Source: Betaproteobacteria bacterium
GTDB taxonomy: Bacteria > Pseudomonadota > Gammaproteobacteria > Burkholderiales > SG8-39
Length of the DNA stretch: 40,070 nucleotides
Reading direction: 5' to 3'
NCBI GenBank assembly: GCA_016189945.1
Contig: JACPRN010000048.1
Span: 1-40,070, forward strand
The notes below the pieces were generated by a model. That model saw nothing but the letters and a program-made list of their open reading frames with translations, did no database searches and was not told the DNA's origin. Made by a program: the position numbers and the translations under genes. Shown here one piece after another: positions 1 through 40,070 of the stretch. Positions within the stretch are counted from its first letter, which is position 1; every line of letters starts with the position of its first letter.

Positions 1-1
1 C

Positions 2-637
<636 letters not shown>

Positions 638-650
638 CAAGGACACTGGA

Positions 651-1781
651 ATGGACTTCTCTCTCGCAGAGGAACAAAGACTGCTGCAGGAATCGCTCGC
701 GCGCTTTGCGCAGAAGGAATACACCTTCGAAAAACGGCGCGCCATCCAGGCGCTCGCCGAAGGCTATTCGCGCGAGGCATGGTCGACCCTTGCCGACATG
801 GGCGTTCTCGGCCTGCCGTTTCCGGAGCACTACGGGGGTTTTGGCGGCGGACCGGTCGAAACCATGATCGTGATGAACGCGGTAGGTAGCGCCCTGATGG
901 TCGAACCGTATGTGGCGACCGTGGTGCTGGGCGGGGGGCTGGTGGCGCGGCTCGGAGATGAAGCGCAAAAGCAGATGCTCTCCGCGGTGACCGAGGGAAA
1001 GCTCTTGCTTGCCCTTGCGCACGACGAACCGGGCTCGCGCTGGTCGCTCGCCGATGTCAAGACGCGCGCAGTGAGACGGGGGAGCCGCTGGCGACTGGAG
1101 GGCCGCAAGGCGGTGGTGCTGCACGGCGCGCAAGCAGACCGGCTGCTCGTCTCCGCGCGTACTGCAGGTGAGCCGGGCGATGAAAAGGGCGTGAGCCTGT
1201 TCATCGTCGACAAGGGCGCCAAGGGGCTCTCGGTTCGCGATTACCGCACCATCGACGGCCTGCGCGCCGCCGATGTGACGCTGGATGGCGTGGAGCTGGA
1301 GGCGGGTGCGCTGCTTGGCGCCGAAGGAACAGCCTATGGCGCCTTGGAATGGGCGATGGATCAGGGCGCCGCGGCGCTCTGCGCCGAGGCGGTAGGCGCG
1401 ATGGAGGCTCTGAACGCGCAGACGCTCGATTACGTGAAACAGCGCCAGCAGTTCGGCCAGCCGATCGGGCGCTTTCAGGTCAACCAGCACAAAGCGGCCG
1501 ACATGTTCATCCAGACCGAGCTTTCCAAGTCGATGGCCTATCTGGCGGCGATGCGCGCGGGCTCGAAAGACGCCGCCGAGCGCGCCCATGCCGTGTCGGC
1601 GGCGAAAGTGCACATCGGCAAGTCGGGGCGCTTTGTCGCCGAGACCGCGATCCAACTGCACGGCGGCATGGGCATGAGCGACGAGCTGGCCGCAAGCCAC
1701 TACGCCAAGCGCCTGGTGATGATCGACTTCTGGCTCGGCGACAGCGAGCATCACGTGGATCGCTTTATCGCCAAAGGCTGA
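651..1781 (+). CDS. Acyl-CoA dehydrogenase, PimD-like (376 aa)
   Basis: ATG 651 gives the typical MDFSLAEEQRLL start. Motifs RQQFGQPIGRFQ and IQLHGGMGM. Confidence 0.9.
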   Translation: MDFSLAEEQRLLQESLARFAQKEYTFEKRRAIQALAEGYSREAWSTLADMGVLGLPFPEHYGGFGGGPVETMIVMNAVGSALMVEPYVATVVLGGGLVARLGDEAQKQMLSAVTEGKLLLALAHDEPGSRWSLADVKTRAVRRGSRWRLEGRKAVVLHGAQADRLLVSARTAGEPGDEKGVSLFIVDKGAKGLSVRDYRTIDGLRAADVTLDGVELEAGALLGAEGTAYGALEWAMDQGAAALCAEAVGAMEALNAQTLDYVKQRQQFGQPIGRFQVNQHKAADMFIQTELSKSMAYLAAMRAGSKDAAERAHAVSAAKVHIGKSGRFVAETAIQLHGGMGMSDELAASHYAKRLVMIDFWLGDSEHHVDRFIAKG

Positions 1782-1783
1782 TC

Positions 1784-2782
1784 GTGCCGGCGAACCGCCA
1801 GGTGCTGTTCGCAAGCCGCCCCAGGGGATGGGTGAGCGAGGATAACTTTCGCCTCGTCGAGTCTCCGCTGCCTGTGGCCGCGGAAGGCCAGGTGCTGGTG
1901 CGCAATCACTGGCTGTCTCTCGACCCGTACATGCGCGGGCGGATGGACGCGGGCAAGAGCTACGCCAAGGGGGCGGAGCTGGGCCAAGTGATGGTGGGCG
2001 GCACCGCCGGCGAGGTGCTCGAATCCAAGTCGCCGAAGTTCAAGACGGGCGACATGGTCGCGGGGGCGCTCGGCTGGCAGGAGTACGGTGCAGCCGAGGC
2101 GGCGGCCCTGACGCGGATAGACACTTCGCTCGCCCCGGCTTCGTATTATCTCGGCATCCTCGGCATGCCCGGGGTGACCGCCTGGATGGGGTTGCTCGAG
2201 ATTGCGCAGCCGAAGGAGGGCGAGACCGTCGTCGTATCCGCCGCCGCCGGCGCCGTGGGCGGCGCTGCCGGACAGATCGCGAGAATCAAAGGTTGCCGCG
2301 CAGTCGGAATCGCCGGCGGCAAGGCGAAGTGTGACTATGTTACCGGCGAACTGGGGTTTGACGCCTGCGTCGACTACAAGGCCGGGCGGCTCCAGGCCGA
2401 TCTGCAGGCGGCGGCCCCCAACGGCATCGACGTGTGCTTCGAGAACGTCGGCGGCGAACTCTTCGACACCGTGCTCGCCCGCATGAACCCGTTTTCGCGC
2501 ATCGCGCTCTGCGGCCTGGTGTCGCAATACAACCTCACCAGGCCTTACGCGCTGAAGAATTTGCGCTCGGTCCTGGTGAACCGCATCCGCATGCAGGGGT
2601 TCATTGTCGCCGACCGCTTCGATTCTTGGCCGCGCGCGAAGGCGGAGCTGGCCGAATGGCTCAAGGCGGGAAAGCTCAAGTGCCGCGAATCGATCGCGCA
2701 GGGGCTTGAGAATGCGCCACGCGCGTTCATCGGCATGTTGAAGGGAGAAAACTTGGGCAAGCAGTTGGTGAAGCTGGTGTAG
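1784..2782 (+). CDS. NADP-dependent oxidoreductase (MDR family, PTGR/YncB/CurA-like)
   Basis: GTG 1784 just after the upstream stop. Motifs LSLDPYMRGRM, LGMPGVTAW, VSAAAGAVG, FENVGG, GENLGKQLV. Confidence 0.92.
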   Translation: MPANRQVLFASRPRGWVSEDNFRLVESPLPVAAEGQVLVRNHWLSLDPYMRGRMDAGKSYAKGAELGQVMVGGTAGEVLESKSPKFKTGDMVAGALGWQEYGAAEAAALTRIDTSLAPASYYLGILGMPGVTAWMGLLEIAQPKEGETVVVSAAAGAVGGAAGQIARIKGCRAVGIAGGKAKCDYVTGELGFDACVDYKAGRLQADLQAAAPNGIDVCFENVGGELFDTVLARMNPFSRIALCGLVSQYNLTRPYALKNLRSVLVNRIRMQGFIVADRFDSWPRAKAELAEWLKAGKLKCRESIAQGLENAPRAFIGMLKGENLGKQLVKLV

Positions 2783-2852
2783 GCTGGGCTCGGAGCGACG
2801 ACTCTTCGCCCCAGCCCCCGCTTTCAAGTAACGGACTTCCGAGGAGGACGCT

Positions 2853-3317
2853 ATGGAAAGCAAGGACACGAGCGCCAAAGTCGATTTGTCGCGCGCCAAG
2901 TACGTGGGTTTCTGGAAGCGGGTGGGAGCTGCGATCATCGATATTCTGATCCTCATAGTCGTCACCTTTCCCCTGCTGTGGTGGATCTATGGCCCTGACT
3001 ATTTCACCACGCCGGGTATGTCCAAGGGTGTTGCGGACGTCATCATCAATTACGTATTGCCGGCGGTCGCGGTGATCCTGTTCTGGAGGTTTCGCGGGGC
3101 TACGCCGGGGAAAATGCTGATTTCGGCGCGCATTGTCGATGCCGCCTCGGGCGGCGCGCCTTCGACCAAGCAGTTGATCGGCCGCTATTTCGCCTACATC
3201 GTATCGTCGCTGCCTGCGGGCCTCGGCTTCCTGTGGATCGCGTTCGACAAGCGCAAGCAGAGCTGGCACGACAAGCTCGCCGGGACGGTGGTCGTCTACG
3301 ACAAGGATGACATTTGA
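2853..3317 (+). CDS. RDD family membrane protein
   Basis: GFWKRVGAAIID, ATPGK and KQSWHDKLAGTVVV signature; SD GAGGAGG. Confidence 0.9.
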   Translation: MESKDTSAKVDLSRAKYVGFWKRVGAAIIDILILIVVTFPLLWWIYGPDYFTTPGMSKGVADVIINYVLPAVAVILFWRFRGATPGKMLISARIVDAASGGAPSTKQLIGRYFAYIVSSLPAGLGFLWIAFDKRKQSWHDKLAGTVVVYDKDDI

Positions 3318-3365
3318 GGGACCGGCGCGGGCGGGTCGGGCGCCGAATTAGAAGGCCCCAAGTCC

Positions 3366-3387
3366 AGCCGGCGCCGGCTCTTATTTT
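3366..3387 (+). terminator. Possible intrinsic terminator after RDD gene
   Basis: AGCCG-GCGC-CGGCT hairpin followed by CTTATTTT; the stem is short. Confidence 0.4.
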
Positions 3388-3474
3388 CAGCTATTCTATG
3401 CTGCTTGGCCTGGGTATTCTCTTGATCCATCGGCAGATCGAGCGCCGCATCGATGAGATTGGAAGGTTATAGCC

Positions 3475-3558
3475 ATGGACATACTTGTAGGGATCGTCAT
3501 GCTTGCCGTAGTGCTTCTTTTTGTCGGCATTGCATTAGACGCCGCTCGCCGCAAATAG
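3475..3558 (+). CDS. Small single-pass membrane peptide, 27 aa (MDILVGIVMLAVVLLFVGIALDAARRK)
   Basis: Translated by hand (not in the ORF track). SD-like GGAAGG at 3461-3466, ATG 3475, TAG 3556-3558; 19-residue hydrophobic run plus basic tail. Confidence 0.65.
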   Translation: MDILVGIVMLAVVLLFVGIALDAARRK

Positions 3559-3708
3559 CCTTTTCCCGTCCCGCTCCCCAAACCGACGGCGGAAAGCGCG
3601 TGTCCTTGCTGAAAGATCGTGCCCGCCCCGGTTGGGCGCGAATGCTAACGAGCGAGGCGCTTCGCCGCGTATACTCGATCTTATCCCCACGCCAGAGGAG
3701 CACTCCGC

Positions 3709-4404
3709 ATGATTGACGTCTACACCTGGCCGACCCCGAACGGCCACAAGGTTCATATCATGCTGGAGGAAACCGGGCTCGCTTATCGCGTGCACCCGGT
3801 GGCGATCGACGCGGGCGAACAGTTCCGGCCCGAGTTCCTGAAGATCAGCCCCAACAACAAGATTCCTGCCATCGTCGACACCGAGGGGCCGGGCGGCGAG
3901 CCGATCTCGCTGTTCGAGTCGGGGGCGATCCTCATCTATCTCGCTGCCAAGACCGGCCGGTTTCTCCCTGAGGACCTGCGCGAGAAGTGGTCGGTGCTGC
4001 AGTGGCTGATGTTCCAGATGGGATCGATCGGGCCGATGCTCGGCCAGGCGCACCACTTCAACGGCTATGCGCAGGAGCGGATCGAATACGCGATTCGCCG
4101 CTACACCAACGAGGCGAACCGCCTCTACGGGGTGCTCGACCGGCGCCTGGCGCAAAGCGAGTACGTCGCCTGCGGGCAATACACCATCGCCGACATCGCC
4201 ATCATGCCCTGGCTGCGCTCCTACAAGCGCCAGGGCGTGGAGATGGGGGACTACCCGAACGTCAAGCGCTGGTTCGACGCCATCAACGAGCGTCCCGCGG
4301 TCGTTCGCGGCTTGGCCGTTCTCGCCGATCGGCGCCGCGAGGGGCCGATGAGCGCGCAGGCGCGCGAAAACCTCTTCGGCGCCACGCAGTACCAGAGGCA
4401 CTAG
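3709..4404 (+). CDS. Glutathione S-transferase, Nu class (YfcG-like)
   Basis: N-terminal TWPTPNG, SPNNKIPAIVD, FESGAIL, GPMLGQAHHF; SD GAGGAG. Confidence 0.93.
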   Translation: MIDVYTWPTPNGHKVHIMLEETGLAYRVHPVAIDAGEQFRPEFLKISPNNKIPAIVDTEGPGGEPISLFESGAILIYLAAKTGRFLPEDLREKWSVLQWLMFQMGSIGPMLGQAHHFNGYAQERIEYAIRRYTNEANRLYGVLDRRLAQSEYVACGQYTIADIAIMPWLRSYKRQGVEMGDYPNVKRWFDAINERPAVVRGLAVLADRRREGPMSAQARENLFGATQYQRH

Positions 4405-4413
4405 AGTCCCGCC

Positions 4414-5145
4414 ATGACCAAGAATTCGAAAATTGCGCTGATTGCAGGCGTCGGCGAGGGCCTGGGCGGAGCGATCGCCAGGCGTTTCGCCCACGGCGGC
4501 TATGCCACCGCGCTCGTTGCGAGGAGCGCCGAGCGGCTCAAGCGAGTCGCCGACCAGATCGAAGGCTCCGGCGGACGCGGGGTGGCCTACGTCGCCGACC
4601 TGCGCGAAGAGTCCGCGGTGACCAAGCTCTTCGAAGATGTCGAAAAGGAGCTCGGGCCGATATCGATGGCGGTATTCAACGCCGCGGCCATCTACCGCGC
4701 CTCGATCCTCGATACGCCCGCCGACATGTTCGAGAAAGTGTGGCGCCTCACCTGCTATGCGGGGTTCCTGGTCGGCCGCGAAGCCGCGCGCCACATGGTG
4801 CCGCGCGGACACGGGACCCTCATTTTCACCGGCGCCACGGCGTCGCTTCGCGGCGGCGCCCAGTTCGCGGCCTTCGCCGCCGCCAAGGGGGGCCTGCGCC
4901 AGGTCGCGCAGAGCATGGCGCGGGAACTGGGGCCCAAGGGCATCCACGTCGCTTCGGTGATCATCGACGGCGTGATCGACAGCCCGCGCACGCACGAGCG
5001 CATGCCCGAGCGCATGGCGCAGTTGCCGCCCGCGGGGGCGCTCAAACCCGAGCACATCGCCGAGGCGTACTGGCAGTTGCACCAGCAGCCGCGCGACGCC
5101 TGGACCTTCGAGCTGGATCTGCGGCCGTGGGTGGAGAAGTTCTAG
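4414..5145 (+). CDS. SDR family oxidoreductase
   Basis: GVGEGLG Rossmann motif, FTGATAS, FAAAK (Phe at the usual catalytic Tyr), GIHVASVIIDG, C-terminal WTFELDLRP. Confidence 0.9.
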   Translation: MTKNSKIALIAGVGEGLGGAIARRFAHGGYATALVARSAERLKRVADQIEGSGGRGVAYVADLREESAVTKLFEDVEKELGPISMAVFNAAAIYRASILDTPADMFEKVWRLTCYAGFLVGREAARHMVPRGHGTLIFTGATASLRGGAQFAAFAAAKGGLRQVAQSMARELGPKGIHVASVIIDGVIDSPRTHERMPERMAQLPPAGALKPEHIAEAYWQLHQQPRDAWTFELDLRPWVEKF

Positions 5146-5151
5146 TTCAAG

Positions 5152-6321
5152 TTAGAAGTTGTGCATCATGCCGATCGCCCAAACGCGTGGATCCGCGCCG
5201 GCGCCGATTGCCGCTGCGGCGCCGTAACTGGCATTGGCGGAGTAATCTGCGATCTGGTTGGCGCTGTTGGAAACCCTGTTGTAGGTCACGTACATGCCGG
5301 TTCGCTTCGACATCAGGTACTTGAGGCCCAGCATGTAGGCTTTCGCATCGGTGTTGTCACAGCCATTGGCCGTGCCGTTGAGTGCCGTGCAACCGCTCGC
5401 GCGGTTCAGCTTGCCGTACATTGCAAGCGCTTGAACGTTGCCGAATACGTGCTCCCAATTCAGCGTCCAGGCCGCCTGCTTGATGTTGTCGTTCAGCGCC
5501 GAGAACCCGGCCGCACCTGCCACACCCTCGTTCTTGAGCTGCGCCCAGATCACCGAAACCTGTGCTCCCGGCGCATACGGCCAGCCGACGCCCAGCTTGT
5601 TGCCGCTTAGCTTCAGGCGGTTGGCGCCGCCCGAGGCCGCTTGGTTGGAGGCGTAGTCCCACAGCAAATTCACCACGCCGCCGTAACGCAGCGTCGCGCC
5701 CCAGATCTTGGCATCGGTGTTGGCGCCGGCCACCGCGGCCTCCGAGTTGGGAGCATAGCTCAGCGTGGCGTTGAAACCACTGAAAGTCGGACTGTTGTAG
5801 GCCACCACGTTCGAGGTGCGTCCCGTCGGGCCCGCGACGCGGCCAAACGTTGCGGCCAGCGTCCACGGAATTTCGGTGTTCACGTAATTCGACCCACTCT
5901 GCGCCACCACGCCGTTCGTGTTCCAAATCGTCTGGCGACCGAAGCTGACGCGGCCCCAACCGCCTTGCAGGCCCACGTACGAATCGCGCGAAGCGAGAAA
6001 GCCGCTCGAGCCGTTCACCAAGCCGGCCTGGCCGAGATTGTTGCCCGCGTCCACGTTCACGCCCGACTCAATCTGGAACACTGCGCTCAAGCCGCTGCCG
6101 AGATTCTCGCTGCCGCGGAAGCCGAGGCGCGAACCGGAGTCAAAAATGCGGGTTCGGGACTTGAGATCGGCCGCCGCGCCGGCGGTCGAACCGGTCGCCG
6201 AATAATTGTCGAGACCGAGATTGGCGCGCCCATAGATCTGCACATTACTCGCTTGCGCGAACGCCGCCGCGGGCGCGGCCAGCGCACCGGCGACGACAAG
6301 TGCCATGACCTTCTTCTTCAT
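5152..6321 (-). CDS. Gram-negative general porin (betaproteobacterial type), 389 aa
   Basis: Signal peptide MKKKVMALVVAGALAAPAAAFA, VQIYG, SRLGFRGSENLG, YLMSKRT and C-terminal Phe (GMMHNF). Start set at ATG 6321. Confidence 0.93.
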   Translation of the reverse strand: MKKKVMALVVAGALAAPAAAFAQASNVQIYGRANLGLDNYSATGSTAGAAADLKSRTRIFDSGSRLGFRGSENLGSGLSAVFQIESGVNVDAGNNLGQAGLVNGSSGFLASRDSYVGLQGGWGRVSFGRQTIWNTNGVVAQSGSNYVNTEIPWTLAATFGRVAGPTGRTSNVVAYNSPTFSGFNATLSYAPNSEAAVAGANTDAKIWGATLRYGGVVNLLWDYASNQAASGGANRLKLSGNKLGVGWPYAPGAQVSVIWAQLKNEGVAGAAGFSALNDNIKQAAWTLNWEHVFGNVQALAMYGKLNRASGCTALNGTANGCDNTDAKAYMLGLKYLMSKRTGMYVTYNRVSNSANQIADYSANASYGAAAAIGAGADPRVWAIGMMHNF

Positions 6322-6416
6322 CAAGAAATTTCCTGTAAAAAAATCCATTTTATGCGTCCTCTGCTTAACCCACTTGAAATTCAATAGAGCCACTTTAATG
6401 CTCCGGCTCTGGATGA

Positions 6417-7832
6417 TCACCAAAGGTAGAACATGAATACCCACGGCACCACGCCGCCCGCCACCGCTACCGCATAGGCGAGCGAGGCCGCAATCCGGCG
6501 AGATCGAACTGCTGCCGAGCGGGCGATGAGTTCTCTGCCCAGCCATAGGGCGGCGATAGCGCCGATCGCAAGCAGGGCGCCGCGCAAGAACGGCAGGCCG
6601 GGGATGCGCACGCCTTCGCCTGCGAGCACCGTGACGCTGAGCGCGGAGAGTCCGAGGAAAACGCCAATGCCCGCTTGCGGAACCAATCCGTGCGCAAGGC
6701 GATAATGATCACCGGGGGAGCGCAGCAGCGCCGCGCTAACGCGCAACCACAGCCACATCCAGCCGCCTACGACGAGCGACGTTGCACCGATGTAGCCAAG
6801 CACCATGGCGCCATCGAGCCAGGTGAAAACATCGTTCACCTCCGGATAGTGCGTCAGCACCCACCAGGGAATGTCGTCTGAAAGCGGACCGTAGATATTG
6901 TTGGCGACCAGCCATTCGGCGATCGCCATCTTCGCTTTCACCAGCCACGGCGATGCGGTCCACTGCAGCGCGCCGTTGGCGATGCCGATCAGGCCGAACA
7001 GAAGCAAGCGGACTTCCCACGGATTGGTGTCGCTGCGGGTGAGCGAGACGATTTCGCTCCCCGGTGCGCGGCCGGCGAGAGAAATCGCGTTGCGGTAACC
7101 GGAGCAACGGGCGCACATGTGGCAGCGAACGTTGCTGTTCACCAGGCGCAGATTGAGCATCGGCGCGCAGTCGACCGGTTCGGCGCGCGCGGCGGGTTCG
7201 GCCTTGAATCGGTTCCAGGCGAGCTCATCGGTCCGGAAGTGCAGGGGCGCGAAGCGCGCGAGCAGGCCGAAGATCCCGTTCGCGGGGCAAAGGTAGCGGC
7301 ACCAGACGCGCTTGCCCTTGCCCCAGATCAGTCCGACCATCATCGCGACCACACACGACCCGCCTAGGATCAGGAGCCACGCCTTGGGATACTCGTAGAC
7401 CGTGACCAATTGGCCGTAGACGGTGATGCAGACGAAAACAAAAAATGGCCAGCCGCTCCACCGGAGCCAGCGCGGGGGGGTGCGCCCCAGCCCGATGCGG
7501 CTCGCCTGCTCGCTCAAGAAACCTTCCGGGCACATCCAGCCGCACCACACGCGCCCGACCAACATCATGCTCAGCATCACGAACGGCCACCAGATGCCCC
7601 AGAAGACGAACTGCGCAAACAGCGTCAGATTGTTCAGCAGCGTTGCGCCCTGTTGAGGCAACGGCAGGAAGGCGGGGACGAGGGCGAGCACGAGATAAAA
7701 CAGGAGTATCGCCCATTGGACGGCGAAAATCAGGTACCGATGGGCTCTCAGCCACTCCCCGAGCCTTGAGAGCCGCGAGGGCTTGCGCGCGGCGAGAAAC
7801 GGGAGAGCGGCGGCCAAGTCCGTTGAGTTCAT
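6417..7832 (-). CDS. ftrD: Polyferredoxin-type 4Fe-4S membrane protein (FtrD)
   Basis: CGWMCP, CRYLCP and CHMCARC motifs, multiple TM helices, 4-nt overlap with the FTR1 gene. Confidence 0.85.
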   Translation of the reverse strand: MNSTDLAAALPFLAARKPSRLSRLGEWLRAHRYLIFAVQWAILLFYLVLALVPAFLPLPQQGATLLNNLTLFAQFVFWGIWWPFVMLSMMLVGRVWCGWMCPEGFLSEQASRIGLGRTPPRWLRWSGWPFFVFVCITVYGQLVTVYEYPKAWLLILGGSCVVAMMVGLIWGKGKRVWCRYLCPANGIFGLLARFAPLHFRTDELAWNRFKAEPAARAEPVDCAPMLNLRLVNSNVRCHMCARCSGYRNAISLAGRAPGSEIVSLTRSDTNPWEVRLLLFGLIGIANGALQWTASPWLVKAKMAIAEWLVANNIYGPLSDDIPWWVLTHYPEVNDVFTWLDGAMVLGYIGATSLVVGGWMWLWLRVSAALLRSPGDHYRLAHGLVPQAGIGVFLGLSALSVTVLAGEGVRIPGLPFLRGALLAIGAIAALWLGRELIARSAAVRSRRIAASLAYAVAVAGGVVPWVFMFYLW

Positions 7833-8650
7833 TTGTCAGCTCCTTTTGCGGCATGCCGCAGCCACCACAGCGCCACCGCCCAATAGATCAAGAATGCGAG
7901 TACGACGACACCCGCCGGCCGCGCCCGATAGCCCGTGAAGGCGCTCACCAATCCGCCCGCAGTACCCGCGTCGTCGAACACCGCGGAGACGTCAAAGAGC
8001 GGCTCGCCAAGGGCTGGCAACCAGTCCAGCGCGAGCAAGCGCTCGATTCCGGTCACCACCAGCGCCCCGGCAAGCAGGAGCAGCAGCGCACTCGAGGCGC
8101 GGAAAAACAGCCTTGCCGGAACCCAGCGGCTGCCGCGAACGAGCAGCGCCCCGGTGGCTAGCGCAAGCAGAAAGCCCAGAGCCGAGCCGAGTGCCATGTC
8201 GAGGAGCTCGCCGCCGCGGCGCTCGGCAGCGATTCCGTAGAGGAAGAGCACCGCCTCCGCGCCTTCGCGCCCGATGGCAAGCGCGGCGAGGAGCGCGCAG
8301 GACCAGCCGCCGGCGCGTTCTGCCGCGCGGGTCATGCTGATTTCCAATTCACGGCGCAGATGGCGTCCATGCGAGTTCATCCAAGCGACCATTTGCGCGA
8401 TCAGCGCCGCAGCGGCGAACAGCACGGCAATTTGAAACGCGTCGAGCGCCTGGCCCGCGAGCTGGCTCTGCAATCCCAGCATCAGCGCGCCGAGGGCGAG
8501 CGCGAGCAAGACTCCGGCGGCGGTGCCGAAAAGGAGATGGCGCAGTCCTACGCCGGAGCCCGAGCTGCGGCGAATCCACGCGTACAGGATGCCGATCACC
8601 AGAATCGCCTCGACGCTTTCGCGCCAGACGACAAACATCGCGTTGCTCAT
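7829..8650 (-). CDS. ftrC: FTR1-family iron permease (FtrC)
   Basis: Two RExxE motifs (RESVE, REGAE), hydrophobic, C-terminal FTGYRARP. ATG 8650 with SD GAGGAG. Confidence 0.92.
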   Translation of the reverse strand: MSNAMFVVWRESVEAILVIGILYAWIRRSSGSGVGLRHLLFGTAAGVLLALALGALMLGLQSQLAGQALDAFQIAVLFAAAALIAQMVAWMNSHGRHLRRELEISMTRAAERAGGWSCALLAALAIGREGAEAVLFLYGIAAERRGGELLDMALGSALGFLLALATGALLVRGSRWVPARLFFRASSALLLLLAGALVVTGIERLLALDWLPALGEPLFDVSAVFDDAGTAGGLVSAFTGYRARPAGVVVLAFLIYWAVALWWLRHAAKGADK

Positions 8651-8660
8651 CGTTCGCTCC

Positions 8661-9005
8661 TCATTTGGCCACGATACGGCCGTGGGCGGTCTTGGGATGG
8701 AACTCGCCGACAAATGGATAGGTACCCGGCTTGAGCGGCGCGAACACGAGCACGCGGCTCACCCCGGGCGCGAGCACCAGCTCCTTGCGCAACTCCTTGG
8801 TCTCGAACTCTTCGGGTCCCGCGTTTTGGTTGGTGATTTCCAGGCGAAAGCGTGTGTTGGCCGGGACCTCGACCGTTTCCGGAAACCATTTGCCCTCGCG
8901 CGCGACGAGCTTGAACGTCGGAACGTCCTCGGGCCATGCGACGGGACTCGCGAGCGCGAAAAGCGCCATCGAGCAGCAGCACGCAAGCACGCGGATCAAC
9001 GCCAT
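8661..9005 (-). CDS. ftrB: Periplasmic cupredoxin-domain protein (FtrB)
   Basis: Signal peptide, PEEFE..ELRKE and PGTYPFVGEFHP. ATG 9005 with SD GGGGAG. Confidence 0.88.
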   Translation of the reverse strand: MALIRVLACCCSMALFALASPVAWPEDVPTFKLVAREGKWFPETVEVPANTRFRLEITNQNAGPEEFETKELRKELVLAPGVSRVLVFAPLKPGTYPFVGEFHPKTAHGRIVAK

Positions 9006-9019
9006 GTCGTCTCCCCGGT

Positions 9020-10564
9020 TCACTGGTTGAGCTGCAGGCGAATGCCGATCACCTTGACCGGCCGCGCAGCCGGGTTGCCCGCCGCTTCACGAATCAACTG
9101 GAAATCCGGGGAGATCTCGAAATTCTGGTGAACGCGAAATCGGTAGTAGACCTCTGCGACGCGCTCGGAGCCGCGCGCGGCGAATCCGAACACGGGTGTG
9201 CCGGCTGCGTCGACAACTTGCGCCGAAGTGTTGCGGAACGCTTCGCTCGATCGATTGGCGCCAAAGGCGATGCCGAGGGCATCGCCGCCGCGCGACCAGT
9301 AGCTGCCGCCGATTTCGACGCCGAGGGCGAGCGCGCGATCGAACGGCAGTCCTTCGCCGGAGGCCCAGCCCAGCCGGCCGAAGTACGTGATGTAGTCGCC
9401 GAAGCGCTGGTCGAAATTCAAGCCGCCGCCGCGGTGCGGCCGCAGCAGGGCCTCGTCGAGGTTCGCCGGGTCGCGCAGGAAGGTGGGCGCCTGTCCGTTT
9501 CGCCACAGAAAGGCGCGGTAGTTTCCGGTGAGCCCGCCGAAGCGCTGCGTGGCCTCGGCTTGGCCGATCCAGAAGGGTGAGCGAAACCCTTCGGAGAAAT
9601 TGGCGCCGCGCCCGGCGCCGAACATGGCGAAAGACAGGCCCCAGGGTTCGCTCTTGGTGCGCTCGTTGCGGTAGGCGACGCGCACGCCCGGAGAGAATCC
9701 GAAGCCGTCCGCCCCGACGTTGGCCGCCAGCGGGTTGTCGAGCAGCGCGTTGTGAACGAATGGGCTGGCGAGAAACTGGCGCGTTTCGTCGTTGGCCGCA
9801 GCGTTCTGGTCGAAGAACGCGAACGGATCCATCTTGCCGAAGTTGATGGTGAGCTTCTCGCGCGATTGCGGCTTGAAGCCGCCGAACGGCAGCGGGATGT
9901 CGGCGCGGTAATAGGCTTGCGCGAGCAGCAGTGCGCTGTTTTCCGCGGGAATGGCGGTGCCGAGCTGAAACGAGGAGACGTTCGGACCGGCAAAAGAAGT
10001 GAGGTTTTGCGAGATTCCTCGGCCCTGGCCGACGCGGAAATGCCCGAAGAGCTTGCTTTCGATGTCGCCCGTTTTCACCGTCGGCGTCGTCACCGTGATG
10101 TCGGCGCGGTAGTTGAGCGTCGTCCCGTTGGTGTCGACGCTGGTTGCCCTCTGTCCCACCGAAGTGAAACTCGCCCCGGCGGCAAAGCCCTCGATCGAAT
10201 CGATCACCGTGGCCTGCTTCTTGATGTCGAGGGTGTTGTATTCGACCGCTTTCAGGCGCGAAGCGAGCTCAGGCTCCCGCTCGGATATGCCCTCATCGGC
10301 GAGCGCGTCTTCGAGCCGCTTGTTGTAGCTCTCCAAGGCCTTGATGCGGGCTTCGATCTCGCCTTGGCTTCGCGCTGGCCGATCGGCATACGTCTTCAGT
10401 TGCGCCTCCAGGGCGGCGTTTCGTTTTTCCACCCGTTCCAGGCGCTCGGCAAGGCGCCGCAGTTCGTCGCGCAACGAAGTCTCCTCCGGCGTTGCCGCGC
10501 GCGCGCCGGCAACATTGATCGCCAAGGCGAGGAGCGCGCCCGCGGCGATAAGGCTCGTGCGCAT
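9020..10564 (-). CDS. OprB-like outer-membrane porin with N-terminal coiled coil inside the ftr operon (FtrP-like)
   Basis: Signal peptide, heptad-rich segment, GKMDPFAFFDQN..ANDETRQF, EVYYRF..EISPDFQLI. TGATG overlap with the ftrA stop. Confidence 0.8.
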   Translation of the reverse strand: MRTSLIAAGALLALAINVAGARAATPEETSLRDELRRLAERLERVEKRNAALEAQLKTYADRPARSQGEIEARIKALESYNKRLEDALADEGISEREPELASRLKAVEYNTLDIKKQATVIDSIEGFAAGASFTSVGQRATSVDTNGTTLNYRADITVTTPTVKTGDIESKLFGHFRVGQGRGISQNLTSFAGPNVSSFQLGTAIPAENSALLLAQAYYRADIPLPFGGFKPQSREKLTINFGKMDPFAFFDQNAAANDETRQFLASPFVHNALLDNPLAANVGADGFGFSPGVRVAYRNERTKSEPWGLSFAMFGAGRGANFSEGFRSPFWIGQAEATQRFGGLTGNYRAFLWRNGQAPTFLRDPANLDEALLRPHRGGGLNFDQRFGDYITYFGRLGWASGEGLPFDRALALGVEIGGSYWSRGGDALGIAFGANRSSEAFRNTSAQVVDAAGTPVFGFAARGSERVAEVYYRFRVHQNFEISPDFQLIREAAGNPAARPVKVIGIRLQLNQ

Positions 10565-11118
10565 CAATAGCCTCCTTTCTTGCCGATGCCGACGTAGGTG
10601 AATTCGTATTCGACTTCGAAGGGCTTGAACCAGGGACGGACGCCTGTCAGGCGATCGGTGTGCCGGCCGAAGTGCTGGTTGCGCGGATCAGCCGAAGGCG
10701 GGTGGATGCGGTATTTCAGCTTGTACTTGCCCGGTCCTTTTAGCTTGATGTTGTCGCCGTAGTGCGGTCCGTCGTTGGCGACCATGGGTACCAGCTCGCC
10801 GCTCACGGCATCAGTCGATCCGTCTTTCTTCAGCTCGAACTGCACCTTGAGGTGCGGTATCCACGCGCCCTCGCTGAATCCGTTCGGATTGTTCGCCAGG
10901 GCGCGGATGTCGGCTTCGAGATGAATGTCGGAGTCGGCCGGCGTCTTCATCATGCCGTCCGGTTCCATGGTGACGGGCTGGAGATACACGGCGGTGATCT
11001 CCATTCCGTAGCGCTGCAGCGGAGCGCCGATCGGATATTCGACCGCCAGAGCGGACGAGGCGAGGGCGAGCGGGGCGACAAGACTGGTGATCGATACGAA
11101 GCGGCGGGCAAATCGCAT
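10564..11118 (-). CDS. ftrA: Periplasmic P19/Tp34-family metal-binding protein (FtrA)
   Basis: AVYLQPVTMEP, HLEADI, PMVANDGPHYGDN, FGRHTD; signal peptide. Confidence 0.92.
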   Translation of the reverse strand: MRFARRFVSITSLVAPLALASSALAVEYPIGAPLQRYGMEITAVYLQPVTMEPDGMMKTPADSDIHLEADIRALANNPNGFSEGAWIPHLKVQFELKKDGSTDAVSGELVPMVANDGPHYGDNIKLKGPGKYKLKYRIHPPSADPRNQHFGRHTDRLTGVRPWFKPFEVEYEFTYVGIGKKGGY

Positions 11119-11129
11119 GGTCTACTCCA

Positions 11130-11279
11130 TCAAGAATTGATTGACAAAAGTTGCGGCGGACGAGCAGCGCGCGGGCGCAGGTCAAGAAAGCGGGGGCGGA
11201 GACTTAGCATGACGCGCCGCGTCGCTGCGCGCGATGAGAAATGCGGCGACCAATGCCGCGCGGACTTTTGAATTGGCAT
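11130..11279 (-). CDS. Putative 49-aa leader ORF upstream of ftrA (MPIQKSARHWSPHF...PPQLLSINS)
   Basis: ATG 11279 preceded by AAGGGAGAG; TGA 11132-11130 lies 1 nt before the ftrA SD (GGAG 11128-11125). No recognisable domain. Confidence 0.4.
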   Translation of the reverse strand: MPIQKSARHWSPHFSSRAATRRVMLSLRPRFLDLRPRAARPPQLLSINS

Positions 11280-11280
11280 T

Positions 11281-11342
11281 AGCCAGCTCTCCCTTCCGGG
11301 TGGAGGGCGCTGGCTGGCTCGCTGGCGGGACGCTAGCTGGCT
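11281..11342 (-). promoter_or_regulatory. GCCAGC repeat cluster with complementary copy; candidate HemP/HmuP-responsive RNA element
   Basis: Four (A)GCCAGC copies on the mRNA (11342-11336, 11326-11321, 11319-11313, 11315-11309) and one complementary GCTGGCT (11287-11281) 1 nt before ATG 11279. Confidence 0.55.
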
Positions 11343-11359
11343 TGCGCGGGGGCAACCGG

Positions 11360-11386
11360 GCTCGGGGGCTACTGCGCCGCCCGAGC
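11360..11386 (-). other. GC-rich stem-loop directly after the hemP stop
   Basis: GCTCGGG...CCCGAGC 7-bp stem with inner GGC/GCC pairs; no U-tract. Confidence 0.5.
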
Positions 11387-11388
11387 GC

Positions 11389-11574
11389 TTACGCGGTCAG
11401 TATCAATTTGCCGTTTTGGGTCAAGCGCAACCGATAGTCGCGGCCGCCGTGTTCAATGATCAGGTCGCCGCGAGGCCCGAGCAGGGCTTGGCTCGAAATT
11501 CTCTGCTGAACTGCGGCGGGCTTTGCCGCGGCGAGCACGCGAATCGGCAGTCGTTGTCTGGCGCGCATGTCCAT
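11389..11574 (-). CDS. hemP: Hemin uptake protein HemP/HmuP family
   Basis: Signature [33 protein letters not shown]; upstream of an iron-uptake operon with a Fur-like box. Confidence 0.92.
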
Positions 11575-11580
11575 GGACGA

Positions 11581-11609
11581 ACGATAACGATTCGCATTTC
11601 GGTAGTCAA
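11581..11609 (-). promoter_or_regulatory. Sigma70 promoter of hemP overlapped by a Fur box
   Basis: Minus strand TTGACT (11609-11604), 17 nt, TATCGT (11586-11581), 6 nt, ATG. Fur-like GATAACGATTCGCATTTCG at 11583-11601 matches 12/19 of GATAATGATAATCATTATC. Confidence 0.75.
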
Positions 11610-11645
11610 CAGCGATGTCGGAAAAGCGTGATATGGATCAAACCG

Positions 11646-11679
11646 ACCCTCCCGCCCAGCGACGCCCGGGCGGGAGGGT
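11646..11679 (-). terminator. Strong hairpin ending the carboxyltransferase/Bug operon
   Basis: 12-bp perfect inverted repeat ACCCTCCCGCCC / GGGCGGGAGGGT, 21 nt past the Bug stop; U-tract weak. Confidence 0.6.
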
Positions 11680-11700
11680 GTGCCGTGCTTGATCGCGCCG

Positions 11701-12678
11701 CTACTCGAAGCGGATGTTCAGCTCCCGCAGGGCCTTGGTCCACTTGGCCACCTCCGCCCTGTGGATGGGGCCGAATTCCGCCGGCGGCATTCCCATCCCG
11801 GCGGATTCACGGCCCTGCGCCGCGGTGCGCTTCTTCATCACGTCGGAATTGAGGACCACGGCGAGCGCGCCGTAGAGCTTGTCGATCACCGGACGCGGTG
11901 TCCCCGCGGGCGCGAACAAGCCCGCCCAGGTGCTCGCCTGAAAGTCCAATCCGATCGATTCGTGCACGGTCGGGACATCGGGCATGAAGGAGCTTCGCGC
12001 AGTGCCGGCAATGGCCAGAGGCCGGAGCTTTCCGGCGCGGATGTGCGGCAGGAGCGGCGGAATCGATAGAACGATGATGGGGACTTCGCCGGAGAGGGTG
12101 GCGGTTATCGAAGGCGAGGCGCCCTTGAAGCCGACGTGAACGATTTTGGTCCCGGCCACCAGATTGAACAGTTCGGTTCCCACCTGAAACTCGGGCGCGG
12201 CCGACGAATAGAACAATTTCCCCGGCTGCGCCTTGGCCATTTCGACCAGTTCCTTGAACGACTTCGCTGGAAACGACGGATGAACGGCGAACAGCAACGG
12301 GTCGAGATTGAAGCGCGTGATGGGGATGAAATCCTTCACCGGGTCGTAGGGGAGCTTCTTGTACATACCCGCGGCCAGAACCATCGCGCCGCCGGTTCCG
12401 GCCATGAGCGTGTAGCCATCGGGCTCCGACTTGGCGACGAAGTCCGCCGCGATGATGCCGTTGGCGCCGGGCTTATTGTCCACCAGTACCGGTTGGCCCA
12501 GTTGCTCGGCGAGCATCGCGCCGACCTGGCGCGCGGTCACATCGGTGCCGCCGCCGGGCGCGGCTCCGACGACGAATTTTATCGGCTTGCTCGGATAGCT
12601 TTGCGCGGCCGCAGCGCCCGAGGCGAGGGCGAGCGCGAAAGCGAGGAACAGTCCGGTAGTGCCAAATGTTGCCCTCAT
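11701..12678 (-). CDS. Bug/TctC tripartite tricarboxylate transporter substrate-binding protein
   Basis: AQSYPSKPIKFVV..APGGGTD, DNKPGANG, PDGYTL, PDVPT, WAGLFAPAGTP. ATG 12678 with SD GGAGGAG. Confidence 0.95.
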   Translation of the reverse strand: MRATFGTTGLFLAFALALASGAAAAQSYPSKPIKFVVGAAPGGGTDVTARQVGAMLAEQLGQPVLVDNKPGANGIIAADFVAKSEPDGYTLMAGTGGAMVLAAGMYKKLPYDPVKDFIPITRFNLDPLLFAVHPSFPAKSFKELVEMAKAQPGKLFYSSAAPEFQVGTELFNLVAGTKIVHVGFKGASPSITATLSGEVPIIVLSIPPLLPHIRAGKLRPLAIAGTARSSFMPDVPTVHESIGLDFQASTWAGLFAPAGTPRPVIDKLYGALAVVLNSDVMKKRTAAQGRESAGMGMPPAEFGPIHRAEVAKWTKALRELNIRFE

Positions 12679-12752
12679 TTCTTGTCTCCTCCGTTTGTAC
12701 TCATCAACGACAGTTGAACTCCACCCTCCACCACCCTTTGCGGCGGTACTGC

Positions 12753-14261
12753 TCAAGCGAAACCCTGGTTCTGCACGAGCAGCGTATCGTCTCCCCGCCG
12801 CACGTGCACATAGCGCACTTGCCGGTGCTTGCCCAGTTCCTGAAGCAGGATCAGGAGCGGCAGCCCGGTGTTGAAATACTGCGGCGGCGGGCCGGCGGCG
12901 CGCATGGTCTCGATTTCGTGGGTGCCCTTCATCATGAACCGCAGCAGGAACTCTTCGTCGGACACCCCGGGCCCGCCGAGGCTTGCGCGGACCTCTTTCA
13001 GCGTGACCTCGCGCTCCTGGCGCGAGGCTATTTCCTTCAGCTCCCTGGCCCGGGGCGTGGCGAGCAGCCTGTCCTTCAGGTTCTGGTCCATCCAGGTGTA
13101 GCCCGAATCCTCGCCGTATGCGCCCTGGGCGAAGAGGATGAATTCATCGATGACATGCTTGTAGCGCTCGCCGGTCACCACGTTGATCGCGGCCTGGGTG
13201 ACCACGAACTGCGAATGCGGCGTGATCATGATCGGATAGCCGAAGTCCTTGCGCACCTGCACGGTTTCTTCCAACACTTCGTCGAATCGGTCGAGGAGGC
13301 GCATCTCGCCAAGCTGATGCCTCAAGTTCGAGATCACCCCTCCGGGCACCTGATAGAGGTACTGCGCGTAATCGTATTCGAGCGGCGCGCCGATCGGCAG
13401 CCGCTCGCGCTTCGCGATCGCGGTGAGTTGCTCGACGACCGGCCGCAGGACGGCGAGGTCGACCTGTGGCGAATAGCCCATGAGGCGCGCGTTTTCGGCA
13501 ACGTTCAACACCGAGGGCTGGGAGGAGCCGTTCGCGAGCGGCGGCACCGCAGTGTGCAGCCTGTGCACTCCGGCTTTCAGCGCTTCCAGATAAACGAGCG
13601 GCGCGAGACCCGTGGTGCAGTGCGAGTGCAGCTCGACCGGCAATCCGCCCGCGTTTTGCACCAGCACCGGAAGCAGCGTCCGTGCCCGATCGATCGTGAG
13701 CAGGCCGCCCTGGTCCTTGAGGTAGATCCCGTCGGGCGCAAACGGCAGGACCTGACGCACCTTTTGCGCGTAATAGGCGTCGTCATGCCGCGGCGATAGG
13801 GTGTAGGAGAGCGCAACGACGACCTGCAGGCCCAGCCTCCTGAACATCGGGATGACCCAGGGGAAGGTGCGCTCGACCTGGCCGAGCGTATTGCAGGTCA
13901 CTTGCACGCGGTTCAGGGCGCGCAGCTCGACCAGCCGGGCGTGGTAGAGCTCGATCACCTCCCGCGGCGCCGCGGCTTCGAACGGGATGATGAAGCCTCC
14001 GGCCATGCAGCTCTTGCGCGTATTGGGCATGCGCCGCGCCACCATGCGCGCCAGCTCCCAGGGATCCTCCCTCAAATCGCGCAGCGACTTTTTCATCCGG
14101 TTGCCGCCCACCGGGACCTCGATGGCTTCGAACCCCGCGCGGTCCATGTCCTCGGCGACCGCTTCGATCATTCCCGAGCGCATGCCTCCGGCCCACAGGC
14201 TCTGGGCGCCATCGCGATACGTGGTATCGATGAAACGCACGGCCGGCTTGCCAGAGTTCAT
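12753..14261 (-). CDS. Stand-alone pyruvate carboxylase/OadA-type carboxyltransferase, copy 2; no biotinyl domain
   Basis: DTTYRDGAQSL, YLKDQ, HSHCT, QVPGG, GYPIMITPHSQ; no EAMKM biotin motif. Confidence 0.85.
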   Translation of the reverse strand: MNSGKPAVRFIDTTYRDGAQSLWAGGMRSGMIEAVAEDMDRAGFEAIEVPVGGNRMKKSLRDLREDPWELARMVARRMPNTRKSCMAGGFIIPFEAAAPREVIELYHARLVELRALNRVQVTCNTLGQVERTFPWVIPMFRRLGLQVVVALSYTLSPRHDDAYYAQKVRQVLPFAPDGIYLKDQGGLLTIDRARTLLPVLVQNAGGLPVELHSHCTTGLAPLVYLEALKAGVHRLHTAVPPLANGSSQPSVLNVAENARLMGYSPQVDLAVLRPVVEQLTAIAKRERLPIGAPLEYDYAQYLYQVPGGVISNLRHQLGEMRLLDRFDEVLEETVQVRKDFGYPIMITPHSQFVVTQAAINVVTGERYKHVIDEFILFAQGAYGEDSGYTWMDQNLKDRLLATPRARELKEIASRQEREVTLKEVRASLGGPGVSDEEFLLRFMMKGTHEIETMRAAGPPPQYFNTGLPLLILLQELGKHRQVRYVHVRRGDDTLLVQNQGFA

Positions 14262-15239
14262 TCAATCCACCTTGATATTCGCCGCCTTGATTAGCGGTTC
14301 CCACTTGCGCATTTCGCTCTGCAGGAAACCCACGAACTCGTTCGATCCCATCGGCACCGGTGTCATTCCGATGCCGATCAAGCCGGCGTGAATCTCCGCC
14401 GAATTGACCGCGCCCAGTACCTCGGCCTGCAGCCGCTCGAGGATGCCTTGCGGCATTCTCGCCGGCGCAGAAATGCCGTACCAGAGCGAGCCCGCCACGC
14501 CGGGTGCGATTTCGCTCATCGCCGGAACATCGGGGAACGCCGCCACGCGCTTTTCGGTCGTGGTGGCGAGCATGCGCATCTTGCCGCTGCGCACGAACTC
14601 CGGCGCCGAGGAGTCGGCGATGTAGGTCGCGTCGATGTGACCGCCGAGCAGGTCGCTGATCGCAGGCGTTGCGCCTTTGTACGCCACATGGACGATGTTT
14701 ACCCCGGCGTTCTTGTTGAGCAGATCACCGAGCAGATTTCCGAGCGAGCCAACGCCTGAGGAACCGTAGCTGAGCGAGCCCGGCTTGGCCTTGGCAAGCG
14801 ACAGGAACTCCTGAAAGCTCTTCGCCGGATGGTCGGCGCGCACCATCCAGAACATCGGGAAAGTGCCGATCATCGCGATATGGGTGAAATCCTTCAGGGG
14901 CTCATAAGGCGTGCGGCGCATCAGCGGCCCCAGGGAAATGGACGCCTGGTTGGTGATCAGGAGGGTGTAGCCGTCGGGAGGGGCCTTGGCGACAGAGTCT
15001 GCTCCCAGCAGCGACCCGGCGCCGGCCTTGTTCTCCACGACCACGGGCTGCTTCAAGGTTTCGGCGAGGCGGCTCGCCAGCAGCCGGGCCGTCCTGTCGG
15101 GCGGCCCGCCGGCCGGCAGTGGCACGATCAACTTGATCGGGCGCGCGGGGTACGTTTGCGCCAATGCGGCATTGCACAGCACGGCGAAAGCACACAAAGC
15201 GAGAAAAGACCTGCCCTGCCACCCACGCTTCTCGAACAT
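14262..15239 (-). CDS. Bug/TctC substrate-binding protein
   Basis: AQTYPARPIKLIVP, ENKAGAG, PDGYTL, YGSSGVGS, HVAYKG. ATG 15239 with SD GGAGGAG. Confidence 0.95.
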   Translation of the reverse strand: MFEKRGWQGRSFLALCAFAVLCNAALAQTYPARPIKLIVPLPAGGPPDRTARLLASRLAETLKQPVVVENKAGAGSLLGADSVAKAPPDGYTLLITNQASISLGPLMRRTPYEPLKDFTHIAMIGTFPMFWMVRADHPAKSFQEFLSLAKAKPGSLSYGSSGVGSLGNLLGDLLNKNAGVNIVHVAYKGATPAISDLLGGHIDATYIADSSAPEFVRSGKMRMLATTTEKRVAAFPDVPAMSEIAPGVAGSLWYGISAPARMPQGILERLQAEVLGAVNSAEIHAGLIGIGMTPVPMGSNEFVGFLQSEMRKWEPLIKAANIKVD

Positions 15240-15273
15240 AACTCCTCCTTCTCTTGCGCTGTCGGTATCCGAT

Positions 15274-16770
15274 TCAGGCCATGGACTGGTTCCGGATGAC
15301 CAGCGAATGGCCACCTCGCTGCACTTGAACATAGCGCACCTGCCTGTGTTTTTCCAGTTCCTGGATCAGAGTCAGCAGGGGCATGCTGGTATTGAAATAG
15401 CGCTTCGGCGGACCGGCTGCGCGCATGGCGCGAATTTCGGCGTCGCCCTTCATCATGAAGCGCAGCAGCAGCTCCTCGTCGGAGACGCCCGGTCCGCCGA
15501 GGCTCGCGCGGATCTCCTCGAGCGTCACATCGCGTTTCTTGCGCGCGGTCAGTTCCTCGAGTTCCTTCGACCGGGGCAGGGCAAGCAGCCGGTCTTTGAG
15601 ATTCTGGTCCATCCAGGTGAAGCCCGAATCCTCCCCGTAGGCCCCTTGAGCAAAAAGGATGACCTCGTCGATCACATGCTTGTAGCGCTCTGCGGTCATC
15701 ACGTTGATCGCGGCCTGAGTGACGACGAACTGCGAATGCGGGGTGACCATGATCGGGTAACCGAGGTCCTTGCGCACCCGCACCGATTCCTCGAGCACTT
15801 CGTCCAGGCGCTCGAGCAGACGCATTTCGGCCAGTTGGTGCCGGGTGTTGGAGATCACGCCGCCGGGAACCTGATGGATGTACTGCGCATAGTCGTACTC
15901 CAGGGGAGCGCCGATCGGCAGCTTCTCCTGTTTTGCGATCGCGGTGAGCCGCTCAGAGACCGGGCGCAAGATCTCCAAGTCGACGCGCGGCGCATGGCCC
16001 ATCATCCGGGCGTTGCCCGCCACGTTGAACACCGAAGGCTGCGCCGAACCGTTGGCAAGCGGCGGCACGCCGGTGTGCAGCCTCGCAACCCCCGATTTCA
16101 GCGCCTCCAGATAGACGAGCGGCGCGAGCCCGGTCGTGCAATGCGAGTGCAGCTCGACCGGGACGCCCGCGGCATTCCCGAGGATGACCGGAAGCAGCGT
16201 GCGCGCCCGATCCACGGTGAGCAGGCCGCACTGATCCTTGAGGTAGATCGCGTCCGGCGCGAACGCAAGCACCTCGCGCGTCTTGTGCGCGTAGTACTCG
16301 TCCGTGTGGCGCGGGGAAATGGTGTAGGAGAGCGCGATCGCGACCTTGAGCCCCAGGCGCTTGAACATCGGAATGACCCAGGGGAAAGTGCGCTTGCACT
16401 CGTCCATGACGTTGGCCATCACCTGGACGCGGTTCAGGGCGCCGATCTCGGACAGTCGAGTGTAATAGAGTTCGATCATCGAGCGCGGTGTCGAGGCCGC
16501 CTCGAACAGGATGATGTGCGCGCCGGCCATGCAGCTCTTCGCCGTGTTCGGCATGGCCCTCGCCACCATCCGCGCCCTCTCCCAGGGGTCTTCCTTTGCG
16601 TCCCGGAGCAGCTTCTTCATGTGGTTGCCGCCCACCGGAACCTCGATGACATCGAACCCGGCCCGGTCCATGTCCGCTGCAACCGCCTCGATCATGCCGG
16701 TGCGCATGGCGCCGGCCCACAGGCTCTGGGAACCGTCGCGAAACGTGGTGTCGACGAAGCGCACCTCCAT
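15274..16770 (-). CDS. Stand-alone pyruvate carboxylase/OadA-type carboxyltransferase, copy 1; no biotinyl domain
   Basis: DTTFRDGSQSL, YLKDQ, HSHCT, HQVPGG, GYPIMVTPHSQ; colinear close paralog of 12753-14261. Confidence 0.85.
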   Translation of the reverse strand: MEVRFVDTTFRDGSQSLWAGAMRTGMIEAVAADMDRAGFDVIEVPVGGNHMKKLLRDAKEDPWERARMVARAMPNTAKSCMAGAHIILFEAASTPRSMIELYYTRLSEIGALNRVQVMANVMDECKRTFPWVIPMFKRLGLKVAIALSYTISPRHTDEYYAHKTREVLAFAPDAIYLKDQCGLLTVDRARTLLPVILGNAAGVPVELHSHCTTGLAPLVYLEALKSGVARLHTGVPPLANGSAQPSVFNVAGNARMMGHAPRVDLEILRPVSERLTAIAKQEKLPIGAPLEYDYAQYIHQVPGGVISNTRHQLAEMRLLERLDEVLEESVRVRKDLGYPIMVTPHSQFVVTQAAINVMTAERYKHVIDEVILFAQGAYGEDSGFTWMDQNLKDRLLALPRSKELEELTARKKRDVTLEEIRASLGGPGVSDEELLLRFMMKGDAEIRAMRAAGPPKRYFNTSMPLLTLIQELEKHRQVRYVQVQRGGHSLVIRNQSMA

Positions 16771-16792
16771 GGCGGGGCCGGCGCGCGAACGG

Positions 16793-17968
16793 CTACAGCG
16801 CCTCTGCAGTGGCGAGAACGGCGGTCGACTGGCTCGCTGCTGCGAGGCCCCCGTTGCCGTTTACGAGCGCGATTTTCGCCCCTTTCACCTGGCGCGCGCC
16901 GCATTCGCCGCGAAGCTGGCGCACCGCCTCGATAGTGGCAAAGCCGCTGTACATGTTCGGATGCACGCAGGAGAGGCCCCCACCGTTGGTGTTCACCGGC
17001 AACCGCCCGCCGGGGGCGATGGCGCCGTTCTCGACGAAAGGTCCGCCTTCGCCTTTGGCGCAGAAACCCAAGTCCTCCAGGGCGAGGATGGTGTTGATGG
17101 TGAAGGCGTCGTAGGTCTGAAACACATCGATATCCTCGGGACCGAGGCCGGCCATGGCGAAGGCCCGCTTGCCGGATTCCTGCGAGGGGGTCACGGTGAG
17201 GTCGTCCATCCCCAGTGCGCTGCGATGCCACACCGCGGTCGCGCTGCCGAGCACGTAGACCGGCTTCTTCGGCAGGTCCTTCGCCCGCTCGGCGCGCACC
17301 AGCACGAAGGCGCAGGCCCCGTCGGTCACCAGGCAGCAGTCGTACTTGGTGAAGGGATCGGAAATCATGCGCGCGCCGAGCACATCGTCGATCGAGAGGG
17401 GATCGCGCGCAAAGGCCTCGGGGTTCAACTGCGCCCAGGCTCGCGCGGCCACCGCGACCTCGGCAAGCTGCCGGCGCGTGGTCCCGTACTGGTGCATGTG
17501 GCGCGCGGCCATCAGCGCGTAGGAGGAAGGCGGATCGAAGGGCTCGTAAGGACCCTCGAAGGGCATGTGCTCGAGCAGATAGCGCGCGCGGCGCCGCTCC
17601 TTGCGGTTGATCGCCGAGGTGCGCTGGGTGCTGCCGTAGCAGACGAGCACCACGTCGCAGATGCCCGCGTCCAGCGCGAGCATCGAGGGCAGGATGTGGG
17701 CGGCGAAGGCCGAGCCGCCGATGTTGGTGCCCTCAGTGAACTTCGGCCTTACCTTCAAGTACTCGGCCACCTTGAGCGGCCAGGTCGCGGCATACAGGTT
17801 GGCGGTGCACAGGCCGTCCACGTCGCGCATGCGCAGTCCTGCGTCGTCGAGGGCGTGCTTGGCCGCCTGCGCCAGGATCTCGATTTCGCCGAAACCGTGC
17901 GCCTCGCCGCATCCTGCCGTGGCGACGCCGGCGACCGCGATCCTGGCGCGAAGATTACGCTCGTTCAT
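16793..17968 (-). CDS. Thiolase-like protein (SCP-x/Ltp type) lacking the nucleophilic Cys
   Basis: DCCLVTDGACA, YDAFTI, LEDLGFCAKGEGG, VNTNGGGLS, EAVRQLRGECGARQV. The nucleophile region reads TNIGGSA. ATG 17968. Confidence 0.88.
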   Translation of the reverse strand: MNERNLRARIAVAGVATAGCGEAHGFGEIEILAQAAKHALDDAGLRMRDVDGLCTANLYAATWPLKVAEYLKVRPKFTEGTNIGGSAFAAHILPSMLALDAGICDVVLVCYGSTQRTSAINRKERRRARYLLEHMPFEGPYEPFDPPSSYALMAARHMHQYGTTRRQLAEVAVAARAWAQLNPEAFARDPLSIDDVLGARMISDPFTKYDCCLVTDGACAFVLVRAERAKDLPKKPVYVLGSATAVWHRSALGMDDLTVTPSQESGKRAFAMAGLGPEDIDVFQTYDAFTINTILALEDLGFCAKGEGGPFVENGAIAPGGRLPVNTNGGGLSCVHPNMYSGFATIEAVRQLRGECGARQVKGAKIALVNGNGGLAAASQSTAVLATAEAL

Positions 17969-18237
17969 CAATCCCCCTTTCCCCCAAGGTGTCCATCGAT
18001 TTTCGATGCGCGTTGCGCGTCTCAGATGAGCGGCGCGCGCAGGCGCAAAAGGATACACGCATATGACGCCGGCGTGGGCGGCGCCCGAGTTCGCCTGCGG
18101 ACCCGCACCCCAAGTACTCACTTAAACCCCCCCGAGATGGGGGGATTTGCGGTATTCCGGCAGCGCGGCCGAAATGTGATAGTGTGCGCCGGTCTCCGGA
18201 TCCCCTCTTTTAGGAGACGACAGCGGGACGCGAAACC

Positions 18238-18639
18238 ATGAATGCAACTGAAAAGATCACGCTTGGACTTCCCGGGGTGGACCAGCAGCACTGGATCTTG
18301 GCCGACTGCCTCGCGTCAATAGAGCTTTCGGTCACCGAGAAGGGCAGGACCGTGGCGGTGAATGCCGCCCTCGATCGGCTGGTCGATCTGACCCGCCTGC
18401 ATTGCGCGGACGAGGAGCGCCTGATGCGGGTCCACGAATATCCCGAGCGCGACGAACATGCCGATGAGCATCGGCAACTGCTGACCTACATGGAGAAGCT
18501 GCGCAACCGGTCAATCAGCAACGAGGATTCGCTGTCGATGATGGTCTTCATTCAACATTGGCTGCGCGAGCACATCAGGACCGGGGACAGGCGCTACGCC
18601 GCGTACCTGGCGAACGCCGGCATCAAGACCACGGCATAG
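18238..18639 (+). CDS. Bacteriohemerythrin
   Basis: All di-iron ligand motifs present: DQQH, HCADEE, HADEH, WLREHIRTGD. Confidence 0.9.
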   Translation: MNATEKITLGLPGVDQQHWILADCLASIELSVTEKGRTVAVNAALDRLVDLTRLHCADEERLMRVHEYPERDEHADEHRQLLTYMEKLRNRSISNEDSLSMMVFIQHWLREHIRTGDRRYAAYLANAGIKTTA

Positions 18640-18646
18640 CGGACGT

Positions 18647-18677
18647 AAACGCAAAAGCCCCAGATCGACTGAGGCTT
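18647..18677 (-). terminator. Intrinsic terminator on the minus strand, downstream of doxX
   Basis: AAGCCTCAG-TCGAT-CTGGGGCTT followed by TTGCGTTT. It pairs fully (one G-U) only on the minus-strand RNA. Confidence 0.7.
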
Positions 18678-18831
18678 GGGGTGGTTCCACCGATGCGACC
18701 GCTGTCTTTACAGCGGGTATGAGGCTTGGCCTCCTGGGGATTCGGATGTGTCTGCGGCTTCCCTGTTCATTCGCCTCCGTGTGACGATTTCACGACTTAT
18801 ACCTATTAGACAAGCACGGGCCCTGCCGGGT

Positions 18832-19236
18832 TCATCCGCGCAAGAGCCAATTCGGCCGGCTCGGATCGAGGAGGAGAAGCGCCAGCAACCCGCCGATCAG
18901 GGACACGTTCTTCCAGAACAGGACGTATTGCATGAAGTCGATCCCGCCCTCCGGAGTCACGAACTTGCGGTGGTAGATGTAACTGGCGGGAACGAGAAAC
19001 GCGGCCCACACCAGGCACACCGCCCACACGTACAGGTTGGCAAGCAGGAGCGCGATGCCGACGGCCTTCATGACCAGAACGATGACCAGAGCGAGTCTCG
19101 ATGCGGGAATGCCGCGGCTTGCCATGCCCATCGCGGTCTGTTCGAAATGCGTCAAACTGTGCAGGCCCGCAGCGACCCAAATCCCGCAGGTCAGCACGCG
19201 CGCGGCGAGATATCCAAGCGCTTCCATTCCGATCAT
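18832..19236 (-). CDS. DoxX family membrane protein
   Basis: Four hydrophobic segments, AARVL, YHRKF and FWKNVSLIGGLL signature; SD GAGGA. Confidence 0.85.
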   Translation of the reverse strand: MIGMEALGYLAARVLTCGIWVAAGLHSLTHFEQTAMGMASRGIPASRLALVIVLVMKAVGIALLLANLYVWAVCLVWAAFLVPASYIYHRKFVTPEGGIDFMQYVLFWKNVSLIGGLLALLLLDPSRPNWLLRG

Positions 19237-19284
19237 CTTTTTCCTCTTTGTGTGGGCAACCGGGGGCGGCGCAGGCCGCCCGCC

Positions 19285-20682
<1,398 letters not shown>

Positions 20683-20699
20683 GCAATCCGCCCCTTTGG

Positions 20700-21815
20700 T
20701 TATGCCTTCTGGCGCCGCCGAGGGAAAACGTCCGGCCGCAGTTTCGGGTGGCAGGCGATCATGTTGGGCGCATAGGCTGTCTCGGCGCCCAGCTCCTCGG
20801 CCGCATGCCAGGCCCAGCGCGGATTCCACATCGCAGCGCGCCCGATCACGATCATGTCGGCCTTGCCCGAGGCGATGATCTCCTCGGCGTGTTTCGCTTC
20901 GGCGATCAGACCGACCGACATGGTCGGAATAACCGCTTCCCGGCGCACTTTCTCGCCGAACGGCACCTGGTAGCCGGGCGAAAGCGGGATTTTCTGGCGC
21001 GGGTCGAGGCCGCCGGAGGACACATCCATGTAATCGCACCCGAGCGCTTTCAGCTCGCGCGCAAAAACGACGGTTTCTTCCGGAGTCCAGCCCCCTTCCA
21101 CCCAGTCGGTTGCCGAGACGCGGATTCCCATCGGTTTGTCCGCCGGCCAGGCTGCACGCATGGCGGCAAAGAGCTCCAGCGGAAAGCGCATTCGGTTCGC
21201 GAGGCTGCCGCCGTATTCGTCGCCGCGCTGATTGCTGATCGGGGACAGGAACTGGTGCACGAGGTAGCCGTGGCCGCCGTGAAGCTCGACCAGATCATAG
21301 CCGATGCGCTCGGCGCGTTTCACCGCGGCGACCCAGTCGGCGATCAGTTCCTTGATTCTCCTCCGGCTGATCTCTTCGGGGACCGGCCAGCCGGGCGCGT
21401 AGGGGATCGTAGAAGGCGCCTCGGTCTTCCAGCCGCCGGCTTCGTTCGGCGCGAGCGGCCTGCCGCCCTGCGCCGGGGTTTGGGTCGAGCCCTTGCGGCC
21501 GGCGTGCGCAAGCTGCAGCCCGAGCTTGGCGACGCCGTAGCGCCGGCAGAAGTCGACCACGCGTTTCAGCGCCGCCTCGTTCTCGTCGCACCACAGGCCC
21601 GCGCATCCGGGACTGATGCGCCCGATCGGGTTGACGTCGGTCATTTCCGTCATCACCAGCGCCGCAGCGCCGAGGGAGAACGACCCCAGGTGCATCAGAT
21701 GCCAGTCGGTCGCCGAACCGTTCTCGGAGCTGTATTGGCACATCGGCGAGACCGCGATGCGATTGGGCAGTTCGAGGCCGCGAAGGGCGATGGGGGAAAA
21801 CAGAGCGCTTGGCAT
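20700..21815 (-). CDS. NADH:flavin oxidoreductase (Old Yellow Enzyme, YqjM/XenA class)
   Basis: NRIAVSPMCQYS, QLAHAGRK, HGGHGYLVHQFLSP, DEYGGSLANR. Start ATG 21815 (alternative 21821). Confidence 0.93.
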   Translation of the reverse strand: MPSALFSPIALRGLELPNRIAVSPMCQYSSENGSATDWHLMHLGSFSLGAAALVMTEMTDVNPIGRISPGCAGLWCDENEAALKRVVDFCRRYGVAKLGLQLAHAGRKGSTQTPAQGGRPLAPNEAGGWKTEAPSTIPYAPGWPVPEEISRRRIKELIADWVAAVKRAERIGYDLVELHGGHGYLVHQFLSPISNQRGDEYGGSLANRMRFPLELFAAMRAAWPADKPMGIRVSATDWVEGGWTPEETVVFARELKALGCDYMDVSSGGLDPRQKIPLSPGYQVPFGEKVRREAVIPTMSVGLIAEAKHAEEIIASGKADMIVIGRAAMWNPRWAWHAAEELGAETAYAPNMIACHPKLRPDVFPRRRQKA

Positions 21816-22154
21816 GTGCATTTGAAGTTGTTGTCAAATGGAATTATGCGGAACGCTCGACGCCGCCGGCAAAGGCCGGGCCGGATCGATCGCGGACCGG
21901 GGCCAATATTAACAGCATGAAGTCATCCCCATGCGCGATTCGGCGCCAAGGCATGCCTCATTCGAGCGCGCTTGCCCGCGCCTGTTCGCGGGCGCGCCCA
22001 ATCGCGCTCGCTTCACCTCGTGCGCTCCTCTAAACCGAGGACGAGTCCGAATCGGCGAGCGTGGTTTTGCCTTTATCGATCAGTCAAGGGCGAATTGGCA
22101 CCAATGTCTCGCGCCAGCGCTCCTCCGATCGACGCTGCAGGCCCTCGGCGCGGC

Positions 22155-22859
22155 CTACTTCGCCTGCTGCGACCTGCGATCGCCGTGCCGGTTGACGACC
22201 ACCCAGACGGCGACCGCGGGCTTGCGCCCAATGGTCCAGAGCCGGTGAGGGCTCCCGGCATCGAACGAAATCGAATCGCCCGGTCCCAACTCGAACTCAT
22301 CGAAGCCGATCCTCACGCCCAGGCGCCCGCTGATCATATAGGCGTACTCCTTGCCCCCATGGCGAATGAGCGAATCTTCGTCGCAGGAGGACGCGCCGAC
22401 GTCGTAGATGACGTTCAAGAACTCGACCTGCGTGTCCGGCATCGGCGTCAGCCGCTCCCAGCGCACGCCCGAGGCGAGCCTGATCGTCTTGCGGCCGCTT
22501 TTTCGCTGAACCGGACCCGGGCCGCCGGCGGGTGCGCCGGCGCTGCCGGTCTTTTTCGGGCGCGGTTCGCTGTGCTTAAACAGGTCGTCGAGCAGCAGCC
22601 CGAGTTCGTTCGAGAGCGCGTAGAGCGTGCCCACCGAGGGTTTCACCCGGCCCAATTCGATCTGCGACACGAGGCTGGGCGAAACCCGGATGCGGCGGGC
22701 CAGTTCGCGCAGCGCCAGTCCCGAGCGCATGCGCGCCAGGCGCAGCCGACCTCCGAGGCCGTTGGAGGCGACAGCCGGTTCACGGCGATTTGGGCCCGCG
22801 GCCGGGCCGCGGGAATTCAGGTTCGCGGGAGTTGCGCGCGGGCGCTTGCTTGTCGCCAT
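22155..22859 (-). CDS. XRE-family HTH regulator with C-terminal cupin domain
   Basis: LRELARRIRVSPSLVSQIELGRVKPSVGTL HTH; HGGKEYAY..GDSISFD..PH cupin. Confidence 0.92.
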   Translation of the reverse strand: MATSKRPRATPANLNSRGPAAGPNRREPAVASNGLGGRLRLARMRSGLALRELARRIRVSPSLVSQIELGRVKPSVGTLYALSNELGLLLDDLFKHSEPRPKKTGSAGAPAGGPGPVQRKSGRKTIRLASGVRWERLTPMPDTQVEFLNVIYDVGASSCDEDSLIRHGGKEYAYMISGRLGVRIGFDEFELGPGDSISFDAGSPHRLWTIGRKPAVAVWVVVNRHGDRRSQQAK

Positions 22860-22884
22860 GCCCGGCGATTATATAGACTGTTTG

Positions 22885-22929
22885 TTGACACTGCACAAGT
22901 TGCCGTGTAGTGTTTATTGTAACTATACA
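22885..22929 (+). promoter_or_regulatory. Sigma70 promoter of the bicupin operon with a possible operator
   Basis: TTGACA 22885-22890, 17 nt, TAGTGT 22908-22913. An imperfect inverted repeat TGTAGTGTT...AACTATACA (22906-22929) covers the -10. Confidence 0.6.
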
Positions 22930-22971
22930 GCGCCATCCCGGCGCGATCGGCGGCATGGAGGAGGGCAAAGC

Positions 22972-23892
22972 ATGCATCACGTGCGTCGCGCGCAGCAGAT
23001 CCGGCCCAAGCCCGCCTACGCGGGAACGAGCACGCGCTTTGCGCGCTGCGCGCTGGTCGACCGCTCGGTCGGATCGGTGCACATGGGGCTGGGGATGTGC
23101 GAGATGAAACCGGGCGGGCGGGTGGATACTCACGTGCATTCGTTCGAGGAGAGTTTCTACATCCTCGAAGGCGAGCCGACGCTGGTTCTGGACGGCCACG
23201 GACACCCGCTGCTGCCCGGCGCGTGCGGCCTGGTGCCGGTGGGCGTGCCGCACGCCTGGCTGGGGCCGGCCAACGGCGCGGCCAGGTGGATCGACATGAT
23301 GGCGCCGCAGCCGCGCGCGAAAGGCGAGGAGGACGACACGTTCTTTCTCGGCCCGCCGGCGCGGTTCCAGATGAACGATCTGGACATCCGCGATCCGCGC
23401 TCGCGCAACCTCTTCCGCATGGCCGAAAGCGATATCGTGCTCGACAACCTGAAGGCGGGCGCGCCCGTGAATGCGCCGACGGTGTCGGCCAGCATGGCCA
23501 CCGCGCTTCTCGCCTACAGCGGAATCGCGGTCAAGATGCTCGTCGACCGGCGCCTCGATGCGCAGTTGCATACCATGTTCATGGTCGAATACCAGCCCGG
23601 AGGGGTCGCGCAACCGCATGACCACCCGCTCGAGGAGTCCTACTACATCATGAACGGCGAGGTGGAAGCGGTCGGCGACGGCAAGCGCTACACGCTCAAG
23701 GCGGGCGATCTGTTCTGGACCGGCGTCGGCTGCGTGCACGCGTTCTACAACAGGAGCAAGGGCACGGTGCGCTGGCTGGAGACGCAGTCGCCGCAGCTCC
23801 CGGACCGGCACTCGTACCGATTCAGCCGCGATTGGGAATACCTCAAGCAGAAGCTCGCGGGGAAATCCCGACCCCGGCGCAAGAAGGGCTGA
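22972..23892 (+). CDS. Bicupin protein (two metal-type cupin domains), 306 aa
   Basis: HVHSFEESFY..PHAW and HDHPLEESYY..VHAF. ATG 22972 with SD GGAGGAGG. Confidence 0.85.
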   Translation: MHHVRRAQQIRPKPAYAGTSTRFARCALVDRSVGSVHMGLGMCEMKPGGRVDTHVHSFEESFYILEGEPTLVLDGHGHPLLPGACGLVPVGVPHAWLGPANGAARWIDMMAPQPRAKGEEDDTFFLGPPARFQMNDLDIRDPRSRNLFRMAESDIVLDNLKAGAPVNAPTVSASMATALLAYSGIAVKMLVDRRLDAQLHTMFMVEYQPGGVAQPHDHPLEESYYIMNGEVEAVGDGKRYTLKAGDLFWTGVGCVHAFYNRSKGTVRWLETQSPQLPDRHSYRFSRDWEYLKQKLAGKSRPRRKKG

Positions 23893-23959
23893 TCCGGCCG
23901 CCCGTCTCGTCGCGCAAATCGGCCGGTGACCTTCTGAACCGCAAGTGCGCGCGATTGAC

Positions 23960-25315
23960 ATGAGCGATCATCCGAGCCGGACACTCGCTGCCTTCGCAGC
24001 CAACCTGCGCTTCGAGGACATTCCGGAGCCGGTCCTGCGGCGCGCCGAAGACCTGCTGCTCGACTGGTTCGGCTCGGCGCTCGCAGGCAAGGGCGCTCGG
24101 GCCGTGGAGGCGATCGAGCGCTTTGGGCGCCGCATGGGTCCGAAGGAAGGGCCCTGCGAGATCCTGATTTCGCGGCGTCAAACCACGCCGCTGTTCGCCG
24201 CGTTGGTCAATGCGGCCTCATCGCATTTTGCCGAGCAGGACGACCTGCACAACGGCTCGGTGCTGCACGCGGGAACGGTGGTGTTTCCGGCGGCGCTCGC
24301 GGCGGCGCAAGACCTCGGGGCTTCCGGGCGAGAGCTGCTCACCGCGGCGGTGGCCGGATACGAGACGGGGATTCGCGTCGGCGAATCTCTCGGCCGCTCG
24401 CACTACAAGGTGTTTCATACCACCGGAACCGCGGGCACGCTCGCCGCGGCGGCCGCCAGCGGCCGCCTGCTCGCGCTCACGCCGGAACAGATGCTGCACG
24501 CAATCGGTTCCGCCGGAACGCAGGCAGCCGGCCTGTGGGAGTTCCTGCGCGACGGCGCCGATTCCAAGCAACTGCACACGGGCAAGGCGGCAGCCAACGG
24601 CTTGATCGCCGCGTATCTCGCCCGCGACGGTTTCACCGGCGCCAGGCGCATTCTCGAGGGCGAACAGGGAATGGCGGCCGGGATGTCCACCGACGCCGAT
24701 CCCGGAAAGCTCACCGACAGGTTGGGCGAGCGCTGGGCGCTGGCCGAGACCTCGTTCAAGTATCACGCGTCCTGCCGCCACACGCATCCGGCGGCCGACG
24801 CGCTGCTCCAAGTGATGGCGAAGCACGATCTGGCGCCCGAGCAGATCGCGCGCGTCACCGCGCATGTGCACCAGGGCGCGCTCGACGTGCTCGGCCCGGT
24901 GCTCGACCCGCGGAGCGTGCACCAGGCGAAGTTCTCCATGGGAACGGTGCTCGCCATGATCGCGCATTTTCGCCGCGCCGGAATGAAGGAGTTCGCCGAG
25001 CACTTCAGCGACCCGCGCATCGCCGAGTTCCGCGGCAAGGTGCGCATGGCGCTCGATCCGGAGGTCGACCAGGCCTATCCGCTGCGCTGGATCGGGAAAG
25101 TGAGCGTCCAGACCGCAGACGGGCGCGCGCTCGAAGCGCGGGTCGATGAGCCGAAGGGCGACCCCGGCAACACGCTCACGCGCGCGGAGCTCGAAGCAAA
25201 AGCGCTGAGGCTGGCCGAATTCAGCGGCGCGGCCACACCGCCCGAGATGCGTGCGGCGTTCGAACGCATCTGGAACATCTCGCGCAGCGCGAAGCTAGAG
25301 CGCCTGCTCGCCTGA
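23960..25315 (+). CDS. MmgE/PrpD family protein
   Basis: SHFAEQDDLH..LHAG, FHTTGT, KYHASCRHTHP, AKFS, PKGDPGN. Confidence 0.92.
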   Translation: MSDHPSRTLAAFAANLRFEDIPEPVLRRAEDLLLDWFGSALAGKGARAVEAIERFGRRMGPKEGPCEILISRRQTTPLFAALVNAASSHFAEQDDLHNGSVLHAGTVVFPAALAAAQDLGASGRELLTAAVAGYETGIRVGESLGRSHYKVFHTTGTAGTLAAAAASGRLLALTPEQMLHAIGSAGTQAAGLWEFLRDGADSKQLHTGKAAANGLIAAYLARDGFTGARRILEGEQGMAAGMSTDADPGKLTDRLGERWALAETSFKYHASCRHTHPAADALLQVMAKHDLAPEQIARVTAHVHQGALDVLGPVLDPRSVHQAKFSMGTVLAMIAHFRRAGMKEFAEHFSDPRIAEFRGKVRMALDPEVDQAYPLRWIGKVSVQTADGRALEARVDEPKGDPGNTLTRAELEAKALRLAEFSGAATPPEMRAAFERIWNISRSAKLERLLA

Positions 25316-25328
25316 GCTGGGAGTCGCC

Positions 25329-25799
25329 ATGCGAAAGCTCCTGCTGTTCGGCTTCTCGCACTTGCTCGCCGCTGCAATCGGGTTTGCCCTCGGAATCTAC
25401 GTTCTGCCGATCCTGACCGCCCCGCAGGCGCCCTCGCCGGCCGATGTGTCATCGCAGTCCGGAGAGGCGCTGTTCTCGGGCCAGTTTCGCCGCAACCTGA
25501 AGGACAGCGACTTCCTGCACTGGGGCGAAGGCAAGGTGACCGTCAGCCGCACGAGCATCGCGCTTCTGGGCAGGGTCGCGCCGGGACCGGACTACAAGCT
25601 CTACCTGTCGCCCGAGTTCGTGGAAACCGAGGCTGACTTCATGCGGCTGAAGCCGACAATGGTTCGCGTCGGCGACGTGAAGACTTTCGAGAACTTCATC
25701 GTGCCCGTGCCCGCCTCGATCGACCCGGCGCGATACACCACCGTGATCGTGTGGTGCGAATCCTTCAGTCAATTCATCACCGCAGCGGCCTATCGCTAG
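25329..25799 (+). CDS. DM13 domain-containing protein with N-terminal anchor
   Basis: HWGEGKV, APGPDYKLYL, VIVWCESFSQFI. Confidence 0.85.
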   Translation: MRKLLLFGFSHLLAAAIGFALGIYVLPILTAPQAPSPADVSSQSGEALFSGQFRRNLKDSDFLHWGEGKVTVSRTSIALLGRVAPGPDYKLYLSPEFVETEADFMRLKPTMVRVGDVKTFENFIVPVPASIDPARYTTVIVWCESFSQFITAAAYR

Positions 25800-25894
25800 G
25801 AAAGCGCGGTTCATCCTGCTCGCAGCGGCGATGGAAGGGGCGGTCGCCTTCTACGCGGTCCTCCACTGGTTCGCACCCTTTCGCTTCACCTGAG

Positions 25895-25918
25895 TTGCCC
25901 ACTTGCGCGGGTGGGCAA
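25895..25918. terminator. Hairpin between convergent genes (terminator- or REP-like)
   Basis: TTGCCCAC / GTGGGCAA 8-bp inverted repeat. Confidence 0.45.
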
Positions 25919-25984
25919 TCCGGCGCGGCTCGAGGCGCGTTGCGGCGCGGAGCGATTCTTCGCTCGCGGCCGCCGGAGCCGGCC

Positions 25985-26761
25985 CTACACCGCGCTCACG
26001 CCGCCGTCGACGGAGATGATCTGGCCGGTGATGTGGCGCGAAGCGTCCGAGGCGAGCAGAACCACCACGCCCTTCAGGTCCTGATCGTCGCCCAGGCGCG
26101 CAAGCGGCGTGCGTCTGATCAGCTCCTCGCCGATGATCTTCAGCGACGCATAGGTCATCTTCGAGGGGAAGAACCCCGGCGCGATGGCGTTCACGGTGAT
26201 GTTGTGCTCGCCCCATTCGCCGGCCAGGGAGCGGGTGAAGTTCATGATGCCCCCTTTGGTGGTGTTGTAGGCGAGCGTCTTCAGCATGCCGACGGGATTG
26301 CCCTTCAAGCCCGAAATCGACGACAGGTTGATGATCTTGCCGTAGCGGTTGGGGATCATCGAGCGCTTGCCCACCGCCTGGCTCACCAGGAACGTGCCGG
26401 TCAGGTTGAGGTTGACGATCTTCTGCCAGGCCTCCAGCGGATGGTCCTCCGCGGGCACACCCCAGGTGGCGCCGGCGTTGTTGACCAGGATGTCGATGCG
26501 CCCGTAATGCGCCAGGGCCTTTTCGACCATCGGCGGGACCTGCTCGGGCTGCGAGACGTCGCAAACGAGCGGCAGCGCCTCGACGTGCTGGCTGGCGAGT
26601 ACCGAGCGCGCCTGCTCCAGCTCGTCGGCCTTTCTCGCGCTGATGGCAAGCTTGGCACCCATCTCGCCCAGCGCTTCGGCGATTTGCAGGCCGAGGCCGC
26701 GCGAGCCTCCGGTGACCAGGGCGATCTTCCCGGTGAGGTCGAACAGTTTCTTCACGCTCAT
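25985..26761 (-). CDS. SDR family oxidoreductase (gluconate 5-dehydrogenase-like)
   Basis: TGGSRGLG, NNAG, catalytic YNTTK, NAIAPGFFP. Confidence 0.92.
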   Translation of the reverse strand: MSVKKLFDLTGKIALVTGGSRGLGLQIAEALGEMGAKLAISARKADELEQARSVLASQHVEALPLVCDVSQPEQVPPMVEKALAHYGRIDILVNNAGATWGVPAEDHPLEAWQKIVNLNLTGTFLVSQAVGKRSMIPNRYGKIINLSSISGLKGNPVGMLKTLAYNTTKGGIMNFTRSLAGEWGEHNITVNAIAPGFFPSKMTYASLKIIGEELIRRTPLARLGDDQDLKGVVVLLASDASRHITGQIISVDGGVSAV

Positions 26762-26815
26762 GGAATTTTCCTCCGGTACAAATTCAGCAATAGGTCCGCG
26801 GCATCCGCACTGAAG

Positions 26816-27997
26816 CTAGAGCACCACTTCGAAGAGGCCGGCGGCGCCCATGCCCCCGCCGACGCACATGGTGGCGACGACGTAGCGCACGCCGCGGCGC
26901 CGGCCCTCGATCAGCGCGTGGCCCACCAGCCGCGATCCGGATACGCCGTAGGGATGGCCGACGGCGATGGCGCCGCCGTTGACGTTCAGCCGCTCATCGG
27001 AAATGCCCAATTTGTCGCGGCAGTAGATGACCTGGACGGCAAAAGCCTCGTTCAGCTCCCACAGGCCGATGTCCTCGGTCCTGAGGCCAGTGCGCTCGAG
27101 GAGCTTCGGCACGGCAAACACCGGGCCGATGCCCATTTCGTCGGGCTCGCAGCCGGCGACCGCAAAGCCGCGAAAGATGCCCATCGGCTTCAGCCCTCTT
27201 CTGGATACAGCCTTCTCGCTCATCACCACGCAGGCCGAGGCGCCATCGGAGAACTGGCAGGCGTTGCCCGCGGCGATGACGCCGCCCTCGACTGCGGGCT
27301 TCAATTGAGCCACGGCCTCGTAGGTGGTGTCGGCGCGGATGCCCTCGTCCTGCTCGGCGCTCACCTCGCGCACGGTTTCGGTGCCGCTCGCCTTGTCGGT
27401 CACCTTCATCTTGACCGTGATCGGCGCGATCTCGTCGCGAAACAGGCCGGCGGCCTGGGCAGCGGCCGCGCGCTGCTGGCTCTGCACGCCGTAGCGGTCC
27501 TGCGCTTCGCGGCCGATGTTGTAGCGCTTGGCGACCATTTCGGCCGTCTGCAGCATCGGCCAATAGATCGAGGGCTTGTGGCGGTGCAGCCACTCGTCCT
27601 GCGCCATGTGCTTGTTCATCTCGTTCTGCACGCAGGAAATCGATTCCACGCCGCCGGCGACATAGATCTCGCCTTCGCCGGCGATGACGCGCTGCGCGGC
27701 GAGCGCGATCGCCTGCAGGCCGGAGGAGCAAAAGCGGTTGACCGTCAATCCCGCCGTGGTGACGGGGCAGCCGGCGCGAAGAGCGATCTGGCGGGCGATA
27801 TTGGAGCCGGTCGCGCCTTCGGGGACGGCGCAGCCCATGATCACGTCCTCCACTTCCTGCGGCTCGAGGCGCGCCCGCTCATAGGCGTGCCTGACGGCGT
27901 GGCCGCCCATCTTGGCGCCGTGGGTCATGTTCAGCGCGCCGCGCCACGACTTGCACAGCGGCGTGCGCGCGGTGGATACGACGAGCGCATCAGTCAT
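26816..27997 (-). CDS. Acetyl-CoA C-acyltransferase (degradative thiolase, PimB-like)
   Basis: NRFCSSG nucleophile, [21 protein letters not shown] 27997 with SD GGAGGAGG. Confidence 0.95.
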
Positions 27998-28059
27998 CGT
28001 TGCCTCCTCCGGATCGAATTCTGCAGATGGGTTGCGCGCCGAGCGGCCCGCGTCCGGCG

Positions 28060-30144
28060 TCAGTTGAACGTCTTGCCTTCGGCGGTCAGCTTCGCGAGCA
28101 GCGGCGCGGGCTCCCAGGCGGCGCCCTGATACCCCTTGCGGAAGCGCTCGATTGCGGCGAGCACGTTCGCCAGCCCGACGCTGTCGGCCCAGAACATGGG
28201 GCCGCCGCGGTAGGCCGGAAACCCGTATCCGGTGAGGTAGACCATGTCGATATCGGAGGCGCGCAGCGCAATGCCTTCGCCCAAGATATGCGCGCCCTCG
28301 TTGGCGAGGGCGTACAGGCAGCGCTGCAGGATTTCCTCGTCGCTGATTTTCCGCGGGGTGATGCCGATCTCCTTGCGGTAGTCCTCGATCAGCTTCTCCA
28401 CGACCGGGTCTGGAACCGGGGTGCGGCTCCCCGCTTCGTAGCGATACCAGCCCGATCCGGTCTTCTGGCCGAAGCGGCCCAGCTCGCAGATGCGGTCGGC
28501 GATCTTCGAGTACACGATGTGGGGCGATTCCACGTAGCGGCGCTTGCGCACGTACCAGCCGATGTCGTTTCCGGCGAGGTCGTACATGGTGAACGGACCC
28601 ATGGCCAGGCCCCATTTCTGCAGCACGCCGTCGATCTGCTGCGGCAGCGCCCCTTCATCGAGCATGAACAGGGCCTGGCGCACGTATTGCTCGAGCATGC
28701 GGTTGCCGATGAAGCCGTCGCATACGCCGGAGACCACGGAGACCTTGCGCAGCTTCTTCCCGAGTTTCATGGTCGTGGCGAGAACGTCCTTCGCGGTCTT
28801 CGCCGCGCGCACGACCTCGAGCAGCCGCATGACGTTGGCCGGGCTGAAGAAATGCGTGCCGATGACGTCCTGCGGGCGCTTGGTGAAAGCGGCGATCTGA
28901 TTCACGTCCAGCGTCGAGGTGTTGGTGGCGATGATGGCCCCCGGCTTCATCACCGCGTCCAGTTTCTCGAACACCGCCTTCTTCACCGCGATGTCCTCGA
29001 ACACGGCTTCGATCACGATGTCGGCGTCGCGCACGTCGTCGTAGGAGAGCGTGGTCTTGATCAGACCCATGCGGGAGTCGACCTCGGCCTGCGTCAGGCG
29101 GCCCTTCTTCATGGTGGCAGTGTAGTTCTTCAGGATCGTCGCCAGGCCGCGGTCGAGGGCCTCCTGCTTCGGCTCGAGCAGCGTCACCGGAATGCCGGCG
29201 TTGGCGAAATTCATGGCGATGCCGCCACCCATGGTGCCCGCGCCGATGATCGCCGCCTTGCGGATCTCGCGCGTGCGCGTGTCCTCGGGGACATCCGGAA
29301 TCCTGGCCGTCTGGCGCTCGGCAAAAAACATGTGCCGCATCGCCTTCGATTCGATCGTGTTGATGAGATGCTCGAAGCGCGCTCGCTCGAATTTCAGGCC
29401 CTCGTCGAAGGGTTTCGCGACCGCCGCCTCGACGCAGGCGATGATCTCCAGCGGCGCCGGAAAGCCGCGCGAGGTCTTCGCCGTCTCGGCGCGCGCGCGC
29501 TCGAAGAACTGCGTCGCGCCCTCCAGTTTCGCCGTCATGGCGCGGATGCGCCGCGCCCCTTTGCCCTGGGCGACGAGCTTGTTGGCGTAGTCCAGGGCGC
29601 CGGCGAGCAAATCGCCTTCGACGACTTCTTCGATCAGGCCGAGCGCCTTTCCTTTTTCGCTCGCGATCGGATTGCCGCTGAGCATCATCTGCAGGGCTTC
29701 TGCCACCGGGATGACGCGCGGCAGCCGCTGCGTGCCGCCGCCCCCGGGCAGGATTCCCAGTTTCACTTCCGGCAGCGCCAGGTTCGCCTTGGGCGAGGCC
29801 ACGCGGTAATGGCAGGCGAGCGCCAGTTCCAGCCCTCCGCCCAGGGCAAAGCCGCCGATCGCAGCCACCACCGGCTTGTGCATCCCGTCGAGCACGGCGA
29901 TGATTTCGTGCAGCGTGGGTTTGGCCGCGCTCTTCGGCGTATTGAACTCGCGGATGTCGGCACCGCCCGAGAAGGCCTTCGCCGAGCCGATCATCACTAC
30001 CGCCTTGACCGCCGCGTCCGATGATGCCTTGGCGAGGCTGTCGTAGATATGGGTGCGCAGCGCGTGTCCCAGACCGTTCACGGGCGGGTTGTCCATCACG
30101 ATCACCGCAACATCGCCCTGCACCGAATAGCTGCTCGCGCTCAT
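28060..30144 (-). CDS. Bifunctional enoyl-CoA hydratase / 3-hydroxyacyl-CoA dehydrogenase (PimF/FadB-like)
   Basis: [23 protein letters not shown]; [34 protein letters not shown] 30144. Confidence 0.95.
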
Positions 30145-30319
30145 GGGAACTCCCTGCGGGATTTGCCGAGAAGACGGCAATTTTACTTCAGGAAGGCGCC
30201 GCCGTTGCTTTGGCGCTGCCTTGTTCTCCAGCGCCCGGAGCGGGCGCAGCCGCCCGGAGCGGGATGAGTTGCAGAGGATGCCCTATACTGGATTCGCTTC
30301 CTTACGTTCGGAGGAGACT

Positions 30320-31969
30320 ATGTTGCGCGCTCTCATGATGGACCAGCCGCTTCTGATTTCGGCGCTGTTCGAGCACGCGGCGCGGTGCCACGGGGACACC
30401 GAGATCGTTTCGCGCACCATCGAGGGGCCGGCAGCCGACGGCTCGGGCGGCATGCACCGCTACACCTATGCGCAGTCCGAAGTGCGCGCCAAGAAACTGG
30501 CGCAGGCGCTATCGAGGCTGGGCGTGCGCGAGGGCGAGCGGATCGGCACTTTCGCCTGGAACGGATACCGGCATTTCGAGCTCTACTACGGCGTCTCGGG
30601 CATGGGGGCGGTGATACACACCGTCAACCCGCGGCTGTTCCCCGAGCAGCTCACCTATATCGTCAACCATGCAGAGGATGCCTACGTCTTTTTCGATCTG
30701 ACGTTTGCTTCCCTCATCGAGCAGCTCGCGCCCGCCTGCAAGGGGGTCAAGGCGTGGGTGGCGATGACCGATCCGGGCCACATGCCGGGCAATTCGATAC
30801 CGAACCTGCTTTGCTACGAAGAACTGCTCGGCGCCGAGGACGGCCGTTACGATTGGCCGCGGCTGGACGAGAACTCGGCGTCGGGACTTTGCTACTCCTC
30901 AGGCACCACCGGCCACCCCAAGGGCGTGCTGTTCGCGCACCGCTCGACGGTTCTGCACGCCTATGGGGCCTCGCTCCCGGACGTGTTCAACTGCTCGGCG
31001 CGCTCGGTGATGCTTCCGGTGGTGCCGATGTTCCACGTGAACGCCTGGGGCGTTCCCTACATGGCGACGCTGAACGGCGCGAAGCTCGTCCTTCCCGGGG
31101 CGGCGCTCGACGGCAGGAGCCTGTACGAGCTGTTCGATGCCGAGGGCGTGACCACCACCGCCGGAGTGCCCACGGTGTGGCTCGGGCTGCTCGCGTACAT
31201 GCGCGAGAACAAGCTCAAGTTCAGCACCCTGAAGACGGCGATCGTCGGCGGATCGGCCTGCCCGCCGGCGATGATCGCCGAGTTCAGGGACGACTACGGC
31301 GTCGCCTGCCAGCATGCCTGGGGAATGACCGAGATGAGCCCGCTCGGCACCGTATGCACGCTCAAGGGCAAGCATCTGGCGCTGCCGCGGGAGAAGCAGT
31401 TCGAGGTCCAGGTCAAGCAGGGGCGCCCGATCTACGGTGTGCAGATGAAGATCGTCGACGGCGAAGGCCGGGAATTGCCGCGCGACGGCAAGGCCTTCGG
31501 CGACCTCATGGTGCGCGGGCCGTGGGTGCTGGGCGAGTATTTCAAGGGCGAGGGCGGAGACCCCTTGCGCGAAGGGTGGTTTCCGACCGGCGATGTGGCG
31601 AGCATCGATCCCGACGGCTATATGCAGATCACCGACCGCTCCAAGGACGTGATCAAATCGGGCGGTGAGTGGATCAGCTCGATCGAGCTGGAGAACATCG
31701 CGGTCGCGCACCCGGGGATCACCGAGGCCGCGGTGATCGGCGTGCCGCACCCCAAATGGGACGAGCGGCCGCTCGTGGTGGCGGTGAAAAAGGCCGGCAC
31801 CGCCGTCACGCGCGAGGAACTGCTCGCGTATTATCAGGGAAAGGTCGCCAAGTGGTGGATTCCCGATGACGTTGTTTTCGTCGGCGATCTCCCGCACACG
31901 GCGACCGGGAAGCTGCTGAAGTCGGAGCTGAGAAAGACCTTCAGGGACCACCGGCTTCCGGGAACTTGA
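30320..31969 (+). CDS. Acyl-CoA synthetase (medium/long-chain; DmdB-like)
   Basis: [43 protein letters not shown] 30320 with SD GGAGGAG. Confidence 0.94.
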
Positions 31970-31998
31970 TTGCCGGACGCGAGCCAGCAGAGGAAACC

Positions 31999-32763
31999 AT
32001 GGAACAAGTCCGCATCGAGCAAAGCGACGGCGTATTGCGCATCGAGCTCAATCGTCCGGAGAAGAAAAACGCCATCACGCTCGCCATGTACCAGGCGCTC
32101 GCCGATGCGCTCGGTAGCGCCCAGTCGGACGCTCGGGGGCGCGTGGTGCTCGTGCACGGGCAACCCGAGGCCTTCACCGCCGGCAACGACCTGCGGGATT
32201 TCCTCGCCAACCCGCCGCGCGACGAATCGCACCCGGTGTTCCTGTTTCTGCGCGCGCTCCGCGATTTCGACAAACCCATCGTCGCGGCGGTGAGCGGGCC
32301 GGCGGTGGGCATAGGAACCACCATGCTCCTGCATTGCGACCTGGTGTACGCGGCGTCGGATGCCCGCTTCGCCCTGCCGTTCGTGAATCTGGCGCTGTGT
32401 CCCGAGGCGGGTTCGAGCTACCTGCTCGCGCGCCTCGCCGGCTATCCGCGCGCGGCCGAACTGCTGCTCTTGGGCGAGCCGTTTTCGGCCGAGCGCGCTC
32501 TCGAAATCGGGCTGGTGAATGCGATCGTGCCGCCCGCGCAGCTGCTCGATACGGCTGCCGCGATGGCGCGAAGACTGGCGCAGAAACCGCCGGATTCGCT
32601 GCGGGTGACCAAGTCGCTCATGAGACGCGCGCTGATGCCGGGAATCGAGCAGGCCATGGCGGCGGAGAATCTCGCCTTTCGCGAGCGGCTCGGTTCCGCG
32701 GAAGCCAAGGAGGCGATGAGCGCTTTTCTGGAGAAACGCCCGCCGCAGTTCTCCAAAGGATAA
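31999..32763 (+). CDS. Enoyl-CoA hydratase/isomerase (crotonase family)
   Basis: NRPEKKNA, FTAGNDL, AVGIGTT, CPEAGSS. ATG 31999. Confidence 0.92.
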   Translation: MEQVRIEQSDGVLRIELNRPEKKNAITLAMYQALADALGSAQSDARGRVVLVHGQPEAFTAGNDLRDFLANPPRDESHPVFLFLRALRDFDKPIVAAVSGPAVGIGTTMLLHCDLVYAASDARFALPFVNLALCPEAGSSYLLARLAGYPRAAELLLLGEPFSAERALEIGLVNAIVPPAQLLDTAAAMARRLAQKPPDSLRVTKSLMRRALMPGIEQAMAAENLAFRERLGSAEAKEAMSAFLEKRPPQFSKG

Positions 32764-32788
32764 GAGAGCGCTAGGGAGGGGACATACC

Positions 32789-34744
32789 ATGAACAGCGTA
32801 TTGAGCAATCTGGACATGAGCGGGAATCTGCTCAGCGCCAAGCGCGCCGCGGTGAAGGTTTCCCTTCTTTATGTCGCGCTCGTCTGCTCGTGGGTCCTGC
32901 TGCAGAGCGGGATTCCGATGGCCCTGTTCATCGACTACCGGATCGAGCCGTTCACCTGGCAACAGCTATTCGTGGGATGGTTCTTCATCATCGCGACGGG
33001 CTGGCTGCTGTTCCTGCTGATGAGCCGGGGGCTGAACATGATCGCGGCCGGACAAGAGGCGCTCAAGCTGCGCGAGCGGGCGATCGAGTCGAGCACCAAT
33101 GCCATACTGATTTGCGAAAACCGGCAGCCCGATCTGCCGATCACCTACGTCAACCCGGCCTTCGAACGCATCACCGGTTATTCCCGCGCGGAGGCGCTCG
33201 GCCGCAATCCGCGTTTTCTCCACGCGGCCGACGTCGATCAACCGGAGCTCGACGCCCTGCGTCTGGCGATCAAGGAGCAGCGCGACTGCCACGCGGTGCT
33301 GCGCAGCTACCGCCAGGACGGAGCCATGTACTGGAACGACATGTACCTCGCCCCGGTCAAGAACGACAAGTTCGCGGTGACGCATTACGTCGCGGTCCTG
33401 AACGACATCACGGAAATCCGCAAATACCAGGATGAGCTGGCGCGGCGCGCGAACTTCGATTCCCTGACGGACCTGCCCAACCGCAATCTGCTTTCCGACC
33501 GCGCCGCGGGAGCGCTGTCGCGTGCCAAGCGCTACGGCCATGGAATGGCGATCGCGTTCATCGACCTGGACAACTTCAGGATCATCAACGACAGCCTTGG
33601 GCGCACGGTGGGCGACACCATGCTGCGCCTGGTCGGGGAAAGGCTCGCGTCCTGCCTGCGCGAAGTGGACACGGTGGCCCATGTCGGAGGTGACGAGTTC
33701 GTGCTCGTGCTCGGCGAGCAGGACGACGAGAAGGTCATTTCCAGCCAGTTGCAACGCATCATGAAAGTGTTCTCCACGCCGGTTTCGCTGGGAGACCGCG
33801 AGCTGTTCGTGACCGCGAGCGTGGGCTTGTCGGCGTATCCGGACGACGGCGACAAGGTCGAATCCCTGCTGCAGAACGCCGAAGTGGCCATGTACCGCGC
33901 CAAGGACGTCGGACGCAACAACTTCCAGTTCTACAAATCGGAGATGACCGCCGGCGTGCATGAACGCCTCGCCCTGGAAAGCTGGCTGCGCCGCGCCCAG
34001 GACCGCAACGAGCTGCTGCTGCATTACCAGCCGCAGGTGGATCTGCGCACCGGGCGGATCATCGGCGTGGAGGCGTTGATCCGCTGGAAGCATCCGAAAA
34101 TGGGACTGGTGCCTCCGGCGAAGTTCATTCCCCTGGCGGAGCAGACCGGAATCATCGTTCCGATCGGCAAATGGGTCCTGCGCACCGCGTGCGCGCAGAA
34201 CAAGGCCTGGCAGGAAGCAGGCCTGCCCCCGATCAACATCGCGGTGAACATATCGGCGCGGCAATTCAGGGAGAAGGGCCTGGTCAGTTCGATCGCCGAG
34301 ATTCTCGGCGAGACGCGGCTCGCGCCGCAGTATCTCGAGCTGGAGGTCACCGAGGGCGTGATCATGCAGGATGTCGACGAGGTGGTCGACGTCCTGAACC
34401 GCCTGAAGGCAATGGGGGTGAAGCTCTCGGTCGACGATTTCGGGACCGGCTATTCCTCGCTCAGCTATCTGAAGCGCTTTCCGGTCGATCGACTGAAGAT
34501 CGATCAGTCGTTCATCCGCGACATCACCACCAACGCGGGGGACGCCGCCATCGCGCGGGCGGTGATCAATCTCGGCCATGAGCTGAACCTCAGAGTAATT
34601 GCGGAAGGCGTGGAAACGGAGGAACAACTGCAATACCTCCGTACCCATGAATGCGACGAGAAACAAGGGTTCCTGTTCAGCCGGCCGTTGCCCGCTGAGG
34701 ACTTCGAAAGACTCCTGCGAGACGGACGGACTCTGGTTGCGTGA
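32789..34744 (+). CDS. Membrane-anchored PAS-GGDEF-EAL c-di-GMP protein
   Basis: Two N-terminal TM helices, PAS (YVNPAFERITGY), RxxD + GGDEF, EAL, DDFGTGYSS, EGVE. Confidence 0.94.
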   Translation: MNSVLSNLDMSGNLLSAKRAAVKVSLLYVALVCSWVLLQSGIPMALFIDYRIEPFTWQQLFVGWFFIIATGWLLFLLMSRGLNMIAAGQEALKLRERAIESSTNAILICENRQPDLPITYVNPAFERITGYSRAEALGRNPRFLHAADVDQPELDALRLAIKEQRDCHAVLRSYRQDGAMYWNDMYLAPVKNDKFAVTHYVAVLNDITEIRKYQDELARRANFDSLTDLPNRNLLSDRAAGALSRAKRYGHGMAIAFIDLDNFRIINDSLGRTVGDTMLRLVGERLASCLREVDTVAHVGGDEFVLVLGEQDDEKVISSQLQRIMKVFSTPVSLGDRELFVTASVGLSAYPDDGDKVESLLQNAEVAMYRAKDVGRNNFQFYKSEMTAGVHERLALESWLRRAQDRNELLLHYQPQVDLRTGRIIGVEALIRWKHPKMGLVPPAKFIPLAEQTGIIVPIGKWVLRTACAQNKAWQEAGLPPINIAVNISARQFREKGLVSSIAEILGETRLAPQYLELEVTEGVIMQDVDEVVDVLNRLKAMGVKLSVDDFGTGYSSLSYLKRFPVDRLKIDQSFIRDITTNAGDAAIARAVINLGHELNLRVIAEGVETEEQLQYLRTHECDEKQGFLFSRPLPAEDFERLLRDGRTLVA

Positions 34745-34805
34745 GCGGACAACCCGGCCGCACAGCGCCAGAACGGTCGGAGATGCGCGCTCGAAGCGCG
34801 AACCC

Positions 34806-34988
34806 CTATTCGGACATCCAGACCAGCAGCATCACCAGCCCGGTAACGAATAGCGTGAGCCAGAACAGGCCCCAGATGCGCCGGCTGTCGGTGCGGGTAA
34901 ATCCCTCTCTTTTCTTCTTGGCGATGATGATTTCGATGACAATGAGAGCCATCCCCAAGGCAAACGTGATCCCGCCCCATTTATACAC
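34806..34988 (-). CDS. Small two-TM membrane protein of unknown function, 60 aa
   Basis: GTG start behind SD GGAGG; two hydrophobic helices joined by a basic loop (KKKREG..RR). Confidence 0.7.
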   Translation of the reverse strand: MYKWGGITFALGMALIVIEIIIAKKKREGFTRTDSRRIWGLFWLTLFVTGLVMLLVWMSE

Positions 34989-35195
34989 GTTGCATCCTCC
35001 CTGCTGCCGCGCCCGGCTTTGCGGTGGAGCCTACTGCCGGGCGCGAGCGATTGTCAATTCCACGCGACGCGCAAGCACAGGTCCCGCCCCTGGCGCAGCC
35101 GCCCGAGGAACATCTGGCGCGCGTGCGTCAAGACTGGAAGAAAATACGGGTTTCCCGACTGACGGGGCGGCAGCAGCAGGCTGTTTTGCCGCAAC

Positions 35196-36038
35196 CTATG
35201 CGCGGTGCAGTCTATAGGTCACCGTCACCCGCTCGGCCGCGTAGAAATCGGGCAGGAAATCTTCCTGGCTTGCATAGGCTCGGTCCGCCACCAGCCTGCC
35301 GGGAAACGAGACAACGAGGGAGTCGACGTCAAAAGGGTACGGCCTGACGACGGCGTTGCTCTCGTCCCGCACATCGACACGCATGATCGCGTCCCCGCAC
35401 CCCGCCGCAACGGGCACGGGCGTCCCGCTTAACTCGTGGGTGGGGCCGTTCTTTCGCTCTTTGCTGTTGAAGGGGTAGCGGTTGCAGAGGAATTGCGCGA
35501 GCTGATCGAACGCTTCCATGTACTTGAAGTTTGTCCAGAGTCGATCTTCCGAAATGTCGAATTGGCATTCCGGGCGACTGCGCATCGCCTCCATCAACTT
35601 CGCGCGGTAGGCCTTCTGTTCCCGAATGAACTCCTGGACATTCGGATGGATGGTGTAATCCGGCATGTTGGGCAGAAGCCCCAATCCCCTGCTGAGCAGT
35701 CCCTCGCTGTGCATGGAAACAATGCAGCCGGCGTACGGATCCCGCTCGGCGACGCGCCGAACGCCGTGGCGCATGAAATCCAGCCAGGTATCTTCCCCCA
35801 GCGTGCGCATGCCCCCGATGTAGTCGTGCGGGCGTCCGTGGCCATCCAGAGTCGGCCTGATTTCCCAGTCCCACCACCCGCCGTCGTGTTCCTGGGCCGC
35901 CAGCACCATCGAGACATAAGGCTCGGGCCGGGCGAATTCCCGGTTTCCCCAATGCGCGGCTAGGAGACCCGCGATCCTCGAATGGTCAATCTGCAGGACC
36001 AGGAGCAGTCGTGATTCATCGTAGCGATTTACCATCAT
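35196..36038 (-). CDS. DUF3891-family protein
   Basis: QIDHSRIAGLLAAHWGN, EHDGGW, VSMH and PYPF pattern recalled for DUF3891. ATG 36038. Confidence 0.75.
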   Translation of the reverse strand: MMVNRYDESRLLLVLQIDHSRIAGLLAAHWGNREFARPEPYVSMVLAAQEHDGGWWDWEIRPTLDGHGRPHDYIGGMRTLGEDTWLDFMRHGVRRVAERDPYAGCIVSMHSEGLLSRGLGLLPNMPDYTIHPNVQEFIREQKAYRAKLMEAMRSRPECQFDISEDRLWTNFKYMEAFDQLAQFLCNRYPFNSKERKNGPTHELSGTPVPVAAGCGDAIMRVDVRDESNAVVRPYPFDVDSLVVSFPGRLVADRAYASQEDFLPDFYAAERVTVTYRLHRA

Positions 36039-36094
36039 GATGGTCGCACGCCGGCAATACCGGCCGCCCGGCAAGGTAGCCTAATAATGGACAG

Positions 36095-37096
36095 CTACTT
36101 GAACCGAATGTTGCGTTCCTTCACCAACTGCGACCGCTTTTCGGTTTCCGCGAGCAGCACCCGCGAGGCTTCCTCGGAGCTGTTGCCGACCGCCACGGTA
36201 CCGGTAGCTTCCATCTTCGACAGCACGTCCTGAAACGAAAGCACACGCCGAAGATCCGCGTTAACCCGGGTCACGATTTCAGCGGGCGTCCTGGAAGGCG
36301 CCAGGACGACCGACCAGGTAGCGGCGGAGAATCTTGGCACGCCTGCTTCGGCGAGCGTGGGGATCTCGGGCTGCAGCTTGTACCGCTGCACGGCGGCCAC
36401 CGCGAGCGCGCGAACCCTGCCGGCTTTCATCTGTCCCATACCGCTCCCGATATCGACGAAGCAGAACTGGGTTTCGCCGGCAGCGGTGGCGGCGGCGGCA
36501 AGAACGCCCCCCTTGTAGTTGATATCGGCGTAGTCGACGTTCGCCAGGGACTTGAACAGCTCCGAGACGAGCATGGTGCTTGCGCTGTTGGAGGCGTGGT
36601 TCAGCTTTCCCGGATTCGCGCGCAGGTGCGCGAGCAACTGCTGCACCGAATTGGCGGGGACGGAGTTATTGACCAGCAGCACGAACGCATATTCGGTCAA
36701 CAGGGTTATCGGCACGAAATCGCGCGCCGGCCTGTAGGGCAGATCGGGAAACACGATGGGGTTTATCGTGAGAGCCGCGCTCGCCGTGAGCAGCAGCGTA
36801 TGGCCGTCCGGCGGCGACTTGGCCACAAAATCCGTTCCGATGATGAAATTCGCCCCAGGCTTGTTTTCGACCAGCACCGGCTGATTCCAGAGTTCCGTGA
36901 GCTTTCCGGCTGCGATGCGAGCGACCAGGTCAAGACCTCCACCCGGTGCTGCGGGAACGATGAATCGCACCGGTTTTGCCGGGTAAGTTTGCGCCGAGAT
37001 CGTGACCGGCGCCGCGGCAGCAGCCAGCACGGACAACGAGAACGCAACCAGCCTCACGCTTCGCGCAAGAGCGCATGAAACAAGAGCGAATTCCAT
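36095..37096 (-). CDS. Bug/TctC substrate-binding protein
   Basis: AQTYPAKPVRFIVP..PGGGLD, ENKPGA, PDGHTL, YKGG, PEIPTLAEAG; SD GGAGGAG. Confidence 0.93.
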   Translation of the reverse strand: MEFALVSCALARSVRLVAFSLSVLAAAAAPVTISAQTYPAKPVRFIVPAAPGGGLDLVARIAAGKLTELWNQPVLVENKPGANFIIGTDFVAKSPPDGHTLLLTASAALTINPIVFPDLPYRPARDFVPITLLTEYAFVLLVNNSVPANSVQQLLAHLRANPGKLNHASNSASTMLVSELFKSLANVDYADINYKGGVLAAAATAAGETQFCFVDIGSGMGQMKAGRVRALAVAAVQRYKLQPEIPTLAEAGVPRFSAATWSVVLAPSRTPAEIVTRVNADLRRVLSFQDVLSKMEATGTVAVGNSSEEASRVLLAETEKRSQLVKERNIRFK

Positions 37097-37130
37097 GGTC
37101 CTCTCCTCCTTGAAAATGGCGCGTCCGGAT

Positions 37131-37322
37131 CTATTCCGTTTTCGCCGCCGCGGCCACCGCCTTTACGATGCCATCGTAGCCCGTGCAACGGCAGATGACC
37201 GCGGACATCGCCGCGCGAATCTGTTCTTCCGTCGGACGCTCGACGGTATTGAGGAAGTCGAGCGCCGTCATCAGCATGCCCGGGGTGCAGAAACCGCACT
37301 GCAGCCCGTGGTGATCGTGGAA
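37131..37322 (-). pseudogene. C-terminal 63 aa of a CoxS-like [2Fe-2S] small subunit; N-terminus missing
   Basis: FHDHHGLQCGFCTPGM..ICRCTGY present. The first Fe-S domain and a proper start are absent. Confidence 0.85.
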
Positions 37323-37476
37323 TGAGCACCGCGGGAGCGAGGAGGCGGAAGTTGAGCATCGGAATGAGACTCTGGCCGCCGGCGAGGACCCGGGCATTTC
37401 CCTTGTGGCGTTGGAGCAATTGAACGGCTTCATCCAACGTGCCCGGTGCGTGATAAGCGAATTTGGGAGGCTTCAA
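37321..37476 (-). pseudogene. N-terminal 52 aa of a CoxM-like FAD-binding medium subunit; truncated
   Basis: TTG start with SD AGGAGGAG; MKPPKFAYHAP..LAGGQSLIPMLNFRL..PAVLI, then recognisable similarity stops abruptly. Confidence 0.85.
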
Positions 37477-37576
37477 GCGGGACGCTCCTCCTTTTGAGCC
37501 GATTGATTGTATGGTATACGCAAGAAATCATGCTAGTTATACTTCAAGAGACTTGTGCATGAGAGGGGCTGCGAGA

Positions 37577-39940
37577 ATGGGCGAGCGCGAGAAGAGCGGA
37601 TATATCGGGACATCGGTTCCGCGCCGGGAAGACAAGCGCCTTCTGCTCGGCCAGGGCCAGTTCATCGCGGACCTGACGTTGCCCGGCATGCTGCACGTGG
37701 CATTCGTGCGCAGCACGGTCCCTCACGCGCGTATCAAGTCCGTCGACCTCGCGCGCGCCGCGGCCGCCCCGGGGGTCCGCTTCGTGATCAGCGGGATCGA
37801 TCTGGCGAAAGAACTGCCGCCGAAACTGGAACGGGACCACCCGCTTTCGCAGGTGTGGCGCGAGACGATTCCGCATAAGATCTTCCAGCCCCGCGAGCCG
37901 CTGCTCGCCTGGGACAAGGTTCGGCACGTCGGAGAGGCGGTCGCGGCGATCGTGGCCGACAGCCACTACCTGGCCGAGGATGCCGTCGATCTCGCCGTGG
38001 TCGACTACGAACTGCTGCCGCCGGTGGTGGATCCCGAGGCGGCGCTGCGTCCCGATTCGGCGCTCCTCCACGAGCGTTACGGGACGAACGCTCTGGTGGA
38101 GTTCTCGATCACGAAAGGCGACGCGGAAAGGGTGTTCGAGAGCCATCCGCGCACGCTCAAGCGCAGGATTTATCACCACCGTTATGGGGCGGTGCCGATG
38201 GAATGCCGTGGCGTAGCCGCCGCGTACGACGCTCGGGCCGATGCGGTCACGATCTGGTCTTCGACGCAGGTCGTGCACCGGGTGCGAAGTGAAGCGGCGC
38301 TTATTCTCGGCCTGCCGGAGGCGCGCGTGCGCTGCCTCGCGCTCGACGTTGGCGGCGGGTTTGGGGTCAAGTGCCACATCTACGGGGAGGACCTGCTGCT
38401 GCCGTACCTCGCGCGCCGCATTGGCCGTCCGGTCCGATGGATCGAGGACCGGCGCGAGCACCTGCAGGCTGCATGCCACTCACGCGATCAGGTCCACGAG
38501 GCGGAGATCGCCTTCGATGACACCGGGAAGATCCTCGCGCTGCGCGACTCGCTAATCATGGACTGCGGCGCATGGAATCCGATTGGCATCGGCATTCCCG
38601 GCAACACCGCATGCCACATCATGGGGCCATACAAAATCGACAACTTCTCCGTTCACGCGCGCGCCGTCGCGACCAACAAGACGCCCAACGCGCCCTATCG
38701 CGGCGCCGGCCGCCAGGAGGCCGTGCTGGTGATGGAGCGTTTGATGGACCTGGTGGCGCGCGAACTCGGCATGGAACCGACAGCAGTGCGGCGGCGAAAC
38801 CTCATTACTCCCGCCGAGATGCCGTACTCGGTCGGCATTCCGTATCGGGATGGCCAGCCGATCGTCTACGACAGCGGCGACTATCCTCTCGCCTTGGATA
38901 AGGCGCTCGAGGCGATCGGGGGGCTCGATGAGTTTCGCCGGCGCCAGCGCGAGGCGCGCTCAAACGGTCGCTATCTCGGCCTCGGCCTTGGTCTGTACAC
39001 GGAGGGGACCGGCGTCGGTCCGTTCGAGGGGGCGACGGTACGCATCGAGCCTGGCGGCAAGATCAGCGTGGGCTCGGGGGCCTGCCCCCAAGGGCAGGGA
39101 ATGGAAACGATTTATTCCCAGATCACCGCGGATCTCTGGAAGGTAAAGCCGGATGACGTGGTCGTCTCGCTTGCCGATACGGCCGTGATTCCGATGGGCT
39201 TCGGGACGATTGCGAGCCGGTCAACGGTCAACGTTTCGAGCGCGATCTACGTGGCGAGCGAGCGGCTGCGCAGCAAGGTGCTCGCGATTGCGGCCAACAT
39301 GCTCGAGTGCGCGGCGGCGGATCTCGAGTTGCGCGACGGCCGGATAAGCGTGCTCGGCAGTCCCGGCGCATCGGTCTCCCTGGCGGACGTGGAGCGTGCC
39401 TCGCGACCCGGGTGGAATCACCAGCGTCCCAAGGGTGTCGATGCGGGACTGGAGGAAACGTATTATTGGGAGCCGCCGACGGTCACATGGTCATACGCAG
39501 TCCACGCGGTAATCGTCGAGGTCGACGTCCCGCTCGGCCACGTAAAGCTGGAACAATATGCGATCGCGCACGATTGCGGTGTGGTGGTCAACCCGAAGCT
39601 TGCGGATGGCCAGGTCATGGGCGGAACAGTTCAGGGTATCGGCGGCGCGCTCTTTGAAGAGTATTCTTACGACGCCGAAGGCCAGCTTCACACCGGCTCG
39701 CTCGCGGACTATTTGATGCCCACGGCAAGCGACGTCCCGAGCTTCAAACTAGTGCACCTCGAGTCGCCTTCGCGACTAACCCCGCTCGGCGTGAAGGGGC
39801 TCGGCGAGGGCGGGGCGATCGCCCCGCCAGTCGCGATCGCGAACGCCGTGTGCGATGCGCTGGCGCCATTCGGCGTGGAGTTCAACGCGACGCCGATCAA
39901 GCCCGAGGACATCTTCCGCGCGCTTCGCCGCGCCGCGTAG
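37577..39940 (+). CDS. Xanthine dehydrogenase-family molybdopterin-binding large subunit (CoxL-like, not form I CODH)
   Basis: RREDKRLLLGQG, VGGGFGVK, PYRGAGR, QGQG, ASRS, GVKGLGEGG. ATG 37577. Confidence 0.93.
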   Translation: MGEREKSGYIGTSVPRREDKRLLLGQGQFIADLTLPGMLHVAFVRSTVPHARIKSVDLARAAAAPGVRFVISGIDLAKELPPKLERDHPLSQVWRETIPHKIFQPREPLLAWDKVRHVGEAVAAIVADSHYLAEDAVDLAVVDYELLPPVVDPEAALRPDSALLHERYGTNALVEFSITKGDAERVFESHPRTLKRRIYHHRYGAVPMECRGVAAAYDARADAVTIWSSTQVVHRVRSEAALILGLPEARVRCLALDVGGGFGVKCHIYGEDLLLPYLARRIGRPVRWIEDRREHLQAACHSRDQVHEAEIAFDDTGKILALRDSLIMDCGAWNPIGIGIPGNTACHIMGPYKIDNFSVHARAVATNKTPNAPYRGAGRQEAVLVMERLMDLVARELGMEPTAVRRRNLITPAEMPYSVGIPYRDGQPIVYDSGDYPLALDKALEAIGGLDEFRRRQREARSNGRYLGLGLGLYTEGTGVGPFEGATVRIEPGGKISVGSGACPQGQGMETIYSQITADLWKVKPDDVVVSLADTAVIPMGFGTIASRSTVNVSSAIYVASERLRSKVLAIAANMLECAAADLELRDGRISVLGSPGASVSLADVERASRPGWNHQRPKGVDAGLEETYYWEPPTVTWSYAVHAVIVEVDVPLGHVKLEQYAIAHDCGVVVNPKLADGQVMGGTVQGIGGALFEEYSYDAEGQLHTGSLADYLMPTASDVPSFKLVHLESPSRLTPLGVKGLGEGGAIAPPVAIANAVCDALAPFGVEFNATPIKPEDIFRALRRAA

Positions 39941-40025
39941 AACGAATCGCGCACGCCGCAACCGTATTCCGATACGGCTGAATGTCAACGGAACGGATCT
40001 ATCAGCTCGACCGCGAGGAGGAGAA

Positions 40026-40070
40026 ATGGGAACTCGTCTGTCCAATGGAACAATGGCAGTTGCCGCATTC
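40026..40070 (+). CDS. 5' end of a downstream gene cut by the window edge (MGTRLSNGTMAVAAF...)
   Basis: Strong SD GAGGAGGAG before ATG 40026, frame open to the end; could be the start of a signal peptide. Confidence 0.55.
   Translation, partial: MGTRLSNGTMAVAAF

Follow-up and report, generated by a model that had tools for sequence, protein, structure and literature searches.

Results

Layout of the hemP-ftr locus

The window, i.e. the whole stretch of 40,070 nt that was analysed, carries on its minus strand, in this order, a promoter with a Fur-box-like site, then hemP and a stem-loop, the GCCAGC repeats, a hairpin around a Shine-Dalgarno (SD) sequence, a 49-codon ORF (the leader) and ftrA-oprB-ftrBCD (Table 1). 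Four DNA sequencing runs of one groundwater study, and no RNA run, are listed for this DNA. A first-pass annotation of this DNA had given the same order, and each feature was found where it had been placed. HemP is encoded by a single gene in this genome, which is 80% complete and in which neither HemS nor a complete haem receptor was found. A tblastn search of plasmids with HemP returned only 11 enterobacterial or Methylocystis records, without useful annotated context.

The FtrABCD set is complete in one cluster (PF10634, PF13473, PF03239 and PF12801), to which an OprB porin gene is added. FtrABCD systems are known from Bordetella, Burkholderia and Brucella (Brickman and Armstrong, 2012, as cited in PMC7377471; accessible part of PMC11966278). 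The window shares with them the P19-type FtrA, the cupredoxin FtrB, the FTR1 permease FtrC and the polyferredoxin FtrD, whereas it differs in the position of the porin gene between ftrA and ftrB and in that the operon is without a Fur box of its own, being placed behind hemP, the repeats and the leader. A copy of oprB also follows ftrA in loci L142, L162-L164 and L175-L177.

Table 1. Position of the features of the hemP-ftr region in the window
Feature	Position	Strand	Basis or remark
Sigma-70-like promoter TTGACT-17-TATCGT, upstream of hemP	11581..11609	-	Sole promoter-like match in 10900-11900; shuffle mean 0.2
Fur-box-like site AATGCGAATCGTTATC, overlapping the -10 region	11583..11598	-	13/16 to consensus
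hemP, 61 aa, HemP/HmuP family	11389..11574	-	PF10636, E 1.9e-16
Stem-loop directly after the hemP stop, without U run	11360..11386	-	MFE fold, centroid fold, consensus of 6 relatives
HPRE copy 1, AGCCAGC, within CGCAAGCCAGC	11336..11342	-	11-mer identical to C. violaceum chuR HPRE
HPRE copy 2, GCCAGC	11321..11326	-	Sequence
HPRE copies 3 and 4, AGCCAGCCAGC; last 7 nt are the hairpin 5' arm	11309..11319	-	AGCCAGCCAGCG identical to 3' half of chuR HPRE
Hairpin AGCCAGC-GCCCUCC-loop-GGAAGGGAGA-GCUGGCU, enclosing the leader SD	11281..11315	-	-20.1 kcal/mol
Leader ORF, 49 codons	11130..11279	-	ATG 29 nt after last motif
Small hairpin GCGGC-N7-GCCGC followed by AUUUCUCAUC, inside leader; weak terminator-like site	11243..11259	-	Partly conserved in relatives
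ftrA, P19-type periplasmic Fe2+ protein	10564..11118	-	PF10634, E 1.7e-63
oprB, OprB-family porin with coiled-coil N-terminus, inside ftr operon	9020..10567	-	PF04966
ftrB, cupredoxin	8661..9023	-	PF13473
ftrC, FTR1 permease	7829..8713	-	PF03239
ftrD, polyferredoxin-like membrane protein	6417..7832	-	PF12801

A Fur-boxed promoter had been proposed before hemP, and the only Fur-box-like site of the window sits there. Scored against what we take to be the Fur-box consensus, it is the sole match in the 40-kb window at three mismatches or fewer, 0.02 being expected by chance. In four of the five close relatives Fur-box-like sites were confined to the region upstream of hemP. No promoter-like site was found in the hemP-ftrA spacer (11119-11388), including the part (11119-11280) in which the annotation had considered a separate promoter for ftrA. 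A single promoter is supported by these results, since one Fur-box-like and one promoter-like site were found and each precedes hemP. Folded as a whole, the 301-nt spacer shows no unusual stability compared with shuffled sequences (z = -0.66), and Rfam covariance models gave no match within 11119-11609 at E values up to 10. Three weak Rfam matches were seen, all on the terminator of the upstream gene.

The repeats match a published HmuP-responsive element

On the minus strand GCCAGC occurs at 11341-11336 and 11326-11321 and within GCCAGCCAGC at 11318-11309. The repeats that had been annotated are thus present, but as three sites, or four copies if the overlap is counted, and not as four copies plus a fifth. 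Copy 1 is invariant across nine loci, and copy 2 is fused with the next one into GCCAGCCAGCCAGC in five close relatives.

HmuP/HemP is a small positive regulator of haem-receptor genes. A HmuP/HemP-responsive element (HPRE) was described in the 5' UTR of shmR of E. meliloti (Amarelle et al., 2019, according to the literature citing it) and in chuR and vbuA of Chromobacterium violaceum (de Lima et al., 2022, PMC9131926, accessible part). The first-pass annotation had asked for a comparison with the published motif, and this gave a match: the chuR HPRE that PMC9131926 quotes has two halves, to which CGCAAGCCAGC (11-mer) and AGCCAGCCAGCG (12-mer) of the window are identical. The comparison rests on this quoted element, the definition of Amarelle et al. 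(2019) being known via citations. As in the described HPREs, a tandem GCCAGCC-type motif is found on the sense strand some tens of nucleotides ahead of a start codon, here that of the leader and not that of ftrA, hemP is in the same Fur-controlled transcription unit, and a positive post-transcriptional role is proposed. Both a multi-copy GCCAGCC-type motif and an encoded HemP, here adjacent, are found in this genome. The chuR element is located 26 nt before the chuR ATG in the quoted text (PMC9131926); the last motif of the window is located 29 nt before the leader ATG and 190 nt before the ftrA start. The window differs from the described cases in that the motif is followed by the leader ORF and the FtrABCD-type ferrous-iron system and not by a TonB-dependent haem or siderophore receptor, and in that its last copy pairs with an anti-repeat enclosing an SD. 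We class the element as one of the HPRE type, in a new target context and with a clade-specific hairpin and leader.

Distribution of the motif among Betaproteobacteria

Conservation of the repeats in relatives, which the annotation had wished to see examined in hemP 3' regions, proved to be far above chance. The repeats follow hemP in the majority of the betaproteobacterial families covered. Of 80 hemP loci, which represent 22 such families, 53 have two or more GCCAGC copies within 200 nt after hemP, compared with 0/80 for the reversed hexamer, 0/80 for the complement and 8/80 for the best of 60 hexamers of the same composition. Chance is excluded by these permuted-hexamer controls as the source of the recurrence of the motif after hemP across families. 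Within the window's genome the tandem pattern as such is not enriched (39 matches against 38 for the reversed control), and the window site is the only one that is not covered by an ORF of at least 120 aa.

At least two copies were also found within 200 nt upstream of ftrA in 6 of the 10 loci with an adjacent hemP and in 13 of the 69 without, both controls being 0. The motif thus precedes ftrA in several independent lineages, hemP being adjacent or not. Locus L096 has the order hemP-HPRE-tonB-exbB-exbD-HPRE-ftrA, and the arrangement hemP-HPRE-ftrA-oprB recurs in families f25, f33, f41 and f57. Where ftrA has the motif but no hemP next to it, hemP is encoded elsewhere in 5/5 genomes, against 5/10 genomes whose ftrA lacks the motif, a small test on incomplete MAGs. 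The same element was also observed before tonB-exbBD, OprB-type porins, FTR1 fusions, TonB-dependent receptors and a small Cys-rich protein.

The motif is restricted to the sense strand and lies between cistrons. In 18 loci the gap between the end of its last copy and the ftrA start measures 23-41 nt (median 25). As this gap is short and contains the SD, there is no room in it for a promoter and a 5' UTR. In the clade of the window the distance from the end of the last motif is 26-34 nt to the leader ATG and 190-376 nt to ftrA, and the leader ATG takes the position that is held elsewhere by the ftrA start.

A predicted hairpin encloses the leader SD

The annotation had let the last repeat pair with GCTGGCT around an SD, and this pairing was recovered. 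AGCCAGC (11315-11309, minus strand) pairs with GCUGGCU (11287-11281) in both the minimum free energy (MFE) and the centroid fold, with a predicted probability of 0.96 for the outer-stem pairs; the SD-like GGGAGAG lies within the hairpin at 11293-11287 and the leader ATG at 11279. An alternative 8-bp pairing of the first repeat, which had also been put forward, is possible by sequence but has a predicted probability of about 0.

The hairpin is kept in nine loci, in two gene contexts, and 92.9% of its cells in these loci are paired, compared with 37-61% when the partners are slid. Compensatory changes occur at two pairs. The conservation looked for in relatives is thus present, but the covariation is weak, since the observed score was reached by 45 of 500 shuffles; four of the 11 pairs never vary and an A-C mismatch occurs in two loci. 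Release of the SD by occupation of the repeats, as had been envisaged, was not reproduced: in the folding model, blocking of the repeats lowered the mean unpaired probability of the SD from 0.42 to 0.18. The GCUGGC anti-repeat is absent from most HPRE loci outside family f1. Because most HPRE-bearing loci elsewhere lack it, the hairpin is not the general mechanism and, to judge from the sequences, would be at most a clade-specific addition.

An anti-repeat within the signal-peptide codons of ftrA was considered for loci that lack the hairpin. The pentamers CTGGC/GCTGG were counted there with a mean of 2.06 in 18 motif-bearing loci against 0.49 in 43 others. This excess was discounted because the motif-bearing loci are close kin.

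The leader frame is open in the window and in its relatives

The ORF of 49 codons was present as annotated, its stop codon TGA (11132-11130) abutting the ftrA SD (GGAG, 11128-11125). That ftrA has this good SD of its own was counted against the leader-coupling model. In 6/6 relatives the leader frame either stays open until it is 3-11 nt from the ftrA ATG or is fused in frame with ftrA, although the spacers measure 161-342 nt and contain frame-shifting indels; for the other frames of the region, 3 of 12 cases are open. Taken alone, the openness in the window is at chance level (1538 of 3000 shuffles were as open, 0.51). The corresponding values for the relatives are 0.05-0.30, and they are not independent because the sequences are kin. 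The leader peptide gave no Pfam or NCBIfam match, and it is not conserved, as the window has a deletion of 1 nt at codon 4. Among the relatives the conserved block begins at the hemP stop and ends about 45 nt beyond the leader ATG, and the remaining spacer is not conserved.

A small Cys-rich gene holds the position of the leader in L011, L012, L014, L016, L022, L133 and L162. The idea that the leader is a remnant of this gene was dropped: its profile, run against the three forward frames of six leader regions, gave a best E value of 0.57.

Discussion

Motif identity, conservation, strand bias and position, the pairing potential of the hairpin and the open leader frame are the observations from which our model starts. 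We hold this model tentatively, at somewhat under an even chance: a single operon with a Fur-boxed promoter, an HPRE that acts in the RNA, activation by HemP and coupling through the leader to ftrA. hemP, the short leader ORF and ftrA-oprB-ftrBCD would be transcribed together from the promoter that precedes hemP. Between hemP and ftrA, the GCCAGC repeats would be HmuP/HemP-responsive elements acting in RNA, and HemP made from the same transcript would act via them to raise the expression of the downstream genes. As the last copy forms the 5' arm of the hairpin that holds the leader SD, initiation at the leader ATG is most likely the controlled step. Ribosomes crossing the 160-nt spacer would then pass the signal to ftrA, either by protecting the transcript from premature termination or decay, or by making the ribosome-binding site of ftrA accessible. 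What we infer is that HemP binds, that the hairpin opens and that ftrA is coupled to the leader.

Proteins that operate leader RNAs include TRAP, with the GAG/UAG repeats of the trp leader, HutP and PyrR. The proposed scheme would be alike in principle, a small protein on short leader-RNA repeats altering a hairpin that governs downstream genes, whereas the protein family is unrelated and the effect proposed for the window is activation. We know of no demonstration that HemP binds RNA. A literature search for a link of HemP, HmuP or ChuP with FtrA, ftrABCD or FTR1, and for HPRE, yielded only PMC7377471 (gene context) and PMC9131926.

The HPRE might instead act on transcript elongation or stability, HemP serving in antitermination or RNase protection and thereby setting the amount of hemP transcript that extends to ftrA, with hairpin and leader being incidental. 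We judge this rather unlikely, but it would accommodate several observations. The chuR and vbuA mRNA levels fall in ChuP mutants (accessible part of PMC9131926), in family f27 (L123-L127) a strong intrinsic terminator stands between the tandem motif and the gene that comes next, and a run of at least four T occurs within 30 nt after the last copy in 19 of the 53 tandem loci. The terminator-like hairpin inside the leader of the window and the failure of motif blocking to free the SD in silico would fit as well. On the other hand, the conservation of this weak terminator-like hairpin is only partial, the last copy in the window is followed by GCCCUCC and not by a T run, and the fixed distance between motif and start codon, with the SD between them, points to the ribosome-binding site. 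That the repeats are DNA sites at which HemP, as a transcriptional co-activator, switches on an internal ftrA promoter is very improbable. HemP/HmuP proteins were described as DNA-binding in B. japonicum and B. multivorans (accessible parts of PMC9131926 and PMC11442138), whereas ChuP failed to bind DNA probes across chuP-chuR (PMC9131926). The restriction to the sense strand in the hemP loci, the location between operon cistrons, the lack of room for a promoter with its 5' UTR before the start codons and the failure to find a promoter-like site between hemP and ftrA all speak against DNA sites.

A further explanation is that the hemP 3' region is cut into a trans-acting small RNA, the repeats being part of this RNA and not of an ftrA switch. 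The window would then contain a functional analogue of BrrF, a hemP-3'-derived small RNA of Burkholderia cenocepacia that is encoded downstream of hemP beside an ftr cluster and arises by cleavage of the hemP mRNA (PMC7377471). The window region, too, lies directly downstream of a Fur-controlled hemP and adjoins an ftr cluster, and the block conserved in relatives agrees with such a product. Moreover, loci L109-L113, which were matched to BrrF by description and through which the comparison was made, carry the GCCAGC motif: they have the GUAUUGUGGGG start, a length of about 128 nt, a U-run end then a terminator and an ftr cluster downstream, and they contain GUAGCCAGC and AAGCCA(A/G)GCC motifs. 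We nevertheless consider this explanation quite improbable. As a sequence homologue of BrrF the window was rejected, the L109-L113 profile scoring 3.6 bits on the wrong strand; beyond the motif there is no similarity, and at E values up to 0.01 the profile matched none of the other 75 hemP-downstream regions. The sequence of the window shows neither a GUAUU start nor a GUGGGG hairpin, its last motif is not followed by a run of at least four T that would mark a U-run end, and an Rfam match is absent. The ftr cluster, with ftrD, is convergent in the BrrF-like loci, whereas ftrA of the window is co-directional and probably co-transcribed, with no good terminator between; the motif also precedes ftrA far from any hemP. 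To the idea that repeats and hairpin are a functionless chance feature of G+C-rich spacer DNA we give almost no credence. The absence of genome-wide enrichment and the ordinary fold stability of the spacer would be in line with it, but the motif is conserved after hemP across 22 families with clean controls and recurs before ftrA.

HemP/HmuP proteins are classed as regulators of haem uptake, and for their mode of action transcriptional as well as post-transcriptional views are listed in a 2024 review (accessible part of PMC11442138). The presence of the motif before a ferrous-iron transporter in many related bacteria suggests that HemP governs iron uptake beyond haem. If the element before ftrA is functional, the HemP regulon extends to ionic-iron transport and in relatives also to TonB systems and porins, and many Ftr operons without a Fur box of their own would be iron-regulated through hemP. 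The clade-specific hairpin would then offer a concrete model that can be mutated in the repeat, the anti-repeat, the SD and the leader start.

A wider reading is that HemP and the GCCAGCC motif constitute a general RNA-level iron-uptake regulon of Betaproteobacteria that is not specific for haem, with BrrF as a hemP 3' UTR carrying the element. This we regard as unlikely, yet with an appreciable chance of being right. In the accessible parts of PMC7377471 and PMC9131926 neither cites the subject of the other, and a motif shared with BrrF-like loci would link the HPRE and BrrF lines of work. If the general reading is true, BrrF may be bound or stabilized by HemP, or may titrate it; one small haem-binding protein would then connect an mRNA element acting in cis with a small RNA acting in trans, and the hairpin, in which the motif is the anti-SD arm, would provide the first structural clue to the way in which HemP activates.

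Architecture of the hemP-ftrA region

The order described in the first-pass annotation (promoter, hemP, stem-loop, repeats, hairpin, leader ORF, ftrA) was correct in sequence. Its count of four repeats plus one was revised to three sites that hold four copies with overlap. The Fur-box-like AATGCGAATCGTTATC was the single match in the 40-kb window at no more than three mismatches to the 16-nt consensus, with 0.02 expected. Fur-box-like and promoter-like sites of the window were confined to the upstream side of hemP. Likewise, in four of five close relatives Fur-like sites (at most four mismatches) lay only upstream of hemP, with none between hemP and ftrA; for L027 no Fur-like site was found at this threshold. 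The Ftr operon, encoding the ferrous-iron transporter, would be transcribed from the predicted Fur-boxed hemP promoter. The middle of the spacer was unconserved and of variable length in the window and its relatives.

Features of the hemP-ftrA region of the window
Feature	Position	Strand	Remark
TctC-family gene end, with terminator hairpin	11701	minus	upstream of hemP promoter
Sigma-70-like promoter TTGACT-17-TATCGT	11609-11581	minus	sole promoter-like match in 10900-11900
Fur-box-like site AATGCGAATCGTTATC	11598-11583	minus	match to 16-nt consensus
hemP	11574-11389	minus	PF10636, E 1.9e-16
Stem-loop	11386-11360	minus	3' of hemP
GCCAGC copy	11341-11336	minus	hemP-ftrA spacer
GCCAGC copy	11326-11321	minus	hemP-ftrA spacer
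Double GCCAGC copy GCCAGCCAGC	11318-11309	minus	hemP-ftrA spacer
Hairpin, AGCCAGC with GCUGGCU	11315-11309 with 11287-11281	minus	encloses SD-like GGGAGAG 11293-11287
Leader ORF, 49 codons	ATG 11279, TGA 11132-11130	minus	TGA adjoins ftrA SD
ftrA (PF10634), OprB-family porin, ftrB (cupredoxin), ftrC (FTR1), ftrD (Fer4_5)		minus	downstream genes

The porin gene (window 9020-10567, minus strand), placed between ftrA and ftrB, has a coiled-coil N-terminal part. The ftrA-oprB pairing was also seen in the loci L142, L162-L164 and L175-L177, and in L103 and L165 the porin directly followed hemP and the motif.

The repeats as probable HPRE copies

In the window's own genome, a groundwater MAG of 3.55 Mb that is 80% complete, GCCAGC-N(0-35)-GCCAGCC occurred 39 times versus 38 for the reversed pattern; the tandem pattern alone is not above chance there. 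The window site was the only one uncovered by any ORF of at least 120 aa. Relatives were then compared. Of a first sample of 60, 20 had hemP, and most of these 20 had the tandem motif. An order-wide sample of 401 genomes yielded hemP in 173; the tally counts the unpublished genome G061, which contributed nothing further. Eighty hemP loci from 22 families, picked for spread over families, were fetched. At least two GCCAGC copies within 200 nt past the hemP stop were found in 53 of the 80, versus none for the reversed hexamer, none for the complement and eight for the best of 60 hexamers of the same composition. The repeats are conserved in relatives to this extent, and we regard the comparative evidence as decisive for the motif being more than chance.

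Whether the repeats match the published HPRE had been left unconfirmed. PMC9131926 quotes the element upstream of Chromobacterium violaceum chuR, a prediction of Amarelle et al. (2019), as CCCGCAAGCCAGCCGACAGCCAGCCAGCG, with 26 nt between it and the ATG; it also quotes a second HPRE, which precedes vbuA, a siderophore receptor gene. The window sequence CGCAAGCCAGC ... AGCCAGCCAGCG has halves identical to the chuR element, as so quoted, over 11 and 12 nt. The C. violaceum HPRE has a short unstructured spacer between copies, as has the window's clade (the window and L023-L027). In many families (L053, L136, L140, L142, L152, L155-L158, L176 and L177) a short G+C-rich hairpin, variable in sequence, sits between the two copies.

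Occurrence before ftrA and other genes

The ftrA comparison drew on the closest 80 loci among GTDB species genomes, of which the 79 with at least 150 nt upstream were used. In 10 of them a same-strand hemP lay no more than 700 nt upstream; at least two copies fell within the 200 nt preceding ftrA in six of these 10. In the three close relatives L025-L027 the copies sit further upstream, and L038 had a single exact copy. The 69 loci without adjacent hemP had at least two copies in 13 cases and at least one in 26, versus 0 and 9 for the reversed and 0 and 4 for the complementary hexamer. In nine of these 13 the same locus held hemP at a greater distance upstream, which was about 2 kb in eight of them. 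L096, with the Pfam order hemP, TonB, ExbB, ExbD, FtrA, carried the tandem motif twice, once behind hemP and again within the 76 nt that separate exbD from ftrA. The motif preceded ftrA with hemP absent within 3 kb in L049, L060, L063 and L076; the genomes of these loci and of L029 had hemP elsewhere (5/5), and genomes with a motif-less ftrA had it in 5/10, the numbers being small and several genomes MAGs. In the order-level sample, hemP-motif-ftrA-oprB ran on one strand in L142 (family f25), L163 and L164 (f57), L175 (f33) and L176 and L177 (f41), and in L162 a small Cys-rich gene lay between hemP with its motif and ftrA. Across these loci the link of the element to ftrA is widespread; it was not found in the literature searched. 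Pentamers complementary to the motif (CTGGC/GCTGG) were commoner in the signal-peptide region (ftrA codons 1-30) of L046-L101 with the motif (mean 2.06, 18 loci) than without (0.49, 43 loci), a difference confounded by kinship.

In the window's family, hemP and the motif were followed by an OprB-like porin, imelysin and a di-haem oxidoreductase (L103), by a small Cys-rich gene and FTR1-type permeases (L104, L106) or by TonB-ExbB-ExbD (L105, L108); none of the genes following in L103-L106 and L108 is haem-specific. HemS/ChuX was not found in the window's own, 80% complete genome, in which the only TonB-dependent receptors were one of 700 aa on contig C214 and, where C124 ends, a C-terminal fragment that scored 139.9 bits on a haem-receptor model, below the whole-protein cut-off. 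Upstream of the complete receptor gene a candidate cobalamin riboswitch was noted by eye (G000:C214:1250-1700). At least three families have, after hemP and the motif, a conserved Cys-containing protein about 80-110 aa long (first ORF past hemP in L011, L012, L014, L016, L022, L133 and L162; also L104:389-640). Its core is ..A.LYLMTHY.RTGCPRLA.CV..HL.CLA.HP.., and no Pfam or NCBIfam match was found.

Probable action in RNA and relation to BrrF

Outside the window's clade, the distance from the end of the last copy to the ftrA start was 23-41 nt (median 25; 18 ftrA loci), and the SD fell in this interval. For the window and five close relatives, the last copy was separated from the leader ATG by 26-34 nt and from ftrA by 190-376 nt. 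With this spacing the leader ATG occupies the place taken elsewhere by the regulated start codon. Three features argue for an element that acts in RNA rather than on DNA: its sense-strand bias, its intercistronic sites and the insufficient room for a promoter. In L123-L127 (f27), in the stretch 40-130 nt past the hemP stop, the tandem motif runs straight into a strong intrinsic terminator (G+C-rich stem, T run), with the next gene beyond it, an attenuator-like order in appearance.

BrrF of Burkholderia is described in PMC7377471 as a 126-nt RNA cut from hemP mRNA, with a GUAUU start, a U-run end ahead of a predicted terminator, and an ftr cluster or haem-binding protein gene downstream. L109-L113 (f36, genomes of about 5-8 Mb; L109:1-1558) fit this description, with a GUAUUGUGGGG start, about 128 nt and a U-run end followed by a terminator. 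Their BrrF-like stretch occupies the first 125-154 nt past the hemP stop, and in 4/5 ftrD is on the opposite strand (convergent). A profile of L109-L113 gave 3.6 bits on the wrong strand of the window, which is no match, and judged by this profile the region is not a BrrF homologue; nor did it match the hemP-downstream regions of other families. These loci carry GUAGCCAGC plus AAGCCA(A/G)GCC or AGCCAGC before the U run; the short motif thus appears to be shared by BrrF-like RNAs. HmuP and HPRE are unmentioned in the BrrF paper (PMC7377471), as are BrrF and sRNAs in the ChuP paper (PMC9131926).

The hairpin and the leader ORF

The proposed burial of the SD by the last repeat was predicted in both the MFE and centroid folds, with an outer stem pair probability of 0.96. 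Sequence complementarity also permits the alternative pairing of the first repeat, but the predicted probability of that pairing was about 0. The window and L023-L027 (FtrA identity 81-84%; L025 coincides with L003 of the same-genus genome) share AAGCCAGCUAGC, then GCCAGCCAGCCAGC-GCUUUCC, a loop, GGAGAGCUGGCU, R and AUG. The same architecture was present in three loci of other genera in the family, L011, L012 and L015, where the hairpin ATG opens a real gene about 80 aa long. Run on all nine sequences, RNAalifold recovered the hairpin with the SD in the 3' arm. Pairing was kept in 92.9% of 99 cells, versus 37-61% with partners slid by 1-3 columns, but covariation was weak, with compensatory changes in 2/11 pairs, four pairs invariant and the observed score reached by 45/500 shuffles. 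An A-C mismatch occurred in L023 and L011. Most motif-bearing loci of other families lack the GCUGGC anti-repeat, which implies that the hairpin is an addition in the window's family and not the general mode of action. It had been supposed that HemP binding at the repeats frees the SD. Thermodynamics alone did not support this: in the folding model, holding the motif copies unpaired left the inner CCCUCC/GGAAGGG stem in place, and the mean unpaired probability of the SD consequently fell from 0.42 to 0.18.

The frame from the hairpin ATG was open in 6/6 sequences (window, L023-L027), with ATG-to-ATG distances of 161, 164, 164, 342, 225 and 279 nt; the remaining two frames were open in 3/12 cases. 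It ended 11 nt before the ftrA ATG in the window, L023 and L024 and 3 nt before it in L027. In L025:2659-3549 and L026:2776-3549 the leader runs in frame into ftrA with no stop, on paper an N-terminally extended FtrA. Dinucleotide shuffles were equally open in 0.51 of trials for the window and in 0.30, 0.26, 0.05, 0.11 and 0.24 for the relatives. The open frame in the window alone is at chance level; across the six sequences, which are kin and partly share the spacer, it is suggestive. The peptide starts MLISKFSAAF or similarly in the five relatives, and in the window a 1-nt deletion at codon 4 alters it. Pfam and NCBIfam searches with the peptide gave no match, and a profile search found no trace of the small Cys-rich protein in it. 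Selection, if any, would be on translation rather than on the product.

The best reading of the repeats is as HPRE copies within the RNA that links hemP to the Ftr operon. Binding of HemP to this RNA, opening of the hairpin and coupling to ftrA are three steps that we infer. The hairpin and leader, as judged from the loci compared, are a clade-specific variant that puts a testable mechanism on offer.
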